Translations under genes and position numbers: made by a program
Notes under the pieces: generated by a model
Told to the model about the DNA's origin: nothing
What the model saw: only the letters and a program-made list of their open reading frames with translations
Database searches by the model: none
IMG/VR virus record: IMGVR_UViG_3300005613_000001
Location: 463,113-527,112 of that record
DNA length: 64,000 nucleotides
Reading direction: 5' to 3' (one strand)
Part shown: positions 1 through 64,000 of the stretch, one piece after another
Layout: every line of letters starts with the position of its first letter
Numbering within the stretch: position 1 is the first letter of the stretch

Positions 1-6
1 GGGCTG

Positions 7-876
7 GTGGAAATCGGGTTCGGTATTTTCGGCTCGGTGGCCGATATTACCCCCCAAATGGCGGAGGATTGGTTGGCTACCAACACCAACAATCGTCGGC
101 CAAAAGAACGCTCGATCAAGAAGTATTCGGGCGATATGGCTGAAGGCTACTGGCGGCTCACTCACGAAGCGGTCGCGTTCGGCTTGGATGGTGAACTGAA
201 GGACGGTCAAAACCGCCTCAAGGCGATTGTTCGTTCTAACCAGACCGTCCGTATGATGGTTGTGGTCGGCATTTGCGACGAGGCGAAAGCCGTCATTGAC
301 CAGAACGTTCCCCGCACACCGCTGGATGCCGCCCGCTTTCAGGGGGTGGATGTTGGTCCCAATTCCCGCACCCGCATCGGTGGCGCTAAAATCGCCTATG
401 TTGGGATGAAGGGTCAGTCATTCAGCGTTTCGAACAGCAAGACCCTGGAATTGCTGGACGACTTCTGTGTGCCCCTGGATTTCGTTTGGGATCATCTTGA
501 TCGTGTCAAGGGTGTTTGCGTCGGCGGCGTGATCGGAGCCATCGTGCGGGCATACATCCACTGCCAGGACGATCCCAAGGCTATCGCCCGGCTCAAGCGA
601 TTCTGCGAAATCCTGAGTGACGGGCAGTACGGCAATGTGGACGCCGATGTTGCCGCCTTCCGCCTCCGCGAACGGCTGATGCAGAAGGAGCGTTACGGCA
701 GCACGGGCAGTAAGGAAGCCTACGCCCTGTGCGAAAAGGCGCTGATCTTGTTCTTGGATGGGAAAACCGTTAGCCGGTTGAACCCCGTCAAGGTCGAACA
801 GTTTCTCTTGGCCCACGAAGTGCCGCTCGATGAGTTGCACGAATTGCCCCTCGCGGCACAAAAGCGACGAGACTAA
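7..876 (+). CDS. ParB/Srx-like (DGQHR-type) domain protein, probably 5'-truncated by the window edge
   Basis: Motif NTNNRRP...Y..DM..G.W......VAF..DG.LKDGQNRL.AI; the frame is open back to base 1; visibly more GC-rich than the rest of the window. Confidence 0.6.
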   Translation: MEIGFGIFGSVADITPQMAEDWLATNTNNRRPKERSIKKYSGDMAEGYWRLTHEAVAFGLDGELKDGQNRLKAIVRSNQTVRMMVVVGICDEAKAVIDQNVPRTPLDAARFQGVDVGPNSRTRIGGAKIAYVGMKGQSFSVSNSKTLELLDDFCVPLDFVWDHLDRVKGVCVGGVIGAIVRAYIHCQDDPKAIARLKRFCEILSDGQYGNVDADVAAFRLRERLMQKERYGSTGSKEAYALCEKALILFLDGKTVSRLNPVKVEQFLLAHEVPLDELHELPLAAQKRRD

Positions 877-893
877 ACGTTGCGGAAACCTGG

Positions 894-928
894 AAAGCCG
901 CCTCAATTTTTTGGGGCGGCTTTTTTTT
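894..928. terminator. Bidirectional intrinsic terminator between convergent genes
   Basis: AAAGCCGCC...GGCGGCTTTTTTTT hairpin, A-run on the left and T8 on the right. Confidence 0.85.
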
Positions 929-1952
929 ATCGACTCAAAATGTGTAGGAATTCCTGAGTAGAAGTTCCTTTGTAGTCCCTTTTGCTGTCCGCTTTAAATC
1001 GTGAATAATCCTTTTCACGCATGTCATACTTGCCGTATTTCTCCATTATCTTCTGGATTTCTTCAAATGATAGCAAACCTTCATTGTTGTAACTCAAGAA
1101 GATGTAGTTGAACTTGGCGGCGCTGATTATCTCATCTAGAGATTCGGGCACAGTTTTCTTGGAACAATATGTTGACCGCTCATATTCCCGCAACCCTGTC
1201 TTCCCTCTCGGTAAAAATTCATCATATTTTGCAATCGTATTGAGCAAATGATAGTTAGCACCGTAATCACGTTGGTTATATGGGGGGTCCAGGTAGAGAA
1301 TTCCGCCTTCAATATGATGAATTAACTCGTTGGCATCCTGGTTGTAGGCTATGTTGCTGCCATCGTTAATGGTAAATTCCGGCGCATGCAACTGCATTGT
1401 GCGTATCGCTGTCTTTTTGAACTTCTTTAGGAATGCCCCATAGACAGAAGCAGTGTTGGCAACGCAATCTGCCGCCTCTAATAATGAACATAAGTAGAAG
1501 TAATATTCGTTATCGTTGATTGCGCCGCTGGACAACCATCTTTCTATTTCCATTCTAATAGCATCAATCTTTTTGCCATTCTCATCACTGAAATACATCC
1601 TTTCCGATCCACCAACGCAATAGTTGTTGAAGATAAACCCCTCTACTCCTGGTAGTTCGTTTAAATATTTGAGGCGGTCTACATGTGGAAAATGTTGGTT
1701 GTTGCGGATATAGTTGCGGCAGAAGACATAACTGTAATACTCAATATCGTTAGCAATGACGGATTGAACGTGGGGTTTGAAAAATCTCCCTACGATTCCC
1801 GTACCTGCAAACAGGTCACAGAATACTTGTTGTTCTAAATCTGGTACAGTCTCTTTAATTGTCTGATGAATAAAATCTAAAAGTCTGTATTTAGAACCAA
1901 TATAGTTAATCTGACATTTCGGTTTCATTAAAATTAGCTGGCAACTTAACAT
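927..1952 (-). CDS. Dam/FokI-like (D12 class) N6-adenine DNA methyltransferase
   Basis: NYIGSK, DLFAGTG (SAM binding), ANDIEYYS, LYLDPPYN catalytic motif; true start may be MKPK near 1928. Confidence 0.9.
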   Translation of the reverse strand: MLSCQLILMKPKCQINYIGSKYRLLDFIHQTIKETVPDLEQQVFCDLFAGTGIVGRFFKPHVQSVIANDIEYYSYVFCRNYIRNNQHFPHVDRLKYLNELPGVEGFIFNNYCVGGSERMYFSDENGKKIDAIRMEIERWLSSGAINDNEYYFYLCSLLEAADCVANTASVYGAFLKKFKKTAIRTMQLHAPEFTINDGSNIAYNQDANELIHHIEGGILYLDPPYNQRDYGANYHLLNTIAKYDEFLPRGKTGLREYERSTYCSKKTVPESLDEIISAAKFNYIFLSYNNEGLLSFEEIQKIMEKYGKYDMREKDYSRFKADSKRDYKGTSTQEFLHILSR

Positions 1953-3057
1953 TCTCTAAAGTCTTTTGGGTAAAGACATATCTCCCACCTGTTTTAAAGC
2001 CCAACTCCTCCCAATCAATTTGGTTGAGTTTGTCTCTCATCATCTCTAGACGCATGGGTATGGTTGGGAATATCGCCAAAATAGAGCCATCATAGTTTTT
2101 ACAAGGGTGTAGAAAGAAAGGATTCTTCGCCCTTGTCTTGCAATTGACATATATTCTGGGCTCATCACTCTTATGGCACTCTCTGCCCCACTTCCACCAA
2201 TCCGCCTCTTTAAATTTCTTAACCCTTCTATTTAAGAGGCGGTCTTTGTGTTGCATGAGGTAGTCATTTTCCACATTGTAGTACATTCTCTTCAGCTTAT
2301 TGGTCGTCCGCGTGTAGGAACAAACGAATTCCTCATTCCCATCTGGATGCTCAAACACTTCATCGAGACCACTAACTGCTCCTACTTTAACAAAGAACAA
2401 ATCTTTAAAATCTAAGGAGTAATCTTTCTTAGTGAAACATATCTGCCCATTCATGCAGACAAAGTTTCTTTCCCCTTTAGTAGTGATGGTCTTTCTGGTG
2501 AGATTATCTTTCTCATACCGCCAAACTGCGCATGTGGGCGAGAAGCCTTTGAATATCTGTTTGTCTCCTAAGTCAAAAAAATGGGTTATTGTTCCTTGAT
2601 CCCATAGAAGTTGATTCAATTTAAAGCTGGAAGTGGCTTTGATGAAATCTCGGGGCGTAATGAAGATGATCTCCCCCTGAGCTTCCAAATGCCGAAAACA
2701 CTTCTCAATAAAAAACAAATATAAATTGGCTCTTTTATCAAACAAATCAAACCGCAATTTGTTTTTGGTGCCTTCTTGTATGTTTTTAAAAGCAACATAG
2801 GGTGGGTTACCCATAATAGTGACGAATTTGTTTTCTATTGAATAATCAAAAAAATCCATACAAAGACAATCATCAGGGCACAACTCTTTGTCCAATTCAA
2901 TACAAGCGCTAGGTTCAAGGAGTGATAAGAAATCTCCCTCTCCCGCACTGGGCTCTAATGCTGTGCCATGATTCCGCCTCAAATGATTCATCTTCCCTAC
3001 AATTTTTTGAGGCGTGAATATTTGACCTAGTTGTTCAACATTTCTGTGGATATCCAT
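1906..3057 (-). CDS. Eco57I/TaqI-like (gamma class) N6-adenine DNA methyltransferase
   Basis: QIFTP, LEPSAGEGDF, GNPPY, NLYLFFIEKC, IFITP motifs in gamma order. Confidence 0.88.
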   Translation of the reverse strand: MDIHRNVEQLGQIFTPQKIVGKMNHLRRNHGTALEPSAGEGDFLSLLEPSACIELDKELCPDDCLCMDFFDYSIENKFVTIMGNPPYVAFKNIQEGTKNKLRFDLFDKRANLYLFFIEKCFRHLEAQGEIIFITPRDFIKATSSFKLNQLLWDQGTITHFFDLGDKQIFKGFSPTCAVWRYEKDNLTRKTITTKGERNFVCMNGQICFTKKDYSLDFKDLFFVKVGAVSGLDEVFEHPDGNEEFVCSYTRTTNKLKRMYYNVENDYLMQHKDRLLNRRVKKFKEADWWKWGRECHKSDEPRIYVNCKTRAKNPFFLHPCKNYDGSILAIFPTIPMRLEMMRDKLNQIDWEELGFKTGGRYVFTQKTLENVKLPANFNETEMSD

Positions 3058-3946
3058 TTTCGATTAGAAGATTTGCCATTCGCACATAATCCATATTAAT
3101 ATCAAATCCATAGGCAGTCATTCCCAAGCTTTTAGCAGCGTATAACTCACCGCCAGTACCAGCGAAAGGAACAACAACAATCCCATCTTCAGGTGGTTTT
3201 GATGCCAAGAGCAGCTTAGTGCTTAATTCCAAAGGTTTTTGTGTGGGGTGGGTAACAATTTCATGTTTATCATGTTCTTTCTTTTTCATAGATGCGAAAA
3301 TATTATCACAATCTTTGCAATAAAAGAACCTTTCTACACGGCCCGCTCCACCGGCTAGGGCTGGAATTTTAAATACATCTCTTGGCAAAGCACCCTTATC
3401 ATGTGCTTTGTATATAGTTGTTTTCCCTTTTGAGGAAAACCGACCCTCTGTATCTTTTCTTTCTTTTCCTGCTGCGTTTTTCAAAAAGGTTGGGGTATAG
3501 GGTTCTCTTACATCATCTAAATTAAAGATTCGATTTTCGTCAGTCTTCCAAATTGCCAGCACAGATTCATGGCTTCGTTGCCAGAATTTATTTGTTGCTG
3601 AATTCTTATTAGTGTAATGCCAAACTAACCACCTACAGGGGTAGTCTATAGTGACAAATAAATGGGCGAGTATTTCAGAAAAGCCATAAATATAAGTTGT
3701 GCCTGAGGGTTTTAAAACCCGCATGGAATGGTGTATCCATTCTTGAGCCCATTCCACATATTCTTCAATCTCCACTTTGCATGTGTTATTCCCGAAATCC
3801 TTTCCAATGTTATACGGAGGATCAATTAAAACGATATCAGAATATTCTCTGGGTAGGTTTCTAAGACCCAAAGTGGCATCCAATAATGTCACTCTATTTG
3901 GAAAGAAATGATTTTTGACTATGCACATATTATTGAGGGCTCCCAA
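3035..3946 (-). CDS. Beta-class N4-C/N6-A DNA methyltransferase
   Basis: IDPPYNIG, HPTQKP, VVVPFAGTG; insert CKDC...H..H before HPTQKP. Confidence 0.9.
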   Translation of the reverse strand: MGALNNMCIVKNHFFPNRVTLLDATLGLRNLPREYSDIVLIDPPYNIGKDFGNNTCKVEIEEYVEWAQEWIHHSMRVLKPSGTTYIYGFSEILAHLFVTIDYPCRWLVWHYTNKNSATNKFWQRSHESVLAIWKTDENRIFNLDDVREPYTPTFLKNAAGKERKDTEGRFSSKGKTTIYKAHDKGALPRDVFKIPALAGGAGRVERFFYCKDCDNIFASMKKKEHDKHEIVTHPTQKPLELSTKLLLASKPPEDGIVVVPFAGTGGELYAAKSLGMTAYGFDINMDYVRMANLLIENGYPQKC

Positions 3947-4740
3947 AGGAAACTACTGCCATTTTGGAAAACATCAATATAAGGGAAACCATGTGGCAAT
4001 TGCAAGTCATCTCTGTACGAAAAATCGCACCCCAATTTATTAAATGGCACTTCCATTTCAACCAACTTAGTAATTCTTGCGTCCTCTGGGTCATTTGCAA
4101 TAGAATCAAAAAAATCCCTCTTAATGTAATGCCATAATTGATGAGATTGTGTAAACGTTATTTTATGATGAATGTTTGATTTGTCTGCGTTTTTTGTTAT
4201 GTAACCATTATGGTTTCCACTCTTGCCATAGGTTTTTTCCCAATTCTTCGCAGAGGGCACTTTAAGCACTTTTGCTTCTATCCAATACACATAAAGCCTT
4301 AAACAATTTTCTATTAAATCTTCTTGTTGTACTAAAAGCCCAATATAATCATAATGAATAGAACTTATATATTTAACTTTAGCATCTATCTCTGGCAATG
4401 CTGGAAAAACCTTTATGGCACACTGAGTTCTGTAATTGCTTATTTCAACAAATGCGTTTTGCTTACATAAAACAACCTTCTTTTTAAACCGTTTGTTCCG
4501 TCTAATTGGATCATATTTTGTAGTCTTATTAGCAATATTCCCGTCGTCAGCCCTAACATCAGTGCCAGGTGCATGGGAACCCTTCTTCCTCTGCACGTTT
4601 TTGTGACCACTATGTTTCAAAGACTGCTCTGTGATGTGCTCCCAATCAGAATAACCTACTTCTGAAACAACTTTAAGAAGATGTCGCAAATGATCCTCTA
4701 ATGCATTGTGAAATTTCTTATCATATATTTGACGTTCCAT
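3919..4740 (-). CDS. Putative PD-(D/E)xK-type endonuclease heading the methyltransferase operon
   Basis: WE...GSH..GTD.....IANKT...ISNYR pattern resembles phage restriction-endonuclease-like proteins; first gene of the MTase operon. Confidence 0.4.
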   Translation of the reverse strand: MERQIYDKKFHNALEDHLRHLLKVVSEVGYSDWEHITEQSLKHSGHKNVQRKKGSHAPGTDVRADDGNIANKTTKYDPIRRNKRFKKKVVLCKQNAFVEISNYRTQCAIKVFPALPEIDAKVKYISSIHYDYIGLLVQQEDLIENCLRLYVYWIEAKVLKVPSAKNWEKTYGKSGNHNGYITKNADKSNIHHKITFTQSHQLWHYIKRDFFDSIANDPEDARITKLVEMEVPFNKLGCDFSYRDDLQLPHGFPYIDVFQNGSSFLWEPSIICA

Positions 4741-4769
4741 TAATATCCCTTTTAATACTAACTCACAGC

Positions 4770-4798
4770 ATTATAGGGAGATTAAATTAAATTGTCAA
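4770..4798 (-). promoter_or_regulatory. Consensus sigma70 promoter for the nuclease/MTase operon
   Basis: Minus strand TTGACA (4798-4793)-N17-TATAAT (4775-4770). Confidence 0.9.
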
Positions 4799-4802
4799 AT
4801 AC

Positions 4803-4831
4803 TTGATTTAAAATGCTTCCCATAGTAAAAT
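4803..4831 (+). promoter_or_regulatory. Sigma70 promoter, probably producing a leaderless primase mRNA
   Basis: TTGATT-N17-TAAAAT ending 6 nt before the ATG at 4838; no SD sequence. Confidence 0.65.
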
Positions 4832-4837
4832 GTCGCT

Positions 4838-5857
4838 ATGCCTGTAGATTTTGATACATTTGTTGATTGGGCCGAAAGCCGCTTCGGAGATATAATTGTC
4901 TCATATCCCGAAGTTAAAATCAATTCAATATTTAAAGACAATGACCAAGATCATAAACTCTGGTGTAATCCCGATGGCGGAAAAGACAATATTGAACTAG
5001 GCGTCTACCATTGCTGGAAAACAGGGGAAACAGGCACGCTCGCGGGACTTGTTATGGAAGTGGATGGCTGCGCCTTTGAAGATGCAGTTGATATCCTCGG
5101 CGGTGATACGCCACTCACGGAACTCCAAGGGAAAATAGAAGATTTCTTCGATAACCTACAAACAAAAGAGGCGGCAGAAACCGAAGAGTCTGTTGATCTA
5201 AAGCTACCTCATGACACATATGCTATTGATGAATTGCCGCCCTGGAATCCATATCGCCAAAGAGCAGAAATTTATCTTAGAAATAGAAAAATCCCTACCA
5301 CTAATCTAATGGTCTGCACAGAAGGGATCTACAGGAATAGAATTGTTATCCCGTATTATGACGAAAAAGGGAAATTAATCTATTTCAACTGCCGGGCATT
5401 AAATGATAAACAAATACCCAAATACCGTGGACCTGAGAAAGATTTGGGAATCGGGAAGGGCGATGTTATTTTCATGCCCAAATGGCCCCCTAAAGGCGAG
5501 AAATTATATATTACAGAGGGCGAATTCGATGCTCTATCACTCTTTTATTCAGAGCTTTATTCAGCAGCTATGGGCGGTAAAAATCTCTCCGCAAAGCAAA
5601 TTCAACTACTAAAGGATTATATCCCTGTTATCACGGTTGATAATGACGAGGCGGGCAGATTAGCTTTGCTCACCATAGGAGATTACCTACTAGAACAAGG
5701 ATTTGAAGTTTATTACGTCCGACCACCCCAAGGATTTAAAGATTGGAATGCGTTATTTGAGGAATATGACGCCCAAATTATAAAAGGCTATATCTCTACA
5801 AATGAGAAGCTCTACACCGAAAACACCAGTGTAGAGCTTCTTGAAAAGAGCTTGTGA
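4838..5857 (+). CDS. dnaG: DNA primase (phage TOPRIM type)
   Basis: YHCWKTG zinc-ribbon remnant, YLRNRKI, RIVIPYY, FNCR, PKY, ITEGEFDAL, DND TOPRIM motifs. Confidence 0.9.
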   Translation: MPVDFDTFVDWAESRFGDIIVSYPEVKINSIFKDNDQDHKLWCNPDGGKDNIELGVYHCWKTGETGTLAGLVMEVDGCAFEDAVDILGGDTPLTELQGKIEDFFDNLQTKEAAETEESVDLKLPHDTYAIDELPPWNPYRQRAEIYLRNRKIPTTNLMVCTEGIYRNRIVIPYYDEKGKLIYFNCRALNDKQIPKYRGPEKDLGIGKGDVIFMPKWPPKGEKLYITEGEFDALSLFYSELYSAAMGGKNLSAKQIQLLKDYIPVITVDNDEAGRLALLTIGDYLLEQGFEVYYVRPPQGFKDWNALFEEYDAQIIKGYISTNEKLYTENTSVELLEKSL

Positions 5858-5947
5858 ATAAAACTCGCTTTCTCCAGAACACTCTGGATGAGCGTGCAAC
5901 GATTTATTCTTTACTTATTTTATATAGAACAAACTGGTTAAATTATT

Positions 5948-6478
5948 ATGTCCCAATTAGAATACTTTAATGGTAAGATCGTTACGATACTTACAACTCC
6001 AATCAATCGCAACTTTAAAGAAGAGGCCGCAGCACTAGGAAAACCCAAGCTATTTCCTGCCAACCTCATGGATCACTTTGTCGGGCGTTTTGAGAGTTAT
6101 GATGCACTAGGGGTGATGTTGGCTCACCCTGATGCCGCTGTAGGTACAAAAGCCTACTATTTTTTGGATAAAATTGTAGGGATTGTTGAAGAACAGGAAT
6201 TAAATCCTGACGATCCCCAGGAAGCTGAATTAATTGAAAAATACAAGGCATTAAAGCAAACACCGCCTCAAGATAAGGTGTATTGCCCCAAAGGACATGC
6301 ACTAGATATACCACCTAATATCAAACCTGGATCACTTGTAGCTTGCCCTAAATGTCAAACTCAATTCCAATTGCCTGACGATAATCCGCCTCAAGATAAA
6401 CCCGCCCCAATAAATCAATCCAACTTTGTGGATATTGATGGGATGTCCAAACTAGCAGAAGAAGCTAAATCAAAATAA
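5948..6478 (+). CDS. Sm/Hfq-like fold candidate with C-terminal zinc ribbon
   Basis: GKIVTILT...GRFESYDALGVML...YYFLDKIVGIVE resembles Sm1/Sm2 spacing; CPKGH...CPKC. Confidence 0.45.
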   Translation: MSQLEYFNGKIVTILTTPINRNFKEEAAALGKPKLFPANLMDHFVGRFESYDALGVMLAHPDAAVGTKAYYFLDKIVGIVEEQELNPDDPQEAELIEKYKALKQTPPQDKVYCPKGHALDIPPNIKPGSLVACPKCQTQFQLPDDNPPQDKPAPINQSNFVDIDGMSKLAEEAKSK

Positions 6479-7573
6479 ATCATCTAAATCATCAAAATGA
6501 TCGTCGTCGGTGGGTGTAGATATAAGCGTATCAATATCACCGGGTTCAGGTGGTGGTGGTATAAACTTTGAAGGTTCAAAAATCTCTGGACCTTCTTTTT
6601 TCTTTGTAGTCTTTTTCTTCGTAGTCTTTTTCTTCTTCTTTTTAGCAGCCGCCGCCTTATCTTCCGCAGAGCGTAATTTAATTGTCATCGGTTTCTTTTT
6701 CTTTGGCGTTGACGTTGGTTTAGATTTTGATTTGGGTTCTGGTTTGGGTTCTGGAGGTTCTGGTTTGGGTTCTGGAGGTTCTGGTTTGGGTTCTGGAGGT
6801 TCTGGTTTGGGTTCTGGAGGTTCTGGTTTGGGTTCTGGTTTGGGATATTGTATGGCTGGTCGTGGGGGTTTACGATGTTTGGTAATATAAACAAGTATAT
6901 CATCACCTTCAACCCCTGCTTCTTTAGCATCAACTATCCACTTCTCCGCTTCAGAAGGCGTCAATTTCATTTTTATCAAACTATCATATACATCTTTCTC
7001 TGCTCCCTCAAATGATGCTCTGGAAGGCTTTGGAGGCTTCTTTTCTTTTTTCTCTTCTTGTGCTTGTGGAATTTTCCCTGCCCGAGTAATAGCAGCATCT
7101 AAATTCCTTCTAAACAGCCTTTTCATGGTGTCTGCAAATTGATTAAGTGCAGCCCCAATGTTATCATTGCCCAATTCATTTTCTAATTGCAGATAAGCAT
7201 TATGGGTATCTTTATAAACTCCCAGACTTGCATGTTCGAGTCCTAGTTTTTTCTTAATAGCTTGCCACCAGCGAGGAGACTCATATTCCGTGCCCGTCTG
7301 TGGGGATTCCCCCGTAGACCAGTTGCGCATCCGATCTCCTGTCGCTTGCATTTTGTCCCCTGCCCTCCATAACCAGTGAGCCAAACCAGAGCCCTTCCCA
7401 GGTTGATTTTGCATTATTTGGGTGTATAAAGAAGCAACCATTCTATCAATTTGTGCATCAATAGAAGGCAAAAGATCACTCATGATTTGATCTTTTGTTA
7501 CACCGGCTTCCAGTTCGTCAGCCTCAATTAATTTTTGGGGATTTGCAAATATTTCATTAAGTGGGAAGTCCAT
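6470..7573 (-). CDS. Low-complexity Pro/Lys-rich protein, possibly a virion internal protein
   Basis: (PEPKPEP)n, KKKKKKTTKKKTTKKK, acidic C-terminus; no transmembrane segment. Confidence 0.6.
   Translation of the reverse strand: MDFPLNEIFANPQKLIEADELEAGVTKDQIMSDLLPSIDAQIDRMVASLYTQIMQNQPGKGSGLAHWLWRAGDKMQATGDRMRNWSTGESPQTGTEYESPRWWQAIKKKLGLEHASLGVYKDTHNAYLQLENELGNDNIGAALNQFADTMKRLFRRNLDAAITRAGKIPQAQEEKKEKKPPKPSRASFEGAEKDVYDSLIKMKLTPSEAEKWIVDAKEAGVEGDDILVYITKHRKPPRPAIQYPKPEPKPEPPEPKPEPPEPKPEPPEPKPEPPEPKPEPKSKSKPTSTPKKKKPMTIKLRSAEDKAAAAKKKKKKTTKKKTTKKKEGPEIFEPSKFIPPPPEPGDIDTLISTPTDDDHFDDLDDLF
6735..6844. repeat. 21-bp coding tandem repeat (4 perfect units plus partial)
   Basis: GGTTCTGGTTTGGGTTCTGGA at 6735, 6756, 6777, 6798; encodes PEPKPEP on the minus strand. 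Confidence 0.95.
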
Positions 7574-8082
7574 TAGATACCTTCTAATACATAGTCACCT
7601 ATTTTTTTCAAGGACATAAGGCAGGCATCAAATCTATGAAATTCACTTGACAAATATTGTAATCTCAATTCTTGAAACCCATTCATACCTGTATCTGTTA
7701 AATCGAAAAAGAATGATTGTCCTCTTCTTCCTACCACCTTATTTTTCTTTTTCATAAGTATATAGGCTGCGGCACCTAAATCTGATACTTCCCCTATTTC
7801 CCCGACATTTGGCTCATGTTCTCTCATTTTCTTGAGAGACATTAAGCATGAGTCAAATTTATGAAAATCGCTTGAGAGATACTCAAAATTTAGATTATCA
7901 AAGTCATCAAGCTCAGACTCATTCATAAGGAAATATACTGCTTGTCCTTTCTTTCCGCCGATTTCGTGCTTGTTCATTAGACAAAAAGCAGCGGCACCTA
8001 AATCGGTTACATACTTTACAACTCGTTTTTCTTCCACTTTCTTTACCTTTCTTATACTGCATTTTCTGCGGCGATCAAACAT
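7573..8082 (-). CDS. Tandem DUF5659-like domain protein
   Basis: Two internal copies: VTDLGAAAFCLM...YLSSDFHKFDSCLMSLKK and VSDLGAAAYILM...YLSSEFHRFDACLMSLKK. Confidence 0.65.
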   Translation of the reverse strand: MFDRRRKCSIRKVKKVEEKRVVKYVTDLGAAAFCLMNKHEIGGKKGQAVYFLMNESELDDFDNLNFEYLSSDFHKFDSCLMSLKKMREHEPNVGEIGEVSDLGAAAYILMKKKNKVVGRRGQSFFFDLTDTGMNGFQELRLQYLSSEFHRFDACLMSLKKIGDYVLEGI

Positions 8083-9059
8083 CCCCTGCTAACGCTATAA
8101 AGCGGATCAGTAGGACGGATTATCTTACCTATCTTAATTGGCAATTTCGCTTGTTTAATAACATCATTAAACAACGCATCAAACCCATTTGGCAAACTTG
8201 ATCCTCCGGCAATTACAATATCAATTGGATCGTCTGTTCTTGCTTTCTTACCTGCACCTGCCAAACCTTCTTTAATGCCTGTAGCTGTCTTTTCCATCAT
8301 AATTCTATATTGAGTTTGAATGGCTCTTTCTACAAGCGTGCTTGGTTCTTTCGTTAAATCAATATTTCTCTTTTCTTTGTTGATAAAAGTAGCCGTTTCA
8401 CTAACCGCCTTGGCAGCCCTTTTGTCAATCCAGTCACCACTATTAACTAATGAAAAACTAAATACTGGCGCACTGTAAATAGAGAAGCACAGATTTACCA
8501 TTCCCGCCCCAAATGAAATTCCAATGCCTGTATATGCCTTTTTCCCAAGCTCAGCATACACCAATGCTAAGCCCTCGTTAATGGGTTGAGCATTTACTGT
8601 GTGTCCGGTTTCATCTTTAAACGCCTTAAAAATAGCCTCTAAGACTTTACCGTGATAATCTGCATCGGTCTCTTCATTAATGGCATTTGCCGGGACGCTG
8701 TAATATAAGGTTTCTTTGTCCTTAGACACATTATCCAACAGGCTGTGGACCATAATTTTTAAAATCTGAAAGGCATGAATCTCACCCGGATTCACACACC
8801 CTTCTTTCATAGGTCTCTTTAGATTTAACGCACTCATCGTATAAGCCATATCTACGGCTTTCTGTCCCAATGCATAAGCAATATCATCTCGCTCAACAAG
8901 AGGAACGCCTGCATTTTTCATCATATTAAATACAAAACGGTTCTCTAATGGGAATTCAAGGAAGGCATTTACTTCCTTCTTATGAACAAAATTCTTATTT
9001 TCATCTCGCTGACAAGTCACTAAATTATACGTGCCCGCGTCAAAACCGATTCCTGACAT
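8052..9059 (-). CDS. Actin-like (ASKHA) ATPase, volactin/ParM-like
   Basis: Phosphate-1 GFDAGTYN, connect-1 INEGLA, phosphate-2 GISFGAGMVN, adenosine IAGGSSLPNGF, connect-2 PLYSVSRG. Confidence 0.85.
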   Translation of the reverse strand: MSGIGFDAGTYNLVTCQRDENKNFVHKKEVNAFLEFPLENRFVFNMMKNAGVPLVERDDIAYALGQKAVDMAYTMSALNLKRPMKEGCVNPGEIHAFQILKIMVHSLLDNVSKDKETLYYSVPANAINEETDADYHGKVLEAIFKAFKDETGHTVNAQPINEGLALVYAELGKKAYTGIGISFGAGMVNLCFSIYSAPVFSFSLVNSGDWIDKRAAKAVSETATFINKEKRNIDLTKEPSTLVERAIQTQYRIMMEKTATGIKEGLAGAGKKARTDDPIDIVIAGGSSLPNGFDALFNDVIKQAKLPIKIGKIIRPTDPLYSVSRGCLIAAENAV

Positions 9060-9071
9060 TGCTTTACCTTT

Positions 9072-9296
9072 CTATTCCTGTACCTGTTCTCCAAATTTAA
9101 TCTTACCCCCCGCCTCAAAATCGGGGACCATAAAGGGCTCATCTTCTTTTTGAGCTATTTTACCCTTGCCATCAACGGAAACCTTTATGTCATTAGTAGT
9201 TATGTTTAAATTAAGGTCTAATGTGATATTAACATCACATTCACCGTCTTTAGTCACAACGGTAACTTTGGGTTTGCCTTTTAATAACTGTACCAT
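9072..9296 (-). CDS. Small hypothetical protein upstream of the actin-like gene
   Basis: 74-aa ORF in operon orientation; ends in TAG in frame with the actin ATG. Confidence 0.65.
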   Translation of the reverse strand: MVQLLKGKPKVTVVTKDGECDVNITLDLNLNITTNDIKVSVDGKGKIAQKEDEPFMVPDFEAGGKIKFGEQVQE

Positions 9297-9344
9297 GCTT
9301 TATATCTATCCTACCAAATACCCATTTAATCTAGTTACTGAGAT

Positions 9345-9506
9345 TTAAAACTCCCAAAAAGGGATGGTTTCGACAGGGATAGGACCATCACCACTACCAC
9401 TAGAACTGGAACTAGAACTGGATGATGTGGGTGGGCGTTGTAGACAATTTTTAATCCAATTAACGAGGCGCTTGAGGGCATCCAATAATTTCTTCAGCCA
9501 TTGCAT
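9345..9506 (-). CDS. 53-aa amphipathic/Ser-rich peptide missing from the ORF track
   Basis: GGAGG SD, then MQWLKKLLDALKRLVNWIKNCLQRPPTSSSSSSSSSGSGDGPIPVETIPFWEF; fills the gap between operon genes. Confidence 0.65.
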   Translation of the reverse strand: MQWLKKLLDALKRLVNWIKNCLQRPPTSSSSSSSSSGSGDGPIPVETIPFWEF

Positions 9507-9507
9507 T

Positions 9508-10503
9508 TTATCCTCCAATGATTTTCAATGGTTGCTTTAACATCTTATCTACTCCTAATAGAATCATGTCTGCTGTAAGTTCTGTCAAACAGGGTTTTGG
9601 ATATGCCTTACTTTTTGGGCAATCGGGCCAATTATAACAAGGTCCACAGTTCCAGTTGCCGTCGTCTCGATGCTTTTGTACAAGTGTCCAATTTTCATAC
9701 CACCTTCCATATACCTTTCCATCGACCATTGTGAAAATACCAACCTGGGGCTTTCCCAAACCCCCGGCCATATGAAAGGTCGCTGTATCGACTGAGACTA
9801 TATAATCCGCTGATGCAACAAAACTCATCCATTTTCTAATAGACCCCATAAGCAAAGGCACTTTTAGATGTTCAAGCATTGGGATTGGACCCGTATGTGT
9901 GTAAAACACATAGCATCCACGCTCCCGTAGTCCGTTTACGACCCCCTCCATTTGATGTGAAATTAAATTTTTAGTCGCCATTGCTGAAATTGGCGAAAAT
10001 AATACTGTTGGTCCACTCTGGGTGCGATGAGACTCAATTTCTCGCTTCGCCTCTATTAATTCTTGTTCACTGAATTGGAAGTGCATATTGTGGTTTTCTA
10101 GTGCAACCCCACAATGGTTAGCCCAAATATCACTTCTATTTTTGCCAGAGAGAGGGGCCATTCTGACTTCATACCGACAGCACGCATTGGTAGTATTATA
10201 AGATGTCAGATAGTCTCCCTGGTCTATTTTTCCAGAATCAACCAGTTCATCTACAAAGGGGTGTCCTTTGATTGCTTGGTGATATATCCCTGGGCAAGCA
10301 AAAACTATCTTAGCATCGGGCATAATCCTTTTAAAATCTTCAAAGATCATTCGGTGAACTAGAATATCCCCTAGTCCCCCATTAGCACGATAAATGAGTA
10401 TAGAATTTCGCTTGTCGCTAAATTCCCTTAAAGACAGATTGGTAGTTCTCTGGCTTTTTTTGACAAGTCTTGATAATAACTTCTTATGCTGAAGTGCTCT
10501 CAT
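9508..10503 (-). CDS. Glycosyltransferase family 9 (heptosyltransferase-like)
   Basis: NGGLGDIL, IVSVDTATFHMAGGLGKPQVGIF, C-terminal CGPC...C...C. Confidence 0.85.
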   Translation of the reverse strand: MRALQHKKLLSRLVKKSQRTTNLSLREFSDKRNSILIYRANGGLGDILVHRMIFEDFKRIMPDAKIVFACPGIYHQAIKGHPFVDELVDSGKIDQGDYLTSYNTTNACCRYEVRMAPLSGKNRSDIWANHCGVALENHNMHFQFSEQELIEAKREIESHRTQSGPTVLFSPISAMATKNLISHQMEGVVNGLRERGCYVFYTHTGPIPMLEHLKVPLLMGSIRKWMSFVASADYIVSVDTATFHMAGGLGKPQVGIFTMVDGKVYGRWYENWTLVQKHRDDGNWNCGPCYNWPDCPKSKAYPKPCLTELTADMILLGVDKMLKQPLKIIGG

Positions 10504-11087
10504 TCAAATAATTTCGCAGGGAATTTAGGAGGCGGCAATTGGTAGAACCGGGGTACTTGTCTTTGGCTGAACGACCCGTGCCCACGCCCTTGACCTTCGC
10601 CTTCGCCTTCTCCTTCACCCTCTCCTTCTACACCAAATGGTTGCCCCCTGCCTTTGCTGGGGTCTGTTGTACCTCTAAAGCTACCGCCTCTTTTTAAATG
10701 TTGTTGGATTGCATGTCCTTGTTCGTGTAACGCTCTGGAATAGGGCAATTCATAAACACGGGGCTCATCTTTTTTAACTTCGAATGGACTATCTTTTTCA
10801 TCAGTGGGGTTTAAATCTTTGGCCCAAACGAGGACACCACCTTCATCATTATCACTGGGTTCATTAATAATAATCCAATATACTTGGAATTTTTCTGGCA
10901 TTTGCTCTGTAGACGGCCAGCCGAACAAGCTATTAATTGCAAACCAAACACCAAAGCCCAAGAATAATGTTGCTGTAATGGTTATCATTTTAATTACCCA
11001 CAGACCTTTAGCTCCAATAACAAACCAAAGGATGAGGGCAGACAACACAATGAAAGCTATAGGAATAGCAGACGTTTCTAAACTCAT
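10500..11087 (-). CDS. Two-TM membrane protein, third gene of the MotA/ExbB-like trio
   Basis: Two N-terminal hydrophobic helices, soluble domain, (GE)n linker; 4-bp overlap with the upstream gene. Confidence 0.7.
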   Translation of the reverse strand: MSLETSAIPIAFIVLSALILWFVIGAKGLWVIKMITITATLFLGFGVWFAINSLFGWPSTEQMPEKFQVYWIIINEPSDNDEGGVLVWAKDLNPTDEKDSPFEVKKDEPRVYELPYSRALHEQGHAIQQHLKRGGSFRGTTDPSKGRGQPFGVEGEGEGEGEGEGQGRGHGSFSQRQVPRFYQLPPPKFPAKLFE

Positions 11088-11734
11088 GGGTCTACCTCCT
11101 CTTCATAATTATTTTCATCAAAACCTCCACCATTAACTGCTTTATCTGCAATGGTCTTGGGCAATTGATTCATACTTACCACGGAGCCCTTTTTGTCTAA
11201 TAAGAACCTGCAAACAGTTTTTTCATCACCATCTTCGTCTAGTGTAACCTTTTTTATAGCCACGGTTTTGAGTGTTGGATTAATTTTATCAATCTGGACG
11301 GTAACCTCAGTAGGTTTATTGGGAGTTCGCTTCGCATACATGTGTACGTTCATTACATACTCACCAGGGATAATACCTCGAATCGTTATAATTTCCCTAT
11401 TTTCGTTATATTTAATTGTCTCACCATCAGGAGTCTTAAAAGTATCATTGCTATGCCCTAAATCGTCACGATCTAAGTGCATTAGTCCATCTTCCCGCCT
11501 CCTAAAGAACACAAGATGGTCAGCGGGGTCTTGCAAATAAGAATCTACATCATTATTTAACTCATTATCCCAAGTGGTTGTAATAACAAACTCAGCTTTG
11601 GCTTCAGAGGCATTATCCAGTTTTGCTTCTGGATTAATTAAAATGTAAGCTATGAAGAATAACGCTACAAATCCCAATAGCGCATTGAATAGCAAATCTA
11701 AGAAGGCTGTATTAGCCCCATAATATTGTCTCAT
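11084..11734 (-). CDS. MotB/ExbD-like single-TM protein with DUF2135/YfaP-like periplasmic domain
   Basis: FLDLLFNALLGFVALFFIA (TM with conserved Asp); W...DVD...P...LDRDD.G...E.I...G.Y...V.MY beta-sandwich pattern. Confidence 0.7.
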   Translation of the reverse strand: MRQYYGANTAFLDLLFNALLGFVALFFIAYILINPEAKLDNASEAKAEFVITTTWDNELNNDVDSYLQDPADHLVFFRRREDGLMHLDRDDLGHSNDTFKTPDGETIKYNENREIITIRGIIPGEYVMNVHMYAKRTPNKPTEVTVQIDKINPTLKTVAIKKVTLDEDGDEKTVCRFLLDKKGSVVSMNQLPKTIADKAVNGGGFDENNYEEEVDP

Positions 11735-12315
11735 TAGATGTCCTTTTTGACTAAATTTAGTCCTTGAGCTAGATTAAAATACTGGATTTTAAGGAGTTGA
11801 GAACAAATTAAACCGATAAGAGTAGTATAGAGGGCTGTAGACATACCTCCACTCATGCTGCTTAACAAATCCTGTACGGACGTGATATCACTTACATCTA
11901 AGGTGCTAAATCCAACGAGCATTAAAATAAAACCACTTACTGTTCCAATCATACCTATATTGACACACATTTCACTTGAAAACCAACCAATTTCTTCCAA
12001 CCTAGATAGCTTCTCAACTTCATCTTCCCACTTTTTTCGTCTTACTTGTTGTCTTTTTCTTTGCTTTGGAGGAAGTGAAGCTTGCGGCCCAGGTCGCGGC
12101 GGCACATCCATATTCAGCACATTACTTAATTTGAATGTTTTCAATCCACACCAAGCTGAGACATATACAAATATCCCAAAAATAACAAAACTAAGTTTGG
12201 TTAAATCTCTTTCCCAAACCTTTTGAAAAGCATCCATATAAAAGGCTGCTACCACTCCCACAAGCACTAAACCGATTACAAGCCACCATTTTAAAAATAA
12301 TTTGTGTTTAATCAT
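11734..12315 (-). CDS. MotA/TolQ/ExbB proton channel family protein
   Basis: IGMIGTVSGF and GGMSTALYTTLIGL signatures; four hydrophobic segments. Confidence 0.88.
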   Translation of the reverse strand: MIKHKLFLKWWLVIGLVLVGVVAAFYMDAFQKVWERDLTKLSFVIFGIFVYVSAWCGLKTFKLSNVLNMDVPPRPGPQASLPPKQRKRQQVRRKKWEDEVEKLSRLEEIGWFSSEMCVNIGMIGTVSGFILMLVGFSTLDVSDITSVQDLLSSMSGGMSTALYTTLIGLICSQLLKIQYFNLAQGLNLVKKDI

Positions 12316-12348
12316 TATATTTTCCTCTCACAAGTAAGAGAGTAATCG

Positions 12349-12386
12349 AAAAAAAATCTCCTCGGGCCAAAGGACCGAGGAGATTT
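12349..12386 (-). terminator. Intrinsic terminator after the 12410-13021 gene
   Basis: AAATCTCCTCGG...CCGAGGAGATTT 12-bp stem followed by a T-run on the minus strand. Confidence 0.85.
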
Positions 12387-12409
12387 ATATTTAATCCGGG
12401 GTTTAATTC

Positions 12410-13021
12410 TTAGCTGTTGCAGCTTGAACGAATGGACAGAAGAACGGCAACATCGGCGTCAGCGGCACCAGATTCACTGTTTGCAACCTGAATCTTGGAG
12501 ACAGCCAAATCACCATTGTTGAAGATCTGCGTATCGGCAGCAGCCAACGTAAAGGTTGCTGTGGTTAGACCATTCAAGCGAACCTGAACAGAACCAGAAC
12601 CATTGTTGGTAATCTGCGTGAACACAGCGGCGGAACCGTATGTGGTCACAACATCTACCTCGTTGTCCGCAAAAGTAGTACCCGCAGTGGCGGAAATCGT
12701 GGTTGCAGCGGGATATGTATTCTCGCCAGCAACGTCAGAATAAACACTACCATCATCACTTACCACTTCAACAATTGCATCTTCAAGAGAGCACTGTGGG
12801 TAAGCAAATCTCTTCCAATAATTACAATCCGTAAATGTCTCCCCGTCAGACAACTTACGATTAATTAAATTTGGACCCATAACATAAACTTGACGTTGCT
12901 TAGAAGGATCAATCTGATCTCCAAGCCCTTGACCCGTAACGGCACCGGCTGATGCGGTGGAGGGGTCTTTGTCCAAAAGGCCCTGTTCAACGTTGTTCAA
13001 CGCAACTCTAAATACGCTCAT
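12410..13021 (-). CDS. Probable abundant virion structural protein
   Basis: Strong GAGGAG SD, own terminator, Ala/Thr/Gly-rich beta-type composition. Confidence 0.5.
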   Translation of the reverse strand: MSVFRVALNNVEQGLLDKDPSTASAGAVTGQGLGDQIDPSKQRQVYVMGPNLINRKLSDGETFTDCNYWKRFAYPQCSLEDAIVEVVSDDGSVYSDVAGENTYPAATTISATAGTTFADNEVDVVTTYGSAAVFTQITNNGSGSVQVRLNGLTTATFTLAAADTQIFNNGDLAVSKIQVANSESGAADADVAVLLSIRSSCNS

Positions 13022-13089
13022 ACCTAACTCCTCAAATATGAATATACAGTATGACTCTCAATCTTCAAAAGTATATATGCAGCTATTAA

Positions 13090-13698
13090 CTATTTTAGAT
13101 CCAAGATGTCCCCATTAAACATCTTTTCATAAAGAGAAGTGCCTAAACCAGTGGGTACTAAACTAGTCTTAATACCTTTTGAGGCGGCAAGATAAAGCGG
13201 TCCACACTCAACGCCTATTACCCAACCCGCATTTAGAACATCAGTAGTGATTTCTGGCTCAAACCCCTGTTTTGCAGCCATTTCGATGACCGCCTCTTTT
13301 TGGAAATAGGACATAGATTTGACAGGATGTAAACCTTCAGGGCATATTGCGCACTTGGCTGTGGGATCATGATGGGGAACATCTACCCGTTCGCAAGCAA
13401 TATTGGAATCATCTAATAAACCGATAATAGGATGTGTTCGCATATTAAATTTCAAGGGTTTAATTAAGGCAAAATCATTCTTTTTTTGGGTCATTTTAGA
13501 GTGACCAAACACCCTTGGATTATTAAACCAGCTTACAAGTTCATCTTTACAGCAAATAAAAATTTCAACACCATTTAATTCTCGTTCAAGAGTCGGTAGT
13601 AAACAATTTAATTGTACCACATATTCGGAAGACTCCCCTAAATACGATATACAAATCCTATCTTTTATTTTTGCATATATAGGTAAAGGCATTCCCAT
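13090..13698 (-). CDS. Degenerate GT9/GT-B-like protein
   Basis: CISYLGE N-terminal strand; AGWVIGVECGPLYLAASKGIKT resembles the GT9 xDSGPxHxAAA motif. Confidence 0.5.
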   Translation of the reverse strand: MGMPLPIYAKIKDRICISYLGESSEYVVQLNCLLPTLERELNGVEIFICCKDELVSWFNNPRVFGHSKMTQKKNDFALIKPLKFNMRTHPIIGLLDDSNIACERVDVPHHDPTAKCAICPEGLHPVKSMSYFQKEAVIEMAAKQGFEPEITTDVLNAGWVIGVECGPLYLAASKGIKTSLVPTGLGTSLYEKMFNGDILDLK

Positions 13699-13826
13699 GA
13701 GTCAATCCGATAAAGAAAAAGCCGCTGCGGCGAGGGCTGGGTTGCTAAGTTTTCTGGGTCAATTTGGCGAACCTGATCCCTATAATAAGATAGTTTTGGA
13801 AGTTCTTTTTGAGGAAATGATAAAAC

Positions 13827-14192
13827 ATGAAGGTATTTCTGTATCTGGCGAAAAGGGACAAAACAGGAGTCAAAGTGCTCGCTCATCTAAGAAGCAATAA
13901 GAGATTATTTGGACGAGTGACCAATCTAAAAGACTTAAATCTCCCGCAAGCATGGGAATCTAGAGTAGAAGGAATCATTCACGAAAACAGAATGTTGTGG
14001 GAACCTTGGGTAGAAACTGCTGAGTCCTATCAAGCATTAAAGAAAGCGATGTTATCTAGGGGTTATACCGCTCTACCAAGCCACTCCATGCCTGTAATTA
14101 GAGGGATAAACGCCTCTGACGAGGTGCAACCTAATAATACAGATAACTTTCAACCATCCAAAACTATGATCCGCAAAGGGAAAAGAAATTAA
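13827..14192 (+). CDS. Hypothetical protein
   Basis: 121-aa ORF with typical composition, divergent from 13090-13698. Confidence 0.65.
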   Translation: MKVFLYLAKRDKTGVKVLAHLRSNKRLFGRVTNLKDLNLPQAWESRVEGIIHENRMLWEPWVETAESYQALKKAMLSRGYTALPSHSMPVIRGINASDEVQPNNTDNFQPSKTMIRKGKRN

Positions 14193-14497
14193 TCCCTTTT
14201 CTTAACAAAACAACGATGAATAGAAAATCCACCTGTAGAAACTTCAATTAAAAAAGTAGTTCCATCCACATCAGCGATGCTTCCGCCATTCTTTTTAAAA
14301 TCTTCTGCTATTTCATGAAGATTACCGTCAAAAGAGATGACATTTGCCGCAATCCTTTTAGCACTGAGTTTGGATACTACCGCTAGTCCAACCAAACTAG
14401 AACTTTTTGGTTGGTTGAATCGAGCAACATTATCCTTTTGTTCTGCTACCCATTTTTTGAAGTCTTCTAGCGATAAATAATTCATTCCCATTCCCAT
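14189..14497 (-). CDS. Hypothetical protein with capsid-targeting-like N-terminus
   Basis: LSLEDFKKWVAE; GGAG SD upstream. Confidence 0.6.
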   Translation of the reverse strand: MGMGMNYLSLEDFKKWVAEQKDNVARFNQPKSSSLVGLAVVSKLSAKRIAANVISFDGNLHEIAEDFKKNGGSIADVDGTTFLIEVSTGGFSIHRCFVKKRD

Positions 14498-14498
14498 T

Positions 14499-15353
14499 TT
14501 AAGCTCCTTCTATATTGAAAAACTCATATATATCCTCTTCTTGTATATACGCTGCATTCGCATATTTAGGGCCACAAGAATGGTCTTTAATTTCTACATC
14601 TATCATTTCTTGATTCCTCAACCAATATAAATTTCCATCAATAATATCATGTGCTGTATGATGTTGTGGATACATATAGAGTTCATTTTCTAATTTTTCA
14701 GCCCCCGGTCTATTATCTTCAAAAGAATCATCACAGCACATAAGAAGAAGTTTGGTTACGCCGAAATGAAAAGCTAAACCAATTGCGGCACAAATGGGAT
14801 TTCTATAATCATCTATTCTATATGCACATCCCGCCCCTGTTCCTTTATAATCCCTTTGAGGGACAGGGACATACCTATAAAGATGACCCCTATACTTTTC
14901 AATAAATTTATGATATGTTCGGGTAGATGTAATGCATTTGGGGAAATATGAATGTTTCGTTGGGAGATAAGATAAACATTCCTGATAGGGGTTATTTACA
15001 ACATAATAATTAATTGCCCCTTTGTGACTTAAATCCCATTTTCGTAAAGCTGAATTAACAGCTAACACAGCGATTTGCCCTTTAGGTAACTTGCCAATTA
15101 TTTTTTGCTTTTCTTCGAAATTATACCCATCGGAAATGATAATAACATTAGGGTGCTCAATTTTGAGATCATCTATTTGTAATGATTTGTGGGAATTATT
15201 GGCTGTCTCATTATTTAAGAACACACTAAAATCTTTTTTTTGAATTAGCGTGTTTATATCTTGACAATTAGAAGTTTTTGCAAAATTGCGAACCCATATC
15301 CCTGATGTGGTTTGCAAATATTCATTGCCATTTCTGTGATTTTTTATTCTCAT
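14499..15353 (-). CDS. Maf/DUF115 (MptE-like) family protein
   Basis: VIIISDGYN, VLAVNSA, AIGLAFHFGVTKLLLMCCD correspond to the GxGPS / I.vN.a / Ai.lA..lG...I.L.G.D pattern. Confidence 0.6.
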   Translation of the reverse strand: MRIKNHRNGNEYLQTTSGIWVRNFAKTSNCQDINTLIQKKDFSVFLNNETANNSHKSLQIDDLKIEHPNVIIISDGYNFEEKQKIIGKLPKGQIAVLAVNSALRKWDLSHKGAINYYVVNNPYQECLSYLPTKHSYFPKCITSTRTYHKFIEKYRGHLYRYVPVPQRDYKGTGAGCAYRIDDYRNPICAAIGLAFHFGVTKLLLMCCDDSFEDNRPGAEKLENELYMYPQHHTAHDIIDGNLYWLRNQEMIDVEIKDHSCGPKYANAAYIQEEDIYEFFNIEGA

Positions 15354-15355
15354 AA

Positions 15356-18300
15356 CTAAACTCTAGGGCAAGGAACAATTGCAACACATTGCAATTCTTC
15401 TTCGCTAGCCCCAGTGAGCTTCTGTATGTCTAAATCAATCTTGACATTGACATCTATTGGCTTGCCCTTGTAAACCATTTCTACTTCCATATCTTCTGGA
15501 GCTTTGAGGTAAATTTCCTCGGGTATATTATGAATTAGAGTAATAGTCTCAGGGATTCCTGTTACTTTAATGCTGTTTGGAATGCCAGAAGCATCTAGCT
15601 GAATCGATTTGGGAAAATCTTCAGGCACTAAAAGATCAATAGATTCAGGTATCGCAGGAGCAATTAATTCAATAGATTTAGGAACATCTGTAGCTGTTAA
15701 CTCAATGGAAGTTGGAATTTCAAAATCAGAAACAATTTTAATTTGTTCTGGGATTTTGGGGCCATCAAATGTAATTTTTTCTGGAATATTCCCTTCTAAC
15801 TTAATAGATTCTGGCAAATCATGCTTTAATTTAATAGCCCTTGGCATCTTGGGGGCAACAACTTGAATAGTAGAAGGAATGCCAAGATCACCAACTTCAA
15901 CAGTCAAAGGGTCATCTTCTTTGAACATATCTTCATCAAAGAATCGTGATGATTGCCTGTTCTTTTTATTCTGCGAAAATGCCTGTGAGGTTGCACTAAC
16001 AGAGCTAGGACACGAAACCGTCACAACACAACTAATAGTGGGTGGATCACTCCATGTAACCGTTAGGTCGGGTGCCTCCATTGTAATCTGAGTTGGTATT
16101 TCACAATCACATACAATTGCAATTTCTGATGGAATATCACAATCACATGTAACATTAATTTCGGAAGGTATATCACAATCACATACAATTGTAATTTCTG
16201 ACGGTAGATCGCCAGAGACATCAGCCCCTAAAACAACTTCAATTTGTGAGGGAAGGGATTGGCTCAAATCATCAGCCGCTCTAATTTCAATTGTCGAAGG
16301 TATTGAACCAGCGCTCTCTCCGGCTTCAATAAGAATAACCGATGTGAAATTCTCCGGCATTGCCCCAAATCCAACCTCAGATGGAATTGGTGTTTCCATT
16401 GGAGCAAATCCAACTTGGGATGGAATTGGTGTGTCCATCGAGCCGAAATCAACTCGGGATGGAATTGGTGTTTCCATTGGAGTAAATCCAACTTGTGATG
16501 GAATTGGTGTGTCCATCGAGCCGAAATTAACTTGGGATGGAATTGATTCCATTGAACCAAATTCCACTACTGAAGGCACAGCATTCCCCGTAAATTCCAC
16601 TACCGAAGGTACAGCATTCCCCGTAAATTCCACTACCGATGGCACCTCATTCCCTGTAAGTGTAATCTCAGATGGAACTGTCCCTGTAAGTGTAATCTCA
16701 GAAGGCAGAGAACTCTCCCCGAATTCAACTACCGATGGCAAAGGACTGTCCGCAAAATCAATTATTGATGGTACATCATTCCCTGTAAGTGTAATCTCAG
16801 AAGGAACACTCAAACCCGTAAGTGTAATCTCAGATGGTATATCATCATTCACCTGAATCATTGATGGCACACTATCTGTAACTGTAATCTCAGACGGCAC
16901 TTCCAAACCCGTAAGCGTAATCTCAGATGGTATGTCATCCATCACCTGAAGCACTGATGGAATATCATGATTTACTTCAATTATTGATGGAATATGATCC
17001 GTAGGTCCAAAATTAATTACCGATGGAATATCATGTTCTACTGTAATTATTGATGGAATATGATCTGTGGGTCCAAATTGAATTAATGATGGAATATCAT
17101 GTTCTACTGTAATTATTGACGGAATATGATCCGTAGGACCAAATTGAATTATTGATGGCAAGTCATGTACTACTTCAATTACCGATGGGAAAGGAAGAGG
17201 TACAGGTCCAAAATTAATTACCGATGGAATATCATGATCTACTACAATTACCGATGGAATATGATCTGTGGGTCCAAATTCAATTATTGATGGTAAATCA
17301 TGCACTACTGAAATAATTGATGGAATATCATTGGGAAAATATCCAAATTCAATTAACGACGGAATATTAACAGGACTAAATGTAATATTCGATGGAATAT
17401 CAACGGGACCAAATGTAATCACAGATGGAATATCAACAGGGCTAAATGTAATCACAGACGGAATTTCAACTTCTCCGAATAAAATAATAGACGGGAAATT
17501 AACCGCGTCTCCAACAACTGAAATTACCGAGGGTATATTGACGGGTCCAAATAAAATAATTGATGGAATGTCAAGAGGCCCAAAATTGATTATTGATGGG
17601 ATTTCAAGAGGCCCAAATTCAATTAATGTTGGGATGAAAATGTCACCAAATGGACTAAAACTTAGAAGAAAACTTGGGATATCAAAATCTAAACTTATAC
17701 AAGGAAATAAAATAGGCGGCACAATAACTTCAGGCGGCAAGAAGTCGCAGTCAGGAATATCACAATTGGGATAATCAGGAACTTCAGGAACCGGAATTTC
17801 CAATATTGGATTTACATACCCCGGAGCAGGCAAATTAGATTGGTGTCGTATAGTAGGTGTTTGCACAACTTGGCAACGAGGGTCTGTTACAATTACCACT
17901 GGGTCAATAGTAGAATTAGGCGCATATCTGTGAGTGCCCTGTGTCTCAGTAGTGGTAAATGTTCCATCACCAAAATCTAATTTATATTGAGTGTATAGCC
18001 CTTCAATGTCTATATTGTATTCTAAATCAACACCAACACACTCATTGCTTGTCTCAGCAACCTTTGTTTCAAAGCTGCCCACTGTCACACAGAAATCATC
18101 TAAACACAAAGGGGTTTCATCAAGACACCGAATACGGAAATCTAAAGTTTCTGTATCAACGTCATAGTTGTAACCTATAAACTCTTCAAGATCTATTACA
18201 GCATCAGCTAACTGGTTGTGGTGTTCGGCAACTACCATACCGCGAACTATTGTGCCTGTTCGGGGGCAAATAGCAGTGCCAGCTATAGTTGAATTATATT

Positions 18301-18595
18301 GTGTTTCTTCACCACCTAGATTTCTTAAAGCCTTTTTGAGAACATTAATTTTACCATTAGCATCATATCCAACATCTGCATAATAAAATAATTCTCCTCC
18401 TATAGTTGCAAAACCGTTGGTAGGCCAGATTTCCGTTTCATTTATCCCAACTGGCACAATATAGACTTCTTCCGACCACGGCTGATTATCAGTCGCCAAC
18501 ACACTCTCTACAGTGTTATTGACTAGATAAAGCGTGTGATTGCTGTTAATCCCCAGGGGATATACAGGAGTTGGGGGGAAGTTTTGTTGTGCCAT
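15356..18595 (-). CDS. Repeat-rich PKD-domain fibre/appendage protein
   Basis: Shared YP...AEHHN.L.DA N-domain, DFGDG PKD motif, dozens of 11-12-aa (I/L)PS.I.(F/V) repeats. Confidence 0.7.
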   Translation of the reverse strand: MAQQNFPPTPVYPLGINSNHTLYLVNNTVESVLATDNQPWSEEVYIVPVGINETEIWPTNGFATIGGELFYYADVGYDANGKINVLKKALRNLGGEETQYNSTIAGTAICPRTGTIVRGMVVAEHHNQLADAVIDLEEFIGYNYDVDTETLDFRIRCLDETPLCLDDFCVTVGSFETKVAETSNECVGVDLEYNIDIEGLYTQYKLDFGDGTFTTTETQGTHRYAPNSTIDPVVIVTDPRCQVVQTPTIRHQSNLPAPGYVNPILEIPVPEVPDYPNCDIPDCDFLPPEVIVPPILFPCISLDFDIPSFLLSFSPFGDIFIPTLIEFGPLEIPSIINFGPLDIPSIILFGPVNIPSVISVVGDAVNFPSIILFGEVEIPSVITFSPVDIPSVITFGPVDIPSNITFSPVNIPSLIEFGYFPNDIPSIISVVHDLPSIIEFGPTDHIPSVIVVDHDIPSVINFGPVPLPFPSVIEVVHDLPSIIQFGPTDHIPSIITVEHDIPSLIQFGPTDHIPSIITVEHDIPSVINFGPTDHIPSIIEVNHDIPSVLQVMDDIPSEITLTGLEVPSEITVTDSVPSMIQVNDDIPSEITLTGLSVPSEITLTGNDVPSIIDFADSPLPSVVEFGESSLPSEITLTGTVPSEITLTGNEVPSVVEFTGNAVPSVVEFTGNAVPSVVEFGSMESIPSQVNFGSMDTPIPSQVGFTPMETPIPSRVDFGSMDTPIPSQVGFAPMETPIPSEVGFGAMPENFTSVILIEAGESAGSIPSTIEIRAADDLSQSLPSQIEVVLGADVSGDLPSEITIVCDCDIPSEINVTCDCDIPSEIAIVCDCEIPTQITMEAPDLTVTWSDPPTISCVVTVSCPSSVSATSQAFSQNKKNRQSSRFFDEDMFKEDDPLTVEVGDLGIPSTIQVVAPKMPRAIKLKHDLPESIKLEGNIPEKITFDGPKIPEQIKIVSDFEIPTSIELTATDVPKSIELIAPAIPESIDLLVPEDFPKSIQLDASGIPNSIKVTGIPETITLIHNIPEEIYLKAPEDMEVEMVYKGKPIDVNVKIDLDIQKLTGASEEELQCVAIVPCPRV

Positions 18596-18627
18596 ACCTA
18601 ATTATTTACATTCTATTTTATAGATTT

Positions 18628-19323
18628 TTACCGGATGTTGCTATTTTTCCTACGCTGATTAACTTCTGTGAGACCTTGTGAATTACACCAACCGTTTGTT
18701 TGGCTATGACAATTAGGACATAAAAATTGCAAATTAACAGGTCTATCGTCTAAAACATTTCCATTCTTGTGATCTACTTGCAATCTCAATTCTTCTCCAC
18801 ACCATGAATCTCCAATTCCGCACTTCTCACAAATATATTTTCTTCCACTTTCAATCAAAGCTCGCCGCAGGACATAAGATAGATGTCTTCTACCCTCTTT
18901 TCTTTTTACAAGTATTTCATTAGCACTTTTCCTTTTATTTCCACCTTTATGTCTTTTGCCCGAGTTTGCCTTTCTTCCCAAAAAATGGCTTGTATCTATT
19001 TGATATTCTTTAATTCTTGTTTTTAAATAATTGTGAATTCCACCGTGCCACTTTACGCCCAAATGATTACAAAGTTCTGCATACGATACACTTTTGGCTA
19101 CTGCATCTTGCAATACTTCTTTAGTATATTTGCGTGGATGATTTCGCCCGACAAAGTGTGATGTGTTTATTCCAAACAATTTAGCTTTCTTTTGCACGTT
19201 GCAAATGTTTCCTCCATGTACAGGCAGTCCCAAACCCCTCACTACGCCACTCCAAGTTATATTTTCGGAAATCAAATATTGTAATTTTTCTTTGTCCATA
19301 TGTTTATATATTAAATCATCCAC
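18628..19323 (-). CDS. Free-standing HNH homing endonuclease
   Basis: CEKC...LQVDHKNG...NLQFLCPNCHSQT; two repeated N-terminal helical units; inserted between paralogous fibre genes. Confidence 0.9.
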   Translation of the reverse strand: MDDLIYKHMDKEKLQYLISENITWSGVVRGLGLPVHGGNICNVQKKAKLFGINTSHFVGRNHPRKYTKEVLQDAVAKSVSYAELCNHLGVKWHGGIHNYLKTRIKEYQIDTSHFLGRKANSGKRHKGGNKRKSANEILVKRKEGRRHLSYVLRRALIESGRKYICEKCGIGDSWCGEELRLQVDHKNGNVLDDRPVNLQFLCPNCHSQTNGWCNSQGLTEVNQRRKNSNIR

Positions 19324-19344
19324 TTTTTTTCATCATCCACTGGT

Positions 19345-21756
19345 CTAATATATTGCCATCATCCATTGATCGCCAGAAGGTCTTGCTCCTAGAGATGAAA
19401 ATGTAAGGTCCGCCTCATTAAATTTAATAAAGGCATTAGGACTATAATCAAAGCTCATATAAGCCCTTCTGTCATCATCCGACACAGCAAGAAGTGGCTG
19501 GTCTAAATTACTAAATCCTGCCACGGTTTTATCTTGAAGTGATCCAAAAGCAACAGAATTTGTTCCTGCACCACCTGTTTCCCATACGCCGCTTGTATCG
19601 TTGTAAGCGGAAATATTAGCTGAGTTATTTAAAAAGTACATGCCACTTGTTAAACCAACCAATTGACCTTCTAGTTTTGTAGTGCCAGCTATATCCACTA
19701 GTTTTTTAAGATCCCTAAGGGGATTTGATAAAATGCCTTCCGTTCGGTAGAAGCTTTTGATTCTAAAAAATGCTCCAACACCATCATTTCTTGCAAAATA
19801 TCCAACATTATTTTTTGTTGCAGCCCGATAAACACTGAAATGTCCTTCTTCTGGCACACCTGTTGTGGGGTCATAGTTTGCTATATTTTGCTGAAGTTCG
19901 TCCGCCCCATTTAAATAATTAGCAAATTGAAAGTCAACTGAAGTGCTAGACAAGTCTGTTACATCTACGGCGAGTTTTGCTGCATTTGTAGGAGATGTAT
20001 CAGGCGGTATTACAGCATCGGTTGTATTTCCTAGAATGAAGTAAGCATTAGAATAGATGTTCATACCTACCCAATTCCACGGTCTTGAAACTGTAGGAAC
20101 ACCGGGAGTGATATAAACGTCATCAAACCCATTAAACTCTCTAATTTTAATTTTCTCTGTGGCAGGAGACGCTGCGGAATCTCGTCCACCAGCCCAAAAC
20201 AGCAACGATGTGCCATGAGCAACAGCCCCAGATGTAGTTGTAGATCGTTGAGAGAAGAATGTATTTCTTTTAAATTCTCTTAACAACTGTTCTGCATTAT
20301 CATGGTCTTTAAGAAAATCTGTGTTTCTGCTGATAGTCAAAGGCGTTGATCGCGTTTTAAAGGTTTCGCTAATCAACCCAAATTCGCGTACTGAAGCTTG
20401 TCCGTTTGAATATATCCACAACCATACATTTTCTCGCTCTACTACATCAAATGCATCTTCATAAGTTGTAATTCTATAAGCACCATATTCTGTATCGACT
20501 CTTAAAATTAAATCATATAATCCACCAACACTATAAGAAGCCCTGGTAGAGCGGGCGTTTCCATGCGTTAAGTCATCACTAAGCTCCCAGTTGTAATCTA
20601 CAATTGGATCAATAGCGCTACCTTGAGCATCCAATAACTCCCCGGCATATGAAACACTTGGAGTATTGGGATTTTCCCCTTCCGCTATCACTAAATCTAT
20701 AAAAGTATCTACAGGTGTTTTGATAAAGGGTGTTGTTACAAAAGGCCCGCCCAATGGACTACCCTGTGTAACATCTTGTCCGCTTCTCTGGTCAATTTCA
20801 ATAATAGCTTCATCTGGGGCGGGGATTCTCGCTTGGATATAATCGTAAAATGTAACTGTGTCCGTCCCATATCTATTTCTCACCGTGAAACTAACATCAT
20901 ATTTGCCCGGAGAAGTATATGTTTTAGTAATATTGCCACCATCAATGTCTAGCACCTTTACTCCTACCTGCTCCACAGGAACTACACTAGCTACTGAAAT
21001 GGTTGAAGGGCAACCTGATATATCAAGATAATTACAATGTTCCACTAAAGCACAAGATATAGATGATATTGTTGAGATTGTTGAAATACAAGAAATATTA
21101 GAAATACACGATATCATTGAACAATCATAATCACCAAAATCCCATTCAAAAACCGTGGGAGATACAAGGCAGTATTTTTCATTTGTGCCATACCAATTGC
21201 CCCCCATATTAAAACTTTTCTCTGTAAATGTAACCTTGAAAGGAACTAAACCAACTTGCTTATCCACCGAAAACCAAGCTCTCGGTTGTAAGACCAATCG
21301 GTGTAGGAAGTTGATGCGCCCCTCCATTGTGTCGCCATAAGGAGCTAAATCAATAGTTCCCTTGATTCCAACAAAGGTTTCAATAGCAATAATGGCATCT
21401 TTTAAAGCATTGTGATATTCCGCCATTACGTTTTGAGTGACATTAGTGACCCTTTTCGGCTTGGCAACATCTGTATGTGTTGATAGTAAAGACAAACCAC
21501 TGAAAGTAAATGAATTATCACTCTCCTGTGATTTTGCACTATAATTGAAAGATATAGCACGATCATCTACATCACTACATTGCTCCGTAAGAGTGATATA
21601 TCCTGTAGAGGGGAAATTGTTATAAATATCAACATCGCCCTCAACACTAATACTTGTGTCCCCAGGAGTATAATCATCTGTTAATCGCAACCTTAAAGCA
21701 TCATGGGCAATTAATAAATTTTGTTCTGTATCAAGTGACTCTGGATAATTACTCAT
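19345..21756 (-). CDS. PKD-domain virion (tail/baseplate) protein
   Basis: YPESLD N-terminus, VMAEYHNALKDAIIAIE, WDFGD and YTSPGKYDVSFTV PKD motifs. Confidence 0.75.
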   Translation of the reverse strand: MSNYPESLDTEQNLLIAHDALRLRLTDDYTPGDTSISVEGDVDIYNNFPSTGYITLTEQCSDVDDRAISFNYSAKSQESDNSFTFSGLSLLSTHTDVAKPKRVTNVTQNVMAEYHNALKDAIIAIETFVGIKGTIDLAPYGDTMEGRINFLHRLVLQPRAWFSVDKQVGLVPFKVTFTEKSFNMGGNWYGTNEKYCLVSPTVFEWDFGDYDCSMISCISNISCISTISTISSISCALVEHCNYLDISGCPSTISVASVVPVEQVGVKVLDIDGGNITKTYTSPGKYDVSFTVRNRYGTDTVTFYDYIQARIPAPDEAIIEIDQRSGQDVTQGSPLGGPFVTTPFIKTPVDTFIDLVIAEGENPNTPSVSYAGELLDAQGSAIDPIVDYNWELSDDLTHGNARSTRASYSVGGLYDLILRVDTEYGAYRITTYEDAFDVVERENVWLWIYSNGQASVREFGLISETFKTRSTPLTISRNTDFLKDHDNAEQLLREFKRNTFFSQRSTTTSGAVAHGTSLLFWAGGRDSAASPATEKIKIREFNGFDDVYITPGVPTVSRPWNWVGMNIYSNAYFILGNTTDAVIPPDTSPTNAAKLAVDVTDLSSTSVDFQFANYLNGADELQQNIANYDPTTGVPEEGHFSVYRAATKNNVGYFARNDGVGAFFRIKSFYRTEGILSNPLRDLKKLVDIAGTTKLEGQLVGLTSGMYFLNNSANISAYNDTSGVWETGGAGTNSVAFGSLQDKTVAGFSNLDQPLLAVSDDDRRAYMSFDYSPNAFIKFNEADLTFSSLGARPSGDQWMMAIY

Positions 21757-21763
21757 TTCACTC

Positions 21764-22795
21764 CTATAAAACTACCAATTGCTCGGTTAAAACGCCTCGT
21801 TTTTGTAATGTGCTCCCAAACACTAACAATAATGAAGGCTCATATGTACCAGGCTGTTGATATACGTGTTCGGTAGCATGTATGTTGGGATCAAGTTCCA
21901 CTTCTTTTTCAGTATCACCAAAAGCCCAATATCTCTGCATAATGTCCCCATCGGTTTGATCTACAAAACTAAATGTTGTTGGGGAAACGCCTAATTCCGC
22001 TGCCGTTTCTACAGAGTAAGCTTTGGAACCGCCATCTTTGGGAACAACATAAAAGAAAGGCTCTATCTGTTCTTCATCTACAATTATATATGCCGCCTTG
22101 GTCGTTATTCCAGTTCCGCCCAGGTCCGTTACTACGTCTAACCTTACGGTATAATGACCTTCTGCTAAATAAGTATGACTTGGACTGCGCTCTGAAGATG
22201 TTGTGCCATCCCCAAAATCCCACAAAAATCGCAATGAATGACCTAATGTGAAATTGTGAAATGAAACTTTTAGAGGCGGGGGTCCAACTACGGGGTGGGC
22301 TCTAAAAATAGCTCTAGGTGCTAACCATTTTTCTTCTAAAGCCTGAAGAATATAATTTAATGATCCTTCTGCTGGCTCATCTTCCACTCCTAAGTTTGTT
22401 TCAATGTTAACAAGTGCATCTCTTAATGCATTGTGATGCTCGGCCATTACCCCATGAATGACGGGACTTCCAATAGACCACCTATTTTGACGAGTTTTAG
22501 CAAAACCACGGTGTAAATCAGAAAAAACCCCATTAGTTCTAGAATCATACCAAATTAACTCATGACTCCCCGGAACGCCTGGTTCTGTTCCTATGCGTAA
22601 TAATCCCTTTTGAGGGAAAGCTGAGGCATCATTAACAATTATTCGTGATCCTGTAAAGCTTAGAGTTTGTTTTAGGGTTGTTTGCGCATTATTAGTAACA
22701 ATATGCAAATCGTCCCGGTCGTCTACAACCTCGGGATAAACAGACAAATCTCCTATCGTATATCCGTCGTCAAGGGATGAAATCTTCTCTACCAT
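21764..22795 (-). CDS. PKD-domain virion protein
   Basis: VMAEHHNALRDAL, GPPPLKVSF, WDFGDG...PSHTY...G.YTV.L, second WAFGD...HVY..PG.Y. Confidence 0.8.
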   Translation of the reverse strand: MVEKISSLDDGYTIGDLSVYPEVVDDRDDLHIVTNNAQTTLKQTLSFTGSRIIVNDASAFPQKGLLRIGTEPGVPGSHELIWYDSRTNGVFSDLHRGFAKTRQNRWSIGSPVIHGVMAEHHNALRDALVNIETNLGVEDEPAEGSLNYILQALEEKWLAPRAIFRAHPVVGPPPLKVSFHNFTLGHSLRFLWDFGDGTTSSERSPSHTYLAEGHYTVRLDVVTDLGGTGITTKAAYIIVDEEQIEPFFYVVPKDGGSKAYSVETAAELGVSPTTFSFVDQTDGDIMQRYWAFGDTEKEVELDPNIHATEHVYQQPGTYEPSLLLVFGSTLQKRGVLTEQLVVL

Positions 22796-22803
22796 TATAA
22801 CTC

Positions 22804-23499
22804 CTATTTATCATGCTTTTCCAGGCTTTTTTTAAGTTTCTGATCTTGCTTCACATGCATGAGTTGAACCTTTTCTATTATATTTACCAATTCTTTTTTA
22901 ATTGGCGCATCATCATTTAAAGATAAAATGGTTTTAGCTAATTCTACATCAATTGGATGATGCAATAGCAGCCTCAAATTCATATCTTGACGGAGGCGTT
23001 CATCCCAGTATTGCTTTTGAGATTCTAGGTCGTCAAAAGGCTTTAAAGGCTCTATTTTCTGCAATTCCTCTAAAGTCCGTAGGAACCATTCGGACTCTTC
23101 TGTGGTTTCTTTCATTCTCACTTTCAACTCAGAAATAGAACTATTAACTGCATCCATGTGCCTGTTAAATTTTCTTAATTTAATAGCAGATTCATCAAGA
23201 TGTAGCCTATTTTCATCATCTGAATAGGGCAAAGTCTCTTTTACCTTCTCCTCGGTCATTTTTTGCCTTCTTATCTCAATTTCCAACAACTCCTTCTGAT
23301 CTTGGCTTTCTGCGATCTCCCGACGTAGATTTTCAAGAGTATCCTTCCTGGTCCGTATTTCCCTAATGCATTGCCACATCTTACTTTGTAACGTAGGCTC
23401 TTTATTTACAATGAAATGTTGAAGCTGAAAGAAGCTCATCCGATTAACAATATCGTTTTCTAAGACCTTATTCATCTCGGTTACTATATCTCTTGACAT
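22804..23499 (-). CDS. Coiled-coil hypothetical protein
   Basis: E/K/R/L heptad-rich helix over most of the length. Confidence 0.65.
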   Translation of the reverse strand: MSRDIVTEMNKVLENDIVNRMSFFQLQHFIVNKEPTLQSKMWQCIREIRTRKDTLENLRREIAESQDQKELLEIEIRRQKMTEEKVKETLPYSDDENRLHLDESAIKLRKFNRHMDAVNSSISELKVRMKETTEESEWFLRTLEELQKIEPLKPFDDLESQKQYWDERLRQDMNLRLLLHHPIDVELAKTILSLNDDAPIKKELVNIIEKVQLMHVKQDQKLKKSLEKHDK

Positions 23500-23550
23500 T
23501 TTATTCTCCTTTGGTAATAATAGAGTTGGGCATATTCAGAAAGGAAGGGA

Positions 23551-24132
23551 ATGACAGGATTACTCAAGCGTTTTAATTGCCTTACTAGCAAACTCACCGA
23601 GTCCGTAGTGCCGCCGACAAGCGTTTTACAAGGCAAACGTGGATACCTTAGCGGACCCATTGAAAATGATGCTACAAACTTTAACTGGCGAGTAGAACCA
23701 CTTAGAGTTTTGCGTGATGAATTCAAAATTAACATGTTTGATCCTCATGCTGATCCCAAACAACAATGGGTTCCAATTTTAAGAGAGGCAAGAGATAAAA
23801 GGGATTACGGAAAAATAGCCCATATCGCTAGAGATTTTGTTAGAAAAGACCTAGCAATGGTAGATCGTTCTGACCTCTTAATTGCCTATCTACCTCGCAA
23901 TGTTTATACAACTGGCACTCATCATGAAGTGATTAATAGCGATAGCGCTAAAAAACCTACACTTTTGATCTGTCCAGAAGGGAAGGAACACATTCCAATT
24001 TGGTATCACGGGTTTATTCCTCACGAATTTATGTTTGGTAGTTGGGAAAGTCTGTATGAGTATTTAAGGGAAGTTAATGAGTGCAAACATACGGAAAATC
24101 GTAGGTGGCATTTCGTCTATGGGTTAATCTGA
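23551..24132 (+). CDS. Nucleoside 2-deoxyribosyltransferase-like (dNMP N-glycosidase) protein
   Basis: YLSGPIE, DP, DLAMVDRSDLLIAYL, GTHHEV, KKP. Confidence 0.75.
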   Translation: MTGLLKRFNCLTSKLTESVVPPTSVLQGKRGYLSGPIENDATNFNWRVEPLRVLRDEFKINMFDPHADPKQQWVPILREARDKRDYGKIAHIARDFVRKDLAMVDRSDLLIAYLPRNVYTTGTHHEVINSDSAKKPTLLICPEGKEHIPIWYHGFIPHEFMFGSWESLYEYLREVNECKHTENRRWHFVYGLI

Positions 24133-24498
24133 TTTTGCCCAACTGACAGTTACATATTCATATTCTTTTATACTTAAAGTTACGTCAGTAAAATGACAAT
24201 AACCTATAACACCAGAAAATTCAGCCACTAGAAGCACGTCTTTATAATAATAATTTATAACTGCCTTCCCTGCTTTGCTATAATACACAAACTCCAATTC
24301 AGATACCTCTGTGGCGTCAGTGCTTATTTTAAACGCCTCTCTAATTTCAACATTTTCAACTTTAAATGTGCGATTATTAAATGGACTAATAGGTTGAATT
24401 TGAACGGGTTCAAAAACTATCTTTTTGTTTTTGAACCCAGTTGCCATCCAACAATCTTTAGGCTTATCTGCTATTCTTTCTAACCAATAATTCTTCAT
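24124..24498 (-). CDS. Hypothetical protein (start reassigned to MKNYWLE)
   Basis: ATG at 24498 overlaps the upstream TGA (ATGA coupling). Confidence 0.6.
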   Translation of the reverse strand: MKNYWLERIADKPKDCWMATGFKNKKIVFEPVQIQPISPFNNRTFKVENVEIREAFKISTDATEVSELEFVYYSKAGKAVINYYYKDVLLVAEFSGVIGYCHFTDVTLSIKEYEYVTVSWAKSD

Positions 24499-24713
24499 AC
24501 CGGACCTTTCGGACCCTTTACCCCTTTTGGCCCTTTGGGGCAAGTGTGTCCTCTTAATTGCCAAGCATCTTTTACTTGAGTTGTATCTAATATTTTCTTA
24601 AGATGCTTAGCAAAAGATTCTAAATCTTTATGGTGTGACAAATCATGCATCTGTGCTGCTTTTTTCTTTAACAATTCTTTATCTTTAATCTTTTCTAACC
24701 AATGATTTTTCAT
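24495..24713 (-). CDS. Small hypothetical protein
   Basis: MKNHWLE N-terminus; C-terminal PKG repeats; coupled to its neighbours. Confidence 0.6.
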   Translation of the reverse strand: MKNHWLEKIKDKELLKKKAAQMHDLSHHKDLESFAKHLKKILDTTQVKDAWQLRGHTCPKGPKGVKGPKGPV

Positions 24714-25237
24714 AGGATAGCTGCTCCCAAAATAGCCTTAAATTTAGTTTTACATGACGCGGTGGCAATTAAAGCCCATCTTTCTTTACACTGTTCAATC
24801 TGGCCCTGTTCTTGAAATGGCCCTGCTTTTTTAAATGTTTTCTTATTTATACACAATCCATTCAATGTGGCCTGCTTAAAATTTGAAATTCTATCTACAA
24901 TGGGGAATAATACGTCCGCCTCGTTTGTTGCGAATCTTGAATACTTTACAGGCAAATTGCGGCGTATCCAAGTGCCTGCCATTGTAAATATCCCCCAATT
25001 AGACGGCACATTTCGCATACCCGTGTTTAACAATGAGGTAATGGTGTCCTTAGCTCGGAAAACAGGGCATATTGCTTTCATTTCATTAACAACATCTGCT
25101 TTGAAATTATTCGGGATCACAGCGATAAAATCATTGGGATAGCCTAATTTCAAAGATTTAACTGTACTTTGAAGTAAAATAGCATTTGGTTCAGTGCATA
25201 ATATAATGAAGCTGAACTCTTCACTCTTAAATGGCAT
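24710..25237 (-). CDS. Degenerate GT-A (GT2-like) fold protein
   Basis: FSFIIL...TVKSL...NTG....NW.IF pattern, but no DxD. Confidence 0.4.
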   Translation of the reverse strand: MPFKSEEFSFIILCTEPNAILLQSTVKSLKLGYPNDFIAVIPNNFKADVVNEMKAICPVFRAKDTITSLLNTGMRNVPSNWGIFTMAGTWIRRNLPVKYSRFATNEADVLFPIVDRISNFKQATLNGLCINKKTFKKAGPFQEQGQIEQCKERWALIATASCKTKFKAILGAAIL

Positions 25238-25252
25238 CTATTATCTCTTTAC

Positions 25253-26020
25253 TTATAACTGCACATCAAAATCAATTCTAATTACATCACTGGCTGTGAT
25301 TGCTGTATCTAATTTAAACGTCCCTGCGGCAGCGGTAGGGGTGAACTTATTTAAAGTCCAAGCATCGGTGGGTAATTCGCCTGGAACATATATGGCTTCA
25401 TCTTCGCCTAATCTGGTTCCATTAATGTAGACTCTAAGGCTTCCTGTCATATATGGAGTGCTAACAGAATTTACCTTATAATTCTTGTAGTTGGAAACAT
25501 GAACAGGCTGTATGTCATAATAATGTCTATGAATTGCTGTTAATGGGAAATTTAAATCCAAGTACATCTTGCCTGTCTGGTATCGCCAAGCGGTGCTAAC
25601 GGAATCTGCCATTACTACCGTACCATTCTCAAAAAGCACCGGCGTATTAGAAGCCCCTGCTGTCTCAAAGTTAAATTCAATTAAATTAGATTCATCTTCA
25701 ATCAAAGTGAGCTTATCCCGCTCAGCACTCAGCATTCTGACATATGTGGAACTATCAGTGTGTTCTTCAATATCATGTAATGCCGCATCCACAGCACTTG
25801 TCTTTAAAGCACCACTATCCTGTAGAGAGGCAGAAAGTCTAGCGTTCACGCTACTTGCTGAACCATGAGCACCATCTAGCTCATTGCGGTTTGTATCTAC
25901 AGCGTTATTAATAATAGTTTGTCTGCCCAGGATGTTACGAAGGGGCATATTGTCAAATTCATGACGGTAGGGCATTAAGCCTGTGTAATATACTTCTGGA
26001 ATAGAATAAATATTTGGCAT
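25253..26020 (-). CDS. Virion structural (tail-associated) protein
   Basis: SLRVYINGTRL...VIRIDF C-terminal module typical of tail proteins; tail gene context. Confidence 0.6.
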   Translation of the reverse strand: MPNIYSIPEVYYTGLMPYRHEFDNMPLRNILGRQTIINNAVDTNRNELDGAHGSASSVNARLSASLQDSGALKTSAVDAALHDIEEHTDSSTYVRMLSAERDKLTLIEDESNLIEFNFETAGASNTPVLFENGTVVMADSVSTAWRYQTGKMYLDLNFPLTAIHRHYYDIQPVHVSNYKNYKVNSVSTPYMTGSLRVYINGTRLGEDEAIYVPGELPTDAWTLNKFTPTAAAGTFKLDTAITASDVIRIDFDVQL

Positions 26021-26084
26021 TATTTCCTCACAATTTCCCTTATGCGATCAAGATTATATAGCCCTACATTGCCAAAGATTTGCT

Positions 26085-26393
26085 TCAATCAAAATCATCT
26101 TTATTGGGTGTCATAATTAAAAGTGACTCGGTGGCCTTCCAATTAAAGTAATAAGTCTTGCCTTCTATGGTCAGGGGCACTACTTCTCCCGCTGAAAGTG
26201 TAGTATGGGTACTTGCTAAATCTTCATCTATTACTACAATGTTAATTTTGGAATTTAATGTAGGGCCTACTAATTCAGATTTATTTTTGCCATCTTCTAT
26301 AAATTCAACGACTACAAAAATGTAGCCTATCACACAAAGTAGCCCTACTACAACTAATGACCAAAAGATCATCCTATGCATTGATCGCCTCAT
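26085..26393 (-). CDS. Single-TM membrane protein
   Basis: Basic N-terminus followed by a long hydrophobic helix. Confidence 0.6.
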   Translation of the reverse strand: MRRSMHRMIFWSLVVVGLLCVIGYIFVVVEFIEDGKNKSELVGPTLNSKINIVVIDEDLASTHTTLSAGEVVPLTIEGKTYYFNWKATESLLIMTPNKDDFD

Positions 26394-26400
26394 TTATTTC

Positions 26401-26868
26401 TTAAACAAAATTCAATCGCCAATTCCAGGTAATTTGCATTTGGTTGGTTTTGGTAAGATCGGGGAAAGTAACCATACTGTATAGTTGGCCGTTTTGCATT
26501 CGGAGAGCCATTTCATTTAATATGGCTGAATTAGCTTCTGTAAAACTAATCACGGAGGTAAAAATCACTTGTGTTTCATCTCTGCTTGCAATTACAGATT
26601 TGGAGAGTTCCGTAACGCCAAACAAACCTGTACGGCTAGCTGCCACAAATTTTTGAACACCACCACTTGCACCATTTGTCCCAAAAATCATTTGGGAAAT
26701 ATAGAAGTCATAAGTATCATCTACTTCATTTGCTAGTGATTTCGCCAAGGCAATACGACCGTTGCGAAGAATGGTATTTTTGAAGGTTTTAACTTCCTTT
26801 CGCCCATCACGATAATCAATAATTCGTTCTATTGTGCCCTCGGGCTGTATCTGTTCATTAACGTTCAT
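26401..26868 (-). CDS. Baseplate/tail-fibre attachment protein (DUF3751/gp8-like); start reassigned to MNVNE
   Basis: NTI...GR..LA...IFGT.G...F..V.....AN...L.EMAL...YS..TFP...K; AGGAG SD and ATGA overlap at 26868. Confidence 0.6.
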   Translation of the reverse strand: MNVNEQIQPEGTIERIIDYRDGRKEVKTFKNTILRNGRIALAKSLANEVDDTYDFYISQMIFGTNGASGGVQKFVAASRTGLFGVTELSKSVIASRDETQVIFTSVISFTEANSAILNEMALRMQNGQLYSMVTFPDLTKTNQMQITWNWRLNFV

Positions 26869-29800
26869 ATTTCTCCTTTTTCTTCTAAGCCGCTTGCCCA
26901 CTCAATATTGAATGAAATATCCTCGGATTGCTGAATAGTCTCAACAATTTCATCTTTGTTTGCGGCATTTAACATTGCAGCCTTAAATGCCATAGGGGCT
27001 GCTGTTTCCACAGTATTTACAATGATATCTTTACCCCTTCTATCTACGAAATCAAATGCATGTCCCGGTCCTGCCGGATCTCTTTGTGGTCGCACGGTCA
27101 AGTCCTCTTTCATTGCTTTATAAATAGTAAAATCTGTATTAGCCACCCCAGCGGTTCCCCAAACTTGAGCAGGACCGCCAAGAGTAATTTCTGTTCCATT
27201 TATGTCATTAATAACAAAATAATCTGCATCAACATAAAGTAGAAAGTCTTCTTTAAAATGCCCATCGCTAAATGGCGGAGTCCATTCGGTTGAAGGGGCA
27301 TCTGTTCCCGTGCCTTGTTCTAAGAACCCACCATCTTCCCAAGGGTATCCTGGCGCACTAGCTCCGTTCTGGATATTTAGATTAGTTTCATAATTTGTAC
27401 TTGTAGTAAGTGTAGCACCGGAATATGCCACATACCCCACTTCATTATCTACCAATCTACGATATACGCTAATTGCGCCCGCACCAGCGACTCCGTTGTA
27501 ATCCATATAAAGGGTCTTAGAGGCTCCCTCTTCAAATCCTATAACTTCATATTCAGAACCGCCCCAAACTACGTAATCCCCAATATTAATTAAAATTCTA
27601 ATATCAGACGTTGCGGCATCTGTGATTACAACCTTGCCCCTTGCTGTTACCGTTAATGCCCCAGTTGTGCTTGTCGTAATAGGAACAGAACCATCATCTA
27701 GAAGGGTATAGGTTATTCCTGTGCCCGCTACACCACCATCATCTATCAATAGTGTGCCATCTGGAAGGGTGGTAAGAATGGTATAAGTGGAAGCACCTAT
27801 TTTAATCTCCCATGCTCCTCCGCTGTAGTCTGCATCATTATCTACATCCCACTGTGTCTTTACTCCCAATAATCCAAAATTAACAGAGGCGTCAGAGAAG
27901 TTATTGACATCATCGCGTGAAATGGTATTCACGGCGTTGGTATAAACAATATTGGATAGCCTGAATGTAAATTCGCCTGTGCGAAAAGGACTTTCAGAGA
28001 TCGTATCAGGACTAGCTGGGTCAATCCATATTGTATTTTTAGTTGGTTCTCCTGAGACTGTGTAAGTTCCCGCCCTACCAATAGCCGGAGCTAAAATTTC
28101 AAGCACATTATCATTAGTTCCTGCCACATAGGCAGCAGGATCATTAATGTATGTGGAATTATTAAAATTAAGCTCTTGGAAATCTACATTAGGCGCATAA
28201 AGAACAATGTGATCGTTACTTACAGTACCCTTCACACCTGTCACCACGGCCCGCAAATCAGCGGTCTCAGTTCTTTTGACCATTTCAGGTGGCATCTCCC
28301 ACATATTGTGTTCCATTGATCTACTAAAGATGGTTTGAGCCGTACCACAATAAACATTTTCATCTACAGCTACCGTAACCAAAGCTTCAACTTCCTCCAC
28401 ACCGCAGTTTACAAACTCTTCAACTCCCCCGGAGAAATTCATAGTATGAAGAACGGCATGAAATGGCTTAAATTCATCTATAATTGATAATGCTTCAATA
28501 ATCCTATCATCTGACAAACTCTCAATTTCAATATCTACTGTAAATTTGCTACCCAAACATTTCGTACAGCAGTCTAAGAAGTCTTTGTCAATATCACAAG
28601 GGTCAGTTGAATCCCTTAAACTACCATTATACTCCTCCATATTGTAAATATTTTCTGAGAACGGGAACTCAGTTCTTATCTGACCAAAAACAACTGCCGG
28701 AGTGTAAGGTTGCCTGTCGGGTATGATAACGTCAAATAGAGGATCATCCTCCTCAATAACACGTACATTCCAGTTTTTCAACGGATATGTTTGATCCCTG
28801 AAATCTCTTTGATCGTCTAACGGTAATGTTCTAATATAATCCTCAATAGATTGTTGAGTGGCATTAGGAACGTTGTTTACTTCATACGTTATCTTTAAAA
28901 GGTCATCTTCTGCTAAAACAATGGGGCTCATAGAAAGTTGATGACCTACCCATGTCATCGTGGTTACGCCATCCACTGTTACAAATGTAACGTAGTCTGA
29001 TGTTAAATCAACAAAATCATCACTTCCCGCTGGGCGAATGGAAAGTTCAAAATTATTAGTATCAATAGGCAAAATTGGGTTTTTGTCTAATGTGAATTCT
29101 GTTTGTCCATTGCTTGATACCAATAACCCTTCTACCCAAGTATAAGGAGAAACAACCTGCCAAAGTCTTGTTAATTTAGTCAAAACAATGTCTGCTTGTG
29201 CAAGTGCCTCTTCCAATGCTAAATATGTTCCTTTTCGCTTAAATAATGGAATGGACCTCTTGATCTGCCTCCTCCACAATGTAGGATCACCACTTCTAAG
29301 CTGAAGATTGAACATGTTTGCCAGCAAGTTTAAAAATGATTCATTGGTTACATTGGCATCCATTAAATCAATTAGTTGATTGGCTAAATCTTCTACAAAA
29401 GTGAATCCTTTTGCTATCGCCCCATTAAAATTGTCTATAACTTCAGGTGTCAAATCATGGTCACCCAAGTAACTCTTAAACATTTGAGGCGTATATCTAT
29501 CCAACAGAGTGTCATACTTGAGAGGATCAGTAAAATGCGTGGGAACAGCGGTAGTAATTTGTGTTGCGCCAAAAAGATCAAATTGTCGGTAATTTGTTGA
29601 AGTATCCCCGGCTACATTCACAGTCCAAGTCCAACAAACAAAATATTGTCCCTCTCGCCTTCCATCGGGCTCCCAAGTCAGTTGGAAAGTACCTGTGCTT
29701 GTTCTTTCTAAAATGGCATTATCTGTGTCGGTAGACAGCCAGGCGGGAAACAACTCGGTGCCAAAGTTATCAGAAGGGGTTGCTTCATTATAATAAAAAG

Positions 29801-30104
29801 TAGAGGCAACCACACTTTGTTCTGCATCTTGTCTTAACTTGGTTGCATTTTCAATATTATCAGCAGTTGGAGTCGTGCAAGCCAATTCTTCAGCAGCAAT
29901 CGCAGCAGTTAGCTTGTCTTGATTGTAATTTTTAGATTCATGCTCTCTAAGGTTGCCACTAATAAAATCCCTTTCAATGAAGTAGATTGTCACATTGTCA
30001 ACTTTATATGGATCAACCAAACACCCATCGGTATCTGTTGTTTCTAAATCAATAAGCACTGTGTCCGCCATTGTAGGCGATTCATCAAGTGTTTTTATTG
30101 CCAT
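26865..30104 (-). CDS. Baseplate wedge protein (gp7 / P2 gpI-like)
   Basis: FLNLLANMF...LWRRQIKRSIPLFKRKGTYLAL...; FKPFH motif; follows the gp6-like gene. Confidence 0.75.
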   Translation of the reverse strand: MAIKTLDESPTMADTVLIDLETTDTDGCLVDPYKVDNVTIYFIERDFISGNLREHESKNYNQDKLTAAIAAEELACTTPTADNIENATKLRQDAEQSVVASTFYYNEATPSDNFGTELFPAWLSTDTDNAILERTSTGTFQLTWEPDGRREGQYFVCWTWTVNVAGDTSTNYRQFDLFGATQITTAVPTHFTDPLKYDTLLDRYTPQMFKSYLGDHDLTPEVIDNFNGAIAKGFTFVEDLANQLIDLMDANVTNESFLNLLANMFNLQLRSGDPTLWRRQIKRSIPLFKRKGTYLALEEALAQADIVLTKLTRLWQVVSPYTWVEGLLVSSNGQTEFTLDKNPILPIDTNNFELSIRPAGSDDFVDLTSDYVTFVTVDGVTTMTWVGHQLSMSPIVLAEDDLLKITYEVNNVPNATQQSIEDYIRTLPLDDQRDFRDQTYPLKNWNVRVIEEDDPLFDVIIPDRQPYTPAVVFGQIRTEFPFSENIYNMEEYNGSLRDSTDPCDIDKDFLDCCTKCLGSKFTVDIEIESLSDDRIIEALSIIDEFKPFHAVLHTMNFSGGVEEFVNCGVEEVEALVTVAVDENVYCGTAQTIFSRSMEHNMWEMPPEMVKRTETADLRAVVTGVKGTVSNDHIVLYAPNVDFQELNFNNSTYINDPAAYVAGTNDNVLEILAPAIGRAGTYTVSGEPTKNTIWIDPASPDTISESPFRTGEFTFRLSNIVYTNAVNTISRDDVNNFSDASVNFGLLGVKTQWDVDNDADYSGGAWEIKIGASTYTILTTLPDGTLLIDDGGVAGTGITYTLLDDGSVPITTSTTGALTVTARGKVVITDAATSDIRILINIGDYVVWGGSEYEVIGFEEGASKTLYMDYNGVAGAGAISVYRRLVDNEVGYVAYSGATLTTSTNYETNLNIQNGASAPGYPWEDGGFLEQGTGTDAPSTEWTPPFSDGHFKEDFLLYVDADYFVINDINGTEITLGGPAQVWGTAGVANTDFTIYKAMKEDLTVRPQRDPAGPGHAFDFVDRRGKDIIVNTVETAAPMAFKAAMLNAANKDEIVETIQQSEDISFNIEWASGLEEKGEI

Positions 30105-30115
30105 ATTTTTCTCCG

Positions 30116-31681
30116 TTACTCATAAATGAATGAAATAGTCACATCGTCATAACGGATTATTTCATTAAAATCGGCTGTGACGGTCAATCCACTATTATCA
30201 GGGTCAGAAGTTGTAAGCGTAATGTCGCTATTAGTAACTTCTCTTACATCGGATAAGATTTTAATTATATCTGTATCTTTCAAATCTTGACCATATTCCC
30301 AATTGTTTAAAGCAAAAAATGAATCAATACGCCTTACAATCCTTGTTCTTATTTCTTCCTCATATTTTCTTCGTGCTCTAGCTACGGTGACATCTAAACT
30401 GACATCTACTTCAATGATTACACCATCTCGAATACATAATTCATCCGTAAACATTTTTTTCTCATCTAACTCATTCTGCAAATCAACTTTTAATTCATTT
30501 GAAGCTTCTTCTAATCCATCTGAACCATCTTTTGCTAATATGTATAGATCAATAATGTTTGCTGCACATCCATAGTTTCTCAATACCGCCGTTGATTTGC
30601 CAACTTGACCATGATAAACACTTGCAAATTGATCTGCCAATGTTTTATAATCGGTTCCGGTGACTGCTCTATCTTGTGTGCGGATATACCGGGGTAGCTT
30701 CTGACGAATCTCTTCAATACCATCTCCGTTATATCCATATTCACCTTTGGTGTAGTTGGTAAATTCTACTGCCACCCCAAAAGGAAACACATCTATACCA
30801 ATTGCGCCTTGTGCCGTAACGCCTCCCGTAACAATATTCCCTCTGGTTCCGCCACCAACACGATAAACCACTTTAATTTCTGCGCCTTCACTTGGAATCA
30901 TACCCGCACGATTATTACCAAAAACAACATAAGCTGAATAATCGGGATTATATTCTAAACGAAATTCCCTTCTAGGTTGAGAATCTGTGAAATATTCAAC
31001 TTGATCCCATTGAACGCCTTCCACATAAACACGGACGGATTGATAAATAATTGGCAAATTGGGAATTAAAACCGTCTGCCCAATACTGCCGTCTCCTTCA
31101 AAGAAGGCTTCTATTGTCACACCTTCTAAACCAACTATATTAGATATTGTAGTTTTTCCAGCGGGAACTACAATATCTTCATCTAAAATAGGGTTATCAT
31201 CAGAGTCAGCAGGGAAAAGCTCAATTGTAATAGCACCCTCATTAGTTCCACTTTCAATTGTATAAGGCGTAGGAATAGTCAGATGTTCTGTCAAAACCTT
31301 ATTTGTTGTTGCTGTCCACATTGATTTTGATGCTATTGGAGGCAATGGATCAAAGCCAACCAACTTAGACAGCCTAAATGCATTGTCAATTTCTGTTACT
31401 GTGTCAATGAAAATTTCATTGGCTATTTGATCGATTTTAAAACTTAAGGTATCTCCGATGAAAGCAAAATTCTCCATCAACATAATTGCCAAAGACGACT
31501 CTACAAAGTCATTAAAGTCATCGGAAAACTTTTCATTAATAAAATTGATTAATCTACTTTTAATTGACCAAAAATCTTGGTTCGTATAATTAAAATTAGC
31601 TATATTTGTAGTCGAAATAGGCTCTGATATGTCATAGGGCCTTACTTCAAAAGGACAATTAACTGCCATCAAATCCTCCAA
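30116..31681 (-). CDS. gp6: Baseplate wedge subunit gp6-like
   Basis: DFWSIK...DFVESSL...GDTLSF.ID, V.FGN..AG.IP..G..I.V.YR.GGG.RGN, QDRAVT..DY. Confidence 0.9.
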   Translation of the reverse strand: MEDLMAVNCPFEVRPYDISEPISTTNIANFNYTNQDFWSIKSRLINFINEKFSDDFNDFVESSLAIMLMENFAFIGDTLSFKIDQIANEIFIDTVTEIDNAFRLSKLVGFDPLPPIASKSMWTATTNKVLTEHLTIPTPYTIESGTNEGAITIELFPADSDDNPILDEDIVVPAGKTTISNIVGLEGVTIEAFFEGDGSIGQTVLIPNLPIIYQSVRVYVEGVQWDQVEYFTDSQPRREFRLEYNPDYSAYVVFGNNRAGMIPSEGAEIKVVYRVGGGTRGNIVTGGVTAQGAIGIDVFPFGVAVEFTNYTKGEYGYNGDGIEEIRQKLPRYIRTQDRAVTGTDYKTLADQFASVYHGQVGKSTAVLRNYGCAANIIDLYILAKDGSDGLEEASNELKVDLQNELDEKKMFTDELCIRDGVIIEVDVSLDVTVARARRKYEEEIRTRIVRRIDSFFALNNWEYGQDLKDTDIIKILSDVREVTNSDITLTTSDPDNSGLTVTADFNEIIRYDDVTISFIYE

Positions 31682-32113
31682 TTACGCCAATGGTACTTCC
31701 AATACTAACTCTTGAACCGACTGTATATCTTCAGGATCATACAATGTAATCCGAATGCCTAAAATATGCTCCAAATCTTGCATCGCATCTGATTCGTTTA
31801 TACTGTCTTCCCAATCACTATGCGATCCTATCTTTATATCTATCTGATCCACTACAACTCTTGGCTCCCAAGCCTGAATTGAAGTTGAAATCATAGATTT
31901 TGCCTGTTCAATGATTTCCTGGTCATTTGGATTAAAAAACAATTTCTTAAGAGGCGTGCCAAATTCGGGCAACATTACTCGTTCCCCAATATTCGTTAAT
32001 AATAATATGAGTAAATCTGATTTAATTGTATTTAAACCAGTTTGAGTACGAAGATACCCTCTAGGGTGTGTGTTAATTGGATATGGTGCGCCTCTAAATT
32101 TTTCTTCTGCCAT
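31682..32113 (-). CDS. gp25: Baseplate wedge gp25-like
   Basis: IKSDL.ILLLT..GERVM.P.FG..L..L.F...I..WEPRV. Confidence 0.93.
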   Translation of the reverse strand: MAEEKFRGAPYPINTHPRGYLRTQTGLNTIKSDLLILLLTNIGERVMLPEFGTPLKKLFFNPNDQEIIEQAKSMISTSIQAWEPRVVVDQIDIKIGSHSDWEDSINESDAMQDLEHILGIRITLYDPEDIQSVQELVLEVPLA

Positions 32114-32117
32114 TGTT

Positions 32118-34268
32118 TTATCCTATTACTGGACCTATTCTTGGTACATCAAATACTCCTTCGCATTCATCCGGCCTCTTAGCGGAAGCAAATACTCTTT
32201 CACTCAAAGATTTTTCGGTAATGTGCAATAACATTGGGAAAATCGGGCACCTAGTAATACATCTGCCCACTAATACGGGATATAAACACGGACCCATTTC
32301 TTCGGGAGTGGGATTATCAACACCAGGCGGGGGACAATCACGACCAGCAAACAGTAAAATATACTTTTCAGCAAAGAAAATATGTTGATCTGCGTGATTG
32401 AAGTATAAATCTTTAGGAATATCTATTAAATATTTACCATTTAAAACAAATAAAGTTTTATCGGTTGGGCCTAAGCACCCTTCTTCATCTCCTACTATTA
32501 CGTGTTCATGTCCCAATGTGTGCCTTATGTAATCCCCGCCTGCTCGCACGAATATCTGCCCGCAGGTGTTGTTGGTATTTTCTTGCAATCTGATTTCATG
32601 ATGACCACAACAAGATCCCTTTTGAGGAGCCACTATTCTAATATATTGCTGATCCATTACCTCCTGAGATTGAGCATCATTCATCTCCATCATTAGACCA
32701 TAACCTGATCTAATTCTTACATAAGCATTCTTAGCCTTAGGGGCCGGAACTCCACCCTCTCTTCTTTTTGAAGATGGTTGCTCATTGTTAAAGTCAATCA
32801 TCTCAAGTGTGTGATTGCTTGTGCTTTGCATGGTAATCCCACGACTCGGACCACCTATATCGCCAGGAAGTGTATCATCATTTAATTCAACTCTATTCCC
32901 ATTAGCAGTTAATAGGAGAATTCCATTTCTAGCTGGACGAGGACGGGGAACCATATCAAGATCTTCATTGATCTGAGATGGAAGTGCCGTTACATCCCAA
33001 GGATCGTATTCTCCATCATCTGCTGGTGTCCTGCCCCCTCTTAAACCAGGAGGAGAATTTTCATCCCCGCCCCCAGGTTGATATTCTTCGTCATTTAATT
33101 CAACACGGTGTCCCGTCATAGATTTAAATAACATCTTACCCTTACACTCGTTCCTGCAACCCCAGTCAAAAGGTTCCTGTGATCGTTCCCATTTTGGTAT
33201 ACCTATAGGCTCGGCAACTGAATCGTCAAAAATTGCTGTGTGACCACCAAAAGTTAAAATTTGGATACCACTTTGAGGTAATTCTGCCTTATTATTTTGA
33301 GGCGTGCCTGGCCCCGTATAAGGCCGACATTCATTTTTATGTTTAAAATATTTATTTTGACATTCTCCTTGGAGAACAGCCTTATCATCACAGCTTTCCA
33401 TTTTTTCAATGGGGTTGCCTTCTTCATCAAGACAATCAGCATTCCCCGATGTGTTACCACAACATTGAGGGTGAGCCCACTGCCCAGCGTCATGCATATG
33501 ATCGTCTTTAAAGATCATCCAGTTTCCCGTACTGGACATAAGCTCCATTCTCTTCCAACGATAATTACACTTAGGGTCACCATCATCCATTTTAAGCATG
33601 TGTTTTTGAACACTCTTGATGCCCGATTGGTGTGGAATAGTGGCTCTTAGAAATGCATCAGGATCAACTTCAATTTCATTTAAAGAATCAGGGTCAAACA
33701 TCTGATAATTGTCAGTGTTCCACGGCGGTAAAACTTGTGATTCATCATTAGGGTCGCCCTCTCCTGGTCCAATGAAATATCCTTTTCGGGTGCCTTCATG
33801 AATATCATCATATTCCTTCATGGTCACAATGCTATCCCAAATCCTTGACCCTGACGTTCCTCTGTTTCTAGTCCAAATTGAACCTAAATAATATGGGGCA
33901 AGACTATGACCAGCCTCAAAAATAACCATAATAGTCGAACCGGCAGGCGGCACTGCTACCATTCCTGAATCATCAAAACCACTATAAGATGAGATTGGCG
34001 AAGCAAAAGGATATTTCTTGGTATTCATATCCGGCTTATGAAGATAAGGGCTAAAAAATCGCACCCGACCTTGTAAATGCGGATCTTCTGTGCTAATCAC
34101 CCACGCCTTATACACAGACATCTCAGCGGGATTTCGATGGGGAACTTGATCTGTGCTATGTTTTATACTCCCAACAAATTGTGCCATGCTGAAAAGTTCA
34201 TCTGATAACTTTTCTTCAAGCGATCTTATCCTTTGTCGTGATTCGTGTACTACTGAAAAAAATGACAT
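32118..34268 (-). CDS. gp5: Central spike gp5/VgrG-like (OB fold plus beta-helix; no lysozyme domain recognised)
   Basis: DP..QGRVR...PP.GS.I.V.FE.G....P.Y.GS; repeated GHRVEL.D / GNRVEL.D / NHTLEM.D units. Confidence 0.8.
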   Translation of the reverse strand: MSFFSVVHESRQRIRSLEEKLSDELFSMAQFVGSIKHSTDQVPHRNPAEMSVYKAWVISTEDPHLQGRVRFFSPYLHKPDMNTKKYPFASPISSYSGFDDSGMVAVPPAGSTIMVIFEAGHSLAPYYLGSIWTRNRGTSGSRIWDSIVTMKEYDDIHEGTRKGYFIGPGEGDPNDESQVLPPWNTDNYQMFDPDSLNEIEVDPDAFLRATIPHQSGIKSVQKHMLKMDDGDPKCNYRWKRMELMSSTGNWMIFKDDHMHDAGQWAHPQCCGNTSGNADCLDEEGNPIEKMESCDDKAVLQGECQNKYFKHKNECRPYTGPGTPQNNKAELPQSGIQILTFGGHTAIFDDSVAEPIGIPKWERSQEPFDWGCRNECKGKMLFKSMTGHRVELNDEEYQPGGGDENSPPGLRGGRTPADDGEYDPWDVTALPSQINEDLDMVPRPRPARNGILLLTANGNRVELNDDTLPGDIGGPSRGITMQSTSNHTLEMIDFNNEQPSSKRREGGVPAPKAKNAYVRIRSGYGLMMEMNDAQSQEVMDQQYIRIVAPQKGSCCGHHEIRLQENTNNTCGQIFVRAGGDYIRHTLGHEHVIVGDEEGCLGPTDKTLFVLNGKYLIDIPKDLYFNHADQHIFFAEKYILLFAGRDCPPPGVDNPTPEEMGPCLYPVLVGRCITRCPIFPMLLHITEKSLSERVFASAKRPDECEGVFDVPRIGPVIG

Positions 34269-35933
34269 TTAAGGTTTTAATCTCCCATTTAAATAATCTA
34301 TACCACAGGAATCCCGGCCTCCCAATGGCACATCTTTATTCATTACTACGCCCGGCGCTCGCAATCCCAACTTTAATATAGTGTGATATGAACCCTCTTT
34401 TATCTGGTGGTCTACCCCTTCAATTAGCCAATTTCTATTAGTCAACAAAGGATTACAAGGTGGCTTTACTGTATAATCGCCGCAATTAGTTTGATTATCA
34501 CTTCCCCGTAGGTGGAAAGGATTGACAACAACTACAGTAACATACCTACTTGTCAACAGTAATACTTTTGAATAAAAAGGATCACCCTGAATAATAAGAT
34601 TTGCTGAAACTGCATCAGCATGAATAAGCTGCGCTTTCTCATTGGCTTCTAATGATGTTGCTTGTTCTTCGGCTGCCTTATCTTTAAATTGATGTTGTAT
34701 ATCATCTGGAATTGGAGCACTCGATCCTTCTCCCTGCCCTGTTATTTGAGGACAAATTCTTGACTGTGGCTCTTTTTGAGCCGCTGGTTTACCACCAGCA
34801 TCACTAATACTACTCCCAGGATGTACCGTGGGCGGAAATACAGTAATTTTTGGATCAAATTTAATAACCGGACTACACGAACCTCCATGAACAATATATG
34901 TACCAACATTTAAGGGGGTAGAAGTGTTCATAGTGCCATCGCAATCTGGTTCTCCCGATTCCCAGAAAATTACAATAGGTAATCCCTTGACTGAATTATC
35001 TGTCCTTATTATAAATCCCTTGTCATTAGTTGTCCTATAGCTTTGTAACCATTGTGATGCTGCCTCAATAGGGTTCCTTTGATTCGGTTGCCATCCCCAT
35101 CGTTTCCCATTAATGTCTTCATAATTCCCATAAAAGGCCCATTCATATAAACCTCCAAGATCCATAGCTCCTGATGGTACAAGATTGTGTTCTTCGCCAA
35201 GTTGTGCTGATGCTTTCCTAGTTCCAGGCCCGGCCTTTCTAGTTAAAAATAAAACACCTATACTGTACCTTGCAAAAAGTATTCTGATTGCCTTTTTTAA
35301 AGCAATCCGATCTTTTTCTTCTCCCTCTACTTCTCCTATTGTCCCAGAGTCGGAAGTTTGCGCCATCAATGCAGGCACCCAGTTGGCATGAATTGTAAAT
35401 TTAATTTTACCTTGTTCAAATTCAATATCTATTCCTGTTGGCATTGCAAAATTGTTCTTAGGCGATGACTGAGCAGCCTCGCGGCCTCCTGAAATCCCAT
35501 CCACTGTACCGGAAGCATGACATGAAGTGGTTGTCCATCCATATTCAAACCTCATTGAAAATGCTTCCTGTATAGTTTGCCCCATGTCTCGATTTTTAGG
35601 CCATGAATCTAATATAAAAGCTTCAAAGTCACCCCCCTCTTCATCAAATACTTCTACTGTAACTTCATCTGATGCATTCGGTCCACCTCCAAAAGCAAAA
35701 TGAAAAGATTTAATTACTGCTGAGTTTTTTAATGCCCCCTCTGCGACTCCCATATTTGAAGATTCATTTCCCACAGTAATTATGCGGCCACTATCGGCAA
35801 CACATTCTATTCTAACCCAGGGAGCTATTCCCTCTGCATTTATTGGCTTGTTAAATTTAGGTGAAGCACTAGAACACCCGCATTTAGACAAAAAGGCAGT
35901 ACAAGATGCCCTGTTTGGTTTATACGCTGGCAT
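34269..35933 (-). CDS. Baseplate hub (gp27/late-control D-like)
   Basis: A.L.IQGDP...V.V.NP...W.I.GV.H.I..G.Y.T.L.L C-terminal hub motif; lies between gp5 and gp53. Confidence 0.7.
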   Translation of the reverse strand: MPAYKPNRASCTAFLSKCGCSSASPKFNKPINAEGIAPWVRIECVADSGRIITVGNESSNMGVAEGALKNSAVIKSFHFAFGGGPNASDEVTVEVFDEEGGDFEAFILDSWPKNRDMGQTIQEAFSMRFEYGWTTTSCHASGTVDGISGGREAAQSSPKNNFAMPTGIDIEFEQGKIKFTIHANWVPALMAQTSDSGTIGEVEGEEKDRIALKKAIRILFARYSIGVLFLTRKAGPGTRKASAQLGEEHNLVPSGAMDLGGLYEWAFYGNYEDINGKRWGWQPNQRNPIEAASQWLQSYRTTNDKGFIIRTDNSVKGLPIVIFWESGEPDCDGTMNTSTPLNVGTYIVHGGSCSPVIKFDPKITVFPPTVHPGSSISDAGGKPAAQKEPQSRICPQITGQGEGSSAPIPDDIQHQFKDKAAEEQATSLEANEKAQLIHADAVSANLIIQGDPFYSKVLLLTSRYVTVVVVNPFHLRGSDNQTNCGDYTVKPPCNPLLTNRNWLIEGVDHQIKEGSYHTILKLGLRAPGVVMNKDVPLGGRDSCGIDYLNGRLKP

Positions 35934-35941
35934 GATGACTC

Positions 35942-36268
35942 CTATATTTTATGTGGGATTCTAATATTCTTACCGGCTGTGAATTCAAAAACATCCCATA
36001 TGTTGTTAATTTGCATGATCTTCCACCAATAGTCAGGGAAGCCATAAACGTCATATGAAAGTAAATCCGGTCTATATTCATATTTTGCTGATAGCAAAGT
36101 GAATTGATCGTCGGCGGACTCTTGCACTTCATTTTCATTTCGCTTGTATGTTTCAAATGTTAAATATCCCTGCTCAGAATATCTCAAAACAGTTGAACCT
36201 GAATATCTACTTGAATTTGTTACAAGCGTAGTAGCTTTAATGTCGGTTACTTCAATAAGATTAGCCAT
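35942..36268 (-). CDS. gp53: Baseplate wedge gp53-like (LysM-like)
   Basis: RPDLLSYDVYG...YWWKI..IN.I.D...G..IRIP. Confidence 0.85.
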   Translation of the reverse strand: MANLIEVTDIKATTLVTNSSRYSGSTVLRYSEQGYLTFETYKRNENEVQESADDQFTLLSAKYEYRPDLLSYDVYGFPDYWWKIMQINNIWDVFEFTAGKNIRIPHKI

Positions 36269-36269
36269 T

Positions 36270-36860
36270 TTATTTGCCTATTTGCCATATTCTATTTTGA
36301 TTGGGCAAATGATCGCTCCGATATACCACTCGCCATTTTGAACTTATATTAAATTTAAAAGGAATTAGAGTGGCAGGGTCAAAAGGAACACTTGTATCAA
36401 ATTTTACGCTGTAATTATCTAAAACCATACATATGCCTTCTATCGGGTTACTTTGACTCCCTGTTATCATTTGACCACAACGAAATTTACAAACAGGAGG
36501 CGGGACATAAGGGGCTTCTGATGTTGGTCCTCGCGGATAAGCAGCACTCTCAACGGCTCTTAAAATTGCCTTATTGTATAAAAAACTCCCTGGTTCTGAT
36601 TCACTCCCATTATTTGTTGCAATCAAAGGTATATCAATAGTTATCATTCGTATATCAGAGTGCGAGTAAGTCGTAAGTGGCGTTGCTCGCCCCATAATAG
36701 GCTCATCATTCCATTTTGCGCCTTTTGAATCTTGAATGATTGGCATAGTATTAAAACGCACAGTTCTTGCGCCAGGAATATCCAAAGCGCAACCTGGAAT
36801 TTCATTAAGTTGTCCTTGTGGATCTGTTGCTTTAGGATATGGACCTGTTCTTCTTGCCAT
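36270..36860 (-). CDS. Tail tube initiator (gp48/gp54-like CIS tube protein)
   Basis: W....IMGR..P...YS.S.R...I...YP.....PPP...C.L....V.FD. Confidence 0.75.
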   Translation of the reverse strand: MARRTGPYPKATDPQGQLNEIPGCALDIPGARTVRFNTMPIIQDSKGAKWNDEPIMGRATPLTTYSHSDIRMITIDIPLIATNNGSESEPGSFLYNKAILRAVESAAYPRGPTSEAPYVPPPVCKFRCGQMITGSQSNPIEGICMVLDNYSVKFDTSVPFDPATLIPFKFNISSKWRVVYRSDHLPNQNRIWQIGK

Positions 36861-36872
36861 TTTATCTTCCTA

Positions 36873-39800
36873 TTAGTAAGGTCTAGTGGATTGGCCGAAT
36901 CTACCCTGTCGTCCTGGGCTCGCTGCGGCAAGTCCAACATTTAGTGCTGGGTACTTAGCGGGGGCAATAGGTTTTGAGGAGCCTGGAGAAGCATCGCCCA
37001 TAGAATTATCTTCATAAGGTATAATCTCGGACCCTTCGCCCATAATGCTAACCATTTCTATTAAGTGAGCATTCATTGCTGTTAAAAGGTCAACATTTTT
37101 CTTTAAATGTGTAACCATTTCACTTAATTCTTCGCCTGCTACCTTTGTAGTGGTAGGTTCGCCGCCAGCTTGTTCTTTCTTGATTTCATCATGAACTTCT
37201 GGCAATGCTGTAGTAGCAACTGGGGCTGCCTCACCCATCAAGGCTGTAGTAGCTGTAGCTGCGGCACCTGTGAAGTCACCGCTTAACAATTTACCACCCG
37301 CCTCTGTAAGTCCTCCCATAACTCCGAGAGGATCATCAATTAATCTACCACCTACAGTTTTTAATGTTTCATAAGATTTAGAAACGAAACCTTTTGCTGT
37401 TTCGCCTAATCCTTTGATTGTATCCATAGGATTCGTAGCAAAATTAATTGCAGCACCTTTTATCTTATCAAATGCACCACCAAGGAAGCCCCCAACCTTC
37501 TTTACAGTCTCTAAAGGATTCATAGCCATATTGGTTATGTTTTTGAAAGACTTACCAATAAAGCCGGTAACGCCATCCAACACGCCTCGGAACGGACCAT
37601 CCCCTTCAGCCTTTATTCCTTTTAGAGCTTCATTAGGTATAACCGCTTCCCCTTCATGCAAAACACCAAGACCAGTTTTTGTGATTTCTCTACTTCCTTC
37701 TTTAAACCAATTAAATGGATTTAAAGCTGAACCAACGGCTTTCACGCCACCCCAAGCTGCTTTTGCTGTTCCCGTAACCGCACCAACACCTGTTTCTAAA
37801 GCCCCACCTGCAATTTTACCTGCACCTTGAAGCAAATCGCCCTTAAGCATGTCACCAACACCACCGGCCATTCCTCCAAGTCCGTGCATTACGCCTGGAC
37901 CCTCTGTTAGCATAGTGTTCATTTGCTCGCCAGCAGTTTCTCCATATCCTTTAGAGGCGTCAGCGGCAGCACCACCAAATAAATTCTTAACCCAAGCAGG
38001 TATTGCATCAATAAGAGCACCAATGGTGTGATCCCAAAGCCAAGTGCCTAAATTAGCAAGACCTTGTGTAACTGAAGTGAATAGCCAAACTGGGAAATCA
38101 AGGAATACACTTTTCATTCCTCCAAGTAATGACTGTCCGAGCCAAATTGGGAAATCAATAAGCGTAGCCTTTAATCCGCTTAGCAAACTACTACCAAGCC
38201 AAATTGGGAAATCAATAAGTGTAGCCTTTAATCCGCTTAGCAAACTACTACCAAGCCAAATTGGGAAATCAACAAACACTGCCTGCAACCCGTTTAAGAA
38301 ATAGCCTCCCAATATCTTAGGAATTTCCCAGAAGACCGCTTTTATGGTGCCTCCAAGCGAAGTGAAAATGCCACCAACTAAGCTAACAAATCCATCCCAA
38401 ATTCTTTTGAATCCTTCTTTGATTTTATCCCAATCAAATGTTAATATTCCTGTTAAAATGTGTACGAATCCAGCAATAGAATTTACTACGCCTCCAATAA
38501 TTTTACCAATACCCATAATGGCTGGTTTGAGCAGGGTAACAATTACTTTAACAACAACCCCAATAGTGTTAATTAGGAATTTTGCTGCCAAACCAAGCCC
38601 TTGTATTCCCACTTGCAATGGTACAAGTGCCGCGCTTGCAACCCAACCGACTACTGTTCCAAGTGGTTTTAATACTGTACCGATTAACCATCCAATTTGC
38701 TTAGCCACCCACCCAATAGCTCCTACAATGCCGCCCAATGCTGTTCCTAACATTCCAAAGAATCCAGAAACACTAGCTAATCCTGATTTAACATCTAACA
38801 ACGGCCCAAAGAACGGTTGGAAAACGGTCATCAAGGTATTCTTGATATCACTGAACACACCTTTGAGCATTGCAAAGGTGGCTTCAAATGGTTCAATGAT
38901 TCCCATTATCACACCTTTAATGCTATTCCACCCATCTAACATAGGTTGGAAAATAGGAGCGAAAATACCCTTAGAAAGACTTTCCAAACCACTACTAATG
39001 GCATTCATTAAATACTTTGGCAAATCAACAAATATTTTGCCAAACATATTCAAGAAGAATTGAGGCACATTACCGACCACAGCTATAAGTGATTTGCCGA
39101 TCATGCCAATAACATTTCCAACCATATTTGGCAGAGCTATGATGGCTCGTCCAAATCCTTCTTTAATTGTTTCAAAATCAAAACTAAACAATCCAACCAC
39201 CGTGCTAAACAAACCACCAAGAACGCCACCTATTCCCCCGGCTATTTCACCAATGAGCTTAAATGGTGTCAAAATAGTCTTTAATATAGCCCCAATCGGA
39301 CCTGTAACCTTGTCCGCCATTCCGCCTATACTGGTAAAGATGCCAGCCACAGCCTGATATAATAACTGCGGGAGCTTTAATATCACTGCTGCAAAATACT
39401 TAGGCAATGCGATAATTTGTTTGCCAATTGCTGGGACGATTGCCACGACACTCTTGTATAGCATTTTTGGAACTGCGAGTAGCATTGTCACCAGCCCATC
39501 ACCCATAGATTTAAAATCAAGAGTAAAGAGCCCCTTAATGACTTGCCATGCTCCACTAAATGTTGCTTTTATGCCCTCGGCTAGATATTTTAATGGTTTA
39601 ATAATTGCATCAATGCCTGGTGCCCATGACATGAGAAATTTTCTTAGAGGCGACCCAGCATCGGTCATTATTTTATATAGTTCAGCTACACCACCACTAA
39701 CAGCACCAGCAATAGCTCCCATGCCTGTGCCAATAACGGGAACAACACTACCAAGAGCAGCACCAGCCATTGCCCCTGTTCCAGCAGCACCCATGATGCC

Positions 39801-42800
39801 CATAGCTTCATCCCCAGCACCGCCTTTTTTAATGCCAAAGAATCTACTAAACATACTGCCTGTGTCTGCGCCTCCGGTTAATGCTCCTAATATGGAAGAT
39901 TCAACAGCACCGGCTATACCTTCGCCCTTAAACACGCCGGTTGCAGCATCTCTTTCAAGGAAGCCACTAAGAGCACCCAACATATGACTAAGACCAGGAA
40001 TCTTTAAAACTTTTCCCGCACCCTTACCTACAGTGCCAGCGGCTTTACTAAGAGCAGAAACAGGGGCTACCTTTAATGCCTTTATGCCTCTATCAAGTGC
40101 TTTAGCCCCATCAGCAATTTTAGCTGCGGCTGGCGTCATCATCTTCGTCACAACAGGCGGAGAGATGCCCTTAGCCACACCCTTAGCAGTGGTTAATGCT
40201 TTTGCAATTTTACCACTTTCTACAACTGGTTTTGCTCCCCCACCCACCAGCATTCCAGCTTTTCTCATCTGTTCAACTTGTGCTGCTTTTTTGGCTCCTT
40301 CTGCTGCCTTTGTGGCTTTTTCAATTGCTGTCGCCATTTTGCCGGGAGCCTCACCAATAGCTTTTATTGCCTGCGCAACATATGGTGGCGTCACTTGTTT
40401 AACAACTTCTGCTGCCTTGAGACCTTTAATCCATTCTTTTGCCATGCCAGCCTTAGCAATTACATTAGATTTAGCTGCCGCTGCAAACTTTCCCGCTCTG
40501 GTTGCGGGTGGCATTTTAGCTGCCGAGAATGGAACCACAGGAGCTTTTGTAATTCCAAGAGCTTGTGATACGTCTTTTACTGTTTTCCCAAATCTACTAC
40601 CAGCGATAGCCTTGGCTCCTCTTTCTGTCAAAGCTACTGCTCTCCCTAGAACTGGAATTCTCTTAGAGAATTCCAGCATTCTCTTCCCATATTTAATTAA
40701 ATTGGTTGCTCGACTTGCAGTGTAGATGGCAGTAAAAGCTTTCCTGCCATAATTTACCATTTTCGCAAAAATACTAGCAGTTTGTTTGCCCCATTTAGCG
40801 GCCTCATCTGTCAGACCTGTCATAAACTTTCCAACATTACCAAATTCTATTTGTTTGGTATATTGAAGGAATCTAAAGGCATGATCTTTAGCGGCTGCCA
40901 TTCCCACTCTTGCATAATCAGTCATCCTTGATATGTCTTTATTTCTAAACACACCAGCAGCTACGTCGCCAAGAGCAGAAAGATGTTGTTTGCCCTTCAT
41001 AGTAACTGATGTCATAGCCTGGTTGAACATTGGAATTTGTTTAGCCGCAACAAAGTTCATCAAGGCTGGGGAGAAAGGCATTCCGCCCTCTGCCGCAGTT
41101 TTATAATCTCTTGCTGGTTCTGCCATTTGTGCAAAATTCATAGCCGCTATTTCAGGGGCAACGCCGACAACACCACCCTCAGCGAAATGAGGAAGCGAAG
41201 AACCATATCGATCTTTTAAGAATTGCAAAACACCAGCCACACCCTTTGCGGTATAGTCAGCAGGAATAATAAGTTCTCCCCCATGAACAACAGCCGGGAC
41301 AGCCCCGGAACCTGGAACTTTACCACCATCTTCCCAAAGCCAACCACGACCAACTAAAGCCGACCCAAATCCAGCTATACCCTCAGCCGCACCACCTATC
41401 ATCTTGCCTGCGCCAACTACTCTACCCACTGTATGTCCATACAAACCACCTTCTTCACTCCCCGTGACTACATCTGCAAGTCCACCACCCCAACGACCAG
41501 CACCTCTAGCCATTCCCCAACTTTCACCTTCCATACCAGCAGCACCAGCTTGGAAGTTTTTAACCATCTCAGAATTAACTATTGCTTCTTTTGTTTCTTT
41601 CCAAGGACGGGTGATAACACTCCAAAGCCAATCACCTATACCAATTAATGCTTCTGTAATTGTAGTCCATAAGAATGAACCAACTTTCTGTATGGCTTTT
41701 GGAAGAGCCCGGAAAGCCCCTCCAATTGTCTCGAAGATCACCCCAGGCAGTCTAAGGAATACCCCTACTAGCATTTCCCAAATAAATTGCCCAGCACCAT
41801 AAAGTGCCGTTCTTAATCCATCTGTGAACATAGTGCCATCAAGCGTGAAAATGCCTTTTAAGATTTTTCCTATGCCACTAAAGAATTTCATAAGTGCCTT
41901 CACTACAGGCAACACAACTTTCAAGACGCCTTTAACCAAACCGGCAAGTGCTCCAACAATCAATCTAATTGGAACTAAAACAACGCGGATAATCCAACCA
42001 ACAACCCATCCAATTTGTTTTAATACCCAACCAATAGCTTTTCCTACCCCCCCGATTACGGAAGCTAGTGTTTCCACGATACCAATAGCATCTTTGGCTT
42101 TCATCCCAAATCCACCAAAGGCTTTTTGGAAATCCTTAAAGATATCGCCCAGCATTTCCCCAAACTCTTGGAAAGGCTTAAATATCTCTTTTATACCATC
42201 CCATAACCCAATGAATACATTTTTAATAAATCTTCCTATACCCTTAAGAATTCCCCAAAGTATCTTTACGGGTATCATTACTGTTTGTAGTGCCCAAGCA
42301 AGAGGCGGGAAAGCATCAAACAGAAGAGCAAGTTTCTGAGTCAGCCACCCGGTAGGTCCAAGAGCCCCTTTGAATAATCCAAATGTAAGGGTATTCAACA
42401 CTCCGGTCATAAATCCAGCACCCTCAGCGGCCCACTTTTGGTTTAAAGTCAATTCGTCTAACGAAGTATTAAATATATCTGTGGCGTGTTCGGCAGCATG
42501 GAATGCATGTACTATTCCACCTATTGCTCCCGCAACTGCCCCAATGGCAAGTAGCCCTGTAGCTGCGCCGCCACCCAACGCTCCACCAACCATGCCAAGT
42601 CCACCCTTCACACCGACACCACCGGCACTCAAAAGATGAAGCCCTTTACCAATGTTTATCAGCCCACCACTCAATTCCCCGAAGATTGATTTAAACGTTC
42701 CTGTCATGACACCCAGGCCAGCAATTGCAATTCCACCAGCCCCTAACAAGGTGAACATATAATTCATAATTTTCCCTGTGTTTGAAGCAACCAATTCATT

Positions 42801-44837
42801 TGCTTCCATTATGCGGTACTGAATAGATTTAACAGGGTCTAACTTCCTCTCCCTAGCAGTTTCTATTTTTTGCAAGTCTTCATTTAAGGTGCTCATTGCT
42901 TCACGAATTAATGAATCTCTCTTATCCTCCGGGCCTTGTAATGCTTTCTGCATCATTTTAGAAGTAGATTTTATATCAACATCAAATTCATTTCCCATTT
43001 TAGCAACAAGATCAAAACGAGTTTTGTATAGCCCATTTATTTTTTCTTCATGTGATGCACCCGCTAATCCTAATTTGGCAAATGCGCCCGTGCTACGTTC
43101 CATTTCCTGTTGGAATCTTGCCCCACTTCCTGCAAACATCTCTTCTAAGGGGGCTCCTGCAAGATCTAACTTTTCAGCCTTTGTAATTGCAGTGCTATAC
43201 TCATTCAACAATTGACCCGTTTTCTGCAATGTGGTGCTGGCTATCTTTTGCTGATATTGCATATACTCTTGAGTTGTTCTAAAGTTTTGATCTCGTTCAG
43301 TTTCTAATTGCTTCATCCTTTGCTCAAAGCTCATAAAGCCTTCTTCAGTGGCTTTAATTGCCATCTGCATATCACCCAAACCCTTAAATGTCCCTCCTGT
43401 TATTTGTTGTGTTACCTCATTTAAGTATTGCCTGATTTCAAATGGAATATCTTGCAAATCAGCTTCTAGTATGTTGCCCGATAAAGCCTTCCTTATTTCT
43501 TTAGGAGCTAAACTTACAATGTGCTCCATGTGTTTTTTCAAACCACCAACAAATCGCTGCCCAAGTCTAGGATCATGCATTACTTCTGTGGTGAAAACTT
43601 CATGTGCAACTCCGGCAAGTTCACCGGCTCGCATTAAGAACGCTCTAAACCCAGCATCGGCTCGTCTAAAATCACTCAAACTACTGAGTGCTTGTTGTAT
43701 CGAAGAAACCTGTTCTTCAACACCATATTTTTGTGCCGCTGCCGTCATTGCAATCATATTCTTAGCAGCGGTGGTAGATAGGTTTGCTGAGTTTCGAAGA
43801 TTCTTCATGAACTTATCTGAAGCCTGCACAGCTTGCTCTAAATTCTCTCCCGTAACCCCTGTCATCTTGGCTATTTCACCCGTTGCACCACTTAAAACTT
43901 GCAACTCCCCTGTATTTAATCTAAGTTGCATATGCCAATCATGAAATCTTGAGGCGGTTGCGTCTACATTCATTCCTAATTGTTTGGCTGTAAACAACCC
44001 AAGCTGCGTCACCTTCAAGCTTTGCTGTTGGCTCTTAATGCCTTTCTTGAGGTTTTTCATATAGGCTGCTAAGAATTTATGCCTGATGACCCCTGTGTAT
44101 TTAACCTGTTTTCCTATCTCTCTTAATCGCCCCTGAATATTAAACATGGATGAATCAAGTGCATCAGTTTGATATGCAATTTCTCTCATCCCCCGAATGA
44201 ATTTATATTCTTCTACCAATGCTCCTTCAAATATTGATTGAAAAGCAATTGCTGTGCCACCAATTTCTGCAATTCGCCTCATACCGCTCATAAACCCGCG
44301 ACCTAACCTGCCACCTCCCCAATTCCAGCCACCACCTCCTTGACTCCCAACATCAGCGCCACCACCCATACCTGCATTAATTAAATCATCTATATTATCA
44401 ATAACAACGTGCTGGGCGCTTCCGAACACAAAGCGATTATTTTGTTTAACGGTTACATCGAGCAATTTCCTAACTTGCCCCATTAATGAACCTAAATTAT
44501 TAAGAGGCGAAGAAACACTTCCCAAATCGCCACCTAAAGCAGTTTGGAATCCTCTCACCATCTCTCGCATAGACATGCCCATCCCCACATCCTTGAGTTT
44601 GGGGGATCTAGTCTTAGGTTCCCTTTTAGCATCCTTAGCATCACGCCTTTCTTTATAGTCGTCACTTACAGATTTAATAAGTTTTGAGGCACTCTCTAAT
44701 CGATCACCAAAATTATCAGCAAACTTGTCTAAAATTGCCTGCAACTCTTCAGCAACATCAGATTTTTTGACAGTTTCCCCTTGGGCAACTTCTGCTGTCA
44801 TTCCTCTTACTAGATCATCAACTGTAAAATCTGCCAT
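36873..44837 (-). CDS. Tail tape measure protein (2654 aa)
   Basis: Ala/Gly-rich amphipathic repeats, F..D...IKEG units, two H.GE.(I/V)IP motifs; directly upstream of the baseplate genes. Confidence 0.92.
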   Translation of the reverse strand: MADFTVDDLVRGMTAEVAQGETVKKSDVAEELQAILDKFADNFGDRLESASKLIKSVSDDYKERRDAKDAKREPKTRSPKLKDVGMGMSMREMVRGFQTALGGDLGSVSSPLNNLGSLMGQVRKLLDVTVKQNNRFVFGSAQHVVIDNIDDLINAGMGGGADVGSQGGGGWNWGGGRLGRGFMSGMRRIAEIGGTAIAFQSIFEGALVEEYKFIRGMREIAYQTDALDSSMFNIQGRLREIGKQVKYTGVIRHKFLAAYMKNLKKGIKSQQQSLKVTQLGLFTAKQLGMNVDATASRFHDWHMQLRLNTGELQVLSGATGEIAKMTGVTGENLEQAVQASDKFMKNLRNSANLSTTAAKNMIAMTAAAQKYGVEEQVSSIQQALSSLSDFRRADAGFRAFLMRAGELAGVAHEVFTTEVMHDPRLGQRFVGGLKKHMEHIVSLAPKEIRKALSGNILEADLQDIPFEIRQYLNEVTQQITGGTFKGLGDMQMAIKATEEGFMSFEQRMKQLETERDQNFRTTQEYMQYQQKIASTTLQKTGQLLNEYSTAITKAEKLDLAGAPLEEMFAGSGARFQQEMERSTGAFAKLGLAGASHEEKINGLYKTRFDLVAKMGNEFDVDIKSTSKMMQKALQGPEDKRDSLIREAMSTLNEDLQKIETARERKLDPVKSIQYRIMEANELVASNTGKIMNYMFTLLGAGGIAIAGLGVMTGTFKSIFGELSGGLINIGKGLHLLSAGGVGVKGGLGMVGGALGGGAATGLLAIGAVAGAIGGIVHAFHAAEHATDIFNTSLDELTLNQKWAAEGAGFMTGVLNTLTFGLFKGALGPTGWLTQKLALLFDAFPPLAWALQTVMIPVKILWGILKGIGRFIKNVFIGLWDGIKEIFKPFQEFGEMLGDIFKDFQKAFGGFGMKAKDAIGIVETLASVIGGVGKAIGWVLKQIGWVVGWIIRVVLVPIRLIVGALAGLVKGVLKVVLPVVKALMKFFSGIGKILKGIFTLDGTMFTDGLRTALYGAGQFIWEMLVGVFLRLPGVIFETIGGAFRALPKAIQKVGSFLWTTITEALIGIGDWLWSVITRPWKETKEAIVNSEMVKNFQAGAAGMEGESWGMARGAGRWGGGLADVVTGSEEGGLYGHTVGRVVGAGKMIGGAAEGIAGFGSALVGRGWLWEDGGKVPGSGAVPAVVHGGELIIPADYTAKGVAGVLQFLKDRYGSSLPHFAEGGVVGVAPEIAAMNFAQMAEPARDYKTAAEGGMPFSPALMNFVAAKQIPMFNQAMTSVTMKGKQHLSALGDVAAGVFRNKDISRMTDYARVGMAAAKDHAFRFLQYTKQIEFGNVGKFMTGLTDEAAKWGKQTASIFAKMVNYGRKAFTAIYTASRATNLIKYGKRMLEFSKRIPVLGRAVALTERGAKAIAGSRFGKTVKDVSQALGITKAPVVPFSAAKMPPATRAGKFAAAAKSNVIAKAGMAKEWIKGLKAAEVVKQVTPPYVAQAIKAIGEAPGKMATAIEKATKAAEGAKKAAQVEQMRKAGMLVGGGAKPVVESGKIAKALTTAKGVAKGISPPVVTKMMTPAAAKIADGAKALDRGIKALKVAPVSALSKAAGTVGKGAGKVLKIPGLSHMLGALSGFLERDAATGVFKGEGIAGAVESSILGALTGGADTGSMFSRFFGIKKGGAGDEAMGIMGAAGTGAMAGAALGSVVPVIGTGMGAIAGAVSGGVAELYKIMTDAGSPLRKFLMSWAPGIDAIIKPLKYLAEGIKATFSGAWQVIKGLFTLDFKSMGDGLVTMLLAVPKMLYKSVVAIVPAIGKQIIALPKYFAAVILKLPQLLYQAVAGIFTSIGGMADKVTGPIGAILKTILTPFKLIGEIAGGIGGVLGGLFSTVVGLFSFDFETIKEGFGRAIIALPNMVGNVIGMIGKSLIAVVGNVPQFFLNMFGKIFVDLPKYLMNAISSGLESLSKGIFAPIFQPMLDGWNSIKGVIMGIIEPFEATFAMLKGVFSDIKNTLMTVFQPFFGPLLDVKSGLASVSGFFGMLGTALGGIVGAIGWVAKQIGWLIGTVLKPLGTVVGWVASAALVPLQVGIQGLGLAAKFLINTIGVVVKVIVTLLKPAIMGIGKIIGGVVNSIAGFVHILTGILTFDWDKIKEGFKRIWDGFVSLVGGIFTSLGGTIKAVFWEIPKILGGYFLNGLQAVFVDFPIWLGSSLLSGLKATLIDFPIWLGSSLLSGLKATLIDFPIWLGQSLLGGMKSVFLDFPVWLFTSVTQGLANLGTWLWDHTIGALIDAIPAWVKNLFGGAAADASKGYGETAGEQMNTMLTEGPGVMHGLGGMAGGVGDMLKGDLLQGAGKIAGGALETGVGAVTGTAKAAWGGVKAVGSALNPFNWFKEGSREITKTGLGVLHEGEAVIPNEALKGIKAEGDGPFRGVLDGVTGFIGKSFKNITNMAMNPLETVKKVGGFLGGAFDKIKGAAINFATNPMDTIKGLGETAKGFVSKSYETLKTVGGRLIDDPLGVMGGLTEAGGKLLSGDFTGAAATATTALMGEAAPVATTALPEVHDEIKKEQAGGEPTTTKVAGEELSEMVTHLKKNVDLLTAMNAHLIEMVSIMGEGSEIIPYEDNSMGDASPGSSKPIAPAKYPALNVGLAAASPGRQGRFGQSTRPY
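38084..38272. repeat. 57-bp (19-aa) tandem repeat within the tape measure
   Basis: GCCAAATTGGGAAATCAA at 38141, 38198, 38255; encodes FPIWLGSSLLSGLKATLID. Confidence 0.92.
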
Positions 44838-44845
44838 TTATTACC

Positions 44846-45472
44846 TTAAATTTGCTCCGGTGGTGCCACAGGAGGAGGATTATTTATATCTATGAAACCT
44901 TGTTGCTGTTGTCCTCGCATCATTTCTATGTATTTACCTGATAACTCTTCTGCCTTAGGTTGAGCCCGCCTCCTAATTTGTTCTTGGATTACTTTGCGTA
45001 GATTATCGACTTCATTAGGATCTAACGCACGAACAGAGGCGAGAACATGCAGAATAAAATCACAATCTAGGGTTTTAAGTCTTTTTATGCCTGCACGTTT
45101 ATATGTTCTAAAGGCATTTACTATATATTGATCTCCTCTAATGTTATAATAAGAAAAGCCATTATTATCACAGTTAGCTTGTAACAAATTTTTAATATAG
45201 GGAAAAGTCAGGTAGTGTAGATTTACGCCTCGGATATACAAGGGGAAAATATCAGTAACGACAACAAGGGGATATGGGTCGTGTTGCCAGAACTGATAAT
45301 TAAAGTGGACTAAACTGCCTTTACCGATAGGTTTAACACTTGGTCCATACTGGTTGGCAGCGACTCGGCGTACTGGTCCTTGCTGTTGGGTAATTCTTTT
45401 GAATTGATTTTGCATACTAGCGGGGATGCCGAGTCCCGCTGGTAATCCCATACTATTCCTAATTGGAGGCAT
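44846..45472 (-). CDS. gp2: T4 gp2-like DNA end protector
   Basis: G.L..F.Y....D.YPL........GVNLHYL. Confidence 0.65.
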   Translation of the reverse strand: MPPIRNSMGLPAGLGIPASMQNQFKRITQQQGPVRRVAANQYGPSVKPIGKGSLVHFNYQFWQHDPYPLVVVTDIFPLYIRGVNLHYLTFPYIKNLLQANCDNNGFSYYNIRGDQYIVNAFRTYKRAGIKRLKTLDCDFILHVLASVRALDPNEVDNLRKVIQEQIRRRAQPKAEELSGKYIEMMRGQQQQGFIDINNPPPVAPPEQI

Positions 45473-45491
45473 ATTTTATATATGCCTCCAA

Positions 45492-46001
45492 TTAGTTTGT
45501 TGTTGTTCCGTGGGTCCATCCTTGGACCTGATTGGCGTAATCCGTGCCAGTAGTTCGTACTGTGACTCTACCGAGTGGGTCACCAGATTTATCAAATTCT
45601 GATTGTTTCAATTCGTTTTCGGCTTCTGCACTTTTTTGAAAAAACCTGTTTAATTCTTCAACAATAGATTTTATTACTGCTTTACCGGCTTTTTCTTGAT
45701 TTTTGGTATCTGTCATATAATCGGAGAACATGTCCTCTATATCTAGGGGGTATGCTTTACCGAACGGATGTGTTTTTTCTTCTCTTTGAATACGATAAGC
45801 TAGAGAGTCTGCGATTTTATAGATTCTTACACCATCAAATGAGGTTCTGCCATCGGGGCATTTCAGGAACAAATGAGGCTCTTCATCTTCACGGTGGTCG
45901 CCAACAATTTGATTATTTTTTTCTAGTATTTTTTTAACAATACCAAGTTGTTTCTTAGCTTCTCTTGACTTTTTATCAATAAATTCATTAAATGTATTCA
46001 T
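45492..46001 (-). CDS. Hypothetical protein with capsid-targeting-like N-terminus
   Basis: MNTFNEFIDKK. Confidence 0.65.
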   Translation of the reverse strand: MNTFNEFIDKKSREAKKQLGIVKKILEKNNQIVGDHREDEEPHLFLKCPDGRTSFDGVRIYKIADSLAYRIQREEKTHPFGKAYPLDIEDMFSDYMTDTKNQEKAGKAVIKSIVEELNRFFQKSAEAENELKQSEFDKSGDPLGRVTVRTTGTDYANQVQGWTHGTTTN

Positions 46002-46204
46002 TAGAATTGTGGCTCCACTTCATCTCCGCATTGAGTACACCAAAAACGATTGCCTTTTCTGAGAATTCTGCCATCGTGTCTGCATTTGTACACGCTAACA
46101 CCTAAACCAGAACCTACACGGGCGGCTCCCTGTTCCCGTTCTTTTCTTCGGTCGGGATCTCTCGTTCTGAAATCTACTTCCGCTAACCATTGTTTAAATT
46201 TCAT
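46001..46204 (-). CDS. Small zinc-ribbon protein with capsid-targeting-like N-terminus
   Basis: MKFKQWLAE; CRHD...CTQC. Confidence 0.65.
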   Translation of the reverse strand: MKFKQWLAEVDFRTRDPDRRKEREQGAARVGSGLGVSVYKCRHDGRILRKGNRFWCTQCGDEVEPQF

Positions 46205-46464
46205 TAGTGGTGATCCCCTTCAACCTTTTTCAACTTTGTATAGTATTTAGGGTCTTCTCTAAGATGAGCCACAGCAATTTTCATAATTGTTCCCTTGTCA
46301 TGACCAGGAACTACATCTGTGTCTTTGCCCATCTTATCGTCGTGTTCCTTTTCTACTTCCATGCCCATCGCCAACTCTTTCATATTTACGCCTTTAATAT
46401 CTACTTTTGCTGTTTTGGCGATTTGTTCTAAACTATTTGATTCAAAAAACTGTTTAAAATTCAT
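46204..46464 (-). CDS. DUF5661-like protein
   Basis: LAMG.EVE.EH...KIA.AHL.EDP.YYTKL; MNFKQFFE start. Confidence 0.75.
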   Translation of the reverse strand: MNFKQFFESNSLEQIAKTAKVDIKGVNMKELAMGMEVEKEHDDKMGKDTDVVPGHDKGTIMKIAVAHLREDPKYYTKLKKVEGDHH

Positions 46465-47777
46465 TATGGATTCCTCAGCAGCATTTCACTGACATCTGGC
46501 ACACTTCTAGATAAAGCCTTTAAGTCACTTGGGTTGCCATTATAGGGTATTTCTTTAAAACTCATTCCCTGCAAGGTGGAAGCTGCATTCTGAAGCAGTT
46601 CTACATCTGCCAACAAGAACAACATTCCATCTCTCCGTTCCATAAATGGGAGCTTTTGCATCTCTTTAGCTCCACTAGCATCAAGCTTTCCTGTAGGTTT
46701 TAAGTAATCAATTTTTAAATCCAACATAGGCACAATTGATCCATTGTCATCAATCATTGCCTCTGAATTTTCAGACCTAACTGCTCTGACTACCATTTTG
46801 CCTTCTTTGTATGCGCCTCTTAATGAATTGGATAAATCCCATCCAAGGCAATAAACTGTACCGTCTTCACCTACAACACTTATTAAAAATGCTCTTGTCT
46901 TATACTTGTTAGCAATAGATTCCATTACCACACGCCTACGGAGCACATCGCGTTCTTCAGGGCTTCCTTCTTCCATTCGGTCCAACTCAGGCTCTTCCAG
47001 GTAAGTTTCAGGGTCATCCTCTTGCAATGCCCACTTCCCGATTAGAACGTCACCAAATTCAGAATTAAATCTTGTAGAAATACCAATAGAGAACTCTCGC
47101 TCATTAAAGACAACATCCTCTTTTGTAGAACCAGAACCCACTTGTACGCCTCCAATTAAAGAGGCGATGTATTTTCTATGTGCATCCCCTTTAGCCCCAT
47201 ATAGCCCAGTCATCTTAATAAATACATTATTCAATTCGGGCATGGTTTTAAGAACATCTTGTATGTGATTGCATAAACTGGTCGCAGGATTGTTTTGATC
47301 CAATTGATCTCTGATGAGCTTTCTAACCTTATCTGACGCCTGTTTGACATTAGCGTTTTGACGAAGATATTGAACTTGAATATTATCTTCAACAAATTTT
47401 CTTTCATATGGTTCTAACTCTCTATTGCGAACACCTTTAAGTAATTCCAAAAGATCATTAGGATCACCCTTCACAGATTCTTTAATATATTTTTGTTTCC
47501 ATTCCTCAAAATCTAGATCTTCCCGGTCTTCTGGCATATCTGGGGCCGGAGGATCATTTGTAATATCTTCTGGGGGCTGCTCTGGCATCCCTTGATTGGT
47601 GATGTTGGGATCAGGAGGCTGATTAGGGTCAGGCTGTTGTGCGGTTTGGTCAGGATAACCGCCTGGTCCTGCACCTAAAGGATTTGCCCCGCCTGGTCCT
47701 GCACCCGCATCCGGTTGCCCACCAAGCGACGGAATATCAAACTCTGCCAGCCAATCGTCATAAACAATATCGCTCAT
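46464..47777 (-). CDS. Hypothetical protein with Pro/Gly/Gln-rich N-terminus
   Basis: 437-aa coupled ORF; AGPGG duplicated; globular C-terminal part. Confidence 0.7.
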   Translation of the reverse strand: MSDIVYDDWLAEFDIPSLGGQPDAGAGPGGANPLGAGPGGYPDQTAQQPDPNQPPDPNITNQGMPEQPPEDITNDPPAPDMPEDREDLDFEEWKQKYIKESVKGDPNDLLELLKGVRNRELEPYERKFVEDNIQVQYLRQNANVKQASDKVRKLIRDQLDQNNPATSLCNHIQDVLKTMPELNNVFIKMTGLYGAKGDAHRKYIASLIGGVQVGSGSTKEDVVFNEREFSIGISTRFNSEFGDVLIGKWALQEDDPETYLEEPELDRMEEGSPEERDVLRRRVVMESIANKYKTRAFLISVVGEDGTVYCLGWDLSNSLRGAYKEGKMVVRAVRSENSEAMIDDNGSIVPMLDLKIDYLKPTGKLDASGAKEMQKLPFMERRDGMLFLLADVELLQNAASTLQGMSFKEIPYNGNPSDLKALSRSVPDVSEMLLRNP

Positions 47778-48238
47778 TTTTTACCCTTTTTACTATGTTT
47801 ATCTATTTCATCCATGAGCATTTGTTTGGCATCTTCCTCTGATTTGTTAGGGCCAAAATTGTAAGTGTTGTGCTGTTGTGCTGCTAAGTAACCCGGCATC
47901 GTATTCCGCTCTTTAAGCTTAATTCGTGTCATCAGGTCAGCAATCTTAATTTTTTTGTCTGCTGTGTCTGCTTTTAATTTCATTAAATTAACAATAGCTT
48001 CCTTTGCCGCAGCACTAGACTCACCATCATTTGTTACCATATCTATGAATGTCGCAAGCAACTCACTCGCCTCATCTCTGTCCTTTTCTATCTGATCTAA
48101 TACACTGTCATAAACGCCTAATAATTTATCGTCTGTGACTAGTGGATTTTCTTCGCCTTGAGCTTGTAATTCAGTAGATTTAGCCTTTTCCAATGCTACA
48201 CTTTCGTCTATAATTTCCGGTTCTTTGATTTCTTTCAT
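47774..48238 (-). CDS. Acidic helical hypothetical protein (start reassigned to MKEIKE)
   Basis: ATG at 48238 follows an AT-rich TATATAT element. Confidence 0.6.
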   Translation of the reverse strand: MKEIKEPEIIDESVALEKAKSTELQAQGEENPLVTDDKLLGVYDSVLDQIEKDRDEASELLATFIDMVTNDGESSAAAKEAIVNLMKLKADTADKKIKIADLMTRIKLKERNTMPGYLAAQQHNTYNFGPNKSEEDAKQMLMDEIDKHSKKGKK

Positions 48239-48296
48239 AACGTAAATATATATCAATATAGTACAGTATTCCGAAAGTAATTAGGTACATATAAGT

Positions 48297-48662
48297 ATGG
48301 CTGACTTTGAAAATCAAGTTTCTGAATCTATCCGATCCCTGTATGAATTAACCTCTCGTATCGATGAGAGAGTAAAGAATATGGGTAGTTCACTATCTAC
48401 AACGGATGGTAAAATAGAAAAAGATCGCCAAAGTCAAACTGAATTACTACAGAGAATAGCAGCGCTGGAAAGTAAAAATGGGGCGGGGGCTCAAATTAAA
48501 GAATTGGGCGACCGGCTGCGAAAACTAGAGTTGCAAGTTGGAGCCGTAGAAATTATATCTACCGGAAATCAAAGCAAATGGGCGCTGATGACCGATGCAT
48601 TTATGAAAATCGCTGTCATCCTCGCAGCATCCATCCTTATTTGGAAATTGGGTATAAATTAA
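48297..48662 (+). CDS. Coiled-coil protein with C-terminal TM anchor (XhlA/holin-like architecture)
   Basis: Heptads followed by FMKIAVILAASILIWKLG. Confidence 0.65.
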   Translation: MADFENQVSESIRSLYELTSRIDERVKNMGSSLSTTDGKIEKDRQSQTELLQRIAALESKNGAGAQIKELGDRLRKLELQVGAVEIISTGNQSKWALMTDAFMKIAVILAASILIWKLGIN

Positions 48663-48663
48663 T

Positions 48664-50283
48664 ATGAGAACATTTAAAGAATACGTTTCATTAAAAGAGG
48701 CGGCTGGAAAAGAGTCAAGCGGGGAGAATATTGTTGCCAAAAATACCACTATCTTAGGTAAAGATGAAGAAGGCGTTGAACCCTTCATGGTTGGCGCACA
48801 ATATAACCGGAAAAACCTTGGCACACTTGTTAAAGCATTTCTTGCCAGCCCCGAAGTAGAATTTGGTCCCAATATGCTTGATAGCAAAGCCACGACAAAC
48901 CCAGGGCAAAGCACAAGCGGTTTGACCAAAAACAAGCTAAAAAAGAAGACCTTGTATCTCGTTGGAGGGGCAGTAAGAGATCACATGTTGGGCCAAACCC
49001 CCAGTGATTATGACTTGGCTACCGATGCTACAATGGATGAAATCCGCCTCATTTTAAAACATGCTGGATTTGCAGAACTTAGACCACAAACTGCGGTGGA
49101 TAAGAAAAAAGAGGATAAAAAGCCTGATCCAAAATACGACAATCTCCCCGCTGCTTCTGATAATCCGAAAAAGTTCTATGTAAAAGGCACAGACATTAAA
49201 GGCACAGAATTCGTCATGGGAGCTAAAATTCATGGCGAAGAATTTGAAATTGCCACCTTTAGAAAAGATTCCAAAGGGGAAAGCGACGGTAGAACAACTC
49301 GTATGAGCTTCACACCCAAGCTTGAAGAGGACGCTGCAAGGCGTGATTTTACAGTCAATTCAATGTATATCCCACTAACAAGTGAGAATGGCCCAAATAA
49401 TAAATTAATTGATATTTATGGTGGGGTGAGAGACTTAAAACGCAAAAAAGTAAGATTCGTAGGCGATCCAAAAGAAAGATTAGAAGAAGATGAATTGCGG
49501 GCTCTTCGTTATGCTAGATTTGCCTCAATTTTTGAAGATTTGGACATGCCAGATGATATTGTAGATGCCATCGGACAAATGGCTGGACTTAAATCTCTAC
49601 AACCGTTCACTGATAAAGCAGGAAGGCAAAGAGATAGAAGAAAAAGAATTCGTGATGAATTCTTAAAAACAATGAAGAAGGCAAGTGTTAATCCTAAAAA
49701 ATACTTGATGGCGTTAAAAAGACTAGGATTAATACCAGCTATATTCCCTAATTTAAAAATTAGATTAGATGGGCCTGATGATATAAGCGATAAAAGAGAA
49801 AAACATTTAGCTATCGCCTGGTTGCTTAAAGACAATGATCCAGCTAGTGTTTATAGTATACTTACAGATGCACACTGGACTCAAGATGAAGCAAAGCGAA
49901 TTAGTTTTCTAATTAAATTCCTTCACTTCCACCCAGAAATTGATCCTGATAACCTCAACCAAATGTCTTCTGCTTTTATGAAAAGTGGCTTATCAAGTGG
50001 TTACCTCGGCGGAAAAGAAATGGGACAAAAATCACTACTTTCAACTTGGGCTCAAATGAATCCTGATAGATTCCCCGAAGGCTCTGTTGATGCTTTCTTG
50101 AAACACGTTAGCCACGGCCCAATTAAAGTATCCCATGAAGATCCAATGTTCGCTGATTTGTTCGTAGTTGATCCCTTCAGCGGCAAAAGGCGTGGAACAC
50201 CAGGCATTGCACAAAGACAAGCAGAATTGGCACATAAGAGATTTTTAGATATCTTTAAAAGCGGCCAAGCAAAAAATGTATGA
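48664..50283 (+). CDS. cca: Class II CCA-adding tRNA nucleotidyltransferase
   Basis: LYLVGGAVRD...DYDLAT, EIATFR, DAARRDFTVN, D..GG..DL, EDELRALRYARF; no HD domain; no poly(A)-polymerase G(R/K)(R/K)F signature. Confidence 0.9.
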   Translation: MRTFKEYVSLKEAAGKESSGENIVAKNTTILGKDEEGVEPFMVGAQYNRKNLGTLVKAFLASPEVEFGPNMLDSKATTNPGQSTSGLTKNKLKKKTLYLVGGAVRDHMLGQTPSDYDLATDATMDEIRLILKHAGFAELRPQTAVDKKKEDKKPDPKYDNLPAASDNPKKFYVKGTDIKGTEFVMGAKIHGEEFEIATFRKDSKGESDGRTTRMSFTPKLEEDAARRDFTVNSMYIPLTSENGPNNKLIDIYGGVRDLKRKKVRFVGDPKERLEEDELRALRYARFASIFEDLDMPDDIVDAIGQMAGLKSLQPFTDKAGRQRDRRKRIRDEFLKTMKKASVNPKKYLMALKRLGLIPAIFPNLKIRLDGPDDISDKREKHLAIAWLLKDNDPASVYSILTDAHWTQDEAKRISFLIKFLHFHPEIDPDNLNQMSSAFMKSGLSSGYLGGKEMGQKSLLSTWAQMNPDRFPEGSVDAFLKHVSHGPIKVSHEDPMFADLFVVDPFSGKRRGTPGIAQRQAELAHKRFLDIFKSGQAKNV

Positions 50284-51019
50284 ACTTAATGTCTTAACTT
50301 GTAGACCTGATTACTTTTATATCACCCTGGCATCTTTGTTGTCTTCCGATTGGACCGATGATATTAATATATGCCTGGGTGTGGCAAATGGAAGATATAT
50401 TACACAATACCTGCAAGAAGGTAGAATTAAATTAAGAAGATTACATACTAAAAAATCTTATGCTGAAATTAAAGAATGGTTGAAACAAAGACAAGCCTCT
50501 TGGAATTTCTCTAAAATATTAAGAGGCGCTAATAGAAATAAAAGGGGCATCTTTGTTCTTGAAGATGATATAATTCTAAATCCCGATTGGTTCGCACACG
50601 CACATGAAGTAATAAATGAAATAGAAAAAATATCAGATAAGTTCATTCTGTCCATATATAGCCCACATAGGAAAATGGAAGTGGGTGAAAACGGTTTCGC
50701 AGAATACCCAATTGATAGGTTCTTTGGCACGCAAGGGATGTATTACACTCCTTCTGTTGCAATTAAATTGGGGCGGTTCCTACGCGATGGTAATTACCAG
50801 CCAGGACATGATGTGATGATGCATGATTTTTGCAAAGATGAGAAAATAAAAGTGTATGTTCCAAACCGCATAACAATTCAACATATTGGTGAGAAATCAG
50901 CATTTCATGGCACCACGCTCAAAAAAGGACAAGGACCAGTACCCGGTTACTTGTGGCCGACAACTTACGAAATGCCACACTTCCACACTTCAAAGAAATA
51001 CAAGCATCAAAATCTCTAA
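50276..51019 (+). CDS. GT-A fold glycosyltransferase (GT25/GT2-like)
   Basis: IFVLEDDIIL, FGTQGMYY, D.MM, IQHIG. Confidence 0.7.
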   Translation: MYELNVLTCRPDYFYITLASLLSSDWTDDINICLGVANGRYITQYLQEGRIKLRRLHTKKSYAEIKEWLKQRQASWNFSKILRGANRNKRGIFVLEDDIILNPDWFAHAHEVINEIEKISDKFILSIYSPHRKMEVGENGFAEYPIDRFFGTQGMYYTPSVAIKLGRFLRDGNYQPGHDVMMHDFCKDEKIKVYVPNRITIQHIGEKSAFHGTTLKKGQGPVPGYLWPTTYEMPHFHTSKKYKHQNL

Positions 51020-51022
51020 TCG

Positions 51023-51063
51023 AAAAGAAAGACCCCTTATCGTTGTTTCCAACAATAAGGGGT
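51023..51063 (-). terminator. Intrinsic terminator ending the ncRNA transcript
   Basis: ACCCCTTATTGTTG-GAAA-CAACGATAAGGGGT then CTTTCTTTT on the minus strand. Confidence 0.88.
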
Positions 51064-52045
51064 ATTCCCAGCAAGCACGTTCAGGATTCAGCACTCGTTA
51101 GAATAACTAAACCCTCCATTGAGTTCCATCACCTTTTGCCAGTCTCCGCAGGTAGTGCTTACCTTGAGGCTTTTAACCTCACCGCACGCAATTGGTATAA
51201 CCTACGGCGTGATAGTTGTGGGTAGTTTACCTGTTACTTGAACTTTCCGTGCTTCTGATGATTAAATTCCAACATGCTGCTGTTACCACAGTTTAGCTGG
51301 GCCTAATCTCAGGGTGTCACTTGAGCCCTTATAACGGCTCTACTCCTCAACTTCCCATTTTGTTTCGTGGTTGGATTCCACGTCGTTTCTGAATGCCATT
51401 AGGTTGGCATTAGGCTCAACGTTGCTATACAGCCCGACGACTGTGCCCGATATTCTCGGGGGATTTGCTCACAAGCAACTGGCTGCTTGTGGTCTATCCC
51501 GCAACGTGCTAGGGTGTCAGTAAATCCTCAGTTTATCGGCACCAAGCGATCACTTGGCTCCGTATCCGACTGAAGATGCTGATGTTGGGCTGACTTTGTT
51601 CCTTGTCACATTTCTGCGCACAAGGTTTATGTGCCAATCCCACCCTCTAGACGCTTACCACGTTAAATTCGCCTGACTGACAGTTCAGACAAAACCTAAT
51701 ATGGTTGGAAGAGAGACCTACAAATTAATGCTGGGTAGCTGTCAACAACCCGTCTCTAATCCACGCCTCGCATCGAAGCCTGCCTGTGAGTATCCGGTTT
51801 GAATTCTCAGACTTTGCCGTTTCGGCGCTGTCTGTTTCATCATTCCGTGACTTCAAGCTAAAAGGCTCTTTAGAATACCCGTCCGAAGACAAGCTCCCTT
51901 GGATACCTCCGCCTGAGAGTCCCCACCCCTTTTTATGCGGATTGGGGTTTTGTACCCGTGGTCCTATTTTTCAAGAGCCATCGGGTTCCACAGGACTCCT
52001 TGAGGCCACTTACACTTTACAGTATAAGTGCGGAACTCAGTACCA
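51064..52045 (-). ncRNA. ~1-kb highly structured non-coding RNA (GOLLD/ROOL-class candidate)
   Basis: No credible minus-strand ORF; dense hairpins with GNRA/UUCG loops; long-range TGAGTTCC (52039-52032)/GGAACTCA (51127-51120) closing helix; boxA upstream, terminator downstream. Confidence 0.8.
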
Positions 52046-52048
52046 AAT

Positions 52049-52060
52049 TGTCAAAGATCA
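52049..52060 (-). promoter_or_regulatory. boxA antitermination element
   Basis: TGATCTTTGACA vs rrn boxA TGCTCTTTAACA. Confidence 0.75.
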
Positions 52061-52063
52061 AAG

Positions 52064-52235
52064 TGAACAGAGCAGGGCTTGCACCTGCATTTCCTGGTTT
52101 ATCTAGTAGTTAAACTAAATTCCCAAGCGTTCTACAAAATTGATACACCTGTTGGGGTGTCCTCTAATCTCAACTTACCGGAGGCAGTGATAAAATTAGA
52201 GGCGAGATCAACTCCGTTAATTGAACTATCTGTTC
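52064..52235 (-). ncRNA. tRNA-like RNA B (172 nt) with 90-nt D-loop domain and extended anticodon arm
   Basis: GAACAGA/TCTGTTC acceptor, U8A9, GTTC/GAAC D-stem, CTTGG/CCAGG stem, AAAT, GCAGG-TGCAAGC-CCTGC T-arm, A73. Confidence 0.8.
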
Positions 52236-52236
52236 A

Positions 52237-52368
52237 GGCGAACAGGGCAGGATTCTCACCTGCATTTCCGGTAGCGGTGCTTTGGACAACGCTTCCAGCG
52301 TTTTGCACTATTCACTTGACACTGCCGGATGGCCGAGCAACTAATTAGTGCAGTTAAACTACCTGTTC
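52237..52368 (-). ncRNA. tRNA-like RNA A (130 nt plus encoded CC) with 52-nt D-loop domain and extended anticodon arm
   Basis: GAACAGG/CCTGTTC acceptor, U8A9, GTTT/AAAC D-stem, CTGG/CCGG stem, AAAT, GCAGG-TGAGAAT-CCTGC T-arm, G73-C-C. Confidence 0.8.
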
Positions 52369-52380
52369 TTGTGTTTCGTT

Positions 52381-52512
52381 CCCAGCATTTTAACAAATCA
52401 TTTGGCTGTGTCAAGCCCAATTTTTTGTCCGGTCTGCTGAGTAACCTTTGCCTTCTTCTCTGTTCTGTGCCCAGCATTTTAACAAATCATTTGGCTGTGT
52501 CAAGCCCAATTT
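52381..52512 (-). promoter_or_regulatory. Tandem duplicated sigma70 promoters (43-bp exact direct repeat, 89-bp period)
   Basis: Each copy TTGACA-N16-TAAAAT with extended -10 TG; -35 at 52503-52498 and 52414-52409. Confidence 0.88.
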
Positions 52513-52529
52513 GTTCGGACTGCTGGTGA

Positions 52530-52835
52530 CCTTTTGCTAAATTTTTCTCAATTCACTTATCAACCGTAGTTGATGCATTGTGATTGCGAATGGCTTTAGC
52601 TGCCTGGGTTCCCTCCACATGATTGACAACTTTTCCGAAGAGGTTGTCACAGTTTTTTTTCAGGGCTCCTCTTGTACTCCGTTGCCACACGGGCGGGTTC
52701 CCAAATCTCTCAAGGTGGCTTTATGATAACGACTTCTCCTCTTCTGTCAAGGGCAGAAGTTTGGGGATCGCTGCCTCTCTCCCTAGAGGCAGCAATTCCC
52801 CAGGAGCGTTAAAGGCTTCCATCGCCACCGATTGT
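52530..52835 (-). ncRNA. Second structured ncRNA candidate (~300 nt)
   Basis: GGTGGC/GCCACC enclosing helix, 16-bp GGGGA..CCTCT/AGAGG..TCCCC hairpin, cUUCGg and cUACGg loops; preceded by boxA. Confidence 0.6.
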
Positions 52836-52836
52836 G

Positions 52837-52864
52837 TTTTCAAAGAACGTTTGCCCCGAAGGAC
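52837..52864 (-). promoter_or_regulatory. boxB-like hairpin plus boxA
   Basis: GTCC-TTCG-GGGC hairpin followed by CGTTCTTTGAAAA. Confidence 0.7.
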
Positions 52865-52908
52865 GAGAGCCAAGTATAGCGGTTTGCCAAATCCATGCAA
52901 CCCCAATT

Positions 52909-55164
52909 TCACCGCTTGGAGGACTTTTTCTTGGAGAAGCGTAGCTTTTTAAATTTTCTACGCATATTGTCTTTTTTGTCTATCTCACCAGGAGGGTCGG
53001 AGTCACCGCATTGTCCCCTAAATGCCCCGCTTCCATCACCACTAGAAGAAAATGTATTCAGATCACCGTCTTCCCAAAAGCGGTTTTCTCCAAGACTACC
53101 GAGGAACTCACTATGATGTTTCCGAATATCAGCAGCATCTTTGGAACTAATTATACCTAATTTCTGTTGAAAGTCTATCCAATCACTAAGGGCTTCGCCT
53201 CCCCATGATATTCTTTCAAACCCGCTTAGTTTATTAAGAGGTTTAAACCGTACTGCTTTATCAATATGGTCTAACTTTTCTTCTCCTGGGTAGTTAATTT
53301 GGAAGAATTTTTTAGCCCTACGAATATTTGGTACAAATGCCTGGCCGTAAGATTTCCTGTCAGGAAGCTCATCTGATTCCATTGCATCGTGAAGATGCTT
53401 AAGCCTTCTTAAGAATTCGGACATATACACTTTCATGTCGGCATCTTGCATTGCTTGATCGTAAAACCTTTTAAGTATTTGACGATTATTCAAGGATGGT
53501 TTTTCTTTTGTTAATTTTCGCCAAGAATAAACTAAGTGTATTGCATGTGTTGTCTGTCTTATTGCTCTTTTTTCCCAATCTTCACGCTTTGAATCTACTG
53601 CCGCCTCTATTACTTCAAGCGTTTTCCTTAGAGTTGTTTCCAAAGAATGTTTTGTCATTTCCTCTGTGGTGCCTCTAATTGAAGAGCGATTTTTATAACC
53701 GGATGATCTACCATAGGAAACTATACTGTGAGCGCCTCTGTCTTCATCCCAATAATCAGCTTCATCTTTTAGATTGTTAAACCAATCATTGAATTCCCCG
53801 GTTAATTCAACCGAATCACTTATATCAAAATCTTGAGGAAGTCCTTTCCGTTTCCTCCACTCCGCCTTTAGGAAACTTTTCCACAAATTCATATCCCAAA
53901 GATATTCATTAGAAACTTTATATTGTCTTCTAAATTGATCTGCTAATTGGGCATATTTCAAACTAGGTCGTCCTTCAACTTGTTTATGTGTAGGATTTTC
54001 AAAGTTTGGAACTGTTGCAACGTGTTCCCAAGTACCAGGCGTAAGAAAAACAGCTTGCGTTGGCTCAGACGCATAAATAGTATCCGTCCCTATATCAGAG
54101 ATCCCAGAGACTCCCATTTTTCTTAGAATAGCTGACCACGTAATCCACGGGCGAGTATCACTAAGTTTGTCTGACCATCGTTTTGCCACCTGATAGAGAA
54201 CACCTATATCTGAATTGAAGCTATTTGATTTCACCCATTCTTTTGTTTTCTCAAAATCAACCTCAGGATGTTTTTCAGCAAATTTTTTCAACACATCCTC
54301 AAAAGGAATTCTACCCTGTTTACCCCTTTTGATTAATCTTTTTACATGCGTCCAATATTCTTTAAGTGTCTTGTTTATAAAGCGTATTGATTTTTCGCCA
54401 AGATTTTCTTCAATATCTAAATACTCACTGTTTTTCAAAATATCCCAAAAACCATCAACAAGCTCGTCCCAATTCACCTTTTTTATATCTCTAATAGAAC
54501 CAGACAAAGTAAGACTTTTATAAAGTGACTGCTGTAATGAATCTAGTGCTCTTGCTATCACTTGATACCATTGAACTTCATCCCTGGGTTCTCCAAAAAA
54601 CTCCTCAAGGTCTTCATTTTCTATTTTCCACACTTTCTGTAAGTGCTTAGAGATAACCATTCTATACTGATTTAACAAATACAAAGGATCTCGCCCGGCA
54701 TTGATAGACGAAGTTTGCATCATCTTGCCTTTATCATTCTTCTTCTTTGTTATTAAGACTTGAATCCAAGGCTTAGCAGAGGCAAACAAATCATCTGGGT
54801 TATCTCTCATCATTTTGATTGCATAACGAATTGGATATGCATAAAGACCTATAGGCGTCTCTGTCCATGTTGTCTTGGGATTAATGCCTAATTTTTCAAG
54901 ATCAGTGAAACTAACCCATATTTCCTTGGGATGTACACCTTTAGTTTTTAAAGCTTTTTTAATAAACTCTAAATGTGTTATTCTTTCATCATAACGATAT
55001 GTCCGCCCCGTTTTTGGATTGATAAGAGGGTGTTTCACATGGGCGGGAACTATCTTCTTTTGACCTTCTAAGATAGACTCAATGAGCATCTCCATCTCCG
55101 TGTTGTGGAGATCAAGTAAAATGTCCTCACATTCGGAGGTTATTAAATACTCAGAGAACTTCAT
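52909..55164 (-). CDS. Large probable virion internal protein (start reassigned to MKFSEYL)
   Basis: ATG at 55164 preceded by TATAAATA; capsid-targeting-like start; KLGINP..TP.G.Y.YP and GVSGISD.G...EPTQAVF motifs. Confidence 0.7.
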   Translation of the reverse strand: MKFSEYLITSECEDILLDLHNTEMEMLIESILEGQKKIVPAHVKHPLINPKTGRTYRYDERITHLEFIKKALKTKGVHPKEIWVSFTDLEKLGINPKTTWTETPIGLYAYPIRYAIKMMRDNPDDLFASAKPWIQVLITKKKNDKGKMMQTSSINAGRDPLYLLNQYRMVISKHLQKVWKIENEDLEEFFGEPRDEVQWYQVIARALDSLQQSLYKSLTLSGSIRDIKKVNWDELVDGFWDILKNSEYLDIEENLGEKSIRFINKTLKEYWTHVKRLIKRGKQGRIPFEDVLKKFAEKHPEVDFEKTKEWVKSNSFNSDIGVLYQVAKRWSDKLSDTRPWITWSAILRKMGVSGISDIGTDTIYASEPTQAVFLTPGTWEHVATVPNFENPTHKQVEGRPSLKYAQLADQFRRQYKVSNEYLWDMNLWKSFLKAEWRKRKGLPQDFDISDSVELTGEFNDWFNNLKDEADYWDEDRGAHSIVSYGRSSGYKNRSSIRGTTEEMTKHSLETTLRKTLEVIEAAVDSKREDWEKRAIRQTTHAIHLVYSWRKLTKEKPSLNNRQILKRFYDQAMQDADMKVYMSEFLRRLKHLHDAMESDELPDRKSYGQAFVPNIRRAKKFFQINYPGEEKLDHIDKAVRFKPLNKLSGFERISWGGEALSDWIDFQQKLGIISSKDAADIRKHHSEFLGSLGENRFWEDGDLNTFSSSGDGSGAFRGQCGDSDPPGEIDKKDNMRRKFKKLRFSKKKSSKR

Positions 55165-55169
55165 AAAAA

Positions 55170-55177
55170 TATTTATA
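55170..55177 (-). promoter_or_regulatory. T4-type late promoter motif
   Basis: Exact TATAAATA 5 nt upstream of the ATG at 55164. Confidence 0.5.
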
Positions 55178-55309
55178 GTTTGGCACTCAATTTGCGTCCA
55201 AATTAACTTAATTAAATTAGCTGTCAATATGGCAGCTAGAAGCCTAGACCTTGTAGGATGGGCTAACTGGACGTAGTTACGACAGTTTTTATAGAAAGAG
55301 AGGTATAGT

Positions 55310-55813
55310 ATGTTACGTCGCAATCGTCATGGGCATGGACACGGTAGATGCCGAAATGATTTTCTTTTCCCAATTGAAACGCAACTCAATAAGCTTTTTG
55401 ACCAATTCTTTGAAAGTGATGGTTTAAAAGATTCTGTCAAATCAACTCAGGGATATCCAAAAATGGATGTTATTGAAGATGATAATTGTTTGCAATTCAA
55501 ATTGGCGGTTCCTGGTGTGAAGTTAGATGATCTTCAAATTGAAGTTGAGGACTTTTTGGACAGGGTATCGCCCCATAGAATTTTAACAATCTCGGGTAAA
55601 ATGTCGGAAGAGTACGCTTCAAAAGATGATGCTGTATTCCACATCAGAGAACTAAGACACTCCCAATTCCAGAGAGTGCTTCAAATTCCTGATCTTGTAG
55701 AAGGAGAACCTGAAGCTGAACTTCATGATGGCATTTTGGTTCTCAAATGGAAAATCAAAAAGGAAGAATTGCCTCCTACAAAGAAAGCAATTCCAATTAA
55801 AACTACTGAATAA
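55310..55813 (+). CDS. hsp20: Small heat-shock protein Hsp20
   Basis: YPKMDV.E......VPGV...DL.I.....L.ISG...ELR.S.F.R....P.....A.L.DGIL.L. Confidence 0.95.
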   Translation: MLRRNRHGHGHGRCRNDFLFPIETQLNKLFDQFFESDGLKDSVKSTQGYPKMDVIEDDNCLQFKLAVPGVKLDDLQIEVEDFLDRVSPHRILTISGKMSEEYASKDDAVFHIRELRHSQFQRVLQIPDLVEGEPEAELHDGILVLKWKIKKEELPPTKKAIPIKTTE

Positions 55814-55819
55814 CCGAAA

Positions 55820-55854
55820 GAAACGCCCCGGTTTTACCGGGGCGTTTCTCTTTT
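55820..55854 (+). terminator. Intrinsic terminator after hsp20
   Basis: GAAACGCCCCGGT-TTT-ACCGGGGCGTTTC then TCTTTT. Confidence 0.88.
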
Positions 55855-55860
55855 AATTCT

Positions 55861-56703
55861 ATGGATTATCTAGTTATCATTGACAATACGCCCCATTTTC
55901 ATTGGCAAGCCGAACTGCTTATCGAAAGCTTTAAAATGAAAGGCTTAGAAGATAAGCTGGCTATAGGAATCGTTGATAATAGATCAAAACAAAGAGTTAA
56001 TCATACGCGAAACCTCATTGACCATAAAAGAAACTTCTCATTTAAGGGGCGGACAACACAATACGACCCCTCTAATTTCCCCTATGGGGCCTATTTGGCA
56101 ATTAAAGAGGAGATCATTAAACAACCATTCGTTTTATTGCACGCTGATACAATATTATTAAAACCCATAGAAGCGGAAGAAACAAATGTCACCTTTTCCC
56201 GTGATGATGACCCCCTAGAAGAAATCTTAGAGCATACTGATTTTAAAACATATTTTAATTTAATTTTAAAGAGAAGAGAAATTCCTACCCTCAACATCTC
56301 TCCCGTTGGTGGCATTTGTCAATTTAATGATATCCCGCCTCTGTTTTTTGAACAAATGATCATGTGGGCTGACTCTTTGACAAATAAATGGTCTGAAAGA
56401 AATTGGAAATATATAAACAAAGCCGCATTGATGTTGACTTTAACGGACTTTTTAGGGATACTAACCCTCCAAGGTAAAAATTATGAAGTGCCTTTAATTG
56501 CTCATTTGGGGGAACATAATTTCATTCATTACTCCAAAGGCTTGCCGCCTCATTTTCATAAATCAATGTTTACCTATAGTCCGACAAAGGTTGCATTTTC
56601 TAATATTGATAACCCCTTCCAGGTATTGTTAGAAAACAACCCGACTACGACTACCGATTATGTACAAAACGTTATCAATTCATATAAAAGAAGGAAAACA
56701 TGA
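55861..56703 (+). CDS. Hydroxyproline O-arabinosyltransferase-like (GT-A) protein
   Basis: WQAELL..SF, Y...N.PY, LHAD.ILL.P, FIHYS pattern. Confidence 0.5.
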   Translation: MDYLVIIDNTPHFHWQAELLIESFKMKGLEDKLAIGIVDNRSKQRVNHTRNLIDHKRNFSFKGRTTQYDPSNFPYGAYLAIKEEIIKQPFVLLHADTILLKPIEAEETNVTFSRDDDPLEEILEHTDFKTYFNLILKRREIPTLNISPVGGICQFNDIPPLFFEQMIMWADSLTNKWSERNWKYINKAALMLTLTDFLGILTLQGKNYEVPLIAHLGEHNFIHYSKGLPPHFHKSMFTYSPTKVAFSNIDNPFQVLLENNPTTTTDYVQNVINSYKRRKT

Positions 56704-56888
56704 GAAAATCATTAGCATCATTAACAACTGGGATAGCTGGCATCATTTGCTTTGTAGGCGCTTGGAAAATCTGTGAGGCGGGGAACCCTAATTGGCCCTG
56801 GTTTCTATTAGCTGGGACGGCGGCGGTACTTCTAAGCTGTGCAACTGCGGCGGTTCCCGAAGAGGAAAAAGAAGACGAAGACCTATGA
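56700..56888 (+). CDS. Small two-TM membrane protein
   Basis: Two hydrophobic segments and an acidic tail. Confidence 0.6.
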   Translation: MRKSLASLTTGIAGIICFVGAWKICEAGNPNWPWFLLAGTAAVLLSCATAAVPEEEKEDEDL

Positions 56889-57724
56889 TGTATCATGGTG
56901 ATGCAATTAAATTGCTTCCCACTTTAGACCCAGGATTTGATGCTGCTATTGTTGACCCCCCGTACAGCACCGCATTTGTTGGTAAGTTCTATAACGTCCT
57001 AAAGAAATATCAAAAAAAAGCCTCCCTGAGTGAAAAGAGAGATTGCAACGCATGGGCGTGGGGTGGGTTGCCCGGCTATTGGTCGGACCAGTTTTATAAG
57101 ACAAGCCCTGAGTTCGAACAATTTACTGAGGCGTGGATGAAAGAGGTTTTCCGTCTTTTAAAGCCAGGGAGCTTCTTCGCCTGTTTTGGCACGAACAAGT
57201 TGGTCCATGTGAATGTCCGATTAGCGGAGTCAGTAGGCTTCCAAAATAGGGACTTGCTCATCTGGCGTTACACCCCTACATTTACCAAAGGATACTCTCT
57301 CAAACGGATTGATGGAAAGCCTGAATCCAAACGGTTTTCCACGGCACTAGCCGCCTCTTATGAGCCAATCATGCTTTTCCAGAAACCGTTTTCAGGAACC
57401 AATAAAGACAATTACGCTCAGAACCAAACGGGCTTTTTGGACACAGAGGCACTTCCATCTAACATCATTGAAATAAATAAACCAGATAAAGCAGAGAAGG
57501 TTGATAATCCACATTATGCTATCAAACCCCTCAAATTAATGGAAGTTTTATGCAAAGGACTAAGAGCAACGAGAATAATTGATCCTTTTATGGGGTCAGG
57601 TCCATTGGCTGTAGCTAGTGCAAAATTGCGTTGTGAATACGTGGGCATGGAATTAGAACGTGAATTTTATGATTATGCCCTTGACTCAGTTCAGCATTTT
57701 TTTATAACTAAAGGGCATGTCTGA
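56885..57724 (+). CDS. Beta-class N4-C/N6-A DNA methyltransferase (start reassigned to MMYHGD)
   Basis: YHGD, IVDPPY, H...KPL.LM..L, IIDPFMGSG; ATGA overlap at 56885. Confidence 0.9.
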   Translation: MMYHGDAIKLLPTLDPGFDAAIVDPPYSTAFVGKFYNVLKKYQKKASLSEKRDCNAWAWGGLPGYWSDQFYKTSPEFEQFTEAWMKEVFRLLKPGSFFACFGTNKLVHVNVRLAESVGFQNRDLLIWRYTPTFTKGYSLKRIDGKPESKRFSTALAASYEPIMLFQKPFSGTNKDNYAQNQTGFLDTEALPSNIIEINKPDKAEKVDNPHYAIKPLKLMEVLCKGLRATRIIDPFMGSGPLAVASAKLRCEYVGMELEREFYDYALDSVQHFFITKGHV

Positions 57725-57944
57725 ATTAGCCTTCCACACAAATGAAGAACTAATCAGCGAACTGCTCTCCCGAGCCACATTCGCTGGTTTCATCGTTCGC
57801 CCCAAAAGACCTACTGAAGAGGCTGAAAAAGAAGCCTCAGTAGAATTTGATTTAAGTTGGAGTCCCCGCCTCAGAATTGTTGTTGTAAAAGAGCTTCTTA
57901 AAGAGGCTTTGTGCAAATTAGAACCCATTGATGAAACGAATTAG
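57717..57944 (+). CDS. Small hypothetical protein
   Basis: Coupled 75-aa ORF. Confidence 0.6.
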   Translation: MSELAFHTNEELISELLSRATFAGFIVRPKRPTEEAEKEASVEFDLSWSPRLRIVVVKELLKEALCKLEPIDETN

Positions 57945-57952
57945 GTGATTAC

Positions 57953-59278
57953 ATGAATGGCTGTTGTAACCCTGACCCCGCCCCAGTTGATCTTAACAAG
58001 CCCGAACGATGGACTCCCTGCTATCCGGGTCTGCTTGAATTAAAACAAGCCATGCCCAAAATAGCGGAATTGTTAGACACAACCACGGATAACCTTAATG
58101 TTATTGAATTTTGGAGCTTTCCTACACACCACATGGCGAGTTCATTCAATGATCGGCCAATAAAAAGCCGAGGGCTTCACGGAGATTTGCCTCTCATCCA
58201 AAGTGGTCCCCTTCATGGTAAAAAGGGTCGCCCCGGTTTGGGGATGTTTTTGTATCAATGTCGTAACATAGATGATCCTAAATTGTTAGTGGGAACAGAT
58301 ATTGCGGAAGAGCGTGGTGATTATGTTTTATACAACACAAAGAATCTCAGCGGTTGGACCGACACCTATATAATTTGCCGAAAAGGAGAGGCATATAGAA
58401 TCATAAGGAATTGCCACCGCCTCGCTAAATTGGCTAATGTTGAAGAGAAGCCGGTTTTAGAAGAGGGATTAATGGAAGAAATTGTTGCTTCTAGTATTCA
58501 TTTCCTTTTGAACTCTAAACAGATTGAAAAGTATGGTGTGAGAATTAAAAGAGGCATTCTATTAGATGGACCTCCGGGTAACGGCAAAACGATGGCTTGT
58601 CGTTATATTCAAAATCTATGTACTGCCAACGATATTGACTGGGGAACTGTAAATGCCAGCGATATTGATAAGGCGTATGCAGACAACGAAATGGAACATC
58701 TTTTCAATCGTTACACCGTGACTTTCTTTGACGATATCGATATTTCGTATCTCAGTCGTAAGCACGGCAACGGGAAAATGGCTTGTTCCATCTTAACGTG
58801 TATGGATGGTATGTCCCGCACAAGTCATGCTGTGCGAATTTTTACCACCAACGAAGCAATTGACGATTTGGACCGTGCTTTTATCAGACCAGGAAGAATT
58901 GATAAGCGGTTCATCTTTAACATCCCAACTGCCGCTTTGCGGGCTCGTTTATTGGAAACTTGGCCTGAAGAAATTACTGACAATATCGATACCGCGAAAC
59001 TCGTAAAAGCGACACACGACAACTCATTTGCAGAGATTGAGGCCATTCGGGCTAATTTGGTGACTAACTTCATCTTTGGGGATCAAACTTGGGATTTGGA
59101 AAAAGCACTTGATGACTTCAAGAACAGCGCAGGATCGTTCTTCTTGAAGAAAAACAACGTGGGTTTCTCAAAACAATCCGGTGTGGAGCCCCATGTGCCA
59201 GATGCCTCTGAGCCAGATATAACAGAGAACCCCCCAAGCAGGAGGGGTAATGGGCAACCAATCCGAGTTGGTTTTTAA
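57953..59278 (+). CDS. AAA+ ATPase
   Basis: GILLDGPPGNGKT, FFDDID, IFTTN, DRAFIRPGRID. Confidence 0.92.
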   Translation: MNGCCNPDPAPVDLNKPERWTPCYPGLLELKQAMPKIAELLDTTTDNLNVIEFWSFPTHHMASSFNDRPIKSRGLHGDLPLIQSGPLHGKKGRPGLGMFLYQCRNIDDPKLLVGTDIAEERGDYVLYNTKNLSGWTDTYIICRKGEAYRIIRNCHRLAKLANVEEKPVLEEGLMEEIVASSIHFLLNSKQIEKYGVRIKRGILLDGPPGNGKTMACRYIQNLCTANDIDWGTVNASDIDKAYADNEMEHLFNRYTVTFFDDIDISYLSRKHGNGKMACSILTCMDGMSRTSHAVRIFTTNEAIDDLDRAFIRPGRIDKRFIFNIPTAALRARLLETWPEEITDNIDTAKLVKATHDNSFAEIEAIRANLVTNFIFGDQTWDLEKALDDFKNSAGSFFLKKNNVGFSKQSGVEPHVPDASEPDITENPPSRRGNGQPIRVGF

Positions 59279-59323
59279 AATCACTTACCATTAGCTTAAT
59301 CTATGGTAGAGTGTAAATAAGGT

Positions 59324-60013
59324 ATGAAGACGGAGATCATCGCTCATAGAGGCATCAAAACCCACTGGGCTCCTGAAAATACCTTACATGCCATCGCTGG
59401 AGCTTGGAAACGGAATATCAGTGCAGAAATCGATATCCGCCTCACAAAAGACGGAAGAATCGCTGTCATTCACGATTCTAACACAAAACGGTTACTTAGG
59501 AAGAATTGGCAAGTTAGCAAAACACCCCTGAAACGACTGGCTTCTAGGAAGATTGTAGATTCCAATAAAACCATTTCTGCTTTAGGACAAATCCTAAAAC
59601 GATTTCCCAAAGGAAATTCCCGCCTCTTTATTGAAATCAAATGTGGAGATGCAATTCTTCCGGTGTTAAAGAATTGCTTGTTAAGGTTTCCTGATAAACT
59701 AGATCAAATTGCCATTGTCTCTTTTCATCTTAACATGCTTGCGAAGTGTGTAGATGAACTTCCTAAAACCAAACTTTATTGGACGGGACCAAAAGTAAGG
59801 GATCACCGAGGAATTCCAATTAGCGGCTTCTTGTGTCGTTGGATATCCGAAGAAAGTGTTAAAGTTGCTCACGAACAAGGACATGAGATATACGCTTGGA
59901 CTATTAATTCATACGATAGAGCCCAATGCCTTATAAATTGGGGCGTGGATGGCATTATCACCGATAGAGCATTGCAAATTCTGGAATTCTTAAAAAGACG
60001 GATCAGGTTGTAA
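59324..60013 (+). CDS. glpQ: Glycerophosphodiester phosphodiesterase
   Basis: IIAHRG, PENT, EIDIRLTKDG..AVIHD, IEIK, WTIN, GVDGIITD. Confidence 0.93.
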   Translation: MKTEIIAHRGIKTHWAPENTLHAIAGAWKRNISAEIDIRLTKDGRIAVIHDSNTKRLLRKNWQVSKTPLKRLASRKIVDSNKTISALGQILKRFPKGNSRLFIEIKCGDAILPVLKNCLLRFPDKLDQIAIVSFHLNMLAKCVDELPKTKLYWTGPKVRDHRGIPISGFLCRWISEESVKVAHEQGHEIYAWTINSYDRAQCLINWGVDGIITDRALQILEFLKRRIRL

Positions 60014-61521
60014 TGGATAGCAAATACAAATTTGTCAGACATGGCAAATCAGCTTTTGTCGTAGAGGGAAAAGGAAGAGGAAGTGTAATTGTTCGTCTAG
60101 ATGCCCTCGGTAGATCAATTGAGATACAAACCGCAAATGAGTACATAAAAGAAAAAGAGGCAACGGGCGTCTTTTCAACGGGAAAGGGTAGCCTCTCAGG
60201 GTTAGGATTTGAACCTTGTAGTCTGGGGCATGGCAGGCAAAAGAATAAATTTAAACTACATGCCTTTCGGATGTTGATTAGATCGGTAGTCAACCTCCTT
60301 TGGACTAGAGAAGCTGTAGAGAGTTTGCAACCGCCACCTGGAAAAAAACAATTCCCCAAAATCAAAGCGTGGGCGACACAGAAAACTGGAAAGGCTATAT
60401 GTCATAGATTCAAAGAAGAGTGGAAATATTTACTGTCACAGGTTGAGCCGCAAGTCATTGAATTGGACAAGCGGCTTTTTCATTGCACCTTTAGAAATGA
60501 ACCTACTCCATTCTTAAAAATACCTAACATCTTAGAAGAAAAGTATTTAATTTCAGATGTTTTAAAATATAGAGCAGCAGCTTGCGTGATGGATGCTCAT
60601 GATTATTTTATCCCTGACGATATGTTTATCTCTAATGATATGGATTGGGGTGCTCGGCTGGATGCTTTAAAAGATTGGAAGTCGTTATTTGCCTTGGATG
60701 GCAAAACTTATACAAGTCTCAATCGAACACTAATGAATCTTCCGGGTGGTATTCCTCCCCAAATGTTAAGGTATTTTAATCGGGTTCGATTAGAAAGACC
60801 CATTTTTGATAGACTAGAACTCCTGTTCCTTCTAGCAGCCGTCAGTAATAATCGTAATGTGTTTTTTCACGATCATGAAGCCTTTGGGCCAAACGTACAC
60901 ATATTCCAACACACAACAAGAAAACAGCTTAAGACTGCAATGAAACGTGTAGGGGAGCATACTAGAAATCGTTATAGTGCCCGAAAATTACGCCACATTA
61001 CAGATGTAGTGCTGTTTTTAATGGATTATCCAGTAAGACACTCTGGAAATGTCGTGGGTTTAGCTACAAAATCTATTCGTTGGCATCGACAACAACGATT
61101 AGATCGCTTTAAGCGGAGTATGAAGGACTATAACCTCCAAGATGAAGTTGCAAAACCTACCATTGAATTGCCTGACGATCCTAGAATAAAATTCTTGGCA
61201 ACCGTCCAAGATATTTTAAATGAAGCTCAAGACATGAATCATTGCATTAATGGTTATGTCAAGTACGCAATGAGGGGGGATTGCTATTTGTTCCACGTTG
61301 AGTATAAGGGGGAACACGCCTCTATTGAAGTTGATCCTTTTGGTCAAGTAAGGCAATCCCACGGACCTTACAACAAAGACAATGAGGCGAGTAAATGGGG
61401 AAGAAGGCGATTGGGGCGTTGGGCAAAAGAGATATTAGGAGAACGGCCCCGCCCCACCACTAATCCCTGTGCGGAAATACCAATTCCTGCGAATTTTGTA
61501 GAAGAGTTAGCTCAACTCTAA
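60013..61521 (+). CDS. PcfJ-like domain protein
   Basis: I..EA..M.HCI..Y...G...LF...A.IEV C-terminal PcfJ pattern. Confidence 0.7.
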   Translation: MDSKYKFVRHGKSAFVVEGKGRGSVIVRLDALGRSIEIQTANEYIKEKEATGVFSTGKGSLSGLGFEPCSLGHGRQKNKFKLHAFRMLIRSVVNLLWTREAVESLQPPPGKKQFPKIKAWATQKTGKAICHRFKEEWKYLLSQVEPQVIELDKRLFHCTFRNEPTPFLKIPNILEEKYLISDVLKYRAAACVMDAHDYFIPDDMFISNDMDWGARLDALKDWKSLFALDGKTYTSLNRTLMNLPGGIPPQMLRYFNRVRLERPIFDRLELLFLLAAVSNNRNVFFHDHEAFGPNVHIFQHTTRKQLKTAMKRVGEHTRNRYSARKLRHITDVVLFLMDYPVRHSGNVVGLATKSIRWHRQQRLDRFKRSMKDYNLQDEVAKPTIELPDDPRIKFLATVQDILNEAQDMNHCINGYVKYAMRGDCYLFHVEYKGEHASIEVDPFGQVRQSHGPYNKDNEASKWGRRRLGRWAKEILGERPRPTTNPCAEIPIPANFVEELAQL

Positions 61522-61531
61522 GGAGTCCATC

Positions 61532-61693
61532 ATGGACATTGCTTGCGCTCTAGAAGCAAGAATTAGGCGACTAGCTTACGACAATTGGGAGGCGGCTGGA
61601 TGCCCCATGACCACGGATGAAGACCGCCAGAAATTTTGGTATGAAGCCGAAAAAAGCGTTCTGGCAGAGGACAGTGAAAAACAAAAGGAATGA
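61532..61693 (+). CDS. DUF2934-like small protein missing from the ORF track (53 aa)
   Basis: AGGAG SD; IRRLAYDNWEAAGCP...D..FW.EAE. Confidence 0.8.
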   Translation: MDIACALEARIRRLAYDNWEAAGCPMTTDEDRQKFWYEAEKSVLAEDSEKQKE

Positions 61694-61696
61694 AAC

Positions 61697-61882
61697 ATGC
61701 TTCTAGATGGCTTTTTGTTCGGGCTAGGAATTATCTTAGCCGTAACTGCATTTATCGCTGTATTCTCTGGAATCACAATAGGAGTTGTTCACTTATGGGA
61801 ACGACACGATAAGAAGAAGGAAAAACAGCAAACTCCTGTGTTTGTAAATAGGTTGAAAGAATATGAGCGAAGCAACAACTGA
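61697..61882 (+). CDS. Small membrane protein
   Basis: Long hydrophobic N-terminus and basic tail. Confidence 0.6.
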   Translation: MLLDGFLFGLGIILAVTAFIAVFSGITIGVVHLWERHDKKKEKQQTPVFVNRLKEYERSNN

Positions 61883-62108
61883 AAAACTTAAACAACTCCT
61901 TAAAGAGTGCATCAACCCACTTAGCCAATGTGGTTGTCCCACTGCAAAGAATTTAGCGCATAAAATACGAGACGAACTTAACATTCAAACTAGTGTTTGG
62001 GAAAGACTACCCAATTCTTGCTCTCCTAACTATGACGATCCCAAAAATACAAGAGAAGGACAAATAAGGAGAATAATGCAGTGCTTAGAAGAGACATGCT
62101 TAAAATAA
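61863..62108 (+). CDS. Small Cys-containing hypothetical protein
   Basis: Coupled ORF with QCGCP. Confidence 0.5.
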   Translation: MSEATTEKLKQLLKECINPLSQCGCPTAKNLAHKIRDELNIQTSVWERLPNSCSPNYDDPKNTREGQIRRIMQCLEETCLK

Positions 62109-62950
62109 TGGGAGGCGCAGTTCTACTGCCTTCACTTCCCGCCCCAAAAAAAGAAGTTAAACCTTTTGTGGAGCTTTCCCCTTTTGTTAATTTTGCACGA
62201 CGCGCCAAAATTAAGAATTCATCGTTTTACGTAGGGCATTATTTTTATGATCCCACAAGTGCCCAATTGCGAGTAGTAGATGCATTTGACAATTACGATT
62301 ATGTAATTATCAACAAGTCGCGTCAAGTAGGCATGACTACAACTGCCGCTCTTTGGGCGTTGCAGAAATGCATGACCCAAGAAAACCAAACCATCGTAAT
62401 AGCGGTAATTGGTCATGGGCTTGCAATGCGTATATGGGATATAATTACCTCGGCAGAAGGAAATGTGCTTGCAGAGGGAAATTTGTCCTGGTCTAATTCT
62501 ATCAGGGGTTATCTTGGTGTTAAAGAATTTCCACGCACACGCAGCCATTTAATTCTTGATTGGGAACACCGCAACCGATATCAAGCCCCTGTATATAAAA
62601 ACACAGAATTTACCTATATTCTTGATGAAGCTGCATTTATTAAAGACATGGGCAACTATTGGCATGACATAATGAGAAAGGATGCTAAAGTTGTAGCTTA
62701 TAGTACGCCTAATGGTTCGCCTAATGGGCGTGATTGGTTTGCAACAGCCTATCATTACCCACATTTTAACTGGGAAAGAAATTGGTTTGCTACTAGAGGT
62801 TCGAATCCTCTCGGGGATACTCATAAAGCCTTGCTGGCGAAACACTGGCTCGGGACAGGCCACCAATTCCACAAAGAAGTTATCACACGCGAAGAAATAC
62901 CATATGGCGGTGTACCCCCCCCCACATTTGGTACAATTCACAACTTTTGA
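62081..62950 (+). CDS. Terminase-large-subunit-like ATPase domain with twin-arginine-like leader
   Basis: KSRQVGMTT (Walker A), ILDEAAF (Walker B), STPNG; no nuclease domain; MLRRDMLK leader. Confidence 0.75.
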   Translation: MLRRDMLKIMGGAVLLPSLPAPKKEVKPFVELSPFVNFARRAKIKNSSFYVGHYFYDPTSAQLRVVDAFDNYDYVIINKSRQVGMTTTAALWALQKCMTQENQTIVIAVIGHGLAMRIWDIITSAEGNVLAEGNLSWSNSIRGYLGVKEFPRTRSHLILDWEHRNRYQAPVYKNTEFTYILDEAAFIKDMGNYWHDIMRKDAKVVAYSTPNGSPNGRDWFATAYHYPHFNWERNWFATRGSNPLGDTHKALLAKHWLGTGHQFHKEVITREEIPYGGVPPPTFGTIHNF

Positions 62951-63017
62951 GAAGACATTTAGGCGAAAAAGCCTGGCGTAGTGAGTATAATAATGAATTC
63001 ATAGGAAAGGGAATAGA

Positions 63018-63533
63018 ATGCTAAGACGAGATGCACTTAAAATAATGGGAGGCGCAGTTCTACTGCCCTCACTTCCCGCCCCAAAAAAAGAAGAACCCAT
63101 ATTCATTCCCAGAACCCCTCTAAAACTGAGGCTTCTCCCTCCTTACAGGTTGAAAATGTGGCATAACGGTATTGATACTGTTATCGCTGAAAACATTGAC
63201 GAGGCGAGACTATTAGTTGCTAAGACCTATTTTGGGGAAACAGCATGCCCTGGAGCAAAGCAAGGTGAGCCGAATATATGGGGATTCCATATAACCACCA
63301 CGCCACGATCCGCCAAGTTCATGGCGAAATTTCCCAACGCTACGCCTACCGTAATGGATGGAATGAATGATATTTATTACGACGAAGTAGATGGTTATGG
63401 AAATTGGACGCACCTACTTCCTGGTCAAACTTTCACCCTTTGGGACTACCACCCAACTAACGAAACAACCAAACCCGTACAAGAATGGATAGATGAACAT
63501 GGCAAAGGATACTTCGCCTCCACAGAATACTAA
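63018..63533 (+). CDS. Hypothetical protein with twin-arginine-like leader
   Basis: MLRRDALKIMGGAVLLPSLPA; leader DNA nearly identical to that of 62081. Confidence 0.7.
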   Translation: MLRRDALKIMGGAVLLPSLPAPKKEEPIFIPRTPLKLRLLPPYRLKMWHNGIDTVIAENIDEARLLVAKTYFGETACPGAKQGEPNIWGFHITTTPRSAKFMAKFPNATPTVMDGMNDIYYDEVDGYGNWTHLLPGQTFTLWDYHPTNETTKPVQEWIDEHGKGYFASTEY

Positions 63534-63555
63534 AGTAAGTGGATTTAAACAAAGT

Positions 63556-63750
63556 ATGAAATTAGTAATACTGGCATTAGCCATAATTTGTGGCATTTTA
63601 GTTATCCAAACATTCAGGGCAAATCGGACAAAACCTGAAACATTTGAACAACATAGACAAACTTGCCCCGAATGCGGTCAGGATAATCCAAATGTTCCCC
63701 TGTGCGAACGTGGATTTGAACTCATGAAGGAGGCTCTTAAAAATGAATGA
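63556..63750 (+). CDS. Small signal-anchored protein with CxxC
   Basis: MKLVILALAIICGILVI...CPEC...C. Confidence 0.6.
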   Translation: MKLVILALAIICGILVIQTFRANRTKPETFEQHRQTCPECGQDNPNVPLCERGFELMKEALKNE

Positions 63751-63925
63751 CGATTTAAAAAATGGCGATTCATTCCGTCTAAAGCATGATACCGGAACTG
63801 AATCCGTTGGTTATAATCGGCGGCGTAAAACCATGACATTTTTGCAACGCAAAAATGCTGGCACTGAAAGTGAGTTGAGCGAAGCGAGACGAACGAAAGT
63901 GCCAGCCCTTGGGTCGTGGATGTAA
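63743..63925 (+). CDS. Small hypothetical protein
   Basis: Coupled 60-aa ORF. Confidence 0.4.
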   Translation: MNDDLKNGDSFRLKHDTGTESVGYNRRRKTMTFLQRKNAGTESELSEARRTKVPALGSWM

Positions 63926-64000
63926 GCCGCCATAGTGGAAAATAATTTTGAGAAAAGTTATATAAAAATAACAGAAGAATACTATATAATAGTATGCTGT

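Follow-up and report, generated by a model that had tools for sequence, protein, structure and literature searches.

A conserved, rRNA-operon-like cluster of non-coding RNAs carrying a host-type boxA element in a 527-kb phage likely to infect Planctomycetota

Can a phage arrange its non-coding RNA genes in the manner of its host's rRNA operons? The question is raised by a cluster at positions 51020-52908, on the minus strand, of a 64,000-nucleotide stretch of a 527-kb phage genome (IMG/VR record IMGVR_UViG_3300005613_000001, positions 463,113 to 527,112), here referred to as the window. The cluster is non-coding and without a match to any Rfam family. Tandem P1/P2 promoters as well as leader and spacer boxA sites that recruit NusB, NusE and NusG are hallmarks of rrn operons, in which the antitermination complex comprises NusA, NusB, NusE, NusG, SuhB and S4. 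A first-pass annotation, made from the sequence alone, had read such an architecture in the cluster and proposed that host rRNA antitermination is borrowed for the mass production of its RNAs as one processed precursor, implying high abundance and a structural or decoy role. Having followed up these claims, we favour, by a modest margin, the reading that a huge phage carries here a conserved operon of non-coding RNAs whose organisation and expression resemble those of a host rRNA/tRNA operon.

All features listed in the first-pass annotation were found on the minus strand, none more than a few bases from where it had placed them: the hairpin, the pair of boxA words, the promoters, the tRNA-like RNAs A and B, the giant RNA and the terminator (Table 1). 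Two extra conserved promoter-like sites that it had missed, P0 and P0', complete this anatomy. The unit closes with a GC-rich hairpin and a U tract (14-bp stem plus U tract, 51063-51032), as is required of an intrinsic terminator, and the stem is kept in a related phage via compensatory changes. No matches to SSU, LSU or 5S rRNA were found in the window or the phage genome, so the locus cannot be said to encode rRNA, and BLAST of the cluster against planctomycete 16S, 23S and 5S rRNAs returned short words only. Nor was a tmRNA detected in the window or genome by ARAGORN or Rfam. The cluster resembles an rrn operon in its working, a functional likeness in which the recruitment of Nus factors is inferred, yet it is not an rRNA operon.

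Table 1. Features of the RNA cluster and the neighbouring CCA-adding enzyme gene, in window coordinates
Feature	Position	Strand	Description
P0, leader promoter-like site	52900-52873	-	-35 TTGCAT (52900-52895), 16-nt spacer, -10 TATACT (52878-52873)
Leader hairpin	52864-52853	-	GUCC-UUCG-GGGC; boxB-like placement, where the P0 transcript is predicted to begin
boxA1	52848-52836	-	GTTCTTTGAAAAC; boxA-like word after the leader hairpin
S1, structured leader RNA	52835-52513	-	16-bp hairpin (52800-52763), P0' (52750-52723) and a 65-nt block
P0', internal promoter-like site in S1	52750-52723	-	TTGACA-16-TATCAT
P1, first 43-bp promoter repeat	52512-52470	-	TTGACA 52503-52498, TG-TAAAAT ending 52476
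P2, second 43-bp promoter repeat	52423-52381	-	predicted start ~52380, 12 nt before tRNA-like A
tRNA-like A	52368-52239	-	cloverleaf-shaped RNA beginning ~12 nt past the start predicted from P2
A-B spacer hairpins	52200-52145	-	include ACACC-CCAACA-GGUGU (52160-52145), identical in the relative
tRNA-like B	~52135-52063	-	three-armed: acceptor-like stem, one arm, T arm
boxA2	52059-52041	-	GATCTTTGACAATTTGGTA; starts 4 nt past the discriminator base of B
Giant RNA	52040 to ~51071	-	stable, highly structured non-coding product of the cluster, ~970 nt long
Intrinsic terminator	51063-51022	-	14-bp stem, GAAA loop, U-rich tail CUUUCUUUUC
CCA-adding enzyme (tRNA nucleotidyltransferase) gene	48664..50283	+	one gene from the cluster; syntenic in the relative

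A related contig (L153 and L149), about 84% identical over the part from B to the terminator, keeps the full order of leader promoter, hairpin, boxA1, S1, P1-type promoters, A, B, boxA2, giant RNA and terminator. Synteny in related phages had been proposed as a check on the cluster, and the whole layout is preserved here together with the CCA-adding enzyme gene. Compensatory changes, counted between this phage and the one relative and compared with a permutation null, exceed that null significantly in the giant RNA, A, B and S1. Double-compensatory pairs number 18 in the giant RNA (null 4.5; 348 predicted pairs), 5 in A (null 1.5; 45 pairs), 3 in B (null 0.3; 24 pairs) and 9 in S1 (null 4.0), and the corresponding broken pairs are 26 (null 53), 1 (null 8.0), 0 (null 3.0) and 17 (null 28.8). 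Every module is conserved and shows covariation. As the relative's locus was itself found by a search with boxA2, the test of conservation is independent for boxA1 only. Elsewhere, the protein of the 804-aa ORF that precedes the cluster has no close relatives and the contigs encoding weak matches to it show no RNA cluster, and neither the CCA-adding enzyme nor Hsp20 led to related viral loci when used as a query. Two contigs matching the promoter pattern (L154 and L155) proved unrelated, and L138 was rejected as a fragment of the related phage. As far as these searches reach, the giant RNA is known only from one narrow lineage of huge phages.

The link to host rRNA synthesis lies in boxA2, which is an exact copy of a 19-nt element of Planctomycetota rRNA leaders and tRNA arrays. 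More than 120 matches to this 19-mer were obtained in species genomes, and about 72 of the 80 listed carry a Planctomycetota label. Among 18 loci scanned, it lies upstream of 16S in three, upstream of 23S in four and inside tRNA arrays in seven, always on the same strand; in Planctomycetota the distance is 150-360 nt from 16S (L023, L053, L019) and 23S (L063, L015, L021, L032). In host 16S leaders the element follows the -10 of a promoter-like site by 37-42 nt and a hairpin by 3-4 nt, hence inside the transcript and in the classical hairpin-boxA arrangement. The word also meets the E. coli rrn boxA consensus (UGCUCUUUAACAA, core UCUUU), and boxA2 (UGAUCUUUGACAAUUUG) matches the boxA-spacer of E. 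coli rrnG (UGCUCUUUAACAAUUUA) at 14 of 17 positions (PMC2724277, Table 1). Within the phage genome a 17-mer of boxA2 has three copies, with 0, 0 and 1 mismatches (the next best sites have 3-4), all adjoining RNA genes and on the RNA-gene strand; across these copies the length of the motif is given as 17-19 nt. The stretch around boxA2 (52068-52020) is the most conserved of the 5' half of the cluster, with an identity of 0.92 to the relative, in whose locus boxA2 and about 20 nt on either side are identical.

These observations make Planctomycetota the likely host of the phage, an assignment inferred from sequence. NusB was present in all five planctomycete genomes tested, and no NusB or S10 gene was found in the phage genome. 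That boxA2 acts as a Nus-recruiting antitermination element is inferred from its sequence and the host motif, in the absence of NusB-NusE binding or read-through data; boxA function in Planctomycetota lacks experimental evidence, and no description of a planctomycete boxA was found in the literature searched. The element is common to many planctomycete phages and large planctomycete tRNA arrays; in other planctomycete phage contigs it lies within tRNA arrays and also precedes protein genes.

The second boxA word, boxA1, is conserved but departs from the host element. It is identical at 13 of 13 positions in the related phage despite an adjoining 1-nt insertion, a 9-nt deletion and diverged flanks, and in the form GUUCUUUGAAAAC it fits the pattern G-N-UCUUUGA-M-AA with the UCUUUGA-AA core kept. 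Several positions differ from the host 19-mer, and the word was not found in the planctomycete loci where that 19-mer was examined; matching a host rRNA leader is thus achieved by boxA2 and not by boxA1. The word is also that of a Mollicutes 16S-23S spacer PCR primer (PMC3019172). The hairpin before boxA1 reads GUCC-UUUG-GGGC in the related phage, and a hairpin 3-4 nt before boxA is seen in host 16S leaders as well. Downstream, S1 folds with z = -3.4 to -3.5; its 65-nt block (52680-52615) is nearly invariant between the two phages, and the stem of its 16-bp hairpin is wholly swapped in the relative for a different complementary stem. S1 was absent from all RNA runs examined. One observation counts against the main explanation: the leader hairpin after boxA1 in the relative looks like an intrinsic terminator, and rrn antitermination affects Rho-dependent terminators only (PMC2724277).

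The leader promoter P0 sits just past the stop codon of the 804-aa ORF. It was read from the sequence and scores under the threshold of the consensus promoter scan; both hexamers are identical in the related phage and the spacer differs. P1 and P2 are identical 43-bp copies 89 bp apart, each a TTGACA-16-TAAAAT site with a TG extension, and the 43-mer does not occur again in the 527-kb genome. The 89-bp unit bearing P1 is missing from the relative, in which the P2 site keeps its promoter, with conserved hexamers and a variable spacer, and a second promoter copy lies about 240 nt farther upstream of the one before A. The identical 89-bp tandem is reported on this basis, that is, against one related contig, as a duplication specific to this phage. 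A consensus scan of the minus strand from P2 to the terminator found no promoter-like site, which was counted in favour of a single precursor. The phage has two sigma factors (sigma-70-family proteins), so an unrecognised phage-specific promoter near boxA2 is not excluded.

The architectural claims of the first-pass annotation can be judged at this point. The notion of an rRNA-operon-like phage cluster with host antitermination signals has largely held, backed by the host motif, conservation and abundance. Its boxA-like words were to be discarded if not conserved in homologous loci, and they survive because both are kept in the locus of the related phage while the flanks have diverged. The tandem of identical promoters is real as a sequence, but the exact tandem is specific to this phage and not kept in the relative; the starts at about 52470 and 52381 stay predictions.

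tRNA-like A has a geometry of the cloverleaf type (7/2/4/.../1/.../4/5+7/7). Its 7-bp acceptor stem (GAACAGG/CCUGUUC) is followed by U8-A9, a 4-bp D stem enclosing a hairpin of about 50 nt, an 'anticodon' arm of 11 bp with a 5-nt loop, a 4-nt variable loop and a T arm whose 5-bp stem carries the 7-nt loop UGAGAAU, fitting the U-G-N-R-A T-loop pattern; the discriminator G is followed by CC-U. The fold is stable (z = -3.6), and the acceptor and T stems are altered by compensation in the relative. A meets the definition of a tRNA-like structure used here (stacked acceptor and T stems, connectors, discriminator and trailer), although its cleavage has not been assayed. B meets it only in part, having three arms and an acceptor stem of 5 bp. 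Its thermodynamic support is weak by itself (z = -0.65); its T arm, GCAGG-UGCAAGC-CCUGC, has the stem GCAGG/CCUGC here and GUAGG/CCUAC in the relative, and the discriminator A is followed by C-U.

Neither element is a tRNA proper. ARAGORN called no tRNA in the window, A and B included, and the Rfam tRNA model failed to match in both the window (E up to 10) and the relative (gathering thresholds). With all detectors negative, an 'anticodon' loop in A of 5 nt instead of 7, and T loops (UGAGAAU and UGCAAGC) that are not the canonical UUCRANY, this identity was rejected. The 3' trailer N73-C(C)-U of A and B is the signature of nearly all of the 59 phage tRNAs, none of which encodes its CCA, and A and B lack it likewise. 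The phage tRNAs include suppressors for UAG and UAA. Kin elements with a GGAAAUGCAGGUG...CCUGC T arm stand solitary after promoters in other viral contigs (L004, L002/L006), and the T-arm word is absent from five planctomycete genomes. The D arm of A shares 13 nt of complementarity with the giant RNA, but this was dismissed as being at chance level, about 1.3 such pairs being expected.

Folded from the minus strand, the giant RNA has a minimum-free-energy z of -7.1, compared with -2.4 for the plus strand and about 0 for coding controls. Its core (51524-51375) shares 94-98% identity with the relative, whereas the aligned 4-kb stretch as a whole reaches 78%, and a conserved unpaired palindrome, GAAUUC, lies within GAGAAUUCAAAC at about 51795-51784. 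Spurious ORFs in the region reach 109 aa. Indels with a length divisible by three are rare (1 of 20 in alignment A1, 1 of 14 in A2), substitutions by codon position (42/47/45) show no periodicity, and no long ORF appears in the region under any stop-codon reassignment. The region's ORFs are not conserved in the relative, and a 106-aa ORF inside the giant RNA had no match in the protein database, not even to itself.

At least 19 RNA runs, drawn from several studies, contain the giant RNA. In two metatranscriptome assemblies of separate studies it forms one contig of 970 nt with 1 mismatch and another of 972 nt with 97% identity. The two share their ends, at 52040, 1 nt past boxA2, and at about 51071, roughly 8 nt before the terminator stem. 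The RNA is a discrete and abundant species of about 970 nt. In the runs with these contigs, the flanks at 49500-51000 and 52100-54500 have zero depth, and the part of the cluster upstream of the giant RNA, including A and B, was seen in DNA runs only; small RNAs are lost from long-RNA libraries. The RNA evidence consists of assembled contigs and lacks strand and local depth. Direct evidence for a precursor is lacking, since no read was seen that spans B, boxA2 and the giant RNA. Two RNA variants, X5 and X10, at 97-98.5% identity, are too close to inform on covariation (of 13 changes at paired sites, 10 preserve the pairing and none is a double change); the 5'-terminal 29 nt of X5 fail to align with the window.

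Searches for the giant RNA elsewhere were negative within their scope. No Rfam family matched it in the window at E up to 10 with permissive filters, or in the relative at gathering thresholds. Blastn against GenBank phages and a 21-mer search of IMG/VR returned nothing, a 23-mer search of JGI metagenome contigs returned only a duplicate of the window's own contig, and a BLAST comparison with 5 complete and 401 sampled Planctomycetota genomes produced chance words only. When five large phage records with boxA and 24 loci were searched with a covariance model of the conserved core, only the two known copies were recovered, and no description of the RNA was found in the literature searched.

The following route would account for these findings. 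Host RNA polymerase would start at several sigma-70-type promoters (P0, P0' and P1/P2), and the nascent RNA would bear the leader hairpin and boxA1 and then, right before the large RNA, boxA2, the boxA of host rRNA leaders. The boxA elements may recruit host NusB, NusE (S10), NusG and NusA, for which there are no binding data, giving the polymerase Rho resistance over a long untranslated transcript; the Nus complex may also aid co-transcriptional folding, as in rrn operons. A and B would be recognised by RNase P and RNase Z, and perhaps by the phage CCA-adding enzyme, so that the precursor is cut. The leader, including boxA2, and the terminator hairpin would be trimmed off, and the compactly folded RNA of about 970 nt would build up to high levels.

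Several steps of this route remain inferred, among them the processing by RNase P and RNase Z. Of the first-pass claims about expression, high abundance held for the giant RNA as a discrete species of 970-972 nt, and the upstream modules are absent from RNA runs. The single precursor, and with it co-transcription, is inferred only, there being no bridging reads, and so is host Nus recruitment, for which boxA2 is the host element and boxA1 is off the host consensus. The structural or decoy role remains a guess; the function of the giant RNA is inferred, and it probably serves, as a GOLLD/ROOL-type RNA, in a structural or scaffold role.

Among alternative explanations, it is possible that A and B are functional products themselves, either as decoys or substrates of host defences or enzymes directed at tRNAs or as partners of the CCA-adding enzyme, with the giant RNA merely co-expressed. 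In support, the extra arms of A (the D-arm insertion and the 11-bp arm) are conserved with compensation, beyond what a cleavage signal needs, the kin T-arm elements stand alone in other viral contigs, and the CCA-adding gene is syntenic. Against it, no RNA run contains A or B, with the caveat about small RNAs given above. This reading is compatible with the main explanation and does not exclude it.

A less likely alternative divides the cluster into separate units: P0 would produce a short leader RNA, P1/P2 only the tRNA-like RNAs, and the giant RNA would start from its own phage-sigma promoter overlapping TCTTTGACAATTTGGTA, a motif that would then be a DNA promoter element, containing TTGACA, and not an RNA boxA. 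The motif does include a -35 hexamer without mismatch, the RNA contig begins 1 nt past the motif, the phage encodes two sigma-70-family proteins, the copy at G000 134429 comes after a terminator-like hairpin, and the upstream RNAs are unseen in RNA runs. However, host 16S leaders place the motif within the transcript, 37-42 nt past the -10, and none of the three phage copies has a -10 hexamer at 16-18 nt. A start 1 nt past a -35-like hexamer block suits no geometry of the sigma-70 family, and the motif agrees at 14 of 17 positions with an RNA element of E. coli that consists of boxA and the NusA-binding spacer. We regard this reading as unlikely.

It is very unlikely that the giant RNA is a divergent GOLLD, ROOL, OLE, group II intron, RNase P, tmRNA or rRNA missed by the models. 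Its setting is shared with GOLLD and ROOL (phage or prophage, near tRNAs, high expression; 10.1101/2024.12.08.627333, PMC5737381), but no Rfam match was found in the window (E up to 10) or the relative (gathering thresholds), and similarity to planctomycete 16S, 23S and 5S is limited to short words. That the region codes for small proteins, perhaps in a recoded genetic code, is suggested by the UAG and UAA suppressor tRNAs and the ORFs of up to 109 aa, and is all but excluded by the lack of a long ORF under reassigned stops, of indels mostly in multiples of three, of codon periodicity, of ORF conservation in the relative and of a database match for the 106-aa ORF.

The preferred reading, an operon working like those for host rRNA, can be compared with known systems. 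Like rrn operons, the cluster has multiple strong sigma-70-type promoters, a hairpin and then boxA soon after the start, a second boxA right before the large RNA which is letter for letter the element upstream of planctomycete 16S and 23S, tRNA-shaped spacer modules, a terminal terminator and a long untranslated, highly structured product whose ends are inferred to be processed. Unlike them, it is phage-encoded and contains no rRNA, its product is a novel 970-nt RNA, its 'spacer tRNAs' are not decodable, boxA1 is off the host consensus, and no long leader-trailer stem of the RNase III type was found around the product. Lambdoid nut sites (boxA and boxB with N protein) and the put RNAs of HK022 are likewise phage transcripts bearing a host Nus-recognition element, through which the phage gains processive transcription. 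Lambda nut, however, combines a weakened boxA with its own N protein on mRNA operons, whereas here a full host rrn-type boxA stands before a non-coding cargo and no N-like partner is known for the phage. To our knowledge, no earlier case is known in which a phage, as this one appears to do, reuses the exact rRNA-leader boxA of its host for a non-coding RNA operon.

The likeness to GOLLD and ROOL concerns the product: large, with a complex fold, phage- or prophage-encoded and next to tRNA genes. ROOL, 581 nt long on average, reportedly reaches the abundance of 16S rRNA; many GOLLD members are longer than 800 nt, some with embedded or adjacent tRNAs, and the function of both is unknown (10.1101/2024.12.08.627333, PMC5737381). 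The giant RNA meets the traits of this style (a large conserved fold in a phage, beside tRNA-like genes and enriched in metatranscriptomes), a functional resemblance only. It is longer than the typical sizes reported for both, and neither the GOLLD (RF01998) nor the ROOL (RF03087) model matched in the window (gathering thresholds and E up to 10) or in L149/L153 (gathering thresholds). In MALAT1/mascRNA and mitochondrial 'tRNA punctuation', tRNA-shaped elements also lie in a long precursor. These elements recruit RNase P or RNase Z, which define the ends of the long non-coding RNA, and the tRNA-like piece may receive CCA; unlike in these eukaryotic systems, the tRNA-like modules here lie 5' of the long RNA, and their cleavage by these enzymes is inferred.

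A bolder reading, possible but less likely than not, is that the giant RNA is the founder of a new class of giant structured RNAs in huge Planctomycetota phages. In this view it would be made during infection, at rRNA-like levels, by taking over the entire rRNA-synthesis route of the host (rrn-type promoters, the boxA/Nus antitermination-and-folding complex and tRNA-processing enzymes), and would form an RNA-only or ribosomal-protein-binding particle, which may be a cage, a scaffold or a ribosome-directed decoy. The GAAUUC palindrome and the conserved core would be its candidate contact sites.

Large ornate non-coding RNAs are rare, and the functions of GOLLD, ROOL and OLE are long-standing puzzles. 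With this analysis a candidate consensus for the planctomycete boxA element is gained, and an uncultured 527-kb phage receives a sequence-based host assignment to Planctomycetota. The locus adds a new large RNA with clear boundaries, evidence of natural abundance and a conserved expression cassette that hints at how it may be produced.

All of the elements that the first-pass annotation had listed for the RNA cluster were confirmed on the minus strand, and two further promoter-like sites, P0 and P0', were identified beyond that list (table). P1 and P2 each have the layout TTGACA-16-TAAAAT with a TG extension, and their 43-mer is unique in the phage genome. The G+C content of the cluster is 46-48%, against about 39% in its surroundings. 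A protein-coding reading of the region is ruled out because no long ORF exists under any stop-codon reassignment, only 1/20 and 1/14 of the indels that separate it from a related phage are divisible by three, and the substitutions lack codon periodicity. Searches with Rfam and ARAGORN, permissive thresholds included, recognised no RNA in the region. The virus record in IMG/VR (527,112 bp, G+C 41%), whose final 64 kb form the window, encodes 59 tRNA genes, among them UAG and UAA suppressors with anticodons CTA and TTA, as well as tail and baseplate genes and two sigma-70-family genes. An ORF at window 7-876 on the plus strand has a G+C content of 55.6%, compared to about 40% in the rest of the phage, and may have been gained recently from a donor richer in G+C, for example the host.

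Features of the RNA cluster, its flanks and the further boxA copies (window positions unless prefixed G000, the whole phage genome)
Feature	Position	Strand	Remark
P0 promoter-like site	52900-52873	minus	
Leader hairpin GUCC-UUCG-GGGC	52864-52853	minus	
boxA1 GTTCTTTGAAAAC	52848-52836	minus	3' of leader hairpin
P0' promoter-like site	52750-52723	minus	
P1, 43-bp promoter repeat	52512-52470	minus	identical to P2
P2, 43-bp promoter repeat	52423-52381	minus	identical to P1
tRNA-like A	52368-52239	minus	
tRNA-like B	about 52135-52063	minus	
boxA2	52059-52041	minus	
Terminator, 14-bp	51063-51032	minus	after giant RNA
Orphan 804-aa ORF	52909-55323	minus	one flank of RNA cluster 51020-52908
Orphan 247-aa ORF		plus	other flank; convergent
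CCA-adding enzyme gene	48664-50283		just beyond 247-aa ORF
Other 17-mer copies	G000:C1:320769-320785 and 134429-134445	minus	outside window

The second boxA, boxA2, lies within the 17-mer TCTTTGACAATTTGGTA, of which the phage genome holds three copies (mismatches 0, 0 and 1; next-best matches, 3-4), all on the minus strand and adjoining RNA genes, with the other two inside tRNA arrays. The 19-mer GRTCTTTGACAATTTGGTW was scanned across one genome per prokaryotic species and matched at least 120 stretches; about 72 of the 80 listed carried a Planctomycetota label, among them Pirellulales, Planctomycetales, Gimesia, Stieleria and Rhodopirellula. When 18 of these loci were scanned with Rfam, three carried the 19-mer 150-360 nt upstream of 16S and four carried it at that distance upstream of 23S, on the same strand; in seven more it was located between the tRNAs of very large tRNA arrays. 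In the 16S leaders it is preceded by a promoter-like -10 at 37-42 nt and by a hairpin at 3-4 nt, which is the classical boxB-boxA order. The phage RNA UGAUCUUUGACAAUUUG is identical at 14/17 positions to the E. coli rrnG boxA-spacer UGCUCUUUAACAAUUUA, the matched part including the NusA-binding spacer (PMC2724277). NusB was found in 5/5 planctomycete genomes tested, and a search of the phage for NusB and S10 genes found neither. Based on the 19-mer in Planctomycetota rRNA leaders and tRNA arrays, the rrnG match and the NusB distribution, boxA2 is very likely a genuine rrn-type boxA, namely the host's rRNA-leader element, and the host is most probably a planctomycete; NusB-NusE binding is inferred, without binding data. 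One further genomic copy lies 8 nt upstream of a tRNA-Ser-like gene missed by ARAGORN (about G000 320665-320760), and the other lies 3' of a tRNA-Ala and a terminator-like hairpin.

The 19-mer is also present in 18 IMG/VR stretches, mostly directly 3' of a tRNA in phage tRNA arrays and in some with boxA after a promoter and before protein genes. Use of the host boxA therefore seems general among these phages, as inferred from sequence alone. Three viral contigs (L141:1640-1830, L148:10560-10800 and L135:3190-3270) show a promoter and host boxA followed by protein-coding genes or short structured leaders, an arrangement similar to the lambda nut site but without a known N protein. Very large tRNA arrays with a tRNA-hairpin-boxA unit, packing dozens of tRNAs into 8 kb, are present in Planctomycetota genomes of Stieleria, Rubripirellula and their relatives (L029, L077, L039, L052, L036, L083 and L055); a mobile or prophage origin of these arrays is conceivable because near-identical arrays are listed as viral contigs (L139 and L146, IMG/VR). 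In another boxA-bearing phage contig (IMGVR_UViG_3300018080_000148), a bacterial small SRP RNA (L138:50-133; Rfam RF00169, 41.9 bits) adjoins a tRNA cluster; BLAST found no counterpart in the window's phage.

One of the 18 stretches (L149), together with L153, found with a promoter pattern, represents two pieces of a single 21,951-bp contig of a related phage, syntenic with window 53200-43200. Identity to the window is 60-95% in amino acids for neighbouring genes, about 84% from B to the terminator and 78% of columns upstream of B. The relative retains both tRNA-like RNAs, boxA2 and the sequence on either side of it, the giant RNA and the terminator; boxA1 is 13/13 identical, next to a 1-nt insertion and a 9-nt deletion. 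Both boxA words are thus kept; the first-pass annotation had held that a lack of their conservation in homologous loci would refute its reading, a check that is independent for boxA1 only, as L149 was found through boxA2. Both hexamers of P0 persist around a changed spacer, and also kept are the leader hairpin (loop UUCG to UUUG), the large hairpin of the structured leader RNA S1 (with an entirely different complementary stem), P0' and a nearly invariant 65-nt block. The tandem P1/P2 claimed earlier is present in the window, but the exact tandem is a recent duplication, since the 89-bp unit with P1 is absent from the relative, which has one P1-type promoter directly before A and a second about 240 nt further upstream instead; several promoters occur in both phages.

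Covariation was assessed on the minimum-free-energy structure of the window sequence, with a null obtained by permuting the relative's residues among columns sharing the same window base. The 348 predicted pairs of the giant RNA showed 18 double-compensatory changes (null 4.5 ± 1.9; maximum 11 in 2000) and 26 broken pairs (null 53 ± 3; minimum 42). Corresponding values were 5 (null 1.5) and 1 (null 8.0) for the 45 predicted pairs of A, 3 (0.3) and 0 (3.0) for the 24 of B, and 9 (4.0) and 17 (28.8) for the 102 of S1. In the relative, the large S1 hairpin followed by CAAUUUUUGG (L153:448-481) scores as an intrinsic terminator just past boxA1, the tail of its window counterpart not being U-rich; one lineage may thus possess a leader attenuator. 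On the plus strand, window 52624-52659, in the 65-nt block (52680-52615), reads as a strong intrinsic terminator (11-bp stem then T8), almost invariant between the two phages; it could halt antisense transcription that enters from the convergent genes of the plus strand, or serve as an RNA element within S1.

The predicted fold of A is a cloverleaf of tRNA-type geometry (7-bp acceptor stem, U8-A9, 4-bp D stem, 1-nt connector, 4-nt variable loop and 5-bp T stem with a 7-nt loop), departing from it in a hairpin of ~50 nt in place of the D loop and an 11-bp 'anticodon' arm with a 5-nt loop; this fold is unable to decode. The T loops of A and B fit U-G-N-R-A, not UUCRA. The T arm of A (window 52263-52245) GCAGGTGAGAATCCTGCCC has a 19-nt exact identity to a planctomycete 23S hairpin (L015 23S 1319-1337), which we take to be the counterpart of the E. 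coli GCGGGUGAAAAGCCCGC hairpin; we lean towards convergence on the T-loop fold, while capture from rRNA remains possible. CCA is encoded in 0/59 phage tRNAs, nearly all of which end in N73-C then U (T in DNA); A ends in G-CC-U and B in A-C-U. Such trailers are what would be expected if A and B underwent the 3'-end processing and CCA addition of the phage tRNAs, the processing being inferred. Stand-alone small RNAs in IMG/VR viral sequences (L004:7790-7885, L002:5880-5995 and L006) have an acceptor-like stem closing the same GGAAAUGCAGGUG-N5-CCUGC T arm, the RNA of L004 lying directly 3' of a TTGACA/TAGACT promoter, and a wider family of phage tRNA-shaped RNAs may exist.

The thermodynamic z-score of the giant RNA is -7.1 for the minus strand, compared to -2.4 for the plus strand and about 0 for coding controls, and its core (51524-51375) is 94-98% identical between the phages, compared to 78% over the aligned 4-kb stretch. 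At least 19 metatranscriptome runs contain the 1.85-kb stretch, drawn from several studies and from sediment, wetland, estuary and marine samples, and contigs of RNA runs were examined over window 49500-54500. Run X1 yielded one contig of 970 nt that spans precisely 51071-52040 and has one mismatch; X5, from another study, yielded a 972-nt contig at 97% identity, and the 29 and 12 nt left unaligned at its ends bring its termini to those same positions; X10 yielded a 402-nt piece. Flanking genes and the upstream part had zero depth in these RNA runs over this interval, and the upstream 819 nt were found in DNA runs only. From the contig ends and the zero-depth flanks, it therefore appears very likely that a discrete RNA of about 970 nt accumulates; the evidence consists of assembled contigs without strand or local depth, and hairpins can truncate assemblies. 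The 5' end falls 1 nt past boxA2 and the 3' end about 8 nt short of the terminator stem, and both appear to be processed. An unpaired, fully conserved segment (window 51784-51795, GAGAAUUCAAAC) with the palindrome GAAUUC is a possible kissing or dimerisation site, as a candidate only. The D-arm region of A (GGUAGUUUAACUG, 52351-52363) shows 12/13 complementarity to the giant RNA (CAGGUAAACUACC, 51221-51233); chance alone would give about 1.3 such 13-nt pairs in 2.1 kb.

The best reading of the cluster, held with moderate confidence, is an rrn-like production route in which Nus recruitment, a single precursor and RNase P/Z cleavage are inferred. Transcription would initiate at several sigma-70-type promoters, the boxA elements would recruit the host Nus complex for protection from Rho and possibly help with folding, RNase P/Z would cut the tRNA-shaped modules, leader and terminator would be trimmed off, and the giant RNA would build up. 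Between P2 and the terminator, a consensus scan detected nothing promoter-like, which fits a precursor begun at P1/P2 or upstream of them; bridging reads were not observed. The main rival, that the giant RNA has its own promoter overlapping the boxA2 motif, is unlikely, as the motif sits inside the leader in host rRNA leaders and no -10 occurs at a workable spacing from it.

As kinds, boxA antitermination, processing signals shaped like tRNAs and large ornate phage RNAs are already known; their combination and the RNA family are new. The family is narrow so far, its members being the phage of the window, a single relative at about 84% and the variants from RNA runs at 97-98.5%. Among conceivable roles for the giant RNA, whose function is unknown, that of a structural particle ranks as most likely, judged by analogy to GOLLD and ROOL, large RNAs that are phage-encoded, lie beside tRNAs, are very abundant and form RNA cages. 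That a phage should equip a non-coding operon with an exact copy of its host's rRNA-leader boxA likewise appears to be new.

Follow-up and report, generated by a model that had tools for sequence, protein, structure and literature searches.

The analyzed window comprises the last 64 kb (64,000 nucleotides) of the IMG/VR contig IMGVR_UViG_3300005613_000001, which is 527,112 bp long. It encodes baseplate and tail proteins, a primase, methylases, an Hsp20, an AAA ATPase, and many orphans, and thus belongs to a huge tailed phage. Between the end of a plus-strand gene (50276-51019) and the end of a minus-strand gene (52909-55323) lies a 1.9-kb gap (51020-52908) without a credible ORF. All six frames of 51020-52910 are interrupted by all three stop codons, which rules out a single reassigned stop. 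A 26-aa mini-ORF at about 52611-52531 is not kept in frame in a homologous locus described below. The G+C content rises to 0.46-0.48 in this region, compared to about 0.39 around it. The same sequence, 100% identical, was found in an ENA assembly (216.5-kb contig) and in a second JGI contig. Therefore, the locus is not an assembly artefact. The initial annotation described an ornate ~1-kb non-coding RNA on the minus strand at 51064-52045, and the complementary segments that it listed are all present. The minus strand of this segment folds at -358 kcal/mol (z = -8.7 against dinucleotide shuffles), whereas the plus strand gives -300 kcal/mol (z = -3.6).

The unit proved to be larger than this span. 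On the minus strand, two identical strong sigma-70-type promoter-like sites (TTGACA-16-TAAAAT with an extended -10 TG) were found at 52503-52476 and 52414-52387, inside a 55-nt direct repeat with 89-nt spacing. A third site (TTGACA-16-TATCAT, 11/12 match) lies upstream at 52750-52723. Noteworthy, only five sites with ≥11/12 matches exist in the whole 64 kb on both strands, and three of them are located here. Both hexamers of the upstream site and a homologue of the proximal promoter are kept in the closer of two homologous loci (L006, see below). The predicted start of the proximal copy is near 52380, about 12 nt before the first of two tRNA-shaped modules (52368-52239 and 52235-52064). These are followed by a large structured RNA with a predicted mature form of ~1,040 nt (~52063-51024). 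The unit ends with a predicted intrinsic terminator at 51063-51022 (14-bp stem, GAAA loop, and U-rich tail).

Both modules share the stem geometry of tRNA. Each has a 7-bp acceptor-type stem, the dinucleotide UA, a 4-bp D-type stem, one nucleotide, a 5-bp anticodon-type stem, a 4-nt variable region, a 5-bp T-type stem with a 7-nt loop, the acceptor 3′ strand, and a discriminator base. Module 1 (fold z = -3.7) has the acceptor stem GAACAGG/CCUGUUC, a long hairpin enclosed by the D-type stem, the variable region AAAU, the T-type loop UGAGAAU, and discriminator G at 52239, followed by CCU. Module 2 (fold z = -5.4) has an ~85-nt insertion in the D-type loop, the T-type loop UGCAAGC, and discriminator A at 52064. 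A shared 30-nt 3′ motif occurs only twice in the window. However, these modules are not tRNAs in the usual sense, as the anticodon-type arm continues as a long rod with a 5-6-nt loop instead of a 7-nt anticodon loop, the D-type loops hold 45-85-nt hairpin insertions, and the T-type loops lack the canonical UUC. Neither ARAGORN nor the Rfam tRNA model (E ≤ 10) called them, and ARAGORN found no tRNA or tmRNA in the 64 kb or in six related loci.

To find homologues, we followed relatives of the neighboring nucleotidyltransferase gene, which led to two further contigs. The first, L006, is a 22-kb contig that is also present in IMG/VR and JGI; its enzyme is 77% identical, and it carries the entire 1.9-kb region. 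The second, L013, is a 26-kb Logan contig with a 52% identical enzyme. It carries a diverged ~820-nt version of the RNA with its own two tandem promoter-like sites (TTGACG..TAGAAT) but lacks the tRNA-shaped modules, which are thus not needed for the large RNA. Equivalent terminators are present in both contigs. A search by blastn of 50,697 phage records with the window RNA, 24 kb of context, and the L013 RNA gave no match, and the closest deposited phage by the nucleotidyltransferase (LR756511.1, 43% aa identity) showed no RNA similarity within ±8 kb. Five exact or gapped pattern scans of IMG/VR returned only this contig and, in three of them, the L006-type contig. A 19-mer scan of metagenome and genome contigs returned nine loci, which proved to be chance matches. 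None of seven further relatives of the nucleotidyltransferase or the NUDIX-like neighbor has the RNA, and an nhmmer profile and a covariance model of the core domain (R1), run over about 375 kb of fetched loci, found nothing new. The family has three known members in the collections searched, and the covariation statistics below therefore rest on few independent events.

Next, we investigated whether the predicted structure is conserved. The large RNA is 86% identical between the window and L006, at the top of the range for flanking protein genes (75.5-86.7%), and 90-98% identical in much of the 3′ part. When the fold of the window sequence alone was tested against the L006 substitutions, 17 pairs were changed on both sides and kept, 31 were changed on one side and kept, and 25 were broken. 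In contrast, shuffling the substitutions among columns of the same base gave 4.1±1.8 double changes (maximum 11 in 1,000) and 48 broken pairs (minimum 35). RNAalifold on the two sequences gave 299 pairs, 16 of them double-compensated and 37 single-consistent. All 37 one-sided changes pass through G-U, which is strand-specific, and 15% of pairs are G-U. The modules also covary with L006: the T stems change from GCAGG/CCUGC to GUAGG/CCUAC in both modules, acceptor stem 1 from GAACAGG/CCUGUUC to GAAUGGG/UCCAUUC, and anticodon-type stem 2 from CUUGG/CCAGG to CACGG/CCGUG, whereas the D stem of module 2 changes through wobbles.

Because MAFFT misaligned L013 in the 5′ half, independent folds were compared between sequence anchors instead, with manual alignment in the variable regions. 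The minimum-energy fold of L013 rebuilds about 24 of the window helices in the same order from different sequence. For example, ACGUUGC/GCAACGU, CACAAGCA/UGCUUGUG, CCGA-GAAUA-UCGG, CAGUC-GUCG-GGCUG, and GUGG/CCAC in the window correspond to CACUAC/GUAGUG, CCAAAAG/CUUUUGG, CCUU-GAACA-AAGG, GAGUC-GUCG-GACUC, and GUGC/GCAC in L013. These observations make it very unlikely that the locus is a DNA-level element or decayed coding sequence kept by recent common descent. Only three members are known and the window and L006 are close relatives, but the deeply diverged L013 keeps the helices through compensatory changes, the G-U usage is strand-specific, and promoter-like and terminator-like signals frame the unit.

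The large RNA has a conserved 5′ leader (GAUCUUUGACAAUUUGGUA, 52059-52041), and 24 of 28 positions are identical with L013 over 52059-52032. The leader is followed by P1 (TGAGTTCC/GGAACTCA), a long-range closing helix whose 5′ strand (UGAGUUCC, 52039-52032) pairs with its 3′ strand (GGAACUCA, 51127-51120) in the MFE and centroid folds. P1 is identical in L006, and a 7-bp core (GAGUUCC/GGAACUC) is kept at the same place in L013. However, P1 never varies and is not supported by covariation, an 8-mer complement within 1 kb is not improbable by chance, and the MFE of L013 pairs the GUUCC of its P1 5′ strand elsewhere. P1 is thus plausible rather than proven. A candidate tertiary pairing of the leader UUGGUA with the invariant UACCAA at 51197-51192 never varies either and is not supported by covariation; in its own MFE, L013 pairs this leader segment with another UACCAA, at 12634-12629. 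A second candidate tertiary pairing between invariant segments joins CGUCG at 51439-51435 with CGACG at 51385-51381. Directly inside P1 is a GNRA-capped hairpin (52030-52007), which covaries strongly (CACUUAUACU-GUAA-AGUGUAAGUG in the window and ACCAGA-GAAA-UCUGGU in L013).

A domain of ~275 nt (51921-51647), flanked by a GGGUGGG direct repeat (51928-51922 and 51645-51639), is present in the window and L006 and missing in L013. It includes the least conserved stretches against L006, yet its helices are compensated. The core multi-helix domain (51512-51355) contains the invariant blocks CGGG-UAGACCA, GCAAAUCCCCC, AGUCGUCGG, and ACGACGUG..CACGAAA. RNAalifold on three sequences of this 158-nt core gave 36 pairs, 8 with both-sided changes, and covariance model R1 scored 195, 197, and 125 bits for the three members and at most 14 bits elsewhere. 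A long irregular arm (51357-51210) carries at its tip a 28-nt block (AGCUAAACUGUGGUAACAGCAGCAUGUU, 51298-51271) that is invariant in all three members, and the stem closing this block covaries (CCAGC/GUUGG, AUAGC/GUUAU, and AGAGC/GUUUU). The 3′ domain (51207-51146), which holds the invariant UACCAAUUG and UAAAAGCCUCAAGGUA, is closed by CCGUAGGU/ACCUGCGG, replaced by CUGAUAG/CUAUCAG in L013. Between P1 and the terminator lies a conserved 3′ hairpin (51115-51083; AGGGUUUAGUUAUUC/GAGUGCUGAAUCCU in the window and GAUUUUAGUCUUAUA/UAUUAGGCUGAAAUC in L013).

Seven of the eight helices in the initial annotation hold, with the reservation on P1 given above. In addition to P1 and the GNRA hairpin, the GTC-TTCG-GAC region shows six compensated or consistent pairs against L006, GCCGAAACGGC is kept in L006 with different sequence and a shifted register, CCTTG/CAAGG with CGCA-GAAA-TGTG is kept with GCAGAAATG invariant in all three members, CACAAGCA/TGCTTGTG is compensated in both L006 and L013, and AATGCCA/TGGCATT is compensated in L006 but absent in L013. 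In contrast, the hairpin GAGCC/GGCTC (51340-51323) is contradicted, as G51340 is A in L006 without compensation, whereas the competing long-range pairing 51352-51340/51225-51214 is compensated. The initial annotation also inferred a pseudoknot or switch from three parallel complementarities at 51996-51954. These exist, but GTCCT/AGGAC is removed by a 10-nt deletion in L006 and is absent in L013. The conserved structure there is a single hairpin with a bulged A (CCCG-A-UGG/CCA-CGGG; in L013 GCA-A-UGGC/GCCA-UGC), and the pseudoknot or switch is not supported.

The initial annotation left open whether the RNA is of GOLLD/ROOL class or a new large RNA class. Rfam 15 searches at the gathering score on the whole window and at E ≤ 10 on four sub-regions or homologues gave only chance or terminator-type hits. 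No model of GOLLD, ROOL, OLE, group I/II introns, RNase P, tmRNA, or tRNA matched at E ≤ 10 in the window copy, in its conserved 3′ half (601 nt, searched alone with the laxest filters), or in either homologue. An intron is further disfavored because the unit lies between complete genes, has its own promoter-like sites and terminator, and contains no ORF. An RNase P-like reading of ACAAAACCCC and AACAAAGUCAG was rejected because the order is wrong and there is no model hit. An apparent resemblance of CCGUAGG/CCUGCGG and CAAGGUAA to the 3′ end of 16S rRNA fails because the helix sequence is entirely different in L013.

Of the two alternatives, the new class fits, and a highly diverged member of GOLLD or ROOL is very unlikely. 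The phage setting and the 3′/5′ asymmetry are similar to GOLLD, a phage-encoded giant structured RNA of unknown function that is physically associated with tRNA-type elements and has a well conserved 3′ part and a variable 5′ part (PMC12286853). However, the RNA described here is longer, and its neighbors are tRNA-shaped modules without anticodon loops, fused upstream in the same transcription unit, rather than tRNA genes. ROOL is likewise a large ornate RNA of phages and prophages, often near tRNA islands and with no known protein partner, but the present RNA is about twice the size, and its host range is different and very narrow (three metagenomic huge-phage contigs). Literature searches found no description of such an RNA in huge phages.

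The 804-aa protein encoded directly upstream on the same strand (52909-55323) could in principle use the RNA as a guide or scaffold, as the gene is co-oriented and adjacent and its C-terminal part is also present upstream of the RNA in L006. This is very unlikely, because the protein has no hit in Pfam, PHROGs, NCBIfam, or PDB and no nuclease-like lead, is absent from L013, which keeps the RNA, and the RNA has its own promoter-like sites. The 247-aa gene next to the terminator is not homologous to the gene at that position in L013 and is therefore not a marker of the family. The only constant neighbor is a class II nucleotidyltransferase gene of the CCA-adding/poly(A)-polymerase family, although the models cannot tell which of the two it is. 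It is convergent and separated from the RNA by one unrelated gene. Of note, related phages with 50-58% identical enzymes lack the RNA at this position, so the link may be positional only.

We conclude that this is most probably the gene for a previously uncatalogued family of giant structured non-coding RNA, carried by a small clade of huge tailed phages, with a shared core of about 800 nt and more than 20 conserved helices. According to our model, host RNA polymerase transcribes a precursor (module 1, module 2, and the large RNA) at a high rate from the tandem sigma-70-type promoters, and RNase P and RNase Z cut at the tRNA-shaped modules. If RNase Z cuts after the discriminator of module 2 (52064), the large RNA starts CUUUGAUCUUUGACAAUUUGGUA. 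In L013, the same conserved leader follows the -10 box directly, so that its primary transcript would start about AACGAUCUUUGAAAACUUGGUA. The freed ~1,040-nt RNA would thus have a 5′ end (CUUUGAUCUUUGA...) that coincides within 1-2 nt with the predicted primary 5′ end of the module-less homologue. This is our main argument that the modules serve as processing punctuation, and perhaps also persist as stable RNAs in their own right. Module 1 is followed by CCU in both phages, and module 2 begins 3 nt later in the window. Such an arrangement would resemble tRNA punctuation and tRNA-like processing signals, apparently as in rRNA operon spacer tRNAs, MALAT1 mascRNA, and gammaherpesvirus tRNA-miRNA transcripts, but here the modules are upstream and doubled and carry large insertions. 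Bacterial Y RNAs (YrlA) also mimic the tRNA acceptor and T-arm geometry while lacking a decoding anticodon arm (PMC4201824). However, there was no Rfam Y-RNA hit, no Ro60-type gene was seen in the annotated neighborhood, and in these modules the ends lie in the acceptor-type stem.

We assign a rough probability of 0.55 to this reading as a whole, without expression or end-mapping data. The new structured RNA family is its firmest part, whereas the processing model, inferred from shape alone, is about as likely as not. By analogy with GOLLD and ROOL, we favor a trans-acting structural scaffold, either RNA-only or ribonucleoprotein, which would be closed by P1, be protected by its terminator hairpin, and serve the phage's take-over of tRNA or translation metabolism. 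This function remains doubtful, as it rests on analogy, although it is in line with the constant nucleotidyltransferase neighbor. The main alternative, a large ribozyme that processes itself or acts on the tRNA-shaped modules or on tRNAs, is unlikely. The size and complexity of the RNA, its absolutely conserved blocks (the 28-mer and several junction blocks), and its tRNA-related context speak for it, but there is no similarity to any known ribozyme model and there are no flanking exons or intron-type ORF. It is possible, but doubtful, that an RNA of about 0.8-1.04 kb, larger than GOLLD, matures by tRNA-style punctuation from a precursor carrying two expanded tRNA mimics and works as an RNA-only higher-order assembly or as a ribozyme acting on tRNA-like substrates, together with the phage's own CCA-adding-type enzyme.

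Only a handful of bacterial or phage RNAs larger than 500 nt lack a known function, and each one studied so far has yielded unexpected structural biology, as GOLLD and ROOL form nanocages and OLE forms dimers. This locus adds a larger, unrelated example with a defined sequence, plausible ends, and a testable maturation route. The constant position beside a CCA-adding/poly(A)-polymerase-family gene gives a concrete first hypothesis about the pathway involved. The two tRNA-shaped modules, with big insertions exactly where tRNA tolerates them, look like a natural counterpart of the engineered tRNA scaffold and may show how huge phages exploit host tRNA-processing enzymes.

Directly upstream of the RNA locus, on the minus strand of the window (52909-55323), lies a gene encoding an 804-aa orphan protein, for which no hit was found in Pfam, PHROGs, NCBIfam, or PDB. 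The C-terminal part of this protein is 65% identical in L006, the closer of the two homologous huge-phage contigs, whereas the protein is absent from L013, the diverged homologue. Right after the stop of the 804-aa gene, a weaker promoter-like site (TTGCAT-16-TATACT) was observed on the minus strand at 52873-52900. A UACG-capped hairpin (AUCAAC-UACG-GUUGAU) is also present on the same strand at 52559-52574. Both elements are conserved in L006, so the 390 nt upstream of the main promoters may hold further small RNA elements. Of note, the sequence GUUCUUUGAAAAC at about 52846-52858 (minus strand) resembles the conserved leader of the large RNA, which is GAUCUUUGACAAU in the window and GAUCUUUGAAAAC in L013. 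This could correspond to a repeated recognition or cleavage motif, but the resemblance may also be due to chance.

In addition, a well-formed hairpin resembling an intrinsic terminator was observed on the plus strand at 52624-52660, where TGACAACTTTTCCGAAGAGGTTGTCA is followed by eight T (CAGTTTTTTTT). This hairpin lies antisense to the upstream region of the RNA and sits in a ~52-nt block that is almost invariant in L006, although it is unclear which plus-strand transcript it would stop. The promoter cassette (TTGAC..ATGATTTGTTAAAAT) is duplicated in tandem in the window, at 52372-52426 and 52461-52515. In L006 (about 14040-14100), one copy is found at the homologous place and another is inserted about 200 nt further upstream. 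The cassette therefore seems to duplicate or move.

The gene located between the nucleotidyltransferase gene and the RNA terminator differs between phages. In L013 (11659-12417), it is NUDIX-like, as indicated by a weak Pfam hit and by a 67% identical relative that is named MutT-type, whereas in the window (50276-51019) and in L006 it is an unrelated orphan. The large RNA itself also differs between these phages, as L013 lacks a domain of ~275 nt. In the window, this domain is flanked on the minus strand by a GGGUGGG direct repeat (51922-51928 and 51639-51645), while L013 has a single GGGUGGG that serves both adjoining helices. This suggests that the domain was gained or lost by recombination between the repeats.

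What the first reader, a model, noticed from the sequence alone, without database searches (positions are those of the whole stretch)
52064..52368. Two tandem tRNA-shaped RNAs with giant structured D-loops and extended anticodon arms
Seen: on the minus strand, 52368-52239 (130 nt) and 52235-52064 (172 nt) each fold by hand into a full cloverleaf scaffold. Each has a perfect 7-bp acceptor, U8A9, a 4-bp D-stem, G26, an anticodon-position stem, a 4-nt variable region AAAT and a 5-bp T-stem with a 7-nt loop. The copies covary: pair 7:66 is G-C vs A-U and D-stem 13:22 is U-A vs C-G. The D-loop is replaced by a 52-nt hairpin domain in A (TGCACTA/TAGTGCA plus inner hairpin) and a 90-nt three-way junction in B (11-bp, 12-bp and ACACC/GGTGT helices). 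The anticodon loop is replaced by a 23-25-nt extension. T-loops are UGAGAAU and UGCAAGC: U54-A58 is kept but G55 replaces psi55, consistent with loss of the D-loop GG. A ends G-C-C and B starts 1 nt later; B ends A-C. Established: RNase P, RNase Z and CCA enzymes recognise the acceptor/T-arm top half. Inference: this may be an undescribed class of phage tRNA mimics. Possible roles are decoys for anticodon nucleases, aminoacylated non-ribosomal RNAs, or processing punctuation for the downstream giant RNA. I do not recognise this architecture from tmRNA, Y RNA or tRNA-Sec.
Basis: partly seen in the sequence, partly recalled or inferred. Interest (0 to 1): 0.92.

Follow-up and report, generated by a model that had tools for sequence, protein, structure and literature searches.

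The report
Two expanded tRNA-like phage RNAs
Two tandem non-coding RNAs in a 527-kb phage keep a tRNA's acceptor arm, T arm and core but carry large extra helices where the D loop and anticodon loop should be. A related phage preserves both folds through compensatory mutations, so they are real tRNA mimics of unknown role, and T4's unexplained 'species 1' RNA is the nearest precedent.

Summary
On the minus strand, A (52368-52239, 130 nt) and B (52235-52064, 172 nt) fold as minimum-energy cloverleaves (z = -5.4 each). Each has a 7-bp acceptor, U8A9, a 4-bp D stem, G26, an AAAU variable loop and a 5-bp T stem with a 7-nt U-G-N-R-A loop. The D loops are 52 and 90 nt, and the anticodon-position arms are long, with no 7-nt loop.

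ARAGORN and Rfam 15 find nothing. A second phage (L204, about 75% nucleotide identity) has orthologues A' and B'. These keep 99-100% of pairs through 11 double compensatory changes, and their indels break any reading frame.

A and B lie between tandem consensus promoters and a conserved structured RNA of about 1 kb that ends at a strong terminator. A third phage (L208) has that large RNA without A or B.

Best reading: non-decoding tRNA mimics, probably excised and CCA-matured by tRNA enzymes. What they do after that is unknown.

They are not unprecedented. T4 rnaC has the same kind of architecture, and G55 T loops mark staphylococcal non-ribosomal tRNAGly. Similar G55 tRNA-like genes occur in other phage tRNA islands and, in many copies, in Streptomyces.

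Verdict: a new variant of a known kind, and well worth follow-up.

The parts
52470..52512 (-). Promoter P1 inside the first copy of an exact 43-nt direct repeat. The -35 TTGACA is at 52503-52498 and the extended -10 TGTTAAAAT ends at 52476.
   Evidence: Promoter scan gives 11/12 with the TG extension. Repeat copies start at 52512 and 52423.
52381..52423 (-). Promoter P2, the second copy of the repeat. The -35 is at 52414-52409 and the -10 at 52392-52387. The predicted start lies about 12 nt upstream of A.
   Evidence: L204 conserves a single copy of this promoter.
52239..52368 (-). tRNA-like RNA A, 130 nt. Acceptor 52368-52362 / 52246-52240; U8A9 52361-52360; D stem 52359-52356 / 52303-52300; 52-nt D-loop hairpin domain 52355-52304; G26 52299; extended anticodon-position arm 52298-52268; variable loop AAAU 52267-52264; T arm 52263-52247 (loop UGAGAAU); discriminator G 52239.
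   Evidence: Sequence; MFE fold, z -5.4; orthologue A' in L204 with 5 double compensatory changes and 100% of cells paired.
52236..52238 (-). 3-nt spacer CCU between A's discriminator and B's first base. It encodes two of the three CCA nucleotides.
   Evidence: L204 keeps G-CCU and then has 26 extra nt before B'.
52064..52235 (-). tRNA-like RNA B, 172 nt. Acceptor 52235-52229 / 52071-52065; UA 52228-52227; D stem 52226-52223 / 52132-52129; 90-nt three-way-junction domain 52222-52133; G26 52128; extended anticodon-position arm 52127-52093; variable loop AAAU 52092-52089; T arm 52088-52072 (loop UGCAAGC); discriminator A 52064.
   Evidence: Sequence; MFE fold, z -5.4; orthologue B' in L204 with 6 double compensatory changes and 99.2% of cells paired. 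A 25-nt stretch containing the ACACC/GGUGU hairpin is identical in both phages.
51064..52063 (-). Co-transcribed non-coding region of about 1 kb, a large structured RNA. It has no minus-strand ORF of 60 aa or more and is conserved in two other phages.
   Evidence: ORF list; 75% identity to L204 over the whole locus, and 63% to L208 over the 3' 490 nt; invariant blocks of up to 28 nt; 39 pairs with double changes in the 3' 600 nt; no Rfam match, including GOLLD and ROOL.
51022..51063 (-). Intrinsic terminator of the RNA operon: a 14-bp stem followed by a T run.
   Evidence: It is conserved with compensatory changes in L204 and L208 (columns 608-639).
48664..50283 (+). Gene for a 539-aa class-II tRNA nucleotidyltransferase homologue (CCA-adding / poly(A) polymerase family). 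It is a neighbour and a possible maturation enzyme. It is not shown to be part of the system.
   Evidence: Pfam PF01743 at 3e-28; PHROG 2244 at 1e-42; NCBIfam hits are all far below their cut-offs; homologues occur with and without the RNA locus.

Best explanation
A and B are genuine, independently folding, non-decoding tRNA mimics encoded by a huge myovirus-type phage.

Shown:
- Each keeps the tRNA 'top half': a 7-bp acceptor stacked on a 5-bp T stem with a T-loop-type U1...A5 loop.
- Each keeps the nucleotides of the tRNA core: U8, A14, A15 with U48, A21, G26 and a 4-bp D stem.
- The G18-G19 part of the D loop is replaced by a projecting helical domain.
- The anticodon stem-loop is replaced by an arm about twice the normal length that ends in a 5-6-nt loop.
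- T-loop position 55 is G.
- These features, and the helices of the inserts, are kept in a second phage through compensatory substitutions.

Inferred mechanism:
- The two strong tandem sigma-70-type promoters drive one transcript of about 1.35 kb: leader, A, CCU, B, the roughly 1-kb RNA, terminator.
- Host RNase P cuts at G1 of A and of B.
- RNase Z or 3' exonucleases trim the trailers. Cutting at B's 5' end leaves A ending in ...G-C-C-U.
- A CCA-adding enzyme, of the host or the phage's own homologue 1.8 kb away, completes the 3' end.
- This releases two abundant, stable tRNA-like RNAs and the 5' end of the large RNA.

Least certain step:
- Without an anticodon loop, and with a G55 T loop like that of tRNAs kept out of translation, A and B cannot serve the ribosome.
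- My working guess is that they present a genuine acceptor, CCA end and T arm to a factor that binds the tRNA top half. They would titrate or recruit it during infection. Candidates are a tRNA-end-directed host toxin or defence enzyme, or a processing enzyme.
- The inserted helices would provide extra specific contacts.
For: Fold and significance.

Orthologous locus L204, same gene order, CCA enzyme 77% identical:
- A' and B' fold on their own into the same junctions, z -6.9 and -3.7.
- A/A' has 5 pairs changed on both sides, including acceptor 4:69 C-G to U-A, acceptor 5:68 A-U to G-C, and T stem 50:64 C-G to U-A. All cells are paired, against 34-46% when partners are slid.
- B/B' has 6 pairs changed on both sides: 2 in the anticodon-position stem, 1 in the T stem and 3 in the D-domain helices. 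99.2% of cells are paired, against 34-42% when slid.
- Extra apical hairpin material of 13 and 24 nt sits only at helix tips.

Not protein-coding: indels of 13, 26, 2, 2, 1, 1, 1, 1 and 2 nt between the two phages.

Strand: there are 3 and 8 G-U pairs in A and B, which would be C-A mismatches on the plus strand. Promoters and terminator have the same orientation.

Selection on more than the RNase P/Z recognition part:
- B is about 85% identical to B', against 75% for the locus as a whole.
- A 25-nt stretch with the ACACC/GGUGU hairpin and its CCAACA loop is invariant.
- Acceptor pairs 1-3 are invariant in all four RNAs and the discriminator is G in three of them, while pairs 4, 5 and 7 change.

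Module character: L208 has the large RNA directly after two promoters, without A or B.

Specific likeness to other G55 tRNA-like genes: a covariance model built from A, A', B and B' finds no further copy in the window. It ranks G55-T-loop tRNA-like elements of other phages at 33-43 bits, including elements that lack the T-arm pattern I used for fishing (L072:785-914 at 40.9 bits, L068:6985-7106 at 35.5 bits). Of the dozens of canonical tRNAs in the same loci only one scored, at 25 bits.

Precedents:
- T4 rnaD-rnaC are tandem stable RNAs in the tRNA region whose roles are unknown (PMC3014915).
- rnaC folds into a tRNA-like four-way junction with long arms in the D and anticodon positions.
- Non-proteogenic staphylococcal tRNAGly genes have TGC/TGT in place of TTC in the T loop (PMC7826273).
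Against: - There are no expression or end-mapping data, so processing and CCA addition are inferred only from the shape.
- Only two independent phages carry A and B, so covariation rests on two-sequence comparisons. With two rows the column-shuffle control is weak (11/500 and 14/500).
- The elbow that RNase P and other enzymes contact (the D-loop/T-loop pair; PMC4810234) is remodelled, so recognition could fail.
- Position -1 is A (for A) and U (for B), and the trailers differ. Nothing in the sequence proves cleavage.
- The CCA-enzyme homologue also occurs in relatives that lack the RNA locus.
- No candidate partner protein was found among the neighbouring ORFs.
- The decoy or recruiter role is a guess.
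Confidence: 0.55

Rival explanations
1. A and B are not released. They are tRNA-shaped 5' domains of one giant RNA of about 1.35 kb, comparable to tRNAs embedded in the variable linker of GOLLD RNA, and they act as part of that RNA's architecture or assembly.
For: A and B share one promoter pair and one terminator with the large RNA, and no terminator lies between them. The arrangement is kept in L204. The large RNA's 5' part varies between phages, and L208 lacks A and B, as in the 'less conserved 5' region' of GOLLD. GOLLD and ROOL are phage RNAs near tRNA islands, and tRNAs sometimes sit in the GOLLD linker (PMC12286853).
Against: A perfect 7-bp acceptor with a discriminator, and G-CCU placed directly before the next G1, is the layout of a tRNA dimer precursor. 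A 26-nt spacer is tolerated between A' and B', which argues against a fixed spatial arrangement. The large RNA exists without A and B. Rfam's GOLLD and ROOL models do not match.
Confidence: 0.2
2. A and B are aminoacylated and serve as amino-acid donors outside the ribosome, for example for cell-wall, lipid, natural-product or DNA-hypermodification chemistry. This is how staphylococcal non-proteogenic tRNAGly works.
For: The G55 T loop is the hallmark of non-proteogenic tRNAGly (PMC7826273). Acceptor pairs 1-3 are invariant in all four RNAs and the discriminator is G in three, while lower pairs vary, which is the usual place for synthetase identity elements. A partial CCA is encoded and a CCA-enzyme gene is nearby. 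A phage enzyme that uses aminoacyl-tRNA for DNA hypermodification has been reported (PMC13219725, abstract).
Against: There is no anticodon loop, and most synthetases need the anticodon. From my own knowledge, G1-C72/A2-U71/A3-U70 with G73 matches none of the anticodon-independent identity sets: there is no G3-U70 for Ala, no long variable arm for Ser, and no A73 with the Leu-type D loop. No Fem-type, L/F-transferase-type or synthetase gene was found among the neighbours I scanned.
Confidence: 0.1
3. A and B are only processing signals. Their sole job is to recruit RNase P and RNase Z so that the large RNA gets a defined 5' end, and the excised pieces are discarded.
For: B ends 1 nt before the conserved start of the large RNA. 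The motif UUUGAUCUUUGAC... follows B in the window and in L204, and follows the promoters in L208.
Against: One minimal acceptor/T-arm hairpin would be enough, yet there are two elements of 130-190 nt. Their inserted helices keep pairing through compensatory changes, and one loop is invariant. L208 makes the same RNA by direct initiation.
Confidence: 0.08
4. A and B are ordinary tRNA genes interrupted by introns and become decoding tRNAs after splicing.
For: The cloverleaf frame is complete and the extra material sits in loops.
Against: There is no Rfam group I or group II intron hit, even at E<=10. The inserts of 52 and 90 nt are far smaller than bacterial group I introns (my knowledge), and they lie in the D loop. 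Removing the 23-25-nt extension leaves no 7-nt anticodon loop. The inserts differ in length between orthologues only at their tips. ARAGORN, which allows introns, finds nothing.
Confidence: 0.02
5. The folds are chance, or the region is protein-coding (ORFs 52079-52348 on the plus strand and 52256-52477 on the minus strand).
For: Short ORFs of 73-89 aa overlap the region.
Against: Fold z-scores are -5.4. Indels that break the reading frame separate the window from L204. Compensatory pair changes are present. Shuffled windows give 0.07 hits.
Confidence: 0.01

Closest known systems
Bacteriophage T4 stable RNAs rnaC (species 1, 139 nt) and rnaD (species 2, 119 nt)
   Same: Both are phage-encoded, arranged in tandem, belong to a tRNA-type transcription unit, measure 120-170 nt and have no known function (PMC3014915). 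rnaC folds (z -4.6) into a four-way junction with a 7-position acceptor, a hairpin of about 60 nt in the D position, a 10-bp arm with a 6-nt loop in the anticodon position, and a T arm. That is the same kind of expansion as in A. From memory, not tested here: species 1 is cut out of the dimeric p2Sp1 precursor by RNase P.
   Different: There is no sequence similarity, and the model built from A and B does not hit T4. The rnaC T loop is canonical UUCGAAU, not U-G-N-R-A. Its acceptor has two U-U mismatches, its junction linkers differ (no U8-A9, and 8 nt between the D and anticodon arms), and rnaD does not fold like a tRNA. T4 has no large RNA downstream. Homology is not shown.
Non-proteogenic tRNAGly of Staphylococcus (peptidoglycan bridge synthesis)
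   Same: The T loop has U54-G55 (TGC/TGT in place of TTC) and no pseudouridine 55. These tRNAs are kept away from translation (PMC7826273).
   Different: They are normal-sized tRNAs with a UCC anticodon loop, an ordinary D loop and the glycine identity set. A and B have none of these.
GOLLD and ROOL RNAs of phages, with neighbouring or embedded tRNAs
   Same: A very large structured phage RNA is physically linked to tRNA-type elements, and its function is unknown (PMC12286853).
   Different: The large RNA here matches neither Rfam model. The linked elements here are non-decoding mimics, not normal tRNAs.
Pseudo-tRNAs and tRNA-like regulators of bacteria: B. cereus tRNA-Other, the tRNA-like domain of YrlA, the tRNA-like domain of tmRNA
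   Same: These are tRNA-shaped RNAs that do not decode (tRNA-Other: PMC3399842, abstract; YrlA and tmRNA: my knowledge).
   Different: tRNA-Other has normal size. In YrlA the RNA ends lie at the anticodon-side stem and the acceptor is closed. tmRNA has G3-U70, a tag reading frame and pseudoknots, and ARAGORN finds none here.
Uncatalogued G55-T-loop tRNA-like genes found here (phage tRNA islands L006, L068, L072, L081, L003/L007; the 70-nt multicopy Streptomyces element)
   Same: They share the variable loop plus T arm GGAAAU-GCAGG-UGNRANN-CCUGC or close variants, U8, A14-A15 and U48. Their anticodon-position arms are shortened, lengthened or replaced. Some carry large inserts.
   Different: Most were retrieved through the T-arm sequence itself, so that similarity is partly built in. 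In L068 and L072 the insert is in the anticodon arm, not the D loop. Only L003/L007 has a D-loop hairpin as A does. None of them has B's three-way junction.

Membership tests
Canonical tRNA (Rfam RF00005) | Detected by tRNA finders or by the covariance model | tested here: not met
   ARAGORN finds 0 genes in the window and in L204. Rfam gives no tRNA hit at gathering score or at E<=10.
Canonical tRNA (Rfam RF00005) | 7-bp acceptor, U8, 5-bp T stem with G53-C61, short variable loop | tested here: met
Canonical tRNA (Rfam RF00005) | D loop of 7-11 nt with G18-G19, and T loop U54-U55-C56 | tested here: not met
   The D loops are 52 and 90 nt of helices. The T loops are UGAGAAU and UGCAAGC.
Canonical tRNA (Rfam RF00005) | 5-bp anticodon stem with a 7-nt loop (U33 and an anticodon) | tested here: not met
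   The arms are 11-12 bp with 5- and 6-nt end loops.
Intron-containing tRNA | A recognisable intron (group I/II, or bulge-helix-bulge) whose removal restores a normal tRNA | tested here: not met
   No intron family at E<=10. Removing the inserts leaves no anticodon loop.
tmRNA | tRNA-like domain with G3-U70, a tag reading frame and pseudoknots | tested here: not met
   ARAGORN finds no tmRNA. Pair 3:70 is A-U.
T4 rnaC/rnaD-type phage stable RNAs | Tandem stable RNAs of 120-170 nt in a phage tRNA-type operon, with a tRNA-like four-way junction and long D- and anticodon-position arms | tested here: met
   Architecture compared. Stability is not testable here.
T4 rnaC/rnaD-type phage stable RNAs | Sequence or profile homology to rnaC/rnaD | tested here: not met
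   blastn gives nothing below E = 0.8. Model R1 gives no hit in T4 locus L213.
T4 rnaC/rnaD-type phage stable RNAs | 5' end made by RNase P from a multimeric precursor | not testable with these tools
   Needs RNA end mapping or enzyme assays.
Non-proteogenic tRNAGly | U54-G55 T loop | tested here: met
   PMC7826273.
Non-proteogenic tRNAGly | Glycine identity (G1-C72, C2-G71, G3-C70, U73, a UCC anticodon) and normal tRNA size | tested here: not met
   The acceptor is G-C, A-U, A-U, the discriminator is G or A, and there is no anticodon. The identity set is from my own knowledge.
GOLLD / ROOL with linked tRNAs | The large RNA matches the GOLLD or ROOL covariance model | tested here: not met
   No Rfam hit at E<=10 over 48000-54000.
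G55-T-loop tRNA-like set (defined here only) | Scores with a model built from A, A', B and B' well above canonical tRNAs in the same loci | tested here: met
   33-43 bits for L072, L068, L081, L040 and the Streptomyces elements, including elements without the fishing pattern. The best canonical tRNA scores 25 bits. Whether this reflects common descent or convergence is inconclusive.

The most novel reading that the evidence does not exclude
A and B show the tRNA fold used as a chassis. The acceptor/T-arm top half and the core are kept, while the D-loop elbow and the anticodon end are rebuilt into new helical domains. On this reading they belong to a wider, uncatalogued superfamily of G55-T-loop, non-decoding tRNA-like genes in phage tRNA islands, with a multicopy tRNAGly-like branch in Streptomyces. 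Their dedicated job would be non-ribosomal: for example an abundant decoy for host factors that attack or sense tRNA 3' ends, or a partner of the co-transcribed RNA of about 1 kb. This would also hint at what T4's species 1 RNA does.
Probability: 0.3. Interest if true: 0.85.

Novelty: new variant of a known kind. Interest (0 to 1): 0.68.

Why it matters
Phage tRNA-like stable RNAs have been known since T4's species 1 and 2 RNAs, but no function has been assigned to them. A and B offer a second system with comparative support, and it has several useful features:
- clear structural rules: a tRNA core, a G55 T loop and helices in place of both functional loops;
- strong promoters;
- a linked large RNA;
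- relatives in other phages' tRNA islands.

If these RNAs are tRNA-end decoys or scaffolds, they would add an RNA-based layer to phage-host conflict over tRNAs.

The work also has a practical lesson. Standard tRNA finders and Rfam miss a whole set of tRNA-shaped genes, including a highly conserved multicopy element in Streptomyces.

Tried and rejected
- **Standard detectors.** ARAGORN and Rfam (gathering score and E<=10) give nothing.
- **DNA similarity.** blastn of the 2-kb locus against 50,697 phage records gives no match.
- **Self hits.** The exact pattern of T arm plus acceptor, and the protein-seeded scan with the CCA enzyme in IMG/VR, returned only the window's own contig.
- **804-aa upstream ORF.** It has almost no homologues, and the one large contig fetched (L009) is not syntenic.
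- **Looser T-arm pattern.** It gave many loci. About 20 are coding-region or chance hits, for example L004, L016, L022, L026 and L028, and I discarded them.
- **Gene context of the Streptomyces elements.** No recurrent neighbour was found.
- **Literature.** Searches on the motif sequence and on 'tRNA-like Streptomyces' found no description.
- **Conserved blocks.** Scans with conserved blocks of the large RNA and of B found only the window phage and the L204/L214 phage. L215-L217 are chance matches.
- **Other CCA-enzyme relatives.** L206, L209, L211 and L212 lack the RNA locus.
- **The 247-aa ORF next to the terminator.** It is conserved only in L204 and not in L208, so it is not linked to the RNA.
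- **Loop complementarity.** A 6-nt complementarity between B's anticodon-arm loop and the large RNA's most conserved block is no more than chance, and I did not pursue it.
Full report
**Where the window comes from**

The window is part of IMGVR_UViG_3300005613_000001, a 527,112-bp viral contig. Its genes include a myovirus baseplate module: baseplate wedge, Phage_base_V and Tail_P2_I. The finding lies in a 1.9-kb stretch between a plus-strand gene ending at 51019 and a minus-strand gene ending at 52909. That stretch has no minus-strand ORF of 60 aa or more apart from one 73-aa ORF (52256-52477) that overlaps A and the promoters.

**The observation**

- Both elements have a perfect 7-bp acceptor, U8-A9, a 4-bp D stem, G26, a stem in the anticodon position, the variable loop AAAU and a 5-bp T stem with a 7-nt loop.
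- The D loops are 52 nt (A) and 90 nt (B).
- The anticodon loop is replaced by 23 nt (A) and 25 nt (B).
- A is followed by CCU, and B starts immediately after that.

Unconstrained folding gives exactly these four-way junctions as the minimum-energy and centroid structures. Both have z = -5.4, and no shuffle out of 200 folds as well. A purpose-written scan for the T arm, acceptor and U8 finds only these elements in both strands of the window, against 0.07 expected from shuffles. ARAGORN and Rfam 15 are silent.

**Transcription unit**

Two promoters with 11 of 12 consensus positions and a TG extension sit in an exact 43-nt direct repeat, 12 and 101 nt upstream of A. Downstream of B there is about 1 kb of non-coding sequence, ending in a 14-bp-stem terminator at 51063-51032. 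The eleven G-U pairs in A and B, together with the promoter and terminator orientation, fix the minus strand as the RNA strand.

**Comparative evidence**

The neighbouring 539-aa protein belongs to the class-II tRNA nucleotidyltransferase / poly(A) polymerase family. I used its relatives as anchors to find related loci.

- *L204.* This is a 22-kb metagenome contig whose enzyme is 77% identical, with the same gene order. It carries the whole RNA locus at about 75% nucleotide identity. L214 is the same phage from another sample.
- *Orthologues.* A' (138 nt) and B' (191 nt) fold on their own into the same junctions.
- *A versus A'.* Five pairs change on both sides and stay paired: acceptor 4:69 and 5:68, T stem 50:64, one pair in the D-domain hairpin and one in the long anticodon-position arm. 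All cells are paired, against 34-46% when the 3' partners are slid.
- *B versus B'.* Six pairs change on both sides: two in the anticodon-position stem, one in the T stem and three in the D-domain helices. 99.2% of cells are paired, against 34-42% when slid.
- *Length differences.* Extra nucleotides (13 and 24 nt) lie at hairpin tips, and 26 extra nt separate A' from B'. The many indels that are not multiples of three exclude a conserved reading frame.
- *Conservation.* B is more conserved (about 85%) than the locus as a whole. A 25-nt stretch containing the ACACC/GGUGU hairpin and its CCAACA loop is identical in both phages.

With only two independent phages the statistics are thin, but the pattern is what a structured RNA under selection shows.

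**What the anatomy says**

In all four RNAs the nucleotides that build the tRNA core are present:

- U8;
- A14-A15 directly after the D stem;
- an unpaired A before the 3' strand of the D stem. The position opposite it varies, U or C, so it is best read as A21;
- G26;
- U48 as the last variable-loop base, which allows an A15-U48 Levitt pair.

The insert therefore replaces precisely the G18-G19 segment of the D loop, the partner of T-loop positions 55 and 56 at the elbow. The T loop keeps U54 and A58 but has G55. This fits the general T-loop motif (my knowledge). It also removes the pseudouridine-55 site, as in the staphylococcal tRNAGly species that are reserved for cell-wall synthesis (PMC7826273).

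Acceptor pairs 1-3 are invariant in all four RNAs and the discriminator is G in three of them, while pairs 4, 5 and 7 change. This suggests that something reads the end of the acceptor helix. The anticodon-position arms are about twice the normal length and end in loops of 5-6 nt that are not conserved in A (CCAAA versus GAUAA). These RNAs cannot decode, and they are poor candidates for anticodon-nuclease decoys.

**A and B are an add-on module**

L208, whose enzyme is 52% identical, has two tandem promoters followed directly by the large RNA. That RNA starts at the motif which follows B in the window, and L208 has no A or B. Four further relatives of the enzyme have neither the RNA locus nor tRNAs in their flanks.

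Three things follow. The large RNA is an independent unit, conserved in three phages. A and B are a cargo inserted between promoter and large RNA in one sub-lineage. The nucleotidyltransferase gene is not dedicated to them. This weakens the 'punctuation only' idea and leaves two live readings:

- they are excised as tRNA mimics (favoured, 0.55);
- they stay as tRNA-shaped 5' domains of a giant RNA (0.2).

The layout resembles a tRNA dimer precursor: acceptor, discriminator, CCU, then the next G1. The 26-nt spacer tolerated in L204 also points towards excision. Neither observation is proof.

**Relatives elsewhere**

The 23-nt string shared by A and B (variable loop plus T arm) recurs far more often than chance would allow.

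Phage examples:

- a 78-nt element with a 6-bp stem and 6-nt loop, lying after a non-coding stretch of about 580 nt between tRNA-His and tRNA-Gly in phages of about 105-125 kb (L006 and its relatives);
- pairs of 122-132-nt elements with a normal D arm and a conserved 60-80-nt insert in the anticodon arm, embedded in tRNA arrays (L068, L072, L081);
- a GC-rich phage element with a hairpin inserted in the D loop, as in A, but with a weak 5-bp acceptor (L003/L007);
- ordinary-sized phage tRNAs called by ARAGORN (Trp-CCA, Ile-GAU) that carry G55 loops.

A covariance model built from A, A', B and B' finds no third copy in the window. It scores these G55 elements at 33-43 bits, including some that lack the fishing pattern. 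Of the dozens of canonical tRNAs in the same loci only one scored, at 25 bits, and T4 gives no hit. This supports a specific likeness. Because most loci were ascertained through the T arm, I cannot decide between common descent and convergence.

**Comparison with what is known**

- *T4 rnaD and rnaC.* The nearest precedent is the tandem pair rnaD-rnaC in the T4 tRNA region, whose biological roles remain unknown (PMC3014915). In my fold rnaC is a tRNA-like four-way junction with a hairpin of about 60 nt in the D position, a 10-bp arm with a 6-nt loop in the anticodon position, and a canonical T arm. That is the same type of expansion as in A. There is no sequence or profile similarity, however. 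Rfam has no model for rnaC or rnaD either, so the lack of an Rfam match for A and B says little about novelty.
- *GOLLD and ROOL.* These show that very large phage RNAs sit next to, or even contain, tRNAs (PMC12286853). The large RNA here is not one of them by Rfam.
- *Other families.* tmRNA, intron-containing tRNA and canonical tRNA each fail on defining features (see the membership table).

**Verdict**

The structure is real and conserved. The class is not wholly new, but D-loop replacement by a hairpin or a three-way junction, combined with a G55 T loop and linkage to a new large RNA, is a new variant. Function is unknown. My committed guess is an abundant tRNA-top-half mimic, processed and CCA-tailed by tRNA enzymes, that engages a factor binding tRNA ends. 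The processing step is inferred and the decoy step is speculative.

Noticed in passing
window 52063-51023 (minus strand); L204:13414-12378 (-); L208:13340-12505 (-): A non-coding RNA of about 0.85-1.03 kb is conserved in three huge-phage contigs. It has invariant blocks of up to 28 nt (AGCUAAACUGUGGUAACAGCAGCAUGUU), 39 pairs with double changes in the 3' 600 nt, tandem consensus promoters and a strong terminator. It does not match GOLLD, ROOL or any other Rfam 15 family. It is a candidate new large structured phage RNA.
   Followed up: partly
window 52512-52470 and 52423-52381 (minus strand): An exact 43-nt direct repeat duplicates the whole promoter (TTGACA, 16 nt, TG-TAAAAT). L204 has one copy. 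L208 has two promoters of different sequence.
   Followed up: partly
window 48664-50283 (+): A 539-aa tRNA nucleotidyltransferase / poly(A) polymerase homologue with an extension of about 90-180 aa N-terminal to the head-domain match. It lacks the PF12627 RNA-binding domain that its more distant relatives have. Its homologues sit on contigs of 586-669 kb, which are probably other huge phages.
   Followed up: partly
L027:4313-4382 (+), L153:2641-2710, 3829-3898 and 5896-5965 (+), L085 (two copies), and more than 120 further Streptomyces loci: A 69-70-nt tRNA-like gene, nearly invariant across Streptomyces species and present in several copies per genome. Each copy has its own promoter, a leader hairpin of variable sequence, and (checked in one copy, L153) a terminator. 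The acceptor G1-C72/C2-G71/G3-C70 with U73 and a loop containing UCC or CC is the tRNAGly identity set (my knowledge). The anticodon-position stem has 6 bp with a 5-nt loop, or 6 bp with a 4-nt loop, and it shows compensatory changes. The T loop is UGCAAGG. In two variants the D loop and T loop change together. Rfam's tRNA model does not detect it even at E<=10, there is no recurrent neighbouring gene, and I found no description in the literature searched.
   Followed up: partly
L068:7106-6985 (-) and 6802-6672 (-); L072:785-914 (+) and 1033-1162 (+); L081:6888-6767 (-) and 6584-6455 (-): Pairs of 122-132-nt tRNA-like genes inside phage tRNA arrays. They have a normal D arm, a G55 T loop and a 60-80-nt insert in the anticodon arm that shares conserved motifs (such as CUUGCUC...GAGCCG and AUCCA...UGGGUUA). 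Neither ARAGORN nor Rfam calls them.
   Followed up: partly
L006:5238-5893 (+); the same region in L008, L035, L047 and L048, and its 3' part in L045: In phages of about 105-125 kb, a non-coding stretch of about 580 nt (a 531-nt stretch covering most of it and the tRNA-like element folds with z -4.2) lies between tRNA-His and tRNA-Gly. It is followed by a 78-nt G55 tRNA-like element with an encoded ACCA end. This is a second case of a large RNA next to a G55 tRNA mimic. The copies are 95-100% identical, so no covariation test was possible.
   Followed up: partly
L003:5879-5986 (+); L007 (same element): A GC-rich phage element with GUUUAAC, a hairpin inserted in the D loop, an extended anticodon-position arm and B's exact T arm, but only a 5-bp acceptor. 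It may be an A-like mimic or a fragment such as an attachment site.
   Followed up: no
L005:7809-7879 (+), the same as L042: A mini-cloverleaf of about 70-100 nt with an 11-bp closing stem, two small hairpins and a G55 T-arm hairpin. It lies between a promoter and a terminator, upstream of a gene, in a riboswitch-like arrangement. Rfam has no match.
   Followed up: no
L047:10371-10444, L040:3763-3832, L046:2709-2782: Normal-sized phage tRNAs called by ARAGORN (Trp-CCA twice, Ile-GAU once) that carry U-G-N-R-A T loops. G55 therefore also occurs in phage tRNAs that have an anticodon loop.
   Followed up: no
L213:1909-2047 (-), T4 rnaC: T4 species 1 RNA folds (z -4.6) as a tRNA-like four-way junction with long arms in the D and anticodon positions. 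Rfam 15 has no family for rnaC or rnaD.
   Followed up: partly
window 50462-50486 (minus strand): A weak match to a CRISPR repeat model (RF01355, 26.8 bits against a gathering score of 39, E = 0.22), found once and inside the 247-aa ORF. Probably chance.
   Followed up: no
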